Assembly: GCA_965112155.1 (NCBI GenBank)
Contig: OZ218099.1
DNA length: 64,000 nt
Direction: 5' to 3' (one strand)
From: Podarcis liolepis
Taxonomy: Eukaryota
The first letter of the stretch is position 1. Each line of letters begins with the position of its first letter. Of the stretch, positions 1-64,000 are shown piece by piece. The notes under the pieces were generated by a model. That model did not search any database. It had not been told where the DNA came from and saw nothing but the letters and a program-made list of their open reading frames with translations. A program made the position numbers and the translations under genes.

Positions 1-282
1 TCCTTTTATGGTTGAGAGTACCAGAGCAGGAACATATGAGATGTCAACCTGTGTATGTATGCCGACGTGGTTGGGCTCCTAGGGGAGGAGTGAGAGGGTG
101 CCTGGAGGATATATAAACTGCATGAAACCTGTCATTTCTTTGGACTTGCTGGGGACTAATCACGCAAGTGCCTTCTGCTATCCAGAGAGCAGAATAAACT
201 CTTTCTTTGAACCAACTCGGTATTATTTTGACTTCCTTCCTCCTGTCCCGGAGCAACGCAGACCCAATCGGTGAATTCCAAT
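1..282 (+). mobile_element. Probable 3' part of an LTR (5' end outside window)
   Basis: TATAAA at 112-117, AATAAA at 193-198, then a T-rich U5-like stretch ending near ...GAATTCCAATA. The layout resembles the solo LTR at 16662. The left end and TSD cannot be seen. Confidence 0.4.
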
Positions 283-3039
283 AAGGCTACACTCTTTTTT
301 ATTTGCATCAACCAATCACCTGTGCTTTGTGTACAAAATTTTCCATTTGTATATTATTAAACTGGTTAAAGAGATCTAATCCTGGTTGTCCTTTCCTTGC
401 ATGAGAGGTATTCTACAGCTCTGATCCTTTTTCTTGGTTTTGTCTTGCTTGGGCCTCCTTAAAATGAAGAAAAAGGTTCTAGAATCAAGTAATCTATCCA
501 AGCAGGATTATAAGATTCCTCTCAGAAAATTTTCATTGAATTAATTAAATACGAAAACTTGTGAAATCAATCTGCAGCCTAACATTAAGACAAAGGTCCC
601 CCATCACACACATGCAGAAAGTGACTGACAATTGTCCCTTCTTCTCTGAGATCCTAGCAGCAGCAGCAATGTTCTGAACCTTCTGGAGTCTTATTAGGGA
701 AGCTTGTCAATGCAGAAGTACAGTAATTGAATCTCACAGCAATAAAAGTGCAAATAACCATAAGGAATCAAGACAATCTGCTTCTCCCATGTGAGTTCTT
801 GTTTGGTCCCCAGGGAACATTTACATGCTGCTTTTGATGGTTAGTGACGCTGGTCCCAATGCATCTACCAGTCAGAAAATGAACTTTGCCCTTGAGCCTG
901 CCCTTGGGTCTTGGTGTGCCCTAAAACAAGCCTGCTCTTAGCAAGCTTCAGTGAGGGACCTGCTCAGAGATCCGGTCCCCAGAGTTCTTCTTGAATTTCT
1001 CAACCACTTCCTCTTCTGGGTCCTGAGTTTCTGCAGTTTGTTTCATTACTCATGGTGCAAGTCGGTTTATGGAGGAAGATAGAAACATCATTCTGAGGGT
1101 GGTTTTCATGAACAGGGTGAACTGTAGCTTCAGAACTTGTCTTATAGGCATCAATACCAGTAAGTTGAATGTTGGGTCTTGTTTCCCATGCCTAGAAGGT
1201 GTGTCAGCCTATAGGCATGCTCCACGCCTCGTAGCCTGCCCATTTATTTTATTTTATTTATTAAAAAATGACATGTATGCATGATGCATACACACATTTA
1301 CCTTTCACTTAATTTTTTGCAAAACTGCTCTAGGGATAAGTGAGCGATGGGTGGTATGATATCCCTGATGTGAACACAGCTCTCTTTTCTCTCGTTCAAG
1401 CTGAACCAGGCTGAAACTATATTATTATTCTTTAGTCCGAGCTCCCCCAGGATAGAAGCATGTCCTGAAGCATAGCTGCAGTGCTACCAGACTTTTCCCA
1501 ACACCCTCAAAGTGATCATGAAGCACTTGAAGCTATCAATGGGTTGTCCTGACGTCTATATGCTATTTCCAGGATCAGTTCAGAATGCCTCTGACTACCA
1601 GCATGAGGAGGTGGCTATTGTCCTCATCGCCTTCTTGGGATTTTCTCAGGGGCCTCTGGGTGGCCACTGTGAGAAGCAGGGTGCTACATGAGGTCAAGGT
1701 CTTTGGCCTCACCCAGTAGGGCTGTTCTTATGTCCACACTTAAAATGCCACTTCTGTCTTATGTTCCACCCCAAATGTAGAACTTTTTTGAGAGGTTTGG
1801 CACCCAGCGACTATGAAAATGAGAGGTGATTTGAAATCACACGTGCAAGGTGGAGTTTTGTAGGGTTATGCAGATGCAGCTCAGAGAGCGCTATGAAGCT
1901 GCTACGCTGCTTTCCCGCCTGGTGAGTCATTGTTCCTTACCAGGAGCGAGAGGGACGAAGCACTGGGGAGGTCAGCATGGTGAAAACGGACCAGCAAGAG
2001 TGTTAGCTTGGCTCCACCAGTGAGTTTGTGCCCCTCCAACCTCCCCACCACCCCACCTCTTCCCCTCCTCATAAGCAGCAGCGCTGCACCCACTGGGAAG
2101 CTAGCATGCCGCTTCTGGAATTGTGTACGTACAATATGAGTCTGCATTATTTTAGTTTATTTTATCTGTGACTGGACATTACTGTTTCTCTTATTCTCCT
2201 CTTGTTTTCTATGAGCTGTGTAGTTGACTTACTTAGAAAGAAAGAAATGTGAGATTGTGGGCAGCGCGTTAGTCCTGCATTTATCACTGCTGGTTGCTAT
2301 GGCCATATTGGTTGAAAATAAAAAAAATAGAAGAGTGTTTATTTCCTACAGTCTACTGCTGGTTCCTCAATGGCTGCAGGGAGGAACTGAAAGCAGCGCT
2401 GAATTGTTTCTTGGCAACAAGTGTACTTAGGGATAAGAAGTAACTGGAATCTGAGGCAAAGCTTTTCATTTGAAAAAAAAAAACCCCAATGGAAAGAACA
2501 AGCAAGGAGATAAACAAAGTCATGCCGTCCATTTAAAGCACATGGCTTCACCCAAAGCGTCCCTGAGAACTGTCTTTGTTAAGGGTGCTGAGAATTGTAG
2601 CTCTTTGAAGGGTAAACTGCAGTTCCCAGGATTTATTTGGGGAGGAAATGTGCATTCAGTGTATGATGTGGGTGTGACCACATCAGCACTCTCTATTCCC
2701 TACTGATTTCAGTGTTGACTGGAGGTGCTTCTATATAAGTCCCAACTGCCTGGTAGCACTTGTGTCTGGGAAAGATGTGGCACACTTGGATCTTCACAGT
2801 TGCATTTGCTGCTGGGTTGGAGACAACAGAGAATGAATCTTAGAGAGCCCGCGTCTTTATGCTTGCTTGGAAAAAGCATTGTAAGAACCCTCACTATGTC
2901 TGTTTTCAACATCTTACTTTGTCACTTGGAAGAAGATTTATTACATCCTAATCGCCAAACCACTTATTCTAGAGTGGCAGTACTCTAGAAAGTTTGAAAG
3001 TTGGACTGACACTCATGACAGTAAAAAAAGTTTCTCAGT

Positions 3040-3402
3040 TTGCATGTAAGACTATGCCAAACCATGGTTTAGTGTGGGCGGGCAAACTCTCAAGACTGCT
3101 TTGCTCCTTCTCTAGTTCGGATGTGTCATTTGGTTTAGTGTAGCATGTCCTCTCCACCTGCTTGCTGCAGACAAGCCACAAGAGGTAAGCCATAGAAAAT
3201 AGCTACAGCTTGTGATTTGTCTGGAGCAAGACAAATGGCAAGCCTGGGTTTCAGATGAGAATCTAAGCCAAACCATGCTGCAGCAGCAGCAGCAGGACCA
3301 GGGGAGGAGGAGAAAGAGGAAAGCAGCTGTGATCTCCTCTTCAGCGATCCACACATTTATGCCTTCTCACTAAACCATGGTTTGGCTTACTGCAAGCCAG
3401 GC
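3040..3402. mobile_element. Old palindromic MITE-like element, related to 45966-46373
   Basis: GCCAAACCATGGTTTAGTG near the left end is inverted relative to CACTAAACCATGGTTTGGC near the right end. It shares CTAAGCCAAA-type motifs with the element at 45966. Confidence 0.5.
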
Positions 3403-4552
3403 CAATGAGTTGACTTTGCTCTGGAGCATTTATGTTGCTGGATGGATGACACTGAGGTTTGCTGGGTGGAAAGGGGAAGGCAAGCTGAGGAATTCATTGA
3501 TAGGGCCACAAAACCAGTGGAGGGCCTACTGGCCTATCAGTGCTACCATTTCAACATTGCACAGAGTGTGCAATAATTTTATCTGCTTTTTCCAGGTGGT
3601 TTTTTTTTGGGGTGGGTGGGTGTGTTCACATGCAGTTATGTGTTGTTGTTATGTGTGTGCCCTTCAACTGATTGTTACGACCTCATATATGATGGTGCGC
3701 TGAATACCCACAGACATTTAAACTGTCTCATACTCACAGCTTAGAAAAGAGGACCCCAGTTCCCCTGCTGCAAGTGACCAGGTGCGTGTCTCTAGATCAC
3801 CAACCTGATGCCCTCCAAGTCTTTTTGGCTGACAACTGCTTTTTGTCCCAGTGGCCAGCATGCTCACTTGCAAAGCAAAACATCTGGAGGGCACCAGCCA
3901 AGGCTGTTCTAGATGCACCACTTGAAAAAAAATGATTGCCCTGGCGTCTTTCGTAGATAAAGCTCTGGGGAAAGGCTGAGATGAAGCGTATCGTAGGAAG
4001 CAAGATAACAAAAACATAAAAAGCAGCATAAACCTCTGAATGTTATAAATACCAGGAAATGCAGAACAATGCAGAAATAAAACCCATATGGAAATTAAAA
4101 CCCTTGTGGCTGCTGTTCTGCCCCCCCCCTCCCAGCCCAGCCGGTTCTTATTTTCCAAAGTTAGAGAGAGATCATCTGATTGTTGTTCAGTAATGCACAG
4201 CCAGTGAGTTAAGGTTTGGGGCATTATGCAATGCACTTAGGCGTCTGTTAGTATTTTTCTCTTGATGTCCTGCCATGGGTATTCAGCTGTTCTACGCCAT
4301 TGCCAAACCAACAGTTTGTTAAGGGGGAAGAAAGGAGGTGTGGGAGGAAAAGGAACAGCCATGTGCAGATTCCTCTATCCTTCCTGCCTGCCTGCCTTCC
4401 TTCCTTCCTTCCTTCTTGTTTCAGACATTCGATGGCTCCTTGGAAGGGATACTACTTCCATGGTATGTTGAATTTCGTGTTGCCCTCAGCAGGTTGACCA
4501 AAGGTGTGTAGCACATTAACACCATATTTTTAAGGACTGTGAACTTGAATCA

Positions 4553-4762
4553 GTCATGGCTTCCCCTGAAGAATTCTGGGTAATGTGGTTTGTTAAAGAT
4601 GCTGAGAATTGTTGGGAGACCCCTATACCCATTCAAAGAGGTAATATTTCCAGAGTGGCTTAACAGCCAATCACTCTTCCCAGGGAATTCTGGGGTTGCA
4701 GCTCTGTGTGAGGAATAGGGTTTCTCCTGAAAACTCAACACAACTCCCAGAATTCTCCAGGA
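4553..4762. mobile_element. Old dispersed repeat with imperfect internal inverted repeats (MITE-like)
   Basis: GGCTTCCCC..AAGAATTCTGGG...AACTCCCAGAATTCT. Related copies at ~2545-2650, ~10781-11005 and ~37225-37330. Confidence 0.55.
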
Positions 4763-4853
4763 TAGATTGGACAATTGTTGCCATGCCGCTTCCACAGAAC
4801 AAGAAGCATGGCTTGGGCAAGACAGTTCAACTTTTTAAACAGTGACTCTATGC

Positions 4854-5262
4854 CAGGGGTCCCCAAACTAAGGCCCGCGGGCCAGATAAGGCCCGAGGGA
4901 CTTGTTTATCTGGCCCACGGTGACCACCGCCACCCGCTGCCACCGCCCACTCTTACCGGCGCTGCGCTGCACGGCTGCCCACTTCCGGGTCGGAGGAGCA
5001 CAGGAAATAGCTTGTGCGCATGTGCAAGCATTATTTGTGCATGCACAAGCATTATTTGAGCATGCACACGCGCTATTTCCAGTGCACATCTGGGTCAGAG
5101 GAGGCCCGTGCACATGTGCACAAGCTATTTCCAGTGCTCCTCCAACCCGGAAGTGCACCGGAAATAGCGTGTGCGCGCATGTATGGGCACACGCTCCCCC
5201 GCCTTCCACGCAATCGGCGCTGGAGACACTGGCCCGAGGCACGATAGGTTTTCTGACCCCTG
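4854..5262. mobile_element. Non-autonomous hAT transposon (409 bp), young and CpG-rich
   Basis: TIRs CAGGGGTC.../...GACCCCTG; perfect 8-bp TSD CTCTATGC (4846-4853 and 5263-5270); internal ~45-bp inverted repeat (4981-5026 vs 5109-5154). Confidence 0.9.
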
Positions 5263-8200
5263 CTCTATGCCATCTTACTTAGATGGAAGTCCTGTTGCAT
5301 TCACAGGGGCTTGCTCCCAGATAAGTGTGTGCAGGATTGCAGCCTTAGTGAGCTAACACTTTTAAGCCACGGATGTCGGTTGAGCCGTGCCAAGCCGTGC
5401 CAGCTGAGGTTCTTGCCCTTAATGTCAGAGCCAGAGGATTACGCGGCGTTAATGTCAGAGCTGGGATTGGAATCCAGGAATTACAGGAGCTCAGGCCGCT
5501 AGACAGCTTCCCTCAGCTTTACAGAAGGACTTTCATGCTGAGGGAAATGTCCACGTCTATCCGATTTACTAGCAAATCTATTGGCTTTCCTCATGGTTGT
5601 TGCTGTTTCCCTCTCCCCACCATAATTTGCCTCGCAGTGTGTTATTTGCTAATGAACATGGCTATTTGTGTCTCAAAAGAGGGCTGGTTGCCTCTTTATT
5701 CACCCAATCCTCTTAGGGAACTCTGCGGTGGAAGTCACATGATCACACACGGCAGCATAAGGTTAGCATGAGTTGGCAAGAATGCAGCCCCTGGCATTCA
5801 TGAAAACACTCAAAACAAAGGCACAAGGTTCTCTGCCTGCCCGGCAAAACAGAGTAGCTAAACTTTGGCCTTCTGGATGTGGTTGGACTCCAAGTCCCAT
5901 CAGCCCCTGCCTGGGAAATGAGCTGGAATTTATTCAATTTATTTAAAGAATTTTTTTTTTTTTTTAAGGATTACTGGGCAAATTACAAGTCCCTGCCCTC
6001 AGGTTCCTGATCTAAATAGATGTCACCCAAAAGGAAAGTGGATTGTGAGGGAGGAGGGATGGCAGGAGTTGGAGTCTAACAATGTCCGCAGGGCCACCCT
6101 GGTCAGGAGGGACACTGCTAGGGTGTCTGGGGTGTGCAGCCTAGCTCCTGCATTCAGGCTGACCATTTCTGCAGTCTTGCTCTGAAGTGGCCTTCTTGTA
6201 ATCTGGCCACATGCCCAGAGAAGAAATCTGGGAAGGCAATTCTTACCCTCTCACAGACAGAAAACAAGTGCAGAGGAAGGGGTAGCCTTGAGGGGGCGCT
6301 CAGCTAAGTGCCATCTGGTGGGCCTGCACCAACTTTAATGACCCCCTGGCTGCAGCAGCAAGCCTTGGATGCCTCGGTTGCAGCAGCAGCAACAGGAGCA
6401 CCCTGGAGTAGCATTGGGCGCCATGTGTGCCATTAGAATTTGCATCTGGGGATTAGCAGGGAGGATTATTGGTGGAGAAAAGGACCACCTGGAACTCCCG
6501 TCTCTGTGCCAGACAACCTAATCTAGAACCTGTGGATTTGAAGGCTTGGAGGGAATTATGTGCCTGGCTCACTCAGGTTGAATAGAGGGCAGGAGTTGCC
6601 TTGCTCTGGTTTCACGGAGGGCAAGGGACACTTCCTGATGTTAGGCCTGAGCACACATCAGAGGCTGTCTTATGCCAAGCTGGGCTACTGGTCCAACTGG
6701 TTCAGCACTGCCTGTCTCGGCTGGCAACCCCTCTCCAAGTCCTGGCTCTAGCACCTGCTTTAGTGCCCTTTTTAACCGAAGACTCAAAGCATGAGGAGCC
6801 TGAAACCTCCACAGTATAACAGCTGCTTCACAATTCACTTTTTATTTTTTTACTTTTAAGAGTACACAAAATATTTTTACAGCAGGGATCCTCGGATGTT
6901 TCACCTGGGCAGATTTGTGTGTCGGGCAGAACAGGTGAGCATCTTGTGGCAAATAAACAATTACTTAAGGCTTAAGCAATTAAAGGCTTTATCCACCTGC
7001 AGAGGCAGGGCAGGCCCAAAATCTTTTGCTGCCCGAGGCAAAGATCTTTTCAGTTGAGATCTTTCTCACTCTGTGTCTGTATCAGAATTGTTTTTTTAAG
7101 ATGCTGTTTGTGGCCCTGGGCGCTCCTTCAAGGGGAAGGGCGGGATATAAATTTATTTAATCAACAAATTACGAACATGTTGGTGCCTCTTGTCTTCCCA
7201 CTTACAAAAAGCTGACCGGACTAGCTGTTGAAATCTTACTTTGGCACTGTAAACAGGGTGGTCCACAGCTTGGCTGAGCTTAGCGGAGACTCCATTGCAT
7301 ACACAGAGCTGTACAACTTCCTTGTTTGCCTGCTCCACCCCAACATCTGCCTGAGGCGCAGGCCCTAAGCACTGAAAATATGTTGCCCCCCCCCATTCAA
7401 AATATAAACAACAATAAACCATAAAATAAGTTTTTATTTTTGAAAATGAAACAAAACCTACAGTAAGATGGAAAGTGATGTTTATTTTTGTATACTTTCA
7501 CTTTATTTATATTTTTTTGGGGAAATCTCCTTTATTTTCTAAATGCCAAGTCTTTGATCAAACCCTCAGAACTAATCTTACATAGCGCACCTATTTCTGT
7601 ACTTAGTAGAGATAAGGCATCCAGCCTGCCTTGTTGCATAGTTGTTCTGTTGGGAGTTTTAATCAACTTCAACTGAGAAAATGAACGCTCAGCTGAGCAA
7701 TTTGTGGCCACTGATGTTAAAAACCCGGCAATGGAAAATTTCTGTGTTGCCGTCCTTCCCTTGATACCCTAAGCACGTGCTTATTTTGCTGAATGGTTAA
7801 TCCTGCCCTGCTGAGACAGCTGCCTCATTCTGCCCAATGGCAGGGCCAGCCCTGCTCAGAGGAGGCTGCTGACTCCATCTCTGTATGATTTGCTGTTCTG
7901 GCCCGGCCTCCTTCCAAACTCTCTGCTGCGGGCAGGCTTTCTGCCATGCCTCAGCCTTCTTGCTAAAAGTGAATCAGCATCATTGAGCAAAAATATGAGA
8001 CAACACTTCAGTAGGGTAGGAAGATATTCCAGATACTCAAAACCCTCCAACGGAACATTTTCTCACAGAACATACTCGTTTCTGTGTTGACTTTTTTTTC
8101 CATGTTGGCTTCAGCTTGATATTTATGAGGCGGAGTTCCCTACTTAGCAGAACATTTCCTCCATTATACTTTGAAGCACGTTCGCTCTCCCGTTTGAAGT

Positions 8201-10780
8201 GTGTCCAAAGCTCTGGCGCTAAGATCAGCGGGTGCGTTCTGTCCATGGATCATAAGCAATCTGCTGTACAAGTTCAAATCCCATGAGCCCCGCACACCTA
8301 AAAAACAATGGCCTCCTGCCGCAAATAATCTGCCCTGAAAAATATCCAAGCATATAACAGGCTTCTATCATTCCAGCTGGAAACCCTGTAAAGAGCTGCT
8401 GTGCTTTAACCCCTGGGAGCATTTCTTCAGGGGGAAATGTACAGACTAGTGAGTTCAATAATAGGTAATGACAGGACAGAACTGTTTCTATTAGAAAGCT
8501 TTATCTTTCCACTCCTAGCCCAAATAGTTGTGCCGAGGGACTTTCCAGCTTCTCGTGCTTTCATATCTGTTTCCTTAGTCTGTCTGGGACATGGCTCATT
8601 CTGAAACAAAACAAAAGTTGTTCTGCTGTGAATGAGCAGTTCCCCCACCCTCCCTAGTGATAAGCCAGTCTGCTCAGCAGCAAATCCACGTCTCTGCCGC
8701 ATTCATTATGAAATAGAAATAGGGGCTTTGATCCTAAGCTATGTCAGCTGAGGGAAGTTCAGGAAAGGAAAGCTTCCCACACCTCTTTCCTGCCCTCTTG
8801 CGTGCCCAGAAAAAAATTCCCTCAGGTGGGGCCCTTTATTTAAAATGTGGGATGGGAAGAGCAGGGCCTGGTTGACCCCCTCCAATGGCACAGGTTGACC
8901 ATGCATGTCCACTCTGGCATGGCTGCTCTGGCAAGGGCACAAGGGATGGGGGAACCAATATGTCTCCTTGCCAAAGGTCAAGGGACGGTGAAGTGGGCAG
9001 CAATACAGCTCCTTGCAAGGGCAGCTAGGTACTCCTCTGAGGAAGAGATGTTCCATGAACTTCCTTAAGGCTATAGTCCTACATGTGCTTACCTGGAAGT
9101 AAAGACAGTTCAACTCAAAGGGCCTTAATTCTGCGTAGACACACATAGGCTCTTATTGTTAACTTCGTTTAGTATCCAAGACAAGACATCCACATTGCTC
9201 TGTTGACAGTGTTCAGCACTGCAATTAGTGCCGCCTTCTACTTTTATTAATTGCAATTTAATTGCAATTTAATCTGAAAGGCTAATTTCAGTTGATATCA
9301 GCTGGTTGCCGGCATTCTCCATGTGTCAGTGACCCGCTCCTTCTTATGCCCTTGTTCATTTGTTTCCCTTAGGACCTTTCCAGTTGATTCATTTAAAGGA
9401 AGACTGCAATGTTCAATCGGGCAAACTGTAAATTAAGTGGCTAAAGCTTTAGTTGATTAACAGGGTGGGTCAATTTTAATTGGCAGGACTTGTTTGTTTA
9501 ATATTTTTTCAAGGCTGTTTCGGTTCTGGTATGCTACTGTAAAAGGAAGTGAGCTGGATAATATAAATATGGCATTTCCTCCGAATGGCATGTGATTTTA
9601 TTTTTTGTTTATTAAGTTGAAAGCAATCTCACACATGCTTCAATACGTCTAAAAGGCATTCAGAAGAAATGGGAAGCAGGGCTTCTCCAATGGCTCTGCT
9701 GAATAATCAGCTCCAATGGGCTTTCCCTCCCTCACCTGTCACCTGGAAGCATTTATTCCATCTGAGAAGGGAAGAAAGGCCTCTCTGTAGATGAGATCAA
9801 TTCCATCTGGCTGCTCCTCCTGCTAACCGGTCCTGCTGGTCATTATAAAATACTACTATGCCCTCCACCAAGATGTTGCCTAAAACCAGGGCACTGCTTC
9901 CTGGGACACACTCCTGCATGAGTCATGTGACCCATGCAAGATCGTAGCCTCCCCTCCCCCCAAAAGCGCTTTTTTGCAAGCAAGATCGCAGCCCAAGATC
10001 GTGGCACCCAAAATGGCCACCATACTCTCATGGGGAAAAACTAGGATGTCCTGGTTTATCCGGAACAGTTGACAAATGTTGAATGAATTTGCTGTTTTCC
10101 TATTCCTTCCTTATCACCCTTTCCTTTTCTAAAGCTGTGGTCAGTCATTGTCTTGTTTTTATTGCTCTTATGAAAGTTTCTCTGGGAGTAAAAATGATCG
10201 CATAATTAATTATTTTCAATTAAATACAATAAGGTTTATCATAATATGCAAATTTATTTAAGGTTAACCCATTCACTGTGTTAAAGGCATCAGCTAAATG
10301 AGATTTAATATCAGTTAAAGATGAGCTAATTGATTGGCAGCCCTAGTTTATAATAGGTGAGTGAAGAGCAACTCAAGCACCTCCTTCAGAGTGATAGCCC
10401 ACAAGCACTGTACTGCAGTGTGCTTAAGAGAGTTTGCAGAGGCAGCTTTGCTGATGCCTGTGTTACTTAATATCTGAGCTCATGTGATATGTTGGAACGT
10501 TCATAAACATTTTCAGAGCTGGGGAAATGAAAGAGAAAGCACAGAATATTCACAGGCCATTTTACAAGCTTCTCAGAAGTGAGAGACCACAATGCTTACA
10601 ATGTTTGTGCTGGTGTTTGCTATGGGAGGGGTTCAAAGCTTGATTTTCTGCCATTTAATTAGTTTCACAGAAGTCTCAAAAGGAGACGTGAATCCAAATT
10701 CTGGCTCGCCACCAACTCTCAGTCTGATCTACCCCACAAAGTTGTTGTGAGAATTAGTTGCTCTGGAAGTGGAACACAAA

Positions 10781-11005
10781 CTGGCTTCCCCGCAAGAATT
10801 CTGGGAGCTGTAGTTTGTTAAGGATGTTAAGAGTTGTTATTCCCTTCATAGAACTAAAATTCCCTGAGTAGTTTAGCAACTGGTCCCTCTTCTCAGGGAA
10901 CTCTGGGAATTGCGGTTCTGGGACAGGAATGGGGGGGGGCTCTTAACAACTATAAACATCCTTAACAAATTACAGTTCCCAGGATTCTTGGGGAGAAGCC
11001 ACAAT
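10781..11005. mobile_element. Second copy of the old repeat at 4553-4762
   Basis: GGCTTCCCCGCAAGAATTCTGGGAGCTGTAGTTTGTTAAGGATG ... CATCCTTAACAAATTACAGTTCCCAGGATTCTTGGGGAGAAGCC, with inverted ends. Confidence 0.6.
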
Positions 11006-12724
11006 TGTTTAAAGAGGTGTGATACTAATGTTATGGCATTTAGGGGCCCATTGAAGATGTTTTTGTTCAAGAAGTCTTTCCCTGAGGTACGACACAGTCA
11101 TTTATGAATTTTTAACTGTACTTACAGGAATGGTTTAAAGTTTGCAGAAATAGTTTTAATTGTTTTTTTGAACTGGTATTTTTCTGTATTTTATTTTATT
11201 TCTACTTTGTGCACTGCTTTCATGGCCTTAGACTGTGAAGTGATTTACAAATTTGTAAAAGAAGTTGTATCCATTCACATTTCATAGAAGTCATTTTCTC
11301 CCGTAGAAGTCAATGGCTCCTTCCACGATGGGTGGAAACTGAGGATTCAGTGGGCAGTAGACAGATCTACATAAAGTTACATGAGACACATTCAACTTAA
11401 CTGCAATCTTACGGAGCCTATTTGGAGGTTCAGATGCATTCAATGGGACTTACTCCCAGGTCATTGTGCAGTCTTCAGCTACATGTTTGCTGCTGGAAGC
11501 AGTTCCGCCACAGGTGGTGTCTTATCCTACTGATGATCCTTTTGGAACACCATGATTATATGATTTTGTTCATTAAAAAACAACTCCACCCTGCAGAAGT
11601 AATAGATATACCGAAATCCGGTGTTTCCCGTGAAAGGAGATAAGCTGCACTTTTCGATAATAAATAATAAACAATGCGTCAGTTTCTTGTGTTGACATGC
11701 CATCAGTTTATGCCCTCATATTACATGTTCCAGTAAGCCTGCGTGAATAGCTAAGCTGGTTTCAAAGCAGAAAGGAAGAAACGGGTGTGTACTTGCCTGC
11801 TTCGGCAATTAAACTATCAAGGACAAAAACACCTTAATCTGCCATTTAAACAAACATAGGGAGCCTAGTTTACAGAGTGCAAGGTCGTGATAAGTGGATG
11901 AATATGGTTGGCACCTACTGAGCACTGAAGAGAGAGGCACTGAGTCCGTGTGGATTGCAAAGCCCAGTCTGGGATGCTGGACGAAGGAGAAATGGAGAGT
12001 GCTACAGGTTCAGCAAGTGGTTCAGGTCTTCTGAAGGAGGGCATACCTGTTTTGGGATGCAGAACGCTGAAGGAAGGAGCAGGTGTTCTGCCTCCATATT
12101 GCTGCAGTTCTTCAAAACAGCAGTTTTATCTAATCAGTGAAAAGCTGGCCTTGGCAGTTGCTAAGGGAGGCATGAGCTTCAACACACACACACATACCAC
12201 ACACACTATGCTCGTTTAATGTTTGTCTTGTGAGAATAAGCACCTCAGGCTGAGATTGAACCCAGCCTTAGTCATGCTTACGAGTAGATCCGTTGAAGTC
12301 AACAAGATGTAAGTTAGCCAGTCCACTGAAGTCTGACATTCTGTGCGGCAGGAGCTGGCTCGTCCTCCTGGCCTGGACATTGTCGCCAGCTTTGCTCCAG
12401 GATCAGATCTGGTGGGCAAGAGTGCTTGGGGAGTGGGGCCTGCTATTTTATCTAGAGCAAGACTGCCAGAACTGCCTCTGATACCAGCTATAAGTTTTAA
12501 GACTGTCCATGTTAAGAACTAGCGCTTGAGCGTGCTTTCCCCTTCTCCCTCCCATGATTTTTTCCTCCTGTAGCTTGTATTTTTACATAGTGCACCTGAG
12601 GGCAGGGGCCAGTTCAGAACCAAATTTTGCACAAGCTGCACTGAGAGTCTTTTTTGTCACAAATAATTTTGCCTCCAAGAGTGGCCAGCCAGACACCCCT
12701 GGGAGTTTTACAGACTTTCCTCTC

Positions 12725-12913
12725 ATTCATTCATTCATTTTCATTGCACCTTTCCTCCAAGGAGCTAAAAGTGACTTACCGTACATACTGCCCCCCCCCA
12801 AAAAATTTTATACTCACAGCAACCCTGTGAGGTAAGAGCTTCAGGGCTAAGCAGGAATTTGAACCCTGGTCTCCCAGGTCCTAGTCCAGAACTCTAACCA
12901 CTACACCTCACTG
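12725..12913 (-). mobile_element. tRNA-derived (MIR/CORE-like) SINE, internally deleted
   Basis: GGAATTTGAACCCTGGTCTCCCAGGTCCTAGTCCAGAACTCTAACCACTACACC is a reverse tRNA-like head with B and A boxes. Sibling copy at 25520-25735. Confidence 0.65.
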
Positions 12914-13785
12914 GCTCTCAAGGAGCTTCCCTGCTGAAGGCCCTTCTGAGGCACAATTTTTAAGAATGCTATCCTTTGCACACAATGGGGACTTACCTCC
13001 AAGGATTGTACCGTACCCTCTGTCACCTCCAGATCTAAAGGGGTCCTGGGCAAAGCATTCTCTGGTGGGCCCTCTCCTCTGCTGGTGGACCCTAGTGGGC
13101 TTACTTGCTGCATTGGCTGGGACGAAGCAGCTTTAAAATTTCCCACAATGCCCCATAGTGGTGCTGGGTCAGAAGCTGGACGGATTAAAAAGATGGCCAA
13201 ATCCAACCGCCTGCTATTGCTCAGAGTGCTAGGAAAGGGGGAAATATAGGAGTGGGACAAGGCAGACATTGGCAGTGGGCCATGCCAGCTGCCCAAAGAT
13301 GCCAGGGGCTGAAGCCAGCCCTGATTCCACATCTCCTTCCCTTTGCACCTGGTCCATCTATGTGTACTACAAGCCCAAAGGCTCAGAGAAGGGCCATTTC
13401 TGAAGTACTGGCCCAACATAATCAGCCTCTAACGGGGGTGGGAAACCACTAGCATCTGGGACAGATGTGGCCAGGGGCATCCTCATCTGGCCTGTGTGGA
13501 TCTTTGTGGAGTTTGCAGCTGGGCAAGGAAGGGTTAATCCTTCCCTAAACAGTTGCTGTCTCCATGAAGACCACACACAGTCTTTTGGCAGTTAGGCTTG
13601 AAAATGTGTAATTCCTGGGGAGGGAGAGGATGGTTATGGGCTATGGGTGGGCACAGCCACTGCAAAAAAATTGCACACACTTTCTCTGCCGTATACATCC
13701 CCACACATCCTTACAATAATATACCTATACTGTACATTGACACACACACCCATTTATATACAGTACATACACATACCTGCATATA

Positions 13786-14008
13786 CAGTGGTACCTTGGG
13801 TTACATACACTTCAGGTTACAGGCGCTTCAGGTTACAGACCCGCTAACCCAGAAATATTACCTCGGGTTAAGAACTTTGTTTCAGGATGAGAACAGAAAT
13901 CTTGCTCCAGTGGCGCGTCAGCAGCAGGAGGCCCCATTAGCTAAAGTGGTCTTCAGGTTAAGAACGGACCTTTGGAACGAATTAAGTACTTAACCCGAGG
14001 TACCACTG
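13786..14008. mobile_element. Tc1/mariner-superfamily MITE, family A copy 1
   Basis: TA|CAGTGGTACCTTGGGTTA ... TAACCCGAGGTACCACTG|TA: TIRs plus TA duplication. Similar copies at 20039 and 50677. Confidence 0.9.
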
Positions 14009-14039
14009 TATACCCATAAGTACATAACACACACCTCAC

Positions 14040-14150
14040 ATCCAGTTCTTATACCCAACACATAACACCCCCCCCCATTCATGCATGCATTCATTCATTC
14101 AAGCAAGCACATGAATGGGTGTGTGTTATGTGTTAGGTATGAGAATGGAT
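14040..14150. repeat. Imperfect ~42-bp inverted repeat
   Basis: ATCCAGTTCTTATACCCAACACATAACAC..CCCATTCATG (14040-14083) is the near reverse complement of CATGAATGGGTGTGTGTTATGTGTTAGGTATGAGAATGGAT (14110-14150). Confidence 0.75.
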
Positions 14151-14275
14151 TTGTGGGGAGGGTTTGCCTATGGATCTGTGTGTGCAGATAGTAACTAAAA
14201 CATCAAACATCACGTCAGACACGTTTGTTCTGGATCTGGGTAGGATGCAGTTAAGCACTAAAACCATATATTTAT

Positions 14276-14500
14276 TACAGTGACTAACAAAGCAGAAATT
14301 TTAAATCCTTATAGGAAAACGTTTCGGCTTCCGCCTCCACCAGTTGCTCTGATAAGAATGATGCTGTTCCGAAGGTGGCAATTATAGAGCGTTGAGCATC
14401 CTTGGAAACAGCATCATTTTTATCAGAGCAGATGATGAAGGCGGAAGCTGAAATGTTTTCCTATAAGAATTTTAAATTTCTGCTTTGTTAGTCACCTGTA
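14276..14500. mobile_element. Foldback (~96-bp arms, 24-nt spacer), Penelope-like, with a degenerate hammerhead motif in each arm
   Basis: 14280-14375 is the near reverse complement of 14400-14495. Merged arm consensus: CTGATGA-A-GGC-GGAA-GCC-GAAA-CG-TT. Confidence 0.7.
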
Positions 14501-14672
14501 TGACTGTGGATGTGCATGAGAAAGAAAGTCTGTGTGCATTGGCCCTGCCAACCTCTGGCATCCCATCCTCAAATGGTTAGTCACGAGGGAATGTGGACTT
14601 TGGATTGAAAGAGGCCCCTTGACTCCGGGAAGCTGCCTTATACTGAGGCATCTGGCTGAGTATTGTCTACAC

Positions 14673-14913
14673 CAAACTGTTTCAGCAGGGGGCCGGTTCA
14701 CTATCTCTCTGACCTTGTGGGGGGCCAGACTATATTTTGGAAAAAAATAATGAACGAATTCCTATGCCCCACAAATAACCCAGAAATGCATTTTAAATAA
14801 AAGGACACACTCTACTCATGTAAAAACACGCTGATTCCTGGACCCTCCGTGGGCCGGATTTAGAAGGCAATTAGGCCGGATCCAGCCCCCGGGCCTTAAT
14901 TTGCCTACCCATG
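14673..14913 (+). mobile_element. hAT MITE family B copy 1 (left TIR partly deleted), nested in a reverse Squam3-like SINE remnant
   Basis: Matches copies at 49178 and 63693; ends ...TTGCCTACCCATG. TSD GTCTACAC/CTCTACAC (7 of 8). Flanks join as ...AGTATTGTCTACAC|..TGACTGG..GGCTCT, the reverse of the SINE family at 37910. Confidence 0.8.
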
Positions 14914-16661
14914 CTCTACACATTGACTGGAAGGCTCTCTAGGACTTCAGGATGCCAAGGTGTCACAGTGGGTACGTTCAGCATCCAAAATGACCCTTCC
15001 CTGGCCTTTAAGCTGCCAGGACGCTGGCAGATGCCAAGGATGCCACGTGACTGTGTATAAGCACATTAGGCCAAATTAATCACAGAAATTTGGTGTTGGG
15101 CCTGCATTCAAATCCTTGCTCAGCTGGGCAGCCTTCCATGAGTCAGCATTTACCAGTCTTAGTTCCCTATCTGCATAATGAGAACAAGAGTAACCTTCCT
15201 GGCAGAAGCAAGGGCAGAGAGGCTACAGTTCTACAGCACTGTGCATATTGAACATTGGTATATGAAAGTTATAATAAGGTGGAGGGCACTCTCCCAGGGC
15301 AGCCCCTCTGCTCAGGCTGCCACCATTGTCCCTGAATAGAAGCAGCAGGGTATGGAGCCACTGAAATCACACGTTAGTAATACAGGAACTCTTGTTACAT
15401 ACACTTCCCCGATAACCCATATAATAAGCCCTTTTCTTAACACTGTTTGAATTAGCTGTATATACAATGGCTTCCTTTGAACACCCTTCTGAATCAATAT
15501 ATCCCAGCTACCTAGAGCGTTTCTGTTATTTGGTCTGTCAACACTGACTTGTTTTTAGCACTGACCAGGTGATTTTCTCGATAACGGAAGCTTTTGCCAG
15601 TGAGAGCTCACCAGCGTCCCAGACAACTATCTCTTTCCCCAGAGTATGACACAATATGAACCCTACAAACAGTCCACCAAACCTGATAGTTTGGTAGTTT
15701 GGAGCTTGCGAGCTTAAACTAGAGGAGTTTACAGAATAAAATTGTTTAACCCAATTGATTGCATTGCAGGTGTAGTTTATGCTTCAAATTCCAGTACTTC
15801 TTGTACCCAAGTTGAAAACTAAAGTGTGAATAGGCACTAAGAAGGCAATGTTGTGTAGCTCTCCAGTGAATTGCCAGTGGTTACTGCATTTCTGTTTAAT
15901 GTGAGTTTATTTTTATTACCGCTTTTCCGATATGAAGTGGGCATCTATGAAATAACTCAACAATGTCAAAGTGCATATTAAGCACTCAGAACAACAGTAT
16001 TCTTCTTTTATTCCTTTCATACTTAAAGGCGGAGGAAATCTGGTTAATTTATAGAGAATTTATATACGCCTTAGTGTGCGTCTGTGCACATGAATGCAAA
16101 ATATGTGCAAAGAACCTTTTGAATCAAGAGGAATTTTTCGTTGGTGATGCACAATGGTGCAATTCAAGATAAAAGAATGAGTCTACATTTTTGCATTTTG
16201 AAACTAGACTGTAGCTGCAGCACATTACACCAAAAGGTTGCCAGATCAAAATTTGAACTAAGAGACATTATTGCAAGAAGGTGCTTGGAGCAAATTCTCT
16301 CAAGTGGTGCTGCTTTGGAATTCAGGGCATCCACTATGCTTTTTGTGAGCAGTGCTTTTAAATTGGGAATATAGGTCTAAATTAACAGGATGTTTCCTTA
16401 ACAACAGATTTCTGTCATCTCCACAAGCTGTCGTATATGAAGCAGAGATGCAACATTTATAGGGCAATCCTATACGTGTCTACTCAGAAGTTCCATGGAA
16501 CTTACTCACTCTCAGCTAAATGTGTTTATGATTGTGACCTGACTGTGTCATCCTGCATTTGTCTGCTCTCATTGACTGCCCATCATGTTACTCCAACAAG
16601 CATTAGTTTGATGTTCTTTGGAAAGAGTTCTCCCAAGGTATGGGAGATTGCTAATGTATAT

Positions 16662-17437
16662 TGTTACGGAAATGAAAAGGGGGGGGACACATCTTTGAAG
16701 TTGGTAAATGTTACAAATATTATGCCTGAATGTATCCTTTCGACTTGACAGCTCAGGGAAGATACCTAGCTTTATAAATCATATAAAATCAATCCCTTTG
16801 CCAATTTCTTCCATTCCAACGCCATTTTGCCCTTGGAAAAAGGACTCTTTTCCCTGCCACCTCCTGCCATAATCCCTCAAGCGTGAGGACATGTTCACAC
16901 ACCCCACCCAGGGATGTGCCCAGGGGTGACAAATGCTGAGCTGTTAGTTTCCAAAAGCCCATCACCGGACTTGCCCCAGGTTATGGATGTGCAAAGGGAG
17001 CTCTATTGTCCTTTGATGGTGGGTACTTGAGAGGTGCCTGGACATGTTTTGCCTATGCTAATCTTGTACCAAGGACTTGTCTGGACATGTCTGTCAAGGT
17101 TGAACTAGTGTAACCCCTGTCTACCCCTCCCCTTTTGTGACAAGTCAGGGATGTAAAGATGATGTATCAATGATGCTGTACGAACTGTATTCTGGGATAT
17201 TGTGGGAAGTTTTAAAAGTCAGTGTCGCCCCATGCTCTGGGTTTCTTACTCCTGTGGGGACCTGTTGCGCAACAATAAATATCATGGTCTACTGACCCCT
17301 GTATTGCTGCTCCAGCCAAACTGACGGCGGTTTGGCTGGAATTTCCTTCTTTTACCGACTGCATGGACCCGCGGGGGACTTGTACCCCAACGAGCTGGGC
17401 TGTTGAGTAGTCTCTCACCCCAGAATTTTCCGTATCA
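16662..17437 (+). mobile_element. Solo LTR (776 bp) of an LTR retroelement/ERV
   Basis: TG...CA ends with terminal inverted repeat TGTTACGGAAA / TTTCCGTATCA; 4-bp TSD ATAT (16658-16661 and 17438-17441); TATA-like TTTAAAA at 17211; AATAAA at 17274-17279. Confidence 0.85.
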
Positions 17438-18689
17438 ATATTAATAAGTGTTATTTGCCACAGATGCATCTCTACTAGGAAGAACTGCTTCTGAGAAACA
17501 GCAAACAGACATTAATTGGGGGTCGTGGAGGGGGTGCAGTCTGCAGTGGTGGCTCTGGGCATCCCATTCTGCACATTCATTCAGTGTGTAGAAGGGGTCA
17601 TGTGTACCTTCCCGGGTTAGTCAAAGCCTCTGTTGATTAAATGGTTATATTAATAAAGATGTTTAAGGGATATTTTGCACATGTCCTGATAATGGACTTC
17701 TCACAGGAATCTAGTTGGGCACTGAGAACAGGATGGTGGACTAGATAGGCCTTTGGTCTGATCCAGCAGGGCTCTTCTTATGTTCTAAAGCTGATTTGAC
17801 AGAAGTGGATGTAGAACAGAGGCAGAAGGACTTGTTCAGGAATGTTCAACATCTTCCAAGCAGGCACCACTATCAGAACTTAACAAAGCATAGAGCAGAC
17901 AAGAACAAGGTTATAAGCACCTTGATTGGAGAGCCTTGGTAAAAATCACCCACTCTGATTGGAAATGAGACCTGTCAGTCACACAACAGCTATTCTTGCC
18001 CCTCTCACCCCATCTTGGTGTTTTCCTTATATGGCAAGCCATTTTCGCAGACACGCTGCCTGCAGCCATTTTGAAACGTCTCACATCCCCACTTTGTTTC
18101 TGTGTACTTTGGAGAAATCCCATGTTGGCTCCTGATTTGGAATTTGTCCAAATCTTTTGCATACCCCTGACTGGCTGGTATGCAGTATGGGTGCAGCCTG
18201 AAGCCCACTGGCAAAGCTTTAATTGATTTCAAGGAATCGCTGCTGCTCTTTTCTCATTCTTGGAGATAAGACATTTGCACATATAAAGCATGCTTTCAGG
18301 ATAGCTTCATCATCAGCTCAACAGGCAGCGGTGAATGTGACAGATTAAAGTCCACCGTTGCTCACTACAACTGTTGGTTACTGGCCAGATAGCTGAATTA
18401 AAGTCTCATCCAGATAGGAATCTGGTTTAGTGCAGTTATTATACGTGGCAGTCATTCTTGTGGACTGTGCCACCTGTGATGATCACTGGTCCGTCATTGG
18501 ACCCACCAGGGATTACCATGGCCATTGCTCCTTTGTGGTTTGTGGGGGTTTGATTAGTTCACAAGTCCACAGCTCAGTGTTGTAGGGACAGCTAACAGGT
18601 CAGCAGATATATCCTGAAAGGGGGTGACTGGATGAGAATAGAACGGCATAGTCAGTCAAGGACATATAAGTTGATAAAGATATACACGG

Positions 18690-18930
18690 TATGGAGAAAG
18701 CAAATTGTGATAATCTTCTCTCGCCTTCCTCTTAATACTAGAACCGGGAGTCACCCAACAAAATTGTTGGGCAGCAGGTTCAGGACTGACCCAAATAAAG
18801 CTTTTCTTCAAACAAAGCACCATTCATTTATGGAATTTGCTACAAGATGTGCTGATAGTCCTGGGTTAGATAGCTTTGAAAGGAAATTTGGAAAACTGAA
18901 TGGAGGACAAATCTATCCAAAGCTGCAGGG
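18690..18930 (+). mobile_element. CR1 LINE 3' fragment
   Basis: Encodes TRTGSHPTKLLGSRFRTD...F, resembling the CR1 ORF2 C-terminal TRGHxxKL...RFRTD motif, followed by a CR1-like tail. Confidence 0.7.
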
Positions 18931-19223
18931 AAAGTGTGGCCCACCCATGTAGTGTGTAGGGGTGGGGCTTCTGGGAGTAGTCCAAAAACACCTGGAGGAC
19001 CAGAGGCTCCCCACCCCTACTCAGGTGATTGTCTGGTGTTACAGTATTTGTAGAGGTGCCAAGGGAAGGAGTCATAACTAACCCGGTATCATTTATTTAT
19101 TTATATTGTGTAAACGTTGTATATTTATCTTATTTCACTCAATAATATTATGTGCACAAGATGGCTTATTAAATCATTTGTCTAAAACAAATGATGAGGA
19201 AACTTTGGCCATCTAGATTTTGT

Positions 19224-19380
19224 CAGCAGCAGATTCAGGACAGACCCAAATATTTATTCAAACAAAGCATGTTTCATTTATGGAATTTGCTTCAAGGTGT
19301 GCTGATGGCCCTGGATTACACGGCTTTAGGAGGAGATTAGGAAAACTGAAAGGAGGACAAGTCTGTTAGAAGCTGTAGGC
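19224..19380 (+). mobile_element. Second CR1 3' fragment, direct repeat of 18771-18930
   Basis: CAGCAG.TTCAGGAC.GACCCAAATA...TTCAAACAAAGCA...TTCATTTATGGAATTTGCT is shared by both copies. Confidence 0.65.
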
Positions 19381-20038
19381 CAGGGACAGGGAGACTGTGG
19401 ACCTCCCACCATTCCTGATAGTTGTCGATGCTGTCTAGGACTGATAGTATCTGGATTCCAGTAATATCTGAAGGGCCACAGGTTCCCCACCCCGATCTAA
19501 AACTATTGTGTACAGAATGGTAAACACACACACACACCCCTCTTAAAATATCAATGCGGTCTACTGAAATATTATCATGTCTATGAAGCAGGAATTGAAG
19601 CATAGAAGACAAAAATCTACTGCCTGAAGACCTGGCCAAATAGAACAAGTTAGAATAAGGTAAGCCTTAAGGAGCTTCCAAGTGGTCAACAGGGAGAGTA
19701 CTACACAGCCCTCACAGAAGTCTGTATTCTGTATTTTGGGTGCCACTGTTAGGAAGGCCCTTCCCTCTAGTTAACTGTAGAAACCTACCTCTCATAACTT
19801 AAGGGAGGCACCTGGAACACTTCTTCCCCACTTGAGGATTTTATTGTTATATTCAGAGGCAGTAAAGTTAATCTCCTCCTCCCTGGTGAGATAAAGATGT
19901 ATCCCAACTGAACACCAAACTTGTTCACATGGCCTAAGACCCTGCATTGCCTTTCCACTTTTCACAATAAGCTAGGTCATAGGCAGCAAGGGACAGGCCT
20001 TTTACAACTATAGCCCTAAAGCTATGGAATGACATATG

Positions 20039-20262
20039 ACCTCGGGTTACAGACGCTTCAGGTTATAGACGCTGCTAACCCAGAAATAGTACCTCAGGTT
20101 AAGAACTTTGCTTCAGGATGAGAACAGAAATCGCGCAATGGCAGTGCGGCGGCAGCGGGAGGCCCCATTAGCTAAAGTGGTGCCTCAGGTTAAGAACAGT
20201 TTCAGGTTAAGAACGGACCTTCAGAACGAATTACCGTAAGTTCTTAACCCAAGGTACCACTG
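20039..20262. mobile_element. Tc1/mariner MITE family A copy 2 (left tip lost)
   Basis: Body colinear with 13786-14008 and 50677-50918; right end TAACCCAAGGTACCACTG|TA intact. Confidence 0.85.
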
Positions 20263-21049
20263 TATCGTTTGTGCTGTGAACATCTCAGCTGGTGTTTTCT
20301 TTTTAAAGGAAGTGGAAAAACCACTACAGTTGTCAAAGGCAGGCTGGGTTGGGCCTGTATGTCTCTTTCCAGTTCAGGTTTGATGATATGTGGAGCATTT
20401 ACTGGATTTGCTGATTTCTGTTATTGTTGTCGGTATTTTGTATTTAAGATAAGCAACCACAAGCACCTCCTAGAAGCAGGAATAAATAAATAAAAAGGCA
20501 CATTCTGAAAGTGAAGTGAGAAAGAGCAGGGAGCAGCTCTCACCAATGCAACCGATTCCGCATTCCCATCATGTTTTCAAAAAGGGACGCCTGTCATTTG
20601 AGTGCCGTCACATCTTAAAATGCCATTTTACAAAATATAAGGTACTTAATACTTCGTACAGCAGCAGCCATGCTCTCCCACGCAAGCAGCTGCCTTTGCA
20701 GGAGACGAGGGGACCGCAGCTGACCCGCCTCTTACGAAATCCTCCTTCCGCATATGCAATTCTTCTTTCCACTTCAGAGTCCTGTGATTAGTTTTATAAC
20801 CTGGAGGGGAGATATAACTGGTGTGACCTTGGTAGTCATGGAAAATACAGGGAAAATTAGGAAAAGCAGGGCATAAGCTTGGTGAAAAGAATTAATGGAG
20901 GCCTGGCACCTTTGTTCCAAAAAGCCATTTCTCACCAGGCAGGTACATCTTTGAACCGCAGGTGCTGCAGACGTAGCAAAAATGCTCTCAAGCCTTTTGT
21001 TAAGCAACCCAGCAGGCGCCTAGAGGAAGACATGATTTTTAAAAAAGGG

Positions 21050-21084
<35 letters not shown>

Positions 21085-21085
21085 C
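21050..21085. repeat. (AAC)12 microsatellite
   Basis: Read directly from the sequence. Confidence 0.95.
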
Positions 21086-21809
21086 CACGGATGGAACATT
21101 CAGTTAATAAACATGCACACAACACAAAACAAATGCCTAACTCCAGAACAGCAGAGTTTATTCTAGTTTTCATGGAAACCCATCTCCATAAAAGGATTTC
21201 TGGGAATAAATTAGCACTGACATTTTAACGCTGCCACACTGCTGGATGGCTCTAGGACAGGATATGACTCCTTCTGTTCTAATTGGTCGGCAGAGTGCCT
21301 TTTTCAAAGGCGGCATCCTGCATTTCTCCTCACTTAAGGCAAGGCAATAGGGGGTATTTATTAACAACCTGTCTTCTCCGCAAAGAGAGCAATTCAATGT
21401 AACCATTTCCTGTAACAGTAAACAGCCCTTCTTCAGATGCATGGAAAGACATGTACAGATAGACCTGAATTTAGCTCCACTGATTCCAGTGTGACAGACA
21501 TAACTAGTGCCCACTGGATCATGGGATTTGCTGATTTAGATTTCTTGTAATGTTAGGGCAACAGCCCATGGGCACAAACCACTTTGCAAAAGCAATTCTA
21601 CTTTAGCCTAACAAAGCAGTTAAGAAAGCATGTGTTATTTTAAAGGTGAAAGCATAACGGGCACTTCCAGATGGCTCTGTCTGCAATCCATACCTATGGA
21701 GATTCATATAGAATAAGGAAATCAGGTAGTCGGTTTATATGGAAGGAAGACCATTAGTCCATCCAGCTCCATGCTACCTATACTGACTTAGTGGCTCTCT
21801 AAGATTCCA

Positions 21810-22130
21810 AAGAGCCTAGGACTCGCCGATCAGAAGGCCGGCGGTTCAAATCCCCGCGACAGGGTAAGCTCCCGTTGCTGGGTCCCTGCTCCTGCCAACC
21901 TAGCAGTTCGAAAGCACGTCAAAGTGCAAGTAGATAAATAGGTACCGCTCCGGCGGGAAGGTAAACGGTGTTTCCGTGCGCTGCTCTGGTTCGCCAGAAG
22001 CGGCTTAGTCATGCTGGCCACATGACCCAGAAGCTGTACGCCGGCTCCCTCGGCCAATAAAGTGAGATGAACGCCGCAACCCCAGAGTTGGCCACAGCTG
22101 GACCTAATGGTCAGGGGTCCCTTTACCTTT
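21810..22130 (+). mobile_element. Sauria-type SINE, slightly 5'-truncated, nested in an older reverse Squam3-like remnant
   Basis: B-box GGTTCAAATCC, characteristic body CCTGCCAACCTAGCAGTTCGAAAGCAC...AGTAGATAAATAGGTAC and CCTTTACCTTT tail. Candidate TSD AAGATTCCA (21801-21809) / AAGGTTCCA (22131-22139). Confidence 0.85.
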
Positions 22131-25100
22131 AAGGTTCCAGAAAAGAATCTTTCTGTACCCAATCTGGGCTGTGAGTCCTGGAAGACCTGCTGCCTGCCTT
22201 GCCGGCCTTTTTCCACCTGGCCTGGGAGGGCAGGGCCCTGACTGACTCCAGCTGCAAAAGCTGAGGCCACTGAGGAAGTCAGAGACCACCTTGGCTGTCT
22301 CTTAGTGCAGACCCAGGTCATCGAACCTGAGCTTCCACAGCTGCAGCCTGCCATGAGCCATCATAGGCAGGACTGGCAGCAACAGCACCAGATATATTCT
22401 GTGCTTATGGTGATATTTTATCCTAATTTATTCTAATTATGCTGTTTTAAATGTGCACTTTACTGGAGCTCCAGTGGCAATGTTTTATTTCCTTTTGAAT
22501 TTTTTTTTGCTAAGTTTGCTGTGTTAAATGTGCATTCTGTAGTTGACCTCCTTTGTAATGTTTTATTTTGATTTCTTTAAGATAAAATTTTTAGTTTCCT
22601 GTGAAGTATGTTGCTTTGAATGCATACTTTATACATGTATTTGACTTTCTTCAGCAATGTTTTATTCTGGATTGTATTATTTGATGTTTTAATGTAGGTT
22701 GTAAACCACTTTGAGGTTTTTTTCTTGAATATATAAAGTGGTATAGAGATGAAATAATAATAATTTAATAATAGTATCTGGGTGTTGATCTTGGGACATT
22801 TTACGCACAAAATGTATGCTGCTGTAGATGTTATTGTAGTAAAGGCAATTTATTAAATTCTATATGGATAGCCATAAATTACAGCACAAAACAACAACTA
22901 CTGTAATATACCATAATTTTTCATAAGTCAGAGCCCATTTCATCAAATGGATGTCCTTCCTTTCCAGATTTGTATGTTTGTTTGTAGGATGGCAGGCAGG
23001 GAGGGAGGGGCTATTATTTCAAAGTGAAGCTAGAAGGCGTAACTATGCAAGAGTTAACTGTGTCACATTGCTCTGCAAAGCCCTGTTTGCCAAGCTGAAT
23101 TCAATGCATACCCACAATTCAATGCATTGCCACAATTTGTTCCCTCAGGCAAAAGCCCTTGTCCTTAAAAAATCTAAGTTCATTAACACATTAGGCAAGC
23201 TTCCAAGTGGTCCATATTTTTATGATAACCTATAAATAACTGCATTTGGAAATTAACGAAAACTATTCAGAACACAGCTGTAGGTGACTTTTCTATACTT
23301 ACCCTTGAAAACGTTAAGCCCTTCGAGTCAATCAATTGAAATTTCCAAGGTGTAACAAAACACTTTTTTGAGGGGGGAGGCTTAAATTTGGGGAGGATTG
23401 GTGGCCTTCTCCCACCATGCAGCTGCCCTGACCTAGGATAACCTTTCGAAGAACATTCCTATGGTGCAAAAACCTCAGTCAGCTGGAAGCCTTTTCATAC
23501 AGACCACTTTGTTGTAACTGGGGGTAGCTCAACACCTAAACCGACTCCATAGGAATGTAATCCCTGCAACAAACTCTGTTTTTGCCTTGTGTGGCTAGAT
23601 TCCACCAAGATAAGTGTTTGCTACATTCCACACACACCCTTTTGCTTAGTGAATATTTGAGAGGTACAGACTCCCCACACTACCCCAAATAAATCCTACC
23701 TTTTATTTACTTACATTTCACATTCTGACCAAAAACAGAAATCTAGGTGACTGATTTAATAAGGGGCAACAAAGGCAGTGTTTTCTATTGTGATTCTGGA
23801 TCGCGCTCTCAAGGTGGCTCTGCCTAGTCCCATTTTTATCTGCCTTTCGGCAGAAAGTGAAAACTTTTATTTCAATGGGCTCTTTATACTGACATGCTTT
23901 AAGACATATTTGCTTTTTATCTTGCTGCTCATAGTATTTGACTTGTTTTTACTGCTGTTTTCAACAGAATCCAGTCAGCTGCTTACTTTGATAATCTTTT
24001 AGAAGAGCAGGGTCCATGCGATTGGAAATCCATAATGGCATCAACAAAGTGAGCACAACTATCAAAACCGATCACATAGGAAAGGAGCTGCTTTGGCTCA
24101 CTCAATGGGCTCGATCTACTCTAGAGGAATATTTCCCAGTGGATGAGCTGCTGGACCAGACCAAAAGCCTGTCTAGCCCAGTTCCCTGTGGGAGCGACAT
24201 CAGCTGATTGACAGGTGGACATTGTTTCAGGAAAATGGCCTTGTGAACCCAACTGGACCCCTTGGCAGGTGAAAATAGGCATGTTGACCAGAGGCTCTCC
24301 TCCCCTGGCCTAGAACGTCATCTCTTATCTTCACTATTCGACTCTCCTCATTAATCAAGTGGGCATCCTCTTGGCCCTAGTGGTACCTTTCTTGACATGT
24401 GGTATACCATCTAGCTGAGCTTCTAATATTGTGGTTTTAAGCAACCCCCAAGTGCTTTGCAGATGTGGCCTTTGTGGCTTTCCCTTTCAACTTCCTTTTT
24501 ACCAATTCCCTCATTTTTGGGAAGTTTCCTCTTTTGAAGTCAAATGTGACCGTGTTGGGATTCTATGCAGGGTTTGGAATTGTCCATTTACATATATATT
24601 GAATTTTATAGCACTATGGTCTTTGTTCCCAGTCACTTCAACAACCCTTACATCTCATACCAGGTCCTAGGCACCAACTTAAAATCAAGTCTCTTGCAGC
24701 AAAAACAATGCACCTGCTGCCTGAAGAAACTGCTTCACTCTGCTTAATAGTAGGTCCGGCCCTGGGACCATTCAACATATTTATACCTTTCAGGGAAACT
24801 CAGGCCCCTTTTCCACTTATGCCCAGTCATGTAGGAGGTGCTTCCCCATGGTGTAATCTGAAATTGCTGGGAAATGTGTGTCAATGCTCCAGCCTTACAG
24901 GTGGAAACAACCTGATGGGCAAATTGTAAAGCAAGCACAACCCAGTAGGAATTACTCCTAAACTACTTTGGTGGTATTTAAGGGTGCAAATATTAATGGG
25001 ACACGGTTCAATTGGAAGAAGCACTTTAGTGTTCTCGGCCTTACTGATTTGGACCACTGTGCTCATGAACAGGATTTTTTAGAATGGGAGCCCTACAATG

Positions 25101-25519
25101 TAAGTCAGCACTCATATTATCATCCTGAAGGACTCCGCTGTATGATTCTGTTTAACAAAACAAGGACTACCAGTACCCAATCTTGTGTCATACAAGATTG
25201 ATTATTACTATTATTATTACTTTACTCAGTTCCAGGTACTGTTTATTATGCACTCTTGATTCCAAAACATCTTTGTTTCCTCTTATGCACTGGTGCCCCA
25301 AAGTAGCCTGATTGTTTTTTACATCTACATGTTGAATTCAATGAAACAAGATAACTAAATCAAAATTAAGGTGTGTGTGTGTAAGATCTGTGCCTTTTCA
25401 ACGCATCAAAATTCCTGCATGCCGTGATGCCTTTTCAGTGCAATCATATCTTCCTCTTGCAGGGCTGCAGCCATCTCCAAGGCCAGAGCAAAGGGTTAAG
25501 AGATCTTAAGGACCATCCA

Positions 25520-25735
25520 TCTATCTATTGCATTTACGGTATATTTCACCCTTTTCTCAAGGAGCTCACGGTGGTCACATGGTTCTTCCCCCTCCTTATT
25601 TCACAACAACTCTGTGAGGTAGGTTAGGCTGAGAGGCAGTGACTGGCTCAGGGTCACCCAGTGAGCTTCATGGTCAAGTGGGGATTTCAGCCTTGGTCTC
25701 TCGACTCCTAGTCCAACATCCTAACCATTACATCA
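25520..25735 (-). mobile_element. tRNA-derived (MIR/CORE-like) SINE
   Basis: CACAACAACTCTGTGAGGTAGG..GTGACTGGCTCAGGGTCACCCAG core plus a reverse tRNA-like head; sibling of 12725-12913. Confidence 0.7.
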
Positions 25736-26779
25736 GAGCACATGAAGGACATGAGGGCAATAACTCTCTCACACTAATATTCCTCAGCTGCTGGTATTCA
25801 GACACAGGATCTCTGATCCTGGAGTTAGCATACACCTAGAGGTTTTAGTGATTAAGTGGTATGTAAATTCTATAAGAATCATTCTATCAAAAATAAACAA
25901 AGTCCTTTGTCTACCTCCCATTTGAAAGCTGTCTAGGTAAGCCTCTGATCGCAGTGTAATGTTCAGGGGAGTTTGCTACAACCCCCTGATCATTTCAGCT
26001 ATCGTTTTCTTCATCTTTCAGCAACATTGAAATCCTAATGATTTTATCTCGACTGCTTTCTTTCCGACCATATCCATCACCTAAACAGAGATGATTTCTG
26101 ATTTGTCTGATTACATCGTTTATTTATTTTTGATGGTTGCGCAGTGCCCAGATTATTGTGGGGGGCAGGGGAGAATGAAGCTAATACCATTGACAAGATC
26201 CAATCCCTGGTTCACTCCTGCTTTAGCCAATTTATCACTCTCATTCACAGACACGACCTTCTAAAAACAGTAGTTAAGGCAGCTGGCATACGGTAAATGT
26301 TAAGGGGATTCTGTGGAAAATACGAAAAGGGACCATCCCTTTGTAAAGAGCTGAAGTAGAGTTTTTCAAGCAAAGGCCTGCAATCTTTTATTATTGTAAT
26401 CTCTGGAGAAGTGCATCTACTCCTCAGCATTCTGTGATCTATCAGAAAATTCAGCTTTCTCTGTTTGACTTTGTGTTTATTGTGGTAAGTTTGCACTTTC
26501 ATTTTTCTGAAGGCTGCTTCCCTATTTTTGTGTTCCACAATTGCATCTGTGGCAGACTGCATCTCTCTGTCCTTGCCATTTTGTCACACTCACATACTGG
26601 CAAAGTCTTCTAAGTAAAGGTACATGGCACTGATGCCCCCCCCTTTATTGGCCTGATCTCAACAAAATTACCAGATGTCCCTTACATCACTGAGTGAGGA
26701 TGAAAGGGATCTGATATAGAGGGGTGATCTCAAACAATGATTCATTTGAACTGATGTCAAGTCCATGCCTGCACACCCT

Positions 26780-27240
26780 CTTCCCCGGAAGCTGTCATCC
26801 CAGATGTGTGCAGTTACGTGATGCATCTAGCAAAGCTTCTGCCTGTTGGTGGGGATGTGGCCTCTGAAGGATATTTTCCCATCTTTAGTGGGAATGCTCT
26901 TGGGTTTCATTACTCTGGTCTCAAGTCTGTCATGAAACATCTGAAATAATTATATCACCTGTTCAGGCTTCCTCACAACTGTCATTATTGAAGTCTTGAT
27001 AACAGGAAAGTGTATTGCTCTGAAGAACTTTTGACATGGATGCTAGCTGCTGCTAGGATTCTAATAAGCCAGCAATGGAAAACTTTGAAAAATTGACATT
27101 TATCTTTGTGGTATAAAAACTTATGAACTTTGATTATTGGAGGGAAAAAGAATTCATAAATTTCAGGTCTCCAGAGGGATAGAGGACCCAGAATGCTTCA
27201 ATGTTATCTGGTAGGATTTTATTTCTTATGCTTCCAACAA
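26780..27240 (+). mobile_element. Degenerate L1/Tx1-clade LINE ORF2 C-terminal fragment
   Basis: Translation across stops gives CWWGCG..H.*WEC (CCHC knuckle remnant, ~26843-26897) and EELLTWMLAAARILISQQWK (~27022-27081), typical of L1-clade ORF2 ends. Confidence 0.65.
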
Positions 27241-27429
27241 TCATCCATGCCAGCTCAAGAAAGCATAAGTGACTTATTTGTAAGACCTTAAAATAGATTT
27301 ATTATTTGTGATTTCTCTGTCCTCTAATGCACAAGTTTCAATCCCACAATAATCCTGCGAGGTAAAATAAGTGAAGAGTGTGACTTGCCCACCAAGGTCT
27401 TAGAACAGCTAAAAAGGAACTAGCACGCA

Positions 27430-27690
27430 AGAAACATAATTGGAGAACTGTTGGATCAGATCAAAGGCCCATCTAGTGCTTTCCTGTTCTCATAGCGGCC
27501 AACCCTGTGCCCATAGGATGCCAGCTAGGGCATGCGCACAACTGCACTCTCCCCACTTGCGCAACTGGTCTTTAGAGGCCTCCAACACGGGTGAAACATA
27601 GCCGTCCTGGCAAGTTGTTGATAGCCTTATCCTCCAGTTATTTGTCTAAACCACCCAAGTTGGTGGCCATCCAGTTTCCTTCAACTACAC
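27430..27690 (-). mobile_element. CR1-type 3' end fragment
   Basis: CTGTTGGATCAGATCAAAGGCCCATCTAGT...GATAGCCTTATCCTCC...TTGGTGGCCATC. The same tail appears in + orientation at ~1590-1733 and ~17700-17787. Confidence 0.6.
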
Positions 27691-27844
27691 CACACCTCAG
27701 CTCACTACTATTGGGCATACACTTTAGATCACTGTTCTTAACATGGGGGGTGGGGTAGGAGTCACAAGCTATAGATCCTCTCCCCAGAAAAAATGCACTT
27801 AAAACACATACACATTTTGCATACAATTCGTTTTATTGCATTGG

Positions 27845-28312
27845 AATTATCTGTGGAATGCTCTCACTAGAGAAACTCGCCTGGAGCCATCATTATATGT
27901 ACCAGTATTTAGGTGCCAGGCAAAAACATTCTTTATCCAGGCCTTTGGCCATTAAACAGTCTATGGCAGTGGTTCCCAACTGGTGGTCCGCAGACCCCAG
28001 GAGGTCCACATAACCCACCCAGGGGATCCATGGCACCATTCAAATAACAAAACTACTACCTTAGAGATAACATTTTCAAAAGTATGGGGCCCATGGCTTG
28101 GCTTTTAAAAATCAGGGTCTGCAGTACTTAGCTAATTGGGAATCACTGGTCTATGGCATTTTAAATATGTGTGTTAGGGAATGTTATTAAGATTTCCCCC
28201 CCTTATTGTTTTATTGTCTTTTATTATTATGCAATGCAAATTCTGTTTTTAATGTTGTACACCGCCCTGGGATCTTCGGATAAAGGGCGGTATATAATTT
28301 TAATAATAATAA
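27845..28312 (+). mobile_element. L2 LINE 3' end, interrupted by a hAT MITE and abutting the CpG island
   Basis: CTGTGGAATGCTCT...CAGGCCTTT, an AT-rich 3'UTR, terminal stem-loop ACCGCCCT...AGGGCGGT and an (AAT)n tail. Confidence 0.7.
27967..28148. mobile_element. Non-autonomous hAT MITE (182 bp)
   Basis: TIRs CAGTGGTTCCCAA / TTGGGAATCACTG; perfect 8-bp TSD GTCTATGG (27959-27966 and 28149-28156). Confidence 0.9.
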
Positions 28313-29130
28313 TTGGAGCGGGTTCACTGAAGCCCACTCAGATCCACGGCCCACACATTTCGGTGCTTCAAGCCTACACCCCCCACCGAAGCAAGGAAGG
28401 CGGCGAACACGTGTTTGAGAGCGGGCGCGCGCCCGGCTCAGCCAATGGGGGAGCTGCATTGGGGCGGCCGCTCCGCGCTGAGGCGACCGACGCCCGGCGG
28501 CAAACCGGGATTTCGCGACCGTTTGCGAAATGGCGCCCTCTTCTTCTTCTGTTTACCCCGCTCCCCTTTCTCTCTAACCTGGGATTGGGAAGTTGGGGGG
28601 GGGAGGCAGAAACCCTCCCGTTGTAGAGCATGGGGAGTCGAAATTATAGCGTCGGTGCGCCTCCTCACAGCCTGAGGAGGGGGAAAGAGGGAGGGAGGAA
28701 GCCCCCTTCTGCAGCGCCCTCACAACGGCAGTCTCGACGGTTAATCTGCCCCCCCCATCTTCCTGTCGAGCGCGCGCGCGCGCCGTTTCTCCTTTTCTCT
28801 CACCCGCCGGGGGGTGAGGGTGGATAGGGGGGAATAGGCGTAGGGGGGGAATAAAGGCGCGACTTTCCCGCCTCCTTGGCACACGCCCGGAGCTGCTGGG
28901 TCTCTTTCCCGGCCAGGCAGCTGCTCCCACCTCCTCCTCCCCGCGCCTGTGGCGGCCCTTCCCCGCCTCGCGCAGCCCTCCGGGCCGCCTGCCAGCCGAG
29001 CCTCCCCTCCTCCCTCTCCCCGCCCGCCCCCCCGTGTGTGTCGAAAGGGACTGACGGAAAGATGGCCCCTCCTTCCCGCTCCCCCCTCCTCCCTCTCCCC
29101 GCCTCCCCCGCCAAAGACGAGGCCGAGCTG

Positions 29131-29141
29131 GTGTTTTTCCA
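29131..29141 (-). promoter_or_regulatory. TonE/ORE (NFAT5/TonEBP) element
   Basis: Minus strand TGGAAAAACAC fits the TonE consensus TGGAAANNYNY and lies ~100-110 bp upstream of the TATA-predicted TSS. The mammalian taurine transporter is a known TonEBP target through a proximal TonE. Confidence 0.75.
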
Positions 29142-29212
29142 CTCAGCAGGATGGGTGATGCTCGGCGCTCGCTCATTAGACAACAGACACGAGAGGTCAG
29201 GAAGAAAGCGCT

Positions 29213-29218
29213 TATAAA
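29213..29218 (+). promoter_or_regulatory. TATA box
   Basis: CTTATAAATT embedded in GC-rich island sequence, oriented toward the SLC6A6 exons. Confidence 0.7.
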
Positions 29219-29242
29219 TTACCGTTTCCTCCCTCGCAGCCC

Positions 29243-29343
29243 TGTTAGTCCGCCTTGGCACTCTCCCCGGGACACACGGGACAGACCCACGGGCAGCTAA
29301 GGCGCTGGACAGATACCTGGTCAGAGGGGTGCCGCTGCTACAG
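29243..29343 (+). other. SLC6A6: Predicted non-coding exon 1 of SLC6A6 (TSS approximate)
   Basis: Starts ~30 bp after the TATA box, contains no ATG, and ends at a plausible donor CAG|GTACCC (29343/29344). Confidence 0.5.
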
Positions 29344-32300
29344 GTACCCGAGGCTCTTTTCCGAGGGATTTTTGATATAGATATATATTATTACATATAT
29401 ATTGGGAGAGCAAAGGCACACAGGGAAGGACCTAAGCCCATCCTTCGCGGCTCTGCTTTCTCTCTGTCGGTGGCTCCCTTTTCTTCCTTTCTTCCTCGCT
29501 CTCCTTCCCTCTCTTTTCCGCTCTCCCTCGTAGCGTTTAGGAACAAAGGGAGTCGGCATATGGATCGCCTCTTGTCATTTACTGGAAAACGGGGAGCTAC
29601 TCTGAAGAAAAGAAACACTTCTTCCTCTTTCTAAGGGGCATCCCTCAGCCAAGGTGGGAAGCAAGAAATCCTGGCATCAGGGGGTCGGGGATTTTTTTGG
29701 CCAGGTTTCACCGTAGGCTGAGAAGCCCACCCACCCACCTACCTTCCCTTATCCGACCCCCACCCCTTTCCCCCTTCCTTAGAGATTTGTATTTGTCCTT
29801 TGCTATTTACTTTTAGGATGCATTGCTTCTGTGCTTTTTTTTTTGAGAGCGAGCGAGTGAGCGAGCGCATGGCGGTTTTCCTTTTGTCTGGGGTCCCCCC
29901 CCCCCAATTAAAACGTGCATGCATGTGCACCTTTCTGGTTTGGCTGTATGGGGTCTCTCAGCAGTTACCTCTCTTCCCCGCCGCCGCCCTCCGACACCTT
30001 GTGTTAACTTTTAAATAACAGATAGCAGCTAAGTGGAATTGTCTGCTGGTGCGGCTAACGCTTTCCTCCTAGTTTTAGTGCGTTTTCTGCCTTTGTATGT
30101 GTGGTGAGCATGTGCTTGGCCCTCCTCACTCCCTTCCTCTTCTGTGCAGTGTGCGATTAAATTATATTTAAGCAGCGCTGTTCTCTGCTACTAAAAATCT
30201 ACCAGAAAAGGCAAGCGCTAGCATTGCTAAACGGGTGGTGTTAGTACATCTTTAACTGGACTGCAGTTGCCCTCTTGTGCACTCGTTCATTCATTTTTTG
30301 GGGGTTTGGAGTGGTGAAAGGAAAGGGATTGTGATACTCTTAGAAAGTTTGCTGGCAAGAACCGAATCTCCAGCACACTTCAGTGTCAATAAAGTGATTC
30401 TGGATTTCCACCGCTGTTCCTGGGATCAGAAGGCAGCACTAAGGTGATGAATATTCATCTGTGTGTGTGATCGTTTAACAAAAGGGAAGGATACAGACTT
30501 TTGAGGCAGCACCATCTAAATTTCCATATAAGAGCATGAGGAGGAAGGCACTTTGCATACGTGTAAGGATCAGCAGATGGCCAATTGAGGATATGCTTCT
30601 CTTTTTATACTGTTTTGTTTAGAGGAGAACAAAGTGTTCGTTACCTATACAACCTGTGCTTTACCAAGGTGAATGTCTGAACTAGACATTCTTATTACTG
30701 CTGCTGCCTAATACTGAATGCTTTTGGGAGAAAAGACCATTATCTTTCATACAGACCTTATTTCTAAGTATGCATTCTTTAAGCTTACTGTCTTTAGAGT
30801 TCTAAAAATAAGTAATATATACTGTGAAATGAAGAGCCAGGTGTGATGGTGAAGAAACAGAGCTGCCTGTTTTGAAATCTTGAACGTCCTTGCAGCTCTT
30901 CCCAATGTGGATATAGAGCTTTGCTTATTCTTTTTTAAACATTCATAGTGACTAATTTTTAACGGTATCAGGAAAGGCATTAAGAAAGTGTGCCAAGAAA
31001 AGTCAGTTGTGCTTAATGGGCTCTTTTGGTATCCACTGTACTTTCTTGTTCCTCTGTGTTAAAGACTGTCTTAAGGGTTGGGCTGAAAGAACCAAATAGG
31101 TTTGTCATGTTAACAGGCTATGTAATTTGGAGTTGCTGCTGGCTAAGATTTTGAAATCTCTTATTTTTTAAAAGGATATTTTGTTTTTAGTGAATGAGCT
31201 TATTAAAAATGTGGGGTTATTCATACACAGTGTTTGAGGGGAGGGAAATATAGCCCAGTCTAGGCCAGACCTCTGTGTCCTTGGCAAATGATTTTGTATG
31301 TCTAGATTTATATTTGAATAAGCAAATAATCTCTCTAGCACCATTTGACTTTGGAATGTGGTGGGAATATTTTCCTGGAAGACATTGCTTGGAAACTGAT
31401 CTTTTACAGTAGGGATAGATTTTACTTTGTACCGGAGATGAGCTAGTCATCTACTGTAATAACAATGTCATTTACTTAAGGCAAATGCTGAAGGTGAACG
31501 TACTGTTCAGAGGGGGAAATTATATGTTTGCTGTGGTGGTCTGTTTCTCTCTGTTTTCAATTTTACCTCTTTCTCCTTTAATCTTCCCAATATTGATCTC
31601 TCTTTTTTAAATCTGTCACTCCCTTTTGCTTTTCACGTCTCCCTCTGCCCTCCAGTCACCTTCTACCCTCTCCCCCAAGGTCTTTCATTTTCCTTTCCCA
31701 CTTTCCTCTGCACTAATCTCCTTATAGCACTGGCACCCAAGAATGACATAACCTTTGGCAGCCTGCAAAAGCAAGTGTGGCAAATAACATCCCATCCTGT
31801 AGGGGGCGGTATGTGAGATTGGACCAGCAAAGACATTGTTACAGAATGGTAATGGGTGGGGGGAATAGGTTGTTGCTTTCCCCCCTGGGCTATATCATAG
31901 ATGGGCTCCAGTATGCAAACTTAGACAGAATTATCTTCAGAAATCTCTTAATTGCATTGGATAGAACTGTGTAATTCCAGGATGAGGCCTATAGAATATT
32001 AGAGAATTAGTAAGTGAACAAATGGCCGGAAGTCTTGGTCTTTGAGCTGATCATAAAATGAGCAGCTTTGGTTAAAGAGATATAAGCAGGAGATTTTGGT
32101 GTAAAGCTGAAGCAACTCTCCGAAGGCTAATTTACAGTGGAGTAACTGAGTGCAATGTGATGATATCATTTAGGCATTTTTTTTTTTTGCCATGATGGAA
32201 TAAAATATCATTAGAATTTCTTCTGTTCCTCTTTTCTTATGGGAAGGGGAGAATGGACTGAGACATAAGAGTCTGATAACTGATTAATGGGGGAAATGAA

Positions 32301-33055
32301 GAAATGCCTGATGAGAATACTAAAAATAGGTGAATGAGGTATAGACCTGTCAGAATCTTGTTGCTTCATTAGGGCTTGGGTGAACTATAAGCCTCTCTTT
32401 CAGGGTTATTTCAGTAAAGGTTTTCCAGTCTCACAGTGACTTCTCAAATATGGCCCACAGGGTACTGAGGGCAAAACTACGCATGACTTTGGAGCTGTGT
32501 GATTGGAACTTTTGATGTTCTATTTTCTAATGTAATGTAACTGAAGTGAGGCTGCCAATTAGATTGGTCAAGCAGCACTTGGGAAGTCTATTCACCCCTT
32601 TTCCTACTGCACCATACTTCAGTCAAAAGCACACATCCTATGCTGTTGTTTGCTCTGTGGTGGGAAATAAGGGCATTATAAAATGTAGTATTGTGAGTGA
32701 TGTGGTTTTGTGCTTTGTTTTTTGGTGCAGTTTTTAGTTTGATCATTTGTTTTAATTATTGGATTATTGTTATTTTAATGTTTTGCATTTCTGTTTGTGA
32801 AAGCCGGTTTGAGCACCTCCTTTTGTGGAGGGGGAACGTGGGATATATATAGCCTTCATTCTGCCTCCCAAGATTTTTTGAGGGATTTAAAACTGTATCT
32901 AGAAATGTGTAACTAGAAGCCTTTTGTTGAGTAGAGCCTACATGTTAGAATGTCACGATAGGCATTCATGCTCATAAGTGGGTGGCCAAATTGTGGCATG
33001 GTTGCACCTAGTGTCAGAGTTTGTGGCATTTCTGGACAATAGCCAGAGAGCTATT

Positions 33056-33182
33056 GTTGTTGTTTAGTCATGTTCGACTCTTTGTGACCCCATGGATCAG
33101 AGCACGCTGGGCACTCCTGTCTTCCACTGCCTCCCGCAGTTTGGTCAAACTCATGTTAGTAGCTTCGAGAACACTGTCCAAT
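33056..33182 (-). mobile_element. Bov-B (RTE) LINE 3'-end fragment
   Basis: GTTGTTGTTTAGTCATGTTCGACTCTTTGTGACCCCATGGA.. is a reverse Bov-B 3' end with a (CAA)n tail. TSD AGAGAGCTATT (33045-33055) / AGAGAACTATT (33183-33193). Confidence 0.8.
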
Positions 33183-36100
33183 AGAGAACTATTAGGTTTG
33201 ACTATTGAAAGGAGCCAAAATCACCCCGAATCCTGGAAGTAGCCTATGTCTTGAAGCCTATGTCTAGCCTATGTCTTGCACTGTCTCACACTTTGTGCTT
33301 GACTTGTGCTTTTGCCTTAAAGGTTGCCTGTCAGTGTTCTAATTGATCATTACACTTGGGAATGGGAAGGATTTCCCCCACTTCCAGGCTGGTGAACATG
33401 GTGGGAGGGAAGTGATTTCCTTCCCTTGGAATACATGGATTGGATTACTTGTCTGAGCAGCATCATGTTGTGAAAATGTTCTGTACTTGCTTGAAGGCAT
33501 CATCACTGTTATGTTTGCTGCTTCTCTGTGCATGTGACACATCTTTTACAAAGTGAGGCCCAATTAAGACACAGCAGTAGGGGTGCTGTTGAAACGCATC
33601 TGTGGAATTGGGGCTCCACACAACTGTTTTAATGTCTACAATCAGCTCCCCACATGTATCAGTGGGATTGTGTGGCCATCCCTCAAGTCAGCAACAAACC
33701 TTTCTAATATCTGTATCTAAATTCTATTTGTCATATCCAACAGAATAAAAAATACATTTTTGTTTTCAGTGTGGTAGTGTAAATGACTCTGTGAAGTAAT
33801 TGATCTTCAAGAAAATAATGATGTGGCATAGACAGACATCATATTGCTATTATGCCCTGGGGAGGAAAGAGGTTATGAAATATCCTGTGATACAGATCTG
33901 AGTTTAATCTTGTATATAATTTACTAAACCATAAATTCAGGACATCTCAGTAGGACAAGACACTTTTCCAATACACAATGCTGAAAGTGGCTAGCGTTGT
34001 TTTGGTAAATGTTTGTATATTAATGTGAAAAGAAACTGTTCTATGGAAATGGTTCAAGATGCTGCTAGTCTTTGATATCGTCTGATGATCACATGACTTA
34101 AGTGCTGAAGTAGTGAGATAAGATACTGTGCTTGACACAATGGTGAAATGGTGGTGGAATGGTAGAGGGGATGTGGAGCATCTAGATGTTCACATCCCAA
34201 TATTTCAGAATCCTGTTGCATATGGTAAGAATGATTGGAGAGAAAGGAAGGAACCTTGTTGTTCTTGCTCTTGAAAGAATGTTATATGTTGTTTATTATA
34301 TAGCATGTGATAACCCAAAACAAGCCTACACTAGTACTTATCTTCCCCATATAGAATGCCCCTCTTGCTACCCTGCTACCATAGAAAAGGCACACACACA
34401 AATATATAAAGAGAGACAGGACAGAAGAAGGAGAGGAGGGAATATGAAGGCAAGTTAAGTTGTGGGAGAAGACAATAGGAGTCAAAAGGACCACTAAAGT
34501 ATTTTTTAATCAATAAACTCAAAGGAGTTACAGGATTGTGAAAACAAGGTCATGTAAAGCCATCTGCATCCTGCAAATGTCACGTGTAGTATGATGATAA
34601 GCATATAAGCACTAACGTTTCTGTAAACATGCTTGGTTCTCCCCACTCCCCTTCCTTCCTTTGAACCATTTCAGTGGAGGTGGCAAGGGGTGGGGATTGG
34701 GAAGGCAAGAGATTTGGGGAGCGGGACTAGTGTCCTGAGAAGGAATCCCTCTTTCTGCTCAAACCTCCTCCTGAACAACTTCTCTTCAGAAAACTGAGCG
34801 GGGGAAGGCTAAAGACTGTGCTTGGGGAACTTGTGATCTTGAGCTGGGAGACAGCGCCACCTAAATGCCCTATTCCCCTAGTAACTAGGCAGGAGAGCAG
34901 GAAGTGTCCCTGCTTAAGGGGGAGGAACAGTTCTTTTGTGGTATCAGCAGCCTGCCCTCAACTCAGATTTCTTTGCACACCTAAGGAACAGAGGAGAGAA
35001 GCCTGAGACAATGGCTGCTGATGTCACAAGGGCATTCTTTCCCCGCTACCCTCCCACCTGTAGCTAACATTGGAACAGGGACAGGCTGCCCAGAGGAAGG
35101 TGAAGTAGGCAGAGACATGAGGTAAGGATAAAGGCGAGGCAGTGGGCAGAGGTAAAAGCTCCAGCTCCCTAGTGACTGAGGAGGAAAGGCCGAAGAAAGG
35201 AGCTAGAAATCCAACACGACTTGATCTACTCATTTAGCTTCATTGTTTCATATTTTTGCCTAACATTTATCTACTTAGCCTGCCTCTGTTTCTTTCTATA
35301 TGGTCTTTTTGTTCCCATTGTTGTAAGTCTCATCAACCAATGAACAAGCATCCTCAGCATTTATAACAGTTTTTAGATGGGGGGGAAATGAAAGCTGACT
35401 ATAGGGTGGGGGCCGTGAAAGCCTTGCTAGCAAGGCAAAGCTACACAAAAGTGCCATGGCAGCAGGATGCTCCAGCTCTGCTAACCAGCTTCCTTTCCAC
35501 CAGATATGTAAGTATTCCTCAGTTAAGCAGGGCTTAAAGGCCAGAAGCAAATATCTACTACTGCACTGCTCTTAATAATAATATTTATTGGTTGCTTTGC
35601 TCATAGAAGTAACTCAAAGGACAATTAGGTCTGTCTGCAGTACAAAATACTTTATATGTAGCAGTAGTAATAATCACTATTATATACTTCTGGGCACCCC
35701 CTCCTGGTGCATTTCAGTTTTGTCCCATTATTTTCTACTTTTGCCTTCAAGCTCAAACATGATTCTAGCAGGGATTGATTATTTTTTTACTCGTGGCAAG
35801 TTAAAGCCTGTTCATATATAGTTTAGGGCAGCCTTCTCTGTATACTTCTTCCCTGTCTCTGCATCCTTACAAAATTAACTTTGCTAGTGCAGCTGTGAAT
35901 GTGAGCTTGCTTTGTAGATGCAGCTTGCCTCAAGACTTTTGCTTCATAGAAACACTGCATGTGTGCCCTGTCCCTAACAATACTCTTAACGTTTCAAGCA
36001 GAGGCTGTTGTCTAATCCCAGATAAAAGCACTTTCTGCCATTAAGGTCTGCTTTACAAATAATCACTTTTCAAAAACATATACACCAGTGCCAAGGTCTC

Positions 36101-37909
36101 CAACTCATATGTGTATGGTGTGAAACTTTCATTTGCCATTGTGTAAGATGTGCAACTGTCCCAGTACTCATAAGAGACAATGCACAGGTATGTCAGTCTC
36201 TTCAATGGGCTGGGAGCCTTATTGAACTTACTGGAGCTTGTTTAAATCATGTTAAATCTATTTGTTTTAAATTACAGTGGTACTTATAAATGTCAAATAT
36301 TTAAAAATGATTTCTTGAGGGGAATGAAATGTCTGAAAAACAGTGCCATCTATTCTCATTCAAGATGTGTCCTGTACTGTATCTCTGAATAAATTGGGGT
36401 TTGAATATTAATTATATTTTATCATTGACTTGTGACTTTCCTTTTAAGAGCAAGTTGGCTTGTTCAACCAGAGAAAGTAATAATACTGGTTTTTTTCAAT
36501 GCTGAATTGATTCTTTTAAATTATTATTTATATCATTATTATTTCTAATTTTATTGTTATTACTAATGCAACTACTTTTAGTTTTAACAATATCATCATC
36601 ACCACCCCACCACCATTATCATTTTATTTAATTATTGTTAATTCAGAAAATTATTCCAGATGCTGCAGAGGTTCAAGTTCTAAGAGCTTGCAGTAGCTTA
36701 GACTTAAAAATATTTTCCACCTAAAGCAAGTTATAGAAAGATAAAAATAACACCAAGAGCTACAATGTTTCAAGGTCCACAGAATGAGAAGCCCAGCTCT
36801 GTGGCTTTGTGATATACCATTGTGTTCAAATTGTTCTCAATTTTTTCAGTTTTATACACACTGCCAAGTTTAATAGACCTGTTAAACTGTTGAAATTGAA
36901 TGTAGAATAACTGCACATTCCCACATATATCCCCTTGCCTAGCAGAAACAAAGTGTATTTTTAATGGACAAGTAGCTTCTAGCCCCCTGTATGAAGTACT
37001 TTAGCTTTAGCCTGGCATGCACAACAAATTTTATAGTAGTTAACTCCAGTTGCAGCTGGAGGAATTTGTTTTCTACATTAGGGCTGCCTTTAGACTTAAT
37101 GAAACCCAGCTTTATAGCTGCTCAGCCTATATCCAAGCCACGCTTAAGTACACAATAGTTCGACTATAGCATTGAAACTACACTTCAGCCTGATGTTGTG
37201 TATACTCCAAACATTTAAAGCAAATTCTCCTCTACCCCCAAATAATCCTGGTAATCCTGGAGGTATTTGTTAAGGATGTCAAGAATTGTGCTCTGTGAAG
37301 GGTAAACTACAATTCCCAGGATTCTTTGGACAGATGTGCTTTAAATGTTTGGTGTGCGCTTGCAGAAGTGACTCAATACACCACATCCTGCCTTGGTAAG
37401 TACAGAAGAGGTGTTAGCTATTTTAATAGAATACACCTAGGCAGCTTATTTTCAGTTAGAGACTGTCAGGACACGAAATACACTTTGTTACTATCTCTAC
37501 TTCTTCCCCATCTCTTGCAGAACTGCACAAATTCCTTAGCACAGATTATTTTAACTCTTGCTTATAGATAAGACTTCAGGCTGCTACCAGAATGTGGGCA
37601 TTAGAAGAACAATGTAGTAGAGGCCTGTCAAAACTGCAGACTTGGGGAGAAGTTTGATGCCTTGGTACTCTTCAGTTTCCAATCCCATTCTCTCTGCCTT
37701 CCAGTCCACCCTCTCATACTTGAGCCAGCTCCCTGCCCTATGCCAGCAGAATCCGCTATAGGATCCAGAGAGGGTATTTGCTTTGCAGGATCTAACTAGG
37801 TACCGGTAGTTGAGAACCGTTACAGAGTTTTACTGATCCCTGTACCTATTTGCAGACTAGGTCTCTGGCAAGAAGAGATCCAGAAACAGTTGCTGTGCCC
37901 CAAAGCCAG

Positions 37910-38126
37910 AAATAGAGTTCAGTGGTAGAGCACATGCTTTGGAAGCAGAAGGTATGAGGCTCAGACCCCAGCATCTCTAGATTAAAAAGGACTGATTGAG
38001 AAATTGTATTTCTAGATTGAGAAATACTTCTTCCCGAGACTTTGAAGAGCCACTGCAAGTCAAGAGTGCATAATACTGGGCTAACTGGACAAACTTACCT
38101 GGTGTAAGGCAGCTTCTTATGTTCCT
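37910..38126 (+). mobile_element. Squam3-like tRNA-derived SINE
   Basis: A-box TCAGTGGTAGAGCA, degenerate B-box, and 3' end ...GTAAGGCAGCTTCTTATGTTCCT. Confidence 0.7.
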
Positions 38127-38567
38127 AAGCTGTTTTTCAGCTTTTCATTTTTCAAGACTAAAAGATCAGAGTCCCTACTGTAGGCCACAGAGGACCTTTC
38201 GGTGCTAGAAAATGGCTGTAAACAATGGAGATCCTAGACAATGATGCACAAACAAATCCCAGGGAAAGTGATAAGCCTCCCTGTCTTGCTGCAGGAACTT
38301 AATTTTTCTGGATCTTAAGTTTGACTTTTGAGACAGTTTGCCAGAATTTCAATTTTTTAAAGCTGGCACATTGTATGAAAGATTAAAGCGGAAAATTAGG
38401 GAGGAACAGTTGCCTGGTAGTGCAGACTCTGTTGTTATCTGGAGTTCTTAAACACACATGTGGCATTCATATCTGGCAGGATTATGTCCATATTTTCCCC
38501 TCCATTAGCATCTTATTTTTTGTTTTGTTTTGTTTATTTTATTTTATTTTTTCTTTTTCTGAAACAG

Positions 38568-38603
38568 GAAGAGAAAATCCATTCTGGAGAGACTCTTCTT
38601 CAT
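38568..38603 (+). other. SLC6A6: Candidate 36-nt non-coding exon 2 of SLC6A6
   Basis: Long T-rich tract then GAAACAG| acceptor; donor CAT|GTAAGT. No ATG within it and none created on splicing to 56354. Confidence 0.5.
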
Positions 38604-38754
38604 GTAAGTGTTATTAATGCTCGTTAATGAAAATAGCGAAATATTAGCAGTGCAGCTCAGATGTTCCAGAATTCCAAATGTTCACCATCTGCTCATAGGA
38701 CAGTAAAACTGCTTGCAGAAAATAAGCTACTGTCATGTAGTGATAAATACTCAG

Positions 38755-38755
<1 letters not shown>

Positions 38756-38797
<42 letters not shown>
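38756..38797. repeat. (ATT)14 microsatellite
   Basis: Read directly from the sequence. Confidence 0.95.
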
Positions 38798-40843
38798 GGG
38801 TGGGAACTACATAAGAATTGGGGCTGCTGGACGTGGATGTCTGCTCCCTCTAGCAGAGCCTCTTCTTACTCCTGTGTATAGTTAAGGTGATCTGTGATCA
38901 GAACATGTGCACAGATCATCCCATTCTGGATCAGTGTTTTGTTTTGCATATATTCTTACCAACTTTGTGAAGTGGGGTTCCTATTGTTTCAAATTTACAA
39001 AATAGTGGTTGAGAGAGCAAGCGATTTGGGCCAAACTAGAAATGCTGCTGTTAGTAGTAGTAGTTATTGTTGTTGTCGTAGTATTAGTAGCCAACAAACT
39101 CTGACTTGAATTTGCAGTTTGACAAAAGTGCTGGGTTTCATGTGAACAAGTAGGTAACTGCTATTGCCCTCATTTTAGAAATAGAAGTTGATGAAGAGTA
39201 ATCAGCACTGCAATCACAGGTACACTTACTAGAGAGTAAGTCCTTTCTCTCTCTTTGAACTACATGGGACTTACTTCAGAGTAAATATGCTTAGGATTGC
39301 ACTGTAAGAGATTTCTCCAAGGCCATAGAGCAAATCAGTGTACGAGCTCAGTATAAATTTTCCTGCTGCCATTCCTGTGCTGAAATACACTTTGTTTTTC
39401 TTGGATTATATAACATAATCCAAGTTAGTATTTGCAAAGTTGGCGTGTGCATATGTGCGTGTGGCCTCAGTATGTAGATATTGTAAGCTTTTTCTACGAT
39501 TTCTTGGCATTACTTGTTGACAGCCATGAATATAAGTATATATAGACAATTACCAGTCCCCTTCCCCTTCAAAGAACAGCAACAGGATGCAGTCAGTCTG
39601 CTGATCTATGTATCACAGGGCAGTTTGAGGTCTGGCAAACTATTTATTTACATGAAACAGTGACTCACCCAGGATGAATGAGCAAGAGTCTTAACCACTA
39701 GGTTGTGCTAGAGAGCCAGTCCCAGCAGCCATCAATGTTGTTTTGTGTAGTTGCATTATGCAACTCCTTTTACTAAATGTTCCCTTCCTCTGCATGAGCA
39801 TCATTCTCAGACCAAATGGAGCAGCAGGTTGCAGTAAAACAGTTTTATATTCTGCTCATGGACTGGGCTTACTTGCAAATTCTGGCTGGTTACTTACAAA
39901 GACGTTGTCTAAGCCCATAAGTTTGGGTACACCCACTAAGACTACACCCATGTACACATACCCTTCTAAATAGTAATAACCATGCCGTATCTCAAACTGC
40001 TTATGAGTTTCCCTTCAGTTTAACCATGCATCAAGAGGGCTGCTGTTTGCGAAACACAGGACTAAAGAACCCCTTGGACACATTATACTAGCTGCACAGT
40101 TCTTTTGAAAATTTGCCTCTGTGTTCAAAAACATAATTAAATTTGTAAATTTAATAAAGGTAAGGATTCACTTAGGTTTAAGTTTTTTGCTTTTGTTTTG
40201 ATGGAGCAGAATCTGCTTTGGAGAGGAAAATTGTTGCATTCCTTTGTAGTATGGAGTCTGTTTTATATGACATTCTCTGTGCACACTGTCCGTAACTCAG
40301 TGGCAAACTCAGGAATGTTAGCCCTGGGTAAAGGTCTAATAAAACAATGGGTTTTTGGTTTTTTTTAAGTAAGTATTTAGCTATAGTGCTGCCCTATGTT
40401 TGCATAACAATGGGTTCATGTAGCTAAAAGCTATGGTAACAAATGTTCTTATGCGGCTGAAGTACTAGTTGAGCTAGAATAAAAAGCAGCTTGTGCAGCA
40501 CACTCTCCATAGGTAATCATTTATGTGCTGAGTACCTCCATTTGTAGAGGCAAATTTGATTGCAAACATCTTTTGCCTTCAAGCCATGGCCTTGTTTTGC
40601 ATGATAAACTAGCAGTGCATTCAGATTTAAGGGAACATTGCAAAATATTGCGATGAGGAAAATGGAAGAATTTCCTCCTTTCTGCCTTAATTCTCAACAG
40701 ATGTGGGTATAGGTTTTGAAGATTTCCCTCCTTGCCTCCTCCTCTTGGGATGTATGAGATGCCTGCCAGCCACACCATAGGCTAGTCTTTGCCAACTTAG
40801 TACCCTCCAGCGGTGAGAGGAGTTGTAGGTGAACATCTGACCA

Positions 40844-40887
40844 TTGGTGTCTGAAGAAGTGTGCATGCACACGAAAGCTCATACCAA
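40844..40887 (+). ncRNA. Minimal type I hammerhead ribozyme motif
   Basis: Helix I UUGGUGU/AUACCAA; core CUGAAGA (40851-40857) plus an extra A; helix II GUGUG-CAUG-CACAC; GAAA (40873-40876); vestigial palindromic helix III AGCU; predicted cleavage after CUC at 40880. Confidence 0.7.
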
Positions 40888-40940
40888 GAACTAACTTAGT
40901 TGGTCTTTAAGGTGCTACTGGAAGGAATTTTTTTATTTTG
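40850..40940 (+). mobile_element. 91-bp Penelope-like retroelement fragment
   Basis: Flanked by a perfect 17-bp direct repeat ACATCTGACCATTGGTG (40833-40849 and 40941-40957). Contains a hammerhead motif and TTAGTTGGTCTTTAAGGTGCTACTGGA, resembling reptile Penelope terminal repeats. Confidence 0.75.
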
Positions 40941-43690
40941 ACATCTGACCATTGGTGATTCTTGCCGGAGCTGAGGGGATTTGGAGTGCCAACACCATAA
41001 GGAGGACACCAGGTTGGGGAAGGCTGCCAAAGGCAGGCCATCCCAGGCCATGGTTAGCCAATTAGAGAAATGGACGATAGAACCCCATTTTGTGTGTTTT
41101 TCCTAGTACAGTACAGTGGCACACAGTCCATTTGCACATTTCATCCTCTGCAATACAACATGCAAAGGTCCCAACAGATGCCATTTAATAAGATGTTTCT
41201 CCATGGGAGCAGTGTTTAAAGTGCTCACTGTCATTATTGCCACCTCACGATCCAGCATCTTCTGCGCCTGTTAAGCCTGATAGCAGTAATATTAATGGTA
41301 GCTGAGTGCAGGGACTTTGGTGAGTGGTTAGGGGTAAAATGGTGCTGTCCAGAGAAAATTAAAGTTTACTTGTAGGAATGGGAGAACTGGGATCTACTAG
41401 CTTCTTGGAGGAAACTCCCAGCCTAGACAGGCAAACCCATCAAATGAGCATAACATAGAAACTCAGTCCCCTTGGCCTCATTGGATGTCATAATTGGCCA
41501 GCTCAGTAAGGTGCAGGGCCTCTCTGGATGGTTAGCATGATAGAGAGACAGAGTTTCTAAACAATTAAACCATCACCGTTCCTATTTTCAAATGAGGGTT
41601 AGCTGCATGTGCATGTGCTGGACAGCAGAACTAGTGAAGGGAAAGGGTCAGACTGGATGCCTACATACCACTGAGGTATGCAGGGAAATTGTGGGTCTTG
41701 TGTTTTTAAATGGCCTACTACACACATGCCTTCCCAGTAACCCTCAAAAACAGGCTGAAGACAGTGGTTTCACATGCTCATTGCCCTCCAGCTACCTTGA
41801 AATGTTAACAACATAGAGCAGCACCCACACATGAGTTCTTGGCCCCTGGAGTTGGGAGGTAGGCTAAAGGCCAGTCTGGTGTGTCTTTTCTGTGCCCATT
41901 GCTGGATTGGGAAAAGGAATTGGCTTTGGAGAATACTCTGTTCTGATTAGTACATTCCTTGGGCTCAATTTGCTCTCTGCAAAGGCCATTTAACCTGCAA
42001 AATGTAATGCTTCCTCACTGTGTAAAGCTGGGGGCAGAGGAGGCATTAGCTCCAAACTTTCCCCTCCTTCAAGTTCTTTAAAAAGCAAGGAGGAATGCCA
42101 TGTTGTGCTTCAGAGGACAAGAGAAAGGAAAAACAGGTGTCCATTCTCCAAGCCCAGTTCCTCTACAGCCCTCTGCTTGAGCAGGGCATTTTTCTCCTTT
42201 TTCCCCTTGCCCTTTTCCTTCTCACTCTGTGAATATCTTTCACACATCTACATGTAGAAAAGGAATGGGATATAACAACAAAAAAGGAGATAAATACACA
42301 GACTGCAAAAAGTGCCATGGGTCTTGATTTGTACACATATGTATCATATGTGTACAAACCTGGGTGTGCATATAATATATAACAGTGTGCCCCTTTATTA
42401 CCTGCTTAGACATGTATCAGTAAAGTGAAACTGGAAGTCTTGATGCTTCCTTTTCTGCATATCCAGATAACCTGTGAAGACTCTTCTTCATATACATCTT
42501 TCTATACGTTTATTTTTGCTCATAATCTCTATAGTGTTTCTGGCTTAGTGCTTTGGCTTTTTGGACTGCTGCAGCATGAATTTTTAAATGGGAGTTAAAT
42601 GCTCTCATGAGAGTTAAAACAGGCACATTGTCAAATACTAGATTTGTTAAAATGTACAGTAATTTTGGAACGGTATCCTCTTCTTAGTTAAGATACTTTT
42701 TCCTTTTTTAAACTTGACATTTAACAAAATTAAATCCTCTGCAGCAGTGTTAATTTTGAGGGAGCAGTGTATAGCCCTTAAGTATAAATACTTCTTAAGG
42801 CAGTTGTGCTCAAGTATTTCAGAGATGGTGGAATGATCTGAGCCTTTTCAGACAGAAATGCATTCTCAGAGATGGTCTTTGTCATGATCTAGGATTGTTT
42901 TTTGAAGCAGGTCATTTCTTAGTATGGAAAGTGGATTGCTCATAGCTATCGCCAGTCTCATTTGTAACTGTAATGCTAAGAAGGAACCATCTTACTGTAA
43001 TCATTTTGCGTCAAATACTACCATCATTCATTACTTTCTATCAGTGCCTCACCCTATGGAGGAACCAGCACTGCCCATCCGCATTGAGGAGGGGACAGAA
43101 GTTCCAACGGGTGAGTGCAGCTAAGGTGGGATGCTTGTGAAATGGGGGGGAGGCATGTTTGTACATGGAGCTTGATGCCTCGTTTGTGTTTATCCATATG
43201 TCACTGAGAGTTCTAGGAATGTTATATGCAAACATTTACAACATTTTTTGTCCCCCCCCCCAAATGTGCTATGTTGGCAGTGCCAGCCCTCAGATGATCT
43301 ACAGAAAAGTTGCACCATTTCCAGTCACCCACTATGCTTCTGCCACATCCCATCATTACATCCGGACTTTGCAGCTCTCATAATTTTATTGCCAGTCTAA
43401 GGGGTGTGGACATTTATAACTATTCAGCTTGCAAAGAATGAGGTGCACTCCAGAGTATGTGGCCCCATTGATAGGAATGTCGCCCTGGATTGCTCACAAT
43501 ATTTTACAAATATTCCGGTAGATGACATAGTTTTCTTCCTTTAATTTTGAATAATTGCTCTTTATTCTGTCTTTTCTGAGAAATTGTCTGTCATAATGAA
43601 CATATGTAGGGGAACATAGGAAGATAATAAAACCGACAAATGCTTAAAGCAGAAAAATGTTACTTACCTGTTACAGAAGGCACACATATA

Positions 43691-43859
43691 CCATATTTTT
43701 CGCTCTATAACACGCACCCGACCATAACACGCACGTAGTTTCTAGAGGAGGAAAATCCGTAGGCATGCCACCCGTAGGCATTCCCTCCATAACACGCACA
43801 GACATTTCCCCTTACTTTTTAGGAGGAAAAAAGTGAGTGTTATGGTGCAAAAAATACGG
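43691..43859. mobile_element. Tc1/mariner-superfamily MITE with CCGTA-type TIRs (169 bp)
   Basis: TA|CCATATTTTTCGCTCTATAACAC ... GTGTTATGGTGCAAAAAATACGG|TA; internal repeats ATAACACGCAC (3 copies) and CCGTAGGCAT (2 copies). Confidence 0.85.
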
Positions 43860-45965
43860 TAATTCCTCTACTCGAGGGGAGAATAATTCACCCAGAATAA
43901 GTTACTGTTACAGCATTTCAGATTAGATTTATTGGGCAACATACATAATGGAAATTTGCTTGTGCAACAGGACTAACACTTTCTTTTCTCTTTTCCACCC
44001 TGCAGCCCCCCCACCCCCAAAATCTGCTCCAGAAGATTCCCCCAACACACCAGAGCAGATACTGGGGCCATTTGTGGGGGGAGGCTGCAGGGGAGAGGAG
44101 AGAGGAAGGGAAAGCTTTGTTGTGCAAGCTGACACTCACTGCATTGAATCTCTCCCTTTTGTTTAAAATCTGGGTTCACCTCATTGGAGTCAGATAAGGA
44201 TACTATCAAAATGAGGAATGCTTTATTCTGAATTTTGATTGAAAGCACGTTTGACTTCCTTAAAAAGCAGCACAAAATCCATGTTTATTGAAAACTGCTG
44301 TCATCCCCCAATCACTCATGCTTTGTCTTATTTCCCTGTTCTGCAAGCAAACTGGAAAAATATGCATTTAATTTTATTTTTTAAAGTCTCATTTTCTGTT
44401 GTTTTGCTTTTGTAAAGATGTTGCCATAGCAAACTTCATTCACATCTCCATAGCATTATTATTATTATTAGTAGTAGTATGAAATTGCAAACATTTTCCA
44501 TTTGGTCATAGTTTCATTTTTCTGCCACAAGGTAAAAGAATAAAAATTCAAAATGCAAATTGCATACTAAAGGTTGAGTGACCATAACCATGGATATCCA
44601 TTAATTTTGTTCAGACTGGTTGCTTTGTACCCTCTTCAAATTAATGTTGTGGTTCTGCATGCTTCTGAAGTGCAAAAAGTGTGTGTGAGATTAACACAAA
44701 CTAAATATAAATAATGGTATTAAAAGCATTGTCTGAAATCAGTGGCAACTAATAGAAGAGATAAACAATTTCTTTCTTGCTTTATTTCACAGTAATTTTC
44801 AGTATAGGTTATTACCACTTCTTGGTAAGAATGTTCAGGGCAAGTAGGCTCCATGTACCATGACAGAGCCGGACAGTTCTTTTTCTTGATTCAGGAACTG
44901 ATTCCACATTCACTCAAGTGAAACTCCTAACTGAAGTCAAAATTAAAATCAGTGGCTTTGTTGCTGTTGTTGTCTATAGGTGAAAGTGTAGGTTAAGTTC
45001 TCTGTTTGCAAATTCTGCTTTGCAAAGCATGATATATAGAAGTGGGCTGCATGTTTCGGTTTCTTAGAGAAATGAAATGCTTATTTTAATCCTGATCTGA
45101 TTAGTCAACAGAAGGATTTGCAAAAAGCAACAGCGTAGCATTTTCTTGCATCTGATTGCCAAAGTTTTTGTTGGTAATATATATTGTGCTGAAAATAATT
45201 TTCTGATTTAAAATTGGATCTTCTATCACACATTCTTCAGGAAAACTGTTAAGAATTATACAGATGGCTAGTGACTTATATGACCCCAAGGTTATATGCA
45301 GAAGATTTGAAATTTGGAAATAATTGGTAGACCCATAAGTATAGTGAAATATATTCCTATTACAGAATCATTTTAACTATAAGAATAAATGTTTCCTAAT
45401 CTTAAATGCTTATAGACATAAAGGGCACCCCTATGCATGACTTCTAATTGGGACTTGCTCCTAGGTACATATGCATAGGATTTCAGATAAACAACACATA
45501 CACAGGTCCTAGGCTCCTCTACAACCAGCTTCCTTACTAATCCAGTGTTTCCATTCAGCTATCCATCCTTCCTACTCCCTTTTCCCAGGCTTGTGGAGAG
45601 TTTATAGTCTTGCCATCCCTTGGTCCCAAAGGATTTCCCTGGCTTCTTCCCATATAAAAAGGATTGAGAGATGCCAGTTGGCACACTTTCTGACTAGGGA
45701 GGGGAAGTTGTAGTGGAGTGTGTGCCTCAGGAAGTAGCGGCAGGTGCTCAGTTGGGGCAGTGGTCATATGTAACAGATGACTACTCCCTCACCACTTTGA
45801 GCATATCTGTGCCACAGTCATAAATTGTTGTTGGGCACCATGGCTTTAGCCAAGTGTTATCTTATTGATGCTGTGTTGGTGATCCCAGAAGTGCTTTTTC
45901 TAGGATTTATTTGGATACGGTTTAAGGTCATGCCAGAACCATTTCTAGTGTGCAATGCAGACATT

Positions 45966-46373
45966 GGCCTGGTGCACATGAAATGCTAAGCCAAAACTTG
46001 GTTTAGTGAGACCATGCAACTGTGTGGGCTGCTGGAGAAGAGCTCACAGCCACTTTTCTCCTCCAAATTCTTCCTGCCATGCTGAGCAAAGCCAAGGTTT
46101 GAGTTAGTGTGCCATCCAAACTGGGACTTGTGGTTAGGTTCCACTTACCCACAAGTTGTAATCAAGGCTTGTATTTTGTTATAGCTCTTGGTTAGTGAGG
46201 ATAGGAGATTAACCACGAGTCCTGGTTTGGATGGCATGATAAACTAAGCCTGCTTGGCATGGTGCAAAAGAATTAGGAAGGAGCAAAGCAGCTGCAAACC
46301 CTTCTCCAGGAATGTGTACTCCTTTGGTCTGGGTAAGTCAAGGCTTGGTTTAACTTGTCATGTGCAACCAGCC
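45966..46373. mobile_element. Old fully palindromic MITE (~410 bp)
   Basis: Ends GGCCTGGTGCACATGA / TCATGTGCAACCAGCC. Inner arms 46110-46136 and 46210-46236 are reverse complements at 24 of 27 positions. Confidence 0.7.
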
Positions 46374-49177
46374 AGTCTCTCAGCCACATTCTCACATACC
46401 CATTAAGTAGCTACTTAAGTAGTCTCTGGAGTAATTAAATTAGTCATGATGCTGTTGCCGCATAAGAAAGGAGGGGGGTTGATGAGACTGGAAATAAGAG
46501 GAGAAAGTGTCTTGAAGCAGTAGCAGGGGCTCACTTAGCATGTCAAAGGGCACCCTATGAATGCTACTTGTCTAAAATCAGGGCAGGAGTAGCCATTTTA
46601 ATGTACCATCTTGCTAAAGGTGCAGTGGAGAATCCAGTGAGTGGGTGAGCTATGGAGAGTGAGGAATCAACGTTGACTCTAGGCAGTGAGTCAGTCTGTT
46701 CTGTACCCACATAAGTGCATAAACAGTAGGCTTCTGTCTTCTTTGCTGCTGTTTCACCATCAGTGTGCATGTGTGTGGCTAGGAAAGTAAGGAAACAACA
46801 GATGATGAGAGCTTTTTTGAGGGGTGGGGGGGTGTTTCTGCTGTTTTGCCACTCAGAAAAGAACAAGTAGTTCAGTGTGAGTTTCCTCACTAGCAGGTTT
46901 ATGTAGCTTAGAGCATTTTCTCTGTAGAAACATCCTGATCCCTTTCTGTTTCACCTTTTGTTCCCAGCATTCTGGTGACTGACCATAGAACTTCATTTCC
47001 TCTTTCAAATATGATAAAATCTAGTTTCTGTTCAGTTGTTTCTTTTCTCTTTTCCCGTAAATGGAAGCCCAACTCTAAATGAAGCAAATTGTAGCAGACT
47101 TCATAAAGAAAGATGTTATCAGACACCTTCAAGATATATCCATTAGCTGTTATTGGTTCTTTTTATCATCCCAGTAGCTCTGATCTTTACTTCCATTTGT
47201 CTGTACCCACAAACCATGACATTTGCCTTGGTGACTGAGTGGCAACTGAAGTAACGTATCCTAGTTGTCATGAATGTGTGAAGCGGCTAGTCCTCAAAGC
47301 GTCGCTTCCTGACTGGTAGCAACCATCCATAATCTCAGATGGCTTTTCGTCCTTAGCCATGCCACTTGAGATATTTAACACACACACCTAGAAATCCCAG
47401 GGGCAGAATCCATAATCATTTTTATGTGCTTTACCACTGGTATACCTTCATCAGCACAATTGGATGCCTTCATCTGTCCCAGCTGCAACAGAATATGCTT
47501 CTCCCCTATTGGCCTCTGCAGCCACAGCAGGTGCTGTAACTCTCTAATGCTTTGACTTCATCCCTGAAGACTCACTCCTTCATTATTTCCCGATGGATGC
47601 CAACCAACCACTGAGCTGTGGCCCTGTTTCCAGTTTTAGAGCAGATCACATTGTTAGTGATGCAATGAAATCTCTAATAATACACTAGATTTGCTGTGTA
47701 ACTGTACTGTGTAACCTGGGTTGGTTGCTCTTAATAGGGGCCAACATGAAGATGTTAACAGTGCCTGCCCACATTGTTTCTGCATCTCTTCCCATTGTGC
47801 CACACAAAATACATTTCCGTCTGTGATTGTCAGGGCAATGGAATGATTCTGACGTTGCATGCTGTGACATCATTGTCAGGCAAAGTGTGCTCTGGTTGTG
47901 GATGGGAAAGTGGCCTGAAGAACAAATCACTGATGCAGATAGTTGATGGTGGCACATAACGAGCTGAAATGAAATATAAACAGAAGACATTCAGATGTAC
48001 TCCAGGCAATATTAAATGTATGTGAATAGCATTTGTGAGCGCCTGCTTTCTGTGTATCCCAGAATTTTAAATAAGAGGCACTTGTCATTTGAATTGCACC
48101 TAATACTGTAAGTTTTTCAGGTGCAGTTAGTCACCTCTGAAATTTTGTCCAGCACCAAACAGTAACATTTTGCACTCTTGCATCTGGAGTGATGATGTAA
48201 TGATCAAAGCAGCAGTTTATCAAGAGAAAGCAGCAGGAAGCTTGTGCTCCTTTCTGGATTATTGTCAATCATTAGCCTTTTAGCTAGCTCACCCCCAGGG
48301 GTGTTAATTGAGATCAGAAGTTGGTTTGTTATGAACAAAAACAACCTTTAACCAGGCCACTTCTCCTTACTGAATTAACAATACTTGCAGCAGGATATAA
48401 CAGCTTTCAGTCCTTCATCTGTATTCTGTTGATGCCTGCCACCATTTCTTTCCTGCTCTGTTAGTTTATGGAAGCAGTCCTGATGCCTAAAGAGTGTGGT
48501 GTTGTTTTGACTCTGGAGAGCAATGAAAGGGAAGCCTAGATGTCCTGTTTCTGGGACAGTGTCTGATAGTGAGTGTATTCCAAGCACACCTACTTCAAAG
48601 ATCCATTCCTTTCATGGTATGGAAAACATGTCTTCAAACAAATTTATGTGGTGAATTTTGTCTCCACTTAATATACCCACACTTTCTCAGGAACAATTCT
48701 TGGGATCTCATGATGGTTTAAAAATGTGTACTGCATCTGTGAAGAGCCCAGTTTTTATGTGACATTGGGTTTGTTTGGGTGATCATGACTTGGCCAAGAT
48801 ATGAACCAGCTTTTTGCCTGCTTAGGTAGCCCCATAACACCTCCTTTTATGCAAGCTGCAGGTCTCCAATTAGCCCACAGTTTCTCATATTAACTGGGAA
48901 ACTATGGTTATCACCCTTGGAACAAGCCAGGATCTTAAACCATGGTTATTAAACTGAGACACAATGTGTCTTTAGGGAATCCCAGGTAATACTACATGCA
49001 GACAATAATGACAAGATGAATTGACGCATAGCATGGTAGGGTCAATCTGGAGGTGACAGGTGGGCAGCTTTGATACTAAAGAGCCTCAGTTTAACACTGC
49101 AAGCTTTGCACTTTTTGGCTAAATTACAGCCTAAACATGTTTGGCAAGATAGGATGACTCTGTGCTATCTGCTACAG

Positions 49178-49432
49178 CATGGGTAGGCAAACTAAGGCCC
49201 AGGGGCTGGATCCGGCCCAATCGCCTTCTAAATCCGGCCCGCAGACAGTCCGGGAATCAGCGAGTTTTTACATGAGTAGAATGTGTCCTTTTATTTAAGA
49301 TGCATTTCTGGGTTATTTGTGGGGCATAGGAATTCATTCATTCTCCCCCCCCCCCCCCAGTATAGTCCGTACCCTCACAAGGTCTGAGGGACAGTGGACC
49401 GGCCCCCTACTGAAAAAGTTTGCTGACCCCTG
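49178..49432 (-). mobile_element. hAT MITE family B copy 2, full length
   Basis: CATGGGTAGGCAAACT...AGTTTGCTGACCCCTG; perfect 8-bp TSD TGCTACAG (49170-49177 and 49433-49440). Confidence 0.9.
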
Positions 49433-50676
49433 TGCTACAGGAAAGTGCTACTTTAGGCAAGATAGGATGACTGTGCTATCTGCTACAGGAAAGTGCTACT
49501 TGCTCGTTTCTGCCTCTTACTCATTTATGAGCACTGTTCTGTTCCAGCATTATTAGCCAGTCAGATTATGGTGCCTGATCTTATAGTATAAGCCTTCATA
49601 GAACATCAAGCTGAAATGATGAGAACCTAGCTAAATAAAAAGAGTTGTTTCTTGTGCTTGTACTGGCTTAACTAAACCATCACACCTCCGTGAGATGATC
49701 ACACTGATCTCATTACTTCCCCTGCTTATATGTACAAAAGCATAGTGTGTTAATTATACAGATGAAAAGGGCAAGGGGTCTTACCCATGCCTAGATAATT
49801 TCAAATACTGGTGCAGTGTGCATTGCCATTTTGCTCATTAAGATGTAAGTTCTTTACATTTCCTCACAATTGAATATTTTTTAATCCTTTCCACTGCTTC
49901 TACACATACAAAGACATGAGACATTGTGATATAAGCAACTTTCACTCTAGGACTTTGCAGTTCATAGTACGCTTTGCTTGTACTTTGAAACATCCTCAGT
50001 TCATTGCAGAGCAGCACATAATGAAAAATAAAACAGATAAGCAGAAGGCAGTATAAATGGCATGTGGCAATCTGCTTGGAAGGTGCATTAAGATAAACGA
50101 GATAAGTAAAACTGAAGCATGTTCTTTCAAAATAGCAAAGCCCAGAAGTTTTTGCTGTTCATTATACAGTGGAAAGGAGTGAGTCCTCTAGTAATGTGTG
50201 TGCTTAGTAGTTAATGTTTTGTTTAAAATCTCTGGCTCCCAAAATTACTAGGAGGCAAAAGAAATTGCTGGCAGACCTAGAGACCACCCATCTTGGTTCT
50301 AGTGTGTGTTTTGATCACTGAGGTTTTGGATTACCAAATTATGTGAATGTGCCTTGGGGTCATGCGTGCCTCTCTCCCTGGTGCAGCTGCAAGGAAGCTT
50401 GAGCTTCCATTTTCAACTATCCTCAGTTCCATTTTTTAGTTGGCCACATTTCAGCGTTATGCCTGAAAGTAGATAAACCGGCTAGGCTTAGCTATGCTTT
50501 AACGAGACAAGCCAACCAAACCATGGTTTATGAAGCTGTGTTGTTTCACTCAACCAAATACCAATTCCAGTCTTGGTAGGAGTGGATGCCATTGCTTATG
50601 TAGCCAAAATGGTTCTATCCACTTACAAAAGGAAATAATCAGCAGGCTTGGGGGAACCTCATGGTTTGCAGAAATA

Positions 50677-50918
50677 CAGTGGTACCTCGGGTTACATACG
50701 CTTCGGGTTACATACGCTTCAGGTTACAGACTCCGCTAACCCAGAAATAGTACCTCGGGTTAAGAACTTTGCTTCAGGATGAGAACAGGAATCGTGTGAC
50801 GGTGGCGTGGCAGCAGTGGGAGGCCCTATTAGCTAAAGTGGTGTCTTGGGTTAAGAACAGTTTCAGGTTAAGAACGGACCTCTGGAACAAATTAAGTATG
50901 TAACCAGAGGTACCACTG
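50677..50918. mobile_element. Tc1/mariner MITE family A copy 3
   Basis: TA|CAGTGGTACCTCGGGTTACATAC ... GTATGTAACCAGAGGTACCACTG|TA, with an internal tandem CGGGTTACATACGCTT. Confidence 0.9.
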
Positions 50919-53900
50919 TACACAGATTTGATTCTTTAGGGGGAAATAATCTAAGGAGTGGGGAGCCCCACACAGGGTGGGAACCCCTGTCTGATGTGGA
51001 TTGAGCATGCTCATTGGCTGTGGAAAGCTGACTGACGGAAGGATAAATTGAAAATGGGGGTGAGATGAGATGGAATACAGTGGCTAGAATCCTGAAGAAG
51101 GAGCACTCTATGCTTCAACATTTTTTGAAGGTCCCACTTATAGTTGAGATTAAGTTTTGGGTTTGGCTGTGATGAATGCTAAACTGCAGCTAATTGAAAA
51201 CAAAAGTGAACGTTTCTGATCTCATAGCTGTGCCAGAGGCTGGAGGTGGAAAGGTGGGAAGAAGAGCATGAGCCTGTGGGTGCAATGCAAACCAGAACTG
51301 ACAGAGGCAATGTCAGCAGATTTTCCCAGAGCATTTAATGCTCATGACTGATAGTTTAGTGGGACACTGCTAGTTATTGAATGGTTTGCTTAGAGCCTGG
51401 AAGCAGAGATGACGTCTTATTACTAAGAATAAGTATGTGTTTGGGGAGCCAAAGAGAAACAAAGCCATATCTTACTGATTATGTAATAATCCCTCTTTGT
51501 AAAGTCATTGAAAGTTCTGGACAATTGCTCTGAATTTGATGAACAGACTTGGATACTCACCAGTAAAACAACAACAGGATTTGGCCTGGATATCCCCCCC
51601 CCCTTCCACCCAGTTTTTGTTTTTGAAGGAACTTGCCTTTGGCTGCACTCAGACTTGCTTCTATAAATGGTGGCTTTGGCTCTCTTCATTGTTCAGCCAT
51701 CTTAAGTGTTTTTGGCCAAGCCCTTGTTTTCTGAAAGGAAAGCAGACATGTGTCTCCTAGAAGCTGGCATGTTCTTTAGAAGTAGAATTGCCCATTTTAT
51801 TCTCCATGAATTTGAGTTATATTTAAACATAGAGTTTCTGTCTTTGAATTACTTTGTTTCCTATTAGCTGATATTGAAATAATAGCTCTGGTTTCCAGCA
51901 TGCAAAATGCCTTCCAGCTTCATATCAGCTTGTTGATTATTATCTCTTAAAAGGCATTGTAGTTTAATGCAGTGGAATAAAATCACAGGAAATTAAAAAC
52001 AAATCCTATTAATGTTCAGGACAATGCCTTTCATTAAACACACACAGTTTTCTTGGAATTTTCCTCAACTGTGCAGTGCCTTGAACCACCTCCTTTTCAT
52101 CTTCTCTTGGCATTTCCTGTAATTGGCAATAGTCAGGAGACCATGGGTGGGCCATAGGGTTAAGTCTGAGATATGAGCACAATAAAGGGTAGCATTTTAA
52201 GAAGTTTGTTTATGTCATAATGTAGAATTGTGGTACTGCTCAGTGTGATTGTTATGGGGATGATCTGCAAAACAGTTTATGAAAAAAACCGGCCCTCAGA
52301 TCTTGTCAGTTCAAAGCAGGAATCTGTTTGAAGACTACTTAGACACTTTAGTTTAGTTACACCAAGAAGTCACACAACTAGCATGAGTTAATTGCAAGCA
52401 TTGCTCTATTTGTGTTGTGATGCCCGAAAGCACTTGATGCTTGTTGAAGTGAACTTATTCTGGCCAGTCTCACCATATTTTTTCAGTCCAAACAAATGTT
52501 CCCTGTTAATTCAAGAAGTAAGAACATCCAGTCAATCTGAAAAAGCGCACTTTGAAAATCAGGGACCTGCTAATTTAACCCAGATTCTTACATTGATTCC
52601 CCCCTGCGAATAGATTTTATTAAAGCTTAGGTTCTGGCATTCATTTTTGATGTGACAAAGTCATTGCAAGGTTTTTAAATTTCTTACCTAGGCAGGGCCT
52701 CCACAAACTTAAGTGTGGTCCTCCCAACTAAACCTTCCTCTTCCTTAAAGTCCACTGTATGTTCCAAAAGACTGAAATAGGGGAGGGTTGCCATATTTCA
52801 AAAAGTAAAAACCAGCACACCCCAAAATTGTTGACTTAAAAAAACAAAACTCCCCATTCCACCCCTTTTTTTTACAGAAACACAAAAAAACCACGCAATT
52901 TTGTAATTGCCTTTGAAATCCTGGTAATGTCCAGGAAAATCCAGACGTATGGCAGCCCTAGAAAAGGGTGGTGGATGATAGATCTCGAATACATTTGGGG
53001 CTTTGGAGTAGGCAGAGGTAGGCAAGATGTTCAGCAGGCAAGATTAAGGTGGACATTCACATACCTGCCCCAAAGAGGAAATTCCTCACTATAAAAGAGG
53101 GCACTGATTCACCTATGCTAATTTATATGGGTAGACGGAAATTTCAGAATAGTGACAGAGCTCAACCTCAGGAGGAAGGGGATGTCTCATGCCACACACT
53201 GAACTCTGATTCAGATGAAAGCTATTGTAGGACATATATTTCTTCTACTTGTTGTCTCAGTTATACAAAGCCATGACCTATTACTTTCTATAATATCTCT
53301 ACTTTAAAGTTGTTCAAAAATTCAAATGTATTGAATAAAGTGAAACTAATCTTTGAAGAGGACCATTGCAAATGAGAGGTTCCAATTTGCTGTTCTCCAT
53401 ATCTACTAGTGTAGCTATAATTATACATACTTAATTACTGGTTAAGATTCAGTGTCTAATATGTCAGCCTGCCAGCTCTTATTCTGTAACATCATAGTTC
53501 CCATACTAAAGCAACCCTTTGAAACAAGTTGGCTAGACGTGTTAATTGACAATCTGTTACCTGGCATTCAGTGTTGCATATGGTCTGTTTAGGCACACTC
53601 GAAAAGATTAGATTAAAATGGCTCCAATAAACTTTTTCCAGATAATAGCATCATGAAAAGCAAATATATTTCCCCTCCAAACCTTATTCAAAAATTTTTT
53701 ATGAGAGTGTCTTATTGTTGGTTGTAAGCAAGACCTGAGGCAGTAAGGCAAGTTCCATTGTTTCCCTCCAGATATGGTTTAGCTAATCTGCATGGTTTAT
53801 GAAAAGGTTTTCATCTGCATGGTTACATTGATGCATATCAATCTCAGAATCATGTTCCAGTTGCAGATTTCCTGCCAAACTAATGTCAACCCTAGTTTCA

Positions 53901-54741
53901 GGTCATTGCCATGCAAGCTAAATCTGTTTACAGATCAGAAAGCAGCAAATTAATTCCAGGTTTTCACTGTGATAATATGAACTAAGTTTTTGTGGTGACA
54001 CTTGCACAAACAAATAAAAACATTGTTGAAGTCTTAAATAAATGAACTGCTTTGCATAAGCCCAATAAAAACTTAAGTGTTTTCACTAATAAAGCACCAT
54101 GCAAAATACAAACAGATCTGCAGTGCAGTCCTATGCACATTTACTCGGAAATAAATCCTATTGTGTCCAGCATGATCTATTTAGATGGTTTAAGCGCGAG
54201 GTATTAATGTCTTCTATCATGAATGTTAGGTTTAAGTGTTTACTAGCTATATCTCTTTCTATCAGTGTTATATTTTAAACTTTCTAGATTTAAATCATTG
54301 CCCACACCCAGCAGTCATCTTCTGCATGTTGGTAGGATTATTTGCATGTGTTGATTCCAATGTAGGATCATCAAGCAAGCTTAAAAAATGATGGAAAGTC
54401 CATTATGTGCCTTTCCATTCACACAACCCGGTACAGAATAACTCTCTAATTGGAGGAAAAATAAGCCATGTGACACAGATACAAAGACTGGATTGGATTG
54501 ACTGCCCTTCTAATATATAAGAGCACAAGTATGCAGAAATGAGGACAACCTAGGCTGCCTATGCGTGCCTGGTCTCTGCAATGTATGGAAGCTTACTTTA
54601 GCGCTCCAGTGTAAATGGCATACCTCCCACAGCTTCCACATTTGAATCTGATCAAATGTGGCCTGTTTTGAACATGCGCTTTGGATGAAATCTTGTGCGT
54701 GTTTATCTTCCATTTTTAAAAATCTAACATATATAACACAA

Positions 54742-54745
<4 letters not shown>

Positions 54746-54774
<29 letters not shown>

Positions 54775-54813
54775 CGCATGTGCACATGGATATATATATA
54801 TATATATATATAT
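54746..54813. repeat. Compound (TG)n ... (AT)n microsatellite
   Basis: Read directly from the sequence. Confidence 0.9.
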
Positions 54814-56364
54814 GGCATACTTTTTGCAATTTAACAGCTGACAGCAATATTTATAAGCCAGTGTGACCGTCTAGGGTTCACTTTGCTCTGGAGTTTTCAT
54901 AAAGCAAGCCTTGTCATTGGCTATTTCATTAACTAAAAAGCCATTGCTATGGCAAAGAACATGATTCTATTGCGTATCAGGAGTGAGTCAGTCCTATTTA
55001 TTTTGAAATCCAAGTGAGATGCTGAGATGGCAGTGAAATGAGGCGGGGGTGTATGCCGAAACTGAACTGAACAGAAAGGTTTATTTATGCAGGGGTTTTG
55101 CTGTTTAATCAGTACCAAGATATAAAAATAGAAGAAGAAAGAAACTGCTGCTTTAGATCCTTCCGCTCATTAGGATAAATCACTATGTTTAAAGCGAGGG
55201 GCGGGGGATCACTTTTAATAGAAGCTCCATGATAACTCTTCGTAAAGCCTTAATATTTCAGCCGATGATGATTCTGGGGAGAAATTACAGGCTTGGAATG
55301 GACACTGGTCAGTGCAAAGAAAAAGTAACGTGGTGATGTAATAGAGGGCAGATTTTCTACAGTGGTCCTCTCTCATTTACTAAGCTGATGTAAACATAAA
55401 GTCAGAGTGTGATCTGCTAGTTGCCCAAACAGGAGTTAAAGCCTGTTGATAATCTCTTCACAACTGTAGGTAAAGAGTACTTCAAAATCTGGGGTTGCAC
55501 ACCAGGAATGGCAAGGACGTCCAAGAGAATGCCCAGTGGGCTGGGTGTGTGCTTGGCATCTCCAATGCAGAATACACTGCTCTTTTCCTCCTTGCTTCTT
55601 TCCTTACTTCTTCCCTCCCTCCCTCCTTAACACCTTCACTATTTCGCCATTCATCCCCAGGGCACACACTTCTGCCCTCTCCCTAGAAACTCTACCTGTC
55701 CTCTTAATTTTTTTATGCACACATTACCTATTCTGCACTCTTATGCCTTAATCCACAGCCACTTTCCAAAGGAGCTTTAGGAAGAAGCCTGACAAGTGTT
55801 TGAGCCCCAGTCTGAAAGGTGGCTCTGAGAGGGAAAGGGAACAAAAGCATAGCAGTGTCAGTTCGCCTGTTTTTACAGGCCTGGCTCAGATGGACTTTCA
55901 CATCTCTTCTGTGCAAAAAAAGGATCCATTTTATTTCCTGCTGGCCTAAAAAGGTGTCGCAATACATGGCAATGCTGCTTTTGTTTTTAATACTCTGAGT
56001 AACAAAGATGCTTCCGCCTCTTCTCTAACACAAAGTATCTTACTAACACTGATTAGGATCCAAGGATTGTTTTTCTAGACTGCTCAGGAACCTGGAATGC
56101 TAACCTTCTATTGTGAAAAGACCCTTAATAGGTGTCAATGCGAAAGAGGCACAGGTGTATTTTAAACTCATTTGTGGGGTCAAGACAGGAATAACTGTCA
56201 GCTGCATCTTTCCTCTGCATATACTGGCTTGAAAAAGTGGGTGAATTTGAAGGAAACTTTTTGTTTGCCAAGGTGATTTGTAAGCACAGGTACCTATTTG
56301 TCTTCCAAGTAACGTGGATTATAAAACCTATATTGTATTTTCCTTCCTTTTAGAAAGCAAAAAC

Positions 56365-56593
56365 ATGGCAACAAAGGAGAAACTGCAGTGTCTAAAAGAT
56401 TTCCACAAGGACATTCTCAAACCTTCCCCTGGCAAGAGCCCTGGGACACGCCCTGAGGATGAGGCAGAGGGGAAGCCACCACAGCGTGAAAAGTGGGCCA
56501 GCAAGATTGACTTTCTGTTGTCTGTGGCTGGAGGATTTATTGGATTAGGCAATGTTTGGCGATTTCCGTATCTCTGCTACAAAAATGGCGGAG
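56365..56593 (+). CDS. SLC6A6: Na+/Cl- dependent taurine transporter, first coding exon (exon starts at 56354)
   Basis: [76 protein letters not shown] is the TauT N-terminus and TM1. Acceptor TTTTAG|56354; donor G|GTGAGT; 229 coding nt, phase 1. Confidence 0.98.
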
Positions 56594-57238
56594 GTGAGTA
56601 TTGTTGTCGCTTCCATAATGGTTTGGGATGTGGATAGCAGCTCCCTTTCATGTGAATGGGTATGTGGGGAAGCAGGGCTGCTCTGAAGATGAATGAGATC
56701 AAGATTTAAAAACAACCGAAAGTGCTATTGGACTAATAGCTACTTCTCAGCTTTTTTTTTTTTTTTTTTTTTTGCAAAGGGGAAATTTGATTCATATTAG
56801 CGAAAGCCAGTCACATATTTCCGGTATGCATTTCACTGCATTTAATTTGCTTTTAAAAAACTCTTACAGCTGTTACATGCAGTACACTTTGTAAACAGCA
56901 GGTCATTAAATTCTGAGACATTGTAAAACAAGAAAACAATTGCCTTGAGATTTTACCTAATCTTCCAGTATGCAATGAAAGGAAACCATTCTGTTGCACA
57001 TTTTCTTTCACATTGTTCCCCATTTCTTAATCTGAAAATAACAGGGCATTTGTGTAACATATTTAAAGTCTGATTATTAATCTTTGCTCTTAAGTGGCAA
57101 TTTCAGAACATGCTAACAAGGGCATGGGCCAGATTTCATAGTGATACTTAAATACCACCATCAGCTGCTACTCCATTAAGAAAATAAATCATTGAGTCAT
57201 AGAATCTTCCTAATCTTCCTTCTGTGTTTTCTCTACAG

Positions 57239-57373
57239 GTGCATTTCTCATACCTTATTTCATTTTTCTGTTTGGGGGAGGTCTTCCTGTGTTTTTCCTG
57301 GAGGTGGCACTAGGACAGTATACCTCCGAAGGAGGAATTACATGCTGGGAAAAGATCTGCCCTATCTTCACCG
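57239..57373 (+). CDS. SLC6A6: Taurine transporter coding exon 2 (135 nt); not in the ORF track in this frame
   Basis: CTACAG| (G)[44 protein letters not shown] |GTTAGT; phase 1 to 1. Confidence 0.97.
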
Positions 57374-60300
57374 GTTAGTTATCTGCCTAATTCATGTTAA
57401 ATATATATATGTACATTCACACATCTAAGTTAGTTCCCAAAATTCTGTGACATTCTTCCTTCACCTTGCAGCTATGCAAAGGAAAGGGTGAGACTATGCA
57501 GAGGCATGGCTCCGTGTGACTGGGGTCAGCAGGGCAGGAAACAGGTTTTATCCTTAACTTTGCTGGTGACTCTGATTTTATTTAATTCCTATCCTTTCCT
57601 TTTAGTTTTTTCCCATCCAGCTGAATGGTTGTCACACACCTCTCTGGGGAAAAGTTAAACAGTACTGGTCTTGGAGACATTTTTGCACTGAGGGCAAAAC
57701 CTGCTTGCCATACCTGGCAGGAATTCCACAGCAGGATGCAAGGCCCAGCTTGAGAATGACCTGCTGTGCCAGAGTGTCCAGAACAGTGAGGACTTGAAAC
57801 TGCCTCTGTGGGCAGTTCCCTCTGACATCTCCTCCACATCCACAGTGTTGCCTTCTGAGGAAGAGGAGGAGGAGATAGACCCTGAAAAAGGGGGCAGTGG
57901 AGTGCTAAAAATTTTGTCACAGAAGTACAAAAAGCTTTTTCTCCCACCTCCCCTCCAGCTCCGAGCTATTGGAGGTGGTCTGTTTCCTGCCCTCCCTTCC
58001 ACCTCCAAGTTTAGAACTGGAACGCGGAGCAAATTTTCCCCTGACCTTGTATTGTGTTTGAAACATAACTTTAGCTTGTTAGGGGTGAATCCTTGTGAGA
58101 ACAAAATTTTGGTTGGCCTCTGCTAATGCAACTTTTCTATTTAAAAAATATAAGAGCAGTATTGAAATTGATGTGTTCCTGATAGAAGGTTTAGGATTTA
58201 CTATTATTTCAAATAATAGACTTCAGAATACATGAAACTCTCTGGAACAACTTCTCTGAGATTTCTGATCTTTAATGACTATGAAATGCTTTACTATGGG
58301 TATTTGCATCAGGAGAATGTGGAATGGCTCCCATCATCCAAGAAAACTCAATATTTAATAAGGAGCTGGTGTGTTCACAGGCCATTAAGTTGTTCCAGGG
58401 CAGTTTGGTGTTTTGTAAGATGATTGCCAGTTTATACCAGTTCTGTGTCTCCCAAAGTACTTACTTAGAAGGAAGATCCATTGAGATCAATAGGACTTCT
58501 TGCCAAGTGTATGGGGCCTGGATTGGAATTTATAGCTAAAGGTTTGTGCCAATTTGCACTTCATTAGCTGTGTGCATGCCATTTGGAGCAGCAAAGGACA
58601 TGACCTTATTTGCTAGTGACCCTGTGCTTGCAAAGCAAACAGGGCAGTATTTTTTTGTTGTCAAGCATTGATATGCAAGTTAAACATTTATTTTATAAAT
58701 AGCAGGCATGATACCTTTGGGGGGGGGGGGAGATAGATGTGTACATATATTACAAAATTCAGTTTGCTGACCTTCTTTTGACCTTGTTTTATTTTGCACA
58801 AACATGTTGTCTTTCCTTCCCAGAATATTGTTACTACTGTTGCTATAACCAATGTTTTATGACTGTGTGACCCTGTACATTTTTATGTAAGAGTAAGCCT
58901 CACTGAATTCAATGGCATTTATTTCTGAGTAGATATGTATAAAATTGCACTGTAAAGTTGGAGTCCTATTCACACTTTTCCTGGGAACAAGCCTTGCTGT
59001 ACACAGGCAGAACACAGTGGGACTTAATTTTGAGTATACCTTCCTCTAGTTGTGCTATACATTGTAGTCAGAGGTATAAGTAGAATAATACTGTTTATAA
59101 CTGCATTGCAGAGAAAGTGCATTTCACTGAATTCTGTTCCATACGTAATGATTGTCACCCTAAGTTAGGCCAACACTTCCATTGCCCACTGTCTGCATTT
59201 GACATTGCCTCAGGGAGACTCATAAGCAGATTGGATTGAGAGAACCATCTCCTGTGATTTAGCTTTGGCTCCTGATACTCAGAAATATGTTTAAAGCTTT
59301 CATAGTGGCTTCATAATACAAGCCAGGATTGAAAGAACTACTTCAAACTGTTTCCTTGGGTGTGCTGTTCCCCAGTGGGATTTTTTTCTTTGAAGAGCAG
59401 AACATCTCCCCTCCAATACTTCATCACAAAGTGCTTTTGAAATTCTCTATTTCAAAAGCATATTGGTATGTAGCATGGAGAAACACAAGGCAATTTTTAC
59501 CTTGTGCACATGGAATAATTATTCTCTTCCAACAAATACCTGCTTTAAATTGGGACTCCTTCCTAGTCTGCATTCGTTTTAGATGTTTTCTTGTTTGTAT
59601 GCTTGCCACCCTTGGCTCCTTTGGGAGGCGGGGAGGGAAACTACTACTACTATTGCTAGTAGGTATAGTCCACCAGGACACAAGCCACAGAGCCATAGGT
59701 ACTGCATCATGTCCTTAGGTTTCCATTTTTATTTAGATAGCCCTTTGGCCCATAACTTGTAATTTTGTTGAGACAAAATGAGGTTTTAGCTAGTTGTTTT
59801 TATTGATGCCTTATCTGCTTTTCTTTGTATTTTATTGTTCTTTTGTTGTATTATTTTTAATTACTGTTAGCTGCTTTGAGTACCATTTGGGGGAAATGTA
59901 GACTACAAACCTAACAAGAAATGAATTGTACCTCATTTACATGGCCGTTTCCTTCTGCTCAAGTGTTGTAGTTTCAGTGGTTTTGTTGATATTAAGAAGG
60001 GTGTTCCTAAATATTAACAGTGCAATCATTTGTATGTCTACTGAGAAGAAAGGCACATTGAATTCAATGAGACTTATTTCCAGGTAAGTGTGCACAACAG
60101 CGGTGGGCAACTTGTGGCCCTCCAGATCTTGCTGGACTACACAGCCCTAAGCATTGGCCAATTTATGATGGGACTGATGAGAGATGACGTTCAAAAGCAT
60201 TCAGAGAGCCACAGGTTACCCTTCCATAGTTTATATGTTTGCAGTCCAAATGTGATAGCCATTGCTTGCATACCTTTGCAACCTCACAACTGTGTTTTAG

Positions 60301-60573
60301 GAAGAACTACTACTCGTTACTGAATTCTCTGGAAACATGGGTGCAACTGGTGAAAGAGGGCCTTGATACCTTATCTGAGTCTTGAAATTATGCATCTCTG
60401 CTTAATGCAGCAGATATATGATGTTGAACTGCTGCCTTTGTAACCCTAGACATAGAGATTCCTAAACTAGTGAATATTACATGTTCACCTGTAATACCAA
60501 CAAACCTTACTTATGTGTGTAATTTCATATGTTCTTTTCTTCTGCTTTTTCTTTCTTTTTTTAAAAAAATCAG

Positions 60574-60808
60574 GAATAGGTTATGCTTCCATAGTGATCG
60601 TGTCGCTTTTGAATGTGTATTACATCATCATCCTGGCTTGGGGACTGTACTATCTATTCCACTCTTTTACGAGTAAGCTGCCTTGGGCTTTCTGCGACCA
60701 AGAGTGGAACACAAAAAACTGCATAGAAGACACTCTCAGGAAGAACAAAACCCTCTGGTTGTCACTGAATACCACTAACTTCACTTCTCCTGTGACAGAG
60801 TTTTGGGA
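60574..60808 (+). CDS. SLC6A6: Taurine transporter coding exon 3 (235 nt; TM3 and EL2)
   Basis: ATCAG| [78 protein letters not shown] |GTAAGC; phase 1 to 2. Confidence 0.97.
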
Positions 60809-63034
60809 GTAAGCAATTTTAATTTTTGCTCTTTGGAGAACTTTACAAAAGACATAGAACATAGAGTAAAATGGTGACTGACTAAAATTGTAAGGGGAAG
60901 TATGGGGTATTACCTACTTCTGTAGGAGTTTTGGATTATTATTACGAATTTTTTATTGTTACGAATTTAAATTATTGTCGTCTTATGATATTTGGGTCAT
61001 GTTTTAACATCTCTGTTTACTGTTCTGGATTCTGCAAGGAGGAAGGGCAGAGTATAAGAATAATAAAAGAATAAGTCAGGTTATAGAGTCACAGAGACAA
61101 TGCACACACCTGATATTCCTGTTTTGATTATGATTATGTGATTTAGCCCTATTCAAATAAAATTTCAAGTTGACTCTGTGAATGATGGCCTTGATTCACC
61201 ATGCATTTTATACAGATATTTAACTTAATCATTGCACAAGTAATGTCATCTATGTGGGAGGTATTTGTTAACTTATTACACAGAAAAGCCTTAACAAAGA
61301 ACTTTGCATTTTACATTAATTTTTAAAAATAACTTTTTATTGGGGCTTTTTTTTTTGCATCTTACATTAATGATAAACGTTCAGTAATCTTATAACTACC
61401 ATATGTTATATGTATTAACAGATTGAGGTCAACTGCATTGCCCTGAGCTAGCTAATAAGTTACATAACTCAGAATAATGTATATTGCCTTGTAAATATGT
61501 AAACCTCTTTATCATGTGTTAATTCACTTAAATTTGGTACATTCAGAAGACAACAGTCCTACTGTGAATTAAATAATCCTTAGGAGCTGTTACAGTGCCT
61601 GAATTATGAAGCCTAGTGCTCTTTATCAGGTGGAATGTTTCCTGAAATCTTTATCAGTTGTACTTGCTGAACACTAAACTTCTCAGGCATGGTTGACTTT
61701 ATTGAAATGTTCACCTTTGTATGCTAAGTGACATCTTCCTCTTAGCAGTGCTGCTGATTGTGCATTGGAGGCCATCATTATATCTTATTTGAGCTAATGG
61801 TCTGTGTAAATCTCATGCTTGTTTGAGCAGCAGTCATAGGGGATAAGCAAATCTGGCTTTATTTCCAGAGTCTTACCTCTTGGGATTACATCACATGCTT
61901 TGATTTCTTAGTTGTGAAGATTTTATTTCATAGTATATGGTTGCAAACATAATGAAACAGTAAGAAGCAGGGGGCAATTACCAGTAAACAAGAACTTTGA
62001 TTGTTCCCAGCTACCAACCAAAAGCTTATAAGTGCTTAGGACTCAGCAGGCTTGGTTCATGTGAAATCTCAGGAAGCTGATCACATGCTTCAGACATGCA
62101 AATCTAATAAGAGCTGAATAAAACAAAGCAAAATCCGCTTTTGGCTCATGTACACTTGATGCTAGCCATAAATCTAGCAAACTGTTTTTGCTCTTTTCCT
62201 TCTTATGAGTGAGATCCTTGGGAACAGCTAGTTTATTATCCTCCATTTCTATTTTAAACAGTTCTTCATCTTAGCTGAAAGGGGACACGCTTCAGAAGTT
62301 ACACAACTCCCCTAGTTCTGTGTTTTGTTTACTTATTAAAATGGATGTCTGTGTGATTATAGTGCTGTGATAGAAGCAGGTTGCTATCCTGTTCCCTTAC
62401 CCCCCCTTAACTAAATTTATCTAAAGTAATGATGATTGATTTGTTTACAATTTAAGGCAATATATAACAAAGTTGGAGAGGTTTGTGTATTTATACCTTT
62501 CCTGCACAACAGAAATTACTAGTTATGAGTAGAAATACTAAGAAGTTGTAAAGGTGGGTTTGTGGGTTGATTTTTTTATTTTAAAAAGTCAGTTCTTTTC
62601 ATTAGTTTTAGAGTAGCCCCATCAGATTCAAAGAGCATGCGCACGTGTACATGGCACCAAACCGGGAAGTGACCAGAAAATGTCACTAAAGGGGCGGAAT
62701 GGAATACTTTACGTGGGCCCCGCCGACATGCTCAGGAGTCCAGAATGTAACCCCTGTGCAAAGCAAGGATTGCCTGTAGACAAATGGATTCAGTTCCAAG
62801 TATTCCAGAGTGAACAGAATAGTTTTAACAAGCTGAGGGATATTATCACTCCCAGCTCTTTGGAAGACTACAAATAGAACAACGGGCCTTTCCCATGTGT
62901 CCAGTTAATCTGTTTAGGCAACATGGGAAGTAGCATCATTCTGCTTTTAAAGACTGGTTCTTGTGAAGCAGCTGTTCAGTTTGTTTTATCATAACTGTTG
63001 TCTTGTTTCTTTCCTTTTTTTTTAATCCTTTAAG

Positions 63035-63167
63035 GCACAACGTATTGAGCTTGTCTTCAGGAATTGATGAGCCTGGTGTTGTCAAGTGGGACCTGGCACT
63101 ATGTCTCCTCCTTGTCTGGGTGATATGTTTCTTTTGCATTTGGAAAGGTGTAAAGTCCACTGGGAAA
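63035..63167 (+). CDS. SLC6A6: Taurine transporter coding exon 4 (133 nt; TM4); gene continues beyond the window
   Basis: TTTAAG| (E)[44 protein letters not shown] |GTAAGT; cumulative CDS 732 nt = 244 codons, in frame. Confidence 0.97.
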
Positions 63168-63641
63168 GTAAGTGCTCTCAGCCTCTCCCTTTGCAATTAT
63201 AACTGCCTTGTTTCTTGGAGCGCTGGTATTGGCAAGTCCCAAAAATAAAAAATGTTCTCTTTGGATCCAAGTTCCTCTCAGTCCCACAGTGCATCTCAAA
63301 CTGGGGGGAAACTTGAACAAACTTCCAAGCTTGCTCAATCTTTCCCCCACTTTTTGCTCCATAGTTTCCAATAGAGGGAAAATGAGGTGTTAAAAAGGCC
63401 AGATAAATTCAAAACATTACTCTGCCTTAACTTCTGTTCGATACCAGCAGAGCATAATCTGCCTTTGTATTCCACCCTCTTTACACACATACACATTAGG
63501 ATTATAGCCAAAGTGTTTAAATAGGTTCAGAAATTAGTTTTATGCAGTGGTTTTACACCCTCTCCACATCATTTTGGGCTTAAAATGATTGAATTGACTT
63601 CTTAGCAAAGGCTAGGGTACCAATGTTATTTTGAACCTTTC

Positions 63642-63692
63642 CTAGAATCATAGAATTGTAGAGTTGGAAGGGACCTTGAGGGTCATCTAGTC
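63642..63692 (-). mobile_element. CR1 3' terminus
   Basis: TAGAATCATAGAATTGTAGAGTTGGAAGGGACCTTGAGGGTCATCTAGTC is the reverse of a CR1 (ATTCTATG)n tail. Confidence 0.75.
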
Positions 63693-64000
63693 CAGGGGTC
63701 AGCAAACTTTTTCAGCAGGGGGCTGGCCTACTCTCCCTCAGACCTTGTGGGGGGCCGGACTATTTTTTTTTGGGGGGGGGGGGGAAATCACCAAATTCCT
63801 ATGCCCCACAAATAACCCAGATATACATTTTAATAAAAGCACACATTCTACTCATGTAAAAACACCAGGCAGGCACCACGAATAACCCAGAGATGCATTT
63901 TAAATAAAAGGACACATTCTACTCATGTAAAAACACACTGATTCCCAGACTGTCCATTGGCCAGATTTAGAAAGCGATTGGGCTGGATTAGGCCCCCGGG
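63693..64000 (+). mobile_element. hAT MITE family B copy 3 (long variant, cut by the window end), inserted in CR1
   Basis: Starts CAGGGGTCAGCAAACTTTTTCAGCAGGGGG. Carries an internal ~70-bp tandem duplication absent from copies 1 and 2. Confidence 0.85.

Follow-up and report, generated by a model that had tools for sequence, protein, structure and literature searches.

The 91-bp insert in the predicted 5'UTR intron of the taurine transporter gene SLC6A6 of Podarcis liolepis is a real, young and ordinary stub of a known class of retroelement. It is very likely a copy of the pLTR leader of a Neptune-type Penelope-like element (PLE), made when the reverse transcriptase copied only the leader RNA; the hammerhead helix which the host DNA completes would be a by-product that hardly affects SLC6A6. 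Taken alone, the insertion is ordinary, and the value of the analysis lies in the family-wide map of copy ends. The window, the whole stretch of DNA analysed, comprises 64,000 nucleotides of contig OZ218099.1 (assembly GCA_965112155.1), and its relevant features are listed in Table 1.

Table 1. Features of the insert, its host site and SLC6A6 in the window.
Feature	Position	Strand	Basis or remark
Target-site duplication (17 bp of host DNA), left copy	40833..40849	.	probably present as a single copy in the contigs of samples X3 and X5
Right copy of the duplication	40941..40957	.	initial two bases (AC) also equal the element 3' end
91-bp insert: leader from the pLTR of a putative Neptune-type Penelope-like element; begins 1 base ahead of the core and ends without a tail	40850..40940	+	
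Minimal type I hammerhead core: CUGAAGA, extra A, stem II, GAAA, palindromic AGCU, UC	40851..40880	+	sequence; features per PMC4209133
Helix I 3' strand, ATACCAA	40881..40887	+	
Helix I 5' strand, 7 bp: six host bases and the first element base	40844..40850	+	native strand 4 bp
Host GGTG, putative microhomology (3 pairs, with a G-T wobble at the end) to the terminus of a cDNA made from a cap-G-GTAT RNA	40846..40849	+	
SLC6A6 first coding exon, ATG at 56365	56354..56595	+	similarity, acceptor at 56354, RNA depth 27 in bin 56456-57100
Predicted non-coding SLC6A6 first exon in a CpG-rich region, approximate start	29240..29343	+	inference

The insert is flanked by perfect 17-bp direct repeats, 108 bases apart with 91 bases between them, and every coordinate given for this arrangement in the first-pass annotation was confirmed. 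A chance origin of the repeat was rejected. As the AC at 40941-40942 matches the element as well as the host, the 3' junction has a two-base overlap. The letters of the insert are identical to those of most sampled copies and differ from the pLTR of the parent element (locus L275) only by one T within a T run; within the 64-kb window no other piece of this element was found.

Two other samples, X3 and X5, appear to lack the insert at this site; X3 bears the same organism label as the best-matching sample. In the contigs of both, the match ends at 40832 with exactly 84 letters remaining, and position 40986, 39 letters from the contig end, is covered at equal depth. The stop at 40832 and the resumption at 40986 fit a jump across the insert and one repeat copy, which is the empty site that had been suggested as a check on the insertion. 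The insert would therefore be recent, and it is perhaps polymorphic.

The 35-base core of the element is present in 11,579 exact copies in the 1.57-Gb genome, with none for the reversed-pattern control; the family as a whole is estimated at about 13,000 copies. Longer copies include the terminal part of a frame that encodes a reverse transcriptase (RT) and a GIY-YIG domain, located directly upstream of the pLTR (RVT_1, E 3.7e-12; GIY-YIG, E 1.6e-5), and at L275 tandem units spaced 2,905 bp carry an open RT/GIY-YIG frame of 910 amino acids. The Penelope-like origin proposed on first reading is borne out by this upstream frame. The C-terminal position of GIY-YIG, the partial tandems, the inverted 5' copies, the optional tail of 30-40 bp, and the target-site duplication with its putative empty site are those of an EN+ PLE. 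The linker before GIY-YIG, C-X4-C-X2-C, fits the pattern CX2-5CxxC and suggests a Neptune-type element, although Nematis has the same linker.

Copies were sampled with a 3' anchor and two arbitrary letters 150 bases on, giving 819 and 969 matches. Among the 200 matches listed, 180 loci, which lie on C1 and in the initial part of C2, provided 184 scored copies, of which 118 were flanked by inverted copies, 9 by tandem copies and 57 by host DNA. A duplication of 8-17 bp was present in 27 of these 57 host-flanked copies, and the anatomy of the copy described here (short, tailless, host-flanked, with a duplication of at least 8 bp) was shared by 9 of the 184.

Positions in the element are numbered from the C of CUGAAGA (+1, window 40851), the preceding base being -1. 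The motif consists of CTGAAGA (40851-40857), an extra A (40858), the 5-bp stem II GTGTG/CACAC with loop CATG (40859-40872), GAAA (40873-40876), GC and TC (40879-40880), with the cut predicted after 40880. Its reading as a minimal type I hammerhead in sense to SLC6A6 is confirmed by the sequence and by the strand of the gene: the core, the extra base after A9, G10.1-C11.1, the palindromic 15.2/16.2 and a helix I of 4-5 bp are all found. A descriptor scan for minimal hammerheads detected this site alone in the 64-kb window. The covariance-model search recommended at the outset gave no match to the Rfam hammerhead models even at E<=10, as expected for the minimal form; with no Rfam match and no helix III loop, the motif is not a canonical hammerhead. 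The 7-bp helix I completed by the host (TTGGTGT, 40844-40850, with ATACCAA, one G-U) was also described correctly and is part of the minimum free energy fold, whose energy is unremarkable (z -0.55 to -1.5 versus shuffles). The further claim that a complete fold was rebuilt did not hold: AGCU is without a loop, so that helix III needs two copies and cannot form in the monomer.

The 3' ends of the 184 sampled copies among the matches listed were divided into 94 tailless and 90 tailed, and fell at two sites, about +83 to +97 and +120 to +131, the copy in SLC6A6 ending at the first. The 5' ends were found at -7 to -1 in 79 of the 184, including 32 at -6 and 20 at -4; per base, the rate among the matches listed was 11% at -7 to -1, 0.6% downstream and 1.0% upstream. 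The same pile-up is seen in the host-flanked copies alone (33/57 among the matches listed). A pile-up of 5' truncations at helix I had been predicted in the first-pass annotation, and these ends, within 7 bases, are in agreement with it. Some 5' ends lie within stem II (+8 to +21), mostly in inverted copies. At the cleavage site (+30 to +32) only 4 of the 184 copies among the matches listed begin, which indicates that cleaved RNA is not the usual template, and this candidate was rejected. Of the 30 loci with an ORF start inspected by eye, 13 had an ORF fragment joined straight to a unit starting at -8 to -4 (two of the 13 junctions belong to one array), and 4 had the junction elsewhere; the tandem junctions thus agree with the 5' peaks.

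The cause of the 5' pile-up is likelier to be the start of the element RNA than homology to helix I. A TATA box starts at -37, 31-33 bases ahead of the peaks at -6 and -4, and this is the usual spacing between a TATA box and an RNA start. Extra bases were counted in 243 copies from L001-L210: a non-reference G precedes the -4 end in 26 of 41 (31% expected) and a non-reference T precedes the -6 end in 55 of 67 (39% expected). In other retroelements an extra G is an outcome of cap copying. Among 10 duplication-flanked GGTAT copies, a set chosen for the G, 6 have a G that is missing from the host copy of the duplication, and by eye 8 of 13 host-class -4 copies carry a G. The G count is inflated, as 9 of the 26 follow inverted partners ending in CAG. 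The -6 class has an extra T rather than a cap G, and we found no single rule for both classes; the T at -7 needs another cause, perhaps a two-base slip or the addition of an untemplated A. That it was inherited from a second master copy was rejected, since the inspected T-bearing junctions do not run into promoter sequence. In D. virilis, the Penelope promoter is TATA-less and internal, so that the promoter type is not general.

It is very unlikely that the pile-up stems from reverse transcriptase stalling at the folded hammerhead rather than from an RNA end. Such a stall would suit the overlap of the peak with the helix I 5' strand and the ends in stem II noted above, but reverse transcription would reach the 3' strand of the helix (+34 to +31) earlier, and no peak is found there (the 4/184 at +30 to +32); the peak moreover consists of two sharp positions with extra bases and TATA spacing, and the native helix is weak (pairing probability 0.17). 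Another rival is that the boundary is a splice acceptor and the copies were made from spliced RNA, an idea suggested by the acceptor-like upstream sequence (a pyrimidine tract and an AG at -7/-6) and by the D. virilis Penelope intron, which ends at the 5' end of helix I (PMC4209133). This we regard as very unlikely: no constant upstream exon precedes the ends, where one base only is biased, the -4 class has no preceding AG, and the TATA box leaves an intron no room.

With the RNA start as the preferred cause of the pile-up, the following course of events can be proposed. The family has an open RT and GIY-YIG frame and over 11,000 copies, which end at two 3' sites; to judge from in vitro work on the anole element, these sites would represent internal priming. 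The RNA would begin at -6/-4 under the TATA box and the enzyme would run off its end. A cDNA end with a cap-copied C would then have annealed to the host GGTG, and repair would have produced the 17-bp duplication. A lone copy would be unable to close helix III and would have no useful cutting rate. We lean, by a small step, towards the broader proposal that PLEs make a cDNA resembling 'strong-stop' DNA, by priming inside the leader, run-off at the capped start, which is the front edge of the uncleaved hammerhead, and a jump. The targets of the jump would be host DNA (this insert), the opposite strand (inverted copies) and the ORF start (tandems). If true, this would explain both the origin of the pLTR tandems and inversions and the marking of their ends by helix I. 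If the RNA starts in this way, its capped ends should map to -6/-4, and the run-off cDNA should measure about 90 and 125 bases.

The native 5' strand of helix I, GTAT, forms 4 bp in 178 of 243 copies and 7 bp or more in 4 only, so the two T's of the host have no counterpart in the element. An extension like that in SLC6A6 is not a special event: TTGGT[A/G]T precedes the core in 399 copies genome-wide. Thirty of the 399, inspected by eye, comprised 19 inverted element junctions, 5 clear host duplications and 6 unclear or filler cases. TT precedes GGT[A/G]T in 19% (399 of an estimated 2,130, a denominator derived from a 6.25% subsample in which TT was seen in 4/30), compared with a background of 8-9%. 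This roughly twofold excess indicates that helix I complementarity shapes some junctions, mainly those between element strands. At the SLC6A6 locus the simplest account is that host GGTG annealed to the cDNA end of cap-G-GTA, followed by extension. The RNA start and the helix I 5' strand being one sequence, host ends which resemble it also pair with AUACC. Microhomology to the RNA start, which is probably capped, would thus account for five of the seven helix pairs, and the last two T's would be chance (about 1 in 11). A short overlap between duplication and element start is common, being present in 7 of the 18 short host-flanked copies with a duplication, among the matches listed. Of the original proposal that the 5' junction formed by microhomology to the element's own helix I strand, the short microhomology therefore stands, but the native strand offers only 4 bp and the RNA start explains the junction better.

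The host gene, by similarity, is SLC6A6 on the + strand: the first coding exon matches taurine-transporter chains with E 1e-48 (next family member 2e-15), and the SNF exons are on the + strand. Near 29.2-29.3 kb the DNA is CpG-rich and contains a TATA-like element and a GT donor, and the acceptor is at 56354. Together with thin + strand reads (weak cover of 0.2-1.6 at 38.5-43.2 kb in one stranded RNA run), these place the insert, 15.5 kb upstream of the start codon, in what would be the 5'UTR intron of SLC6A6; a spliced read spanning the insert was not seen in this run.

Whether the intronic motif could act on its host was considered in its strongest form, that helix I homology built the junction and that the hammerhead cuts SLC6A6 pre-mRNA alone, as a nascent pair, or aided in trans or by a protein. 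The core is intact and in sense, and the host extension raises the computed pairing probability of helix I from 0.17 to 0.91. Relative to two separate monomers, and on secondary structure alone, the computed cost of the double hammerhead declines from +5.7 kcal/mol in a native pair to +4.1 in a mixed pair and +2.5 where both copies are extended. The twofold enrichment of TT-GGTAT junctions also speaks for a part of helix I, and the anole ribozyme cuts once its protein is added (PMC11167929). Against this stand the loopless helix III, without which the monomer cannot fold, and the report that single minimal hammerheads are inactive and dimers cut little (PMC4209133). In a mixed dimer the 7-bp helix would be in the core cutting the partner, and the SLC6A6 strand would depend on the native 4-bp helix. 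Compared with the double hammerhead, a 14-bp duplex between the palindromic stems II has a computed advantage of about 20 kcal/mol. The allele is also young and belongs to a set of 399 such copies.

The RNA run X23 showed no read-end peak anywhere in the stretch, including the predicted cut at 40880/40881 where one had been suggested, a weak result, as its fragments are random, the reads it places on the insert derive from other copies, and a DNA run of the same organism is without the insert. We consider the proposal of cutting very unlikely, although the lower cost of the extended double hammerhead means that the cleavage idea is weakened only. Nothing found points to the latent co-transcriptional or trans-activated cleavage raised in the first-pass annotation; on the computed folds it is unlikely, and two nascent SLC6A6 transcripts would be the best remaining route. 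The ribozyme motif is probably a harmless passenger and not a switch of SLC6A6. The filled and empty alleles of the site constitute a natural test of whether an intronic minimal hammerhead cuts host RNA.

The literature search retrieved no description of such a family map of the 5' pile-up (Fig. S2 of PMC11167929 may show one), no report of a transcription-start or cap signature in PLE copies, and nothing on point for this family in lizards or for intronic cleavage by such inserts; subscription papers and Repbase lay mostly outside its range.

Minimal hammerheads in the pLTRs of metazoan PLEs were described by Cervera and de la Pena (2014; PMC4209133), who report them in turtle and snakes and found single ones inactive and dimers weak; dimer cleavage of PLE hammerheads is also ascribed to Lunse et al., as cited in PMC6765202. 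The motif described here shares with theirs the type I form, the short helix I, the extra base after A9, G10.1-C11.1, the palindromic 15.2/16.2 and the loopless helix III, and their copies are likewise mostly dispersed, solo or on opposite strands. In distinction to those, the helix I in SLC6A6 is lengthened by host DNA, and the ends of solo copies are not mapped in the accessible part of that work.

A parallel for the 3' ends is the Poseidon element PAc of the green anole (Frangieh et al. 2024; PMC11167929), in which two internal RT starts bound the optional tail, uncleaved RNA is the main template and the motif needed its protein to cut. The two groups of 3' ends found here match the two internal starts of PAc, its outer start, 111-118 bases past the start of stem II, being close to +120 to +127 in this family, and the 4/184 ends at the cleavage site similarly suggest an uncleaved template. 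PAc belongs to another clade, its ORF starts at stem II, whereas in-frame ATGs occur here at +93 and +132, and the accessible part of that paper does not mention 5' ends fixed at the start of the RNA.

As described by Craig et al. (2021; PMC8557442), the Neptune clade has the same order of RT and C-terminal GIY-YIG, the CX2-5CxxC linker, partial tandems, an inverted 5' copy and a one-sided tail of 30-40 bp; the insert itself differs in having no ORF, and the linker is also that of Nematis. The Penelope elements of Adineta vaga (Arkhipova et al. 2013; PMC3846280) are alike in their duplications of 8-10 bp, microhomology at the 5' junction, solo pLTRs, and a TATA box with an Inr-like sequence in the pLTR. 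Their duplication-less solo pLTRs were ascribed to recombination or deletion, whereas the insert in SLC6A6 has its own duplication and a putative empty site. Non-LTR retrozymes (bioRxiv 10.64898/2026.07.22.740005) are also non-coding, hammerhead-bearing and derived from pLTRs, with monomers in introns. This identity was rejected for the insert in SLC6A6, since retrozymes are defined as tandem arrays in which every unit has a complete hammerhead, with a minimum of two, and the insert is a single leader copy of an autonomous element.

The Penelope-like family to which the hammerhead insert belongs may have remained active up to the present. At one of its loci in the same genome, L275, a 910 aa RT/GIY-YIG frame is open. 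The same locus has an inverted core as well, and its first tandem unit contains a masked stretch.

Stem II of the insert's hammerhead forms, together with its loop, a perfect palindrome of 14 bases, and a 14-bp duplex between two copies of this stem is predicted to outcompete the double hammerhead, the two-copy fold needed for helix III. Some family copies have a non-palindromic stem II loop.

As to the host gene, the CpG-rich region of the window is likely to comprise the SLC6A6 promoter and first exon. The intron containing the insert harbours other high-copy repeats, and the repeat at 43689-43859 is apparently absent from the sequencing run X5.

Coordinates of the features, in the window unless another sequence is named
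Feature	Position	Remarks
CpG-rich region	28350-29500	includes CCAAT-like and TATA-like elements
GT donor	near 29343	inside the CpG-rich region
Stem II palindrome	40859-40872	
Other high-copy repeats	~43770-43860, 49260-49430, 50670-50900, 52780	intron containing the insert
Locus L275	G000:C1:101120000-101129500	tandem; full-length units nearly identical to each other
RT/GIY-YIG frame	5687-8419 in L275	

Besides the two tail sites there is a third class of copy ends, made up of tandem junctions (L246-L271) which restart at about +150 to +200 (the C of CUGAAGA being +1), within the first 25 ORF codons. In two long truncated copies (L212 6392-7819 and L213 1913-3592) the breakpoints in the RT domain nearly coincide, possibly marking a second truncation hot spot. 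At six further loci (L050, L110, L116, L131, L179 and L193) the 5' junction is stuttered: the beginning of the element has been copied anew there several times in short pieces, a pattern resembling the repeat addition of a telomerase-like enzyme.
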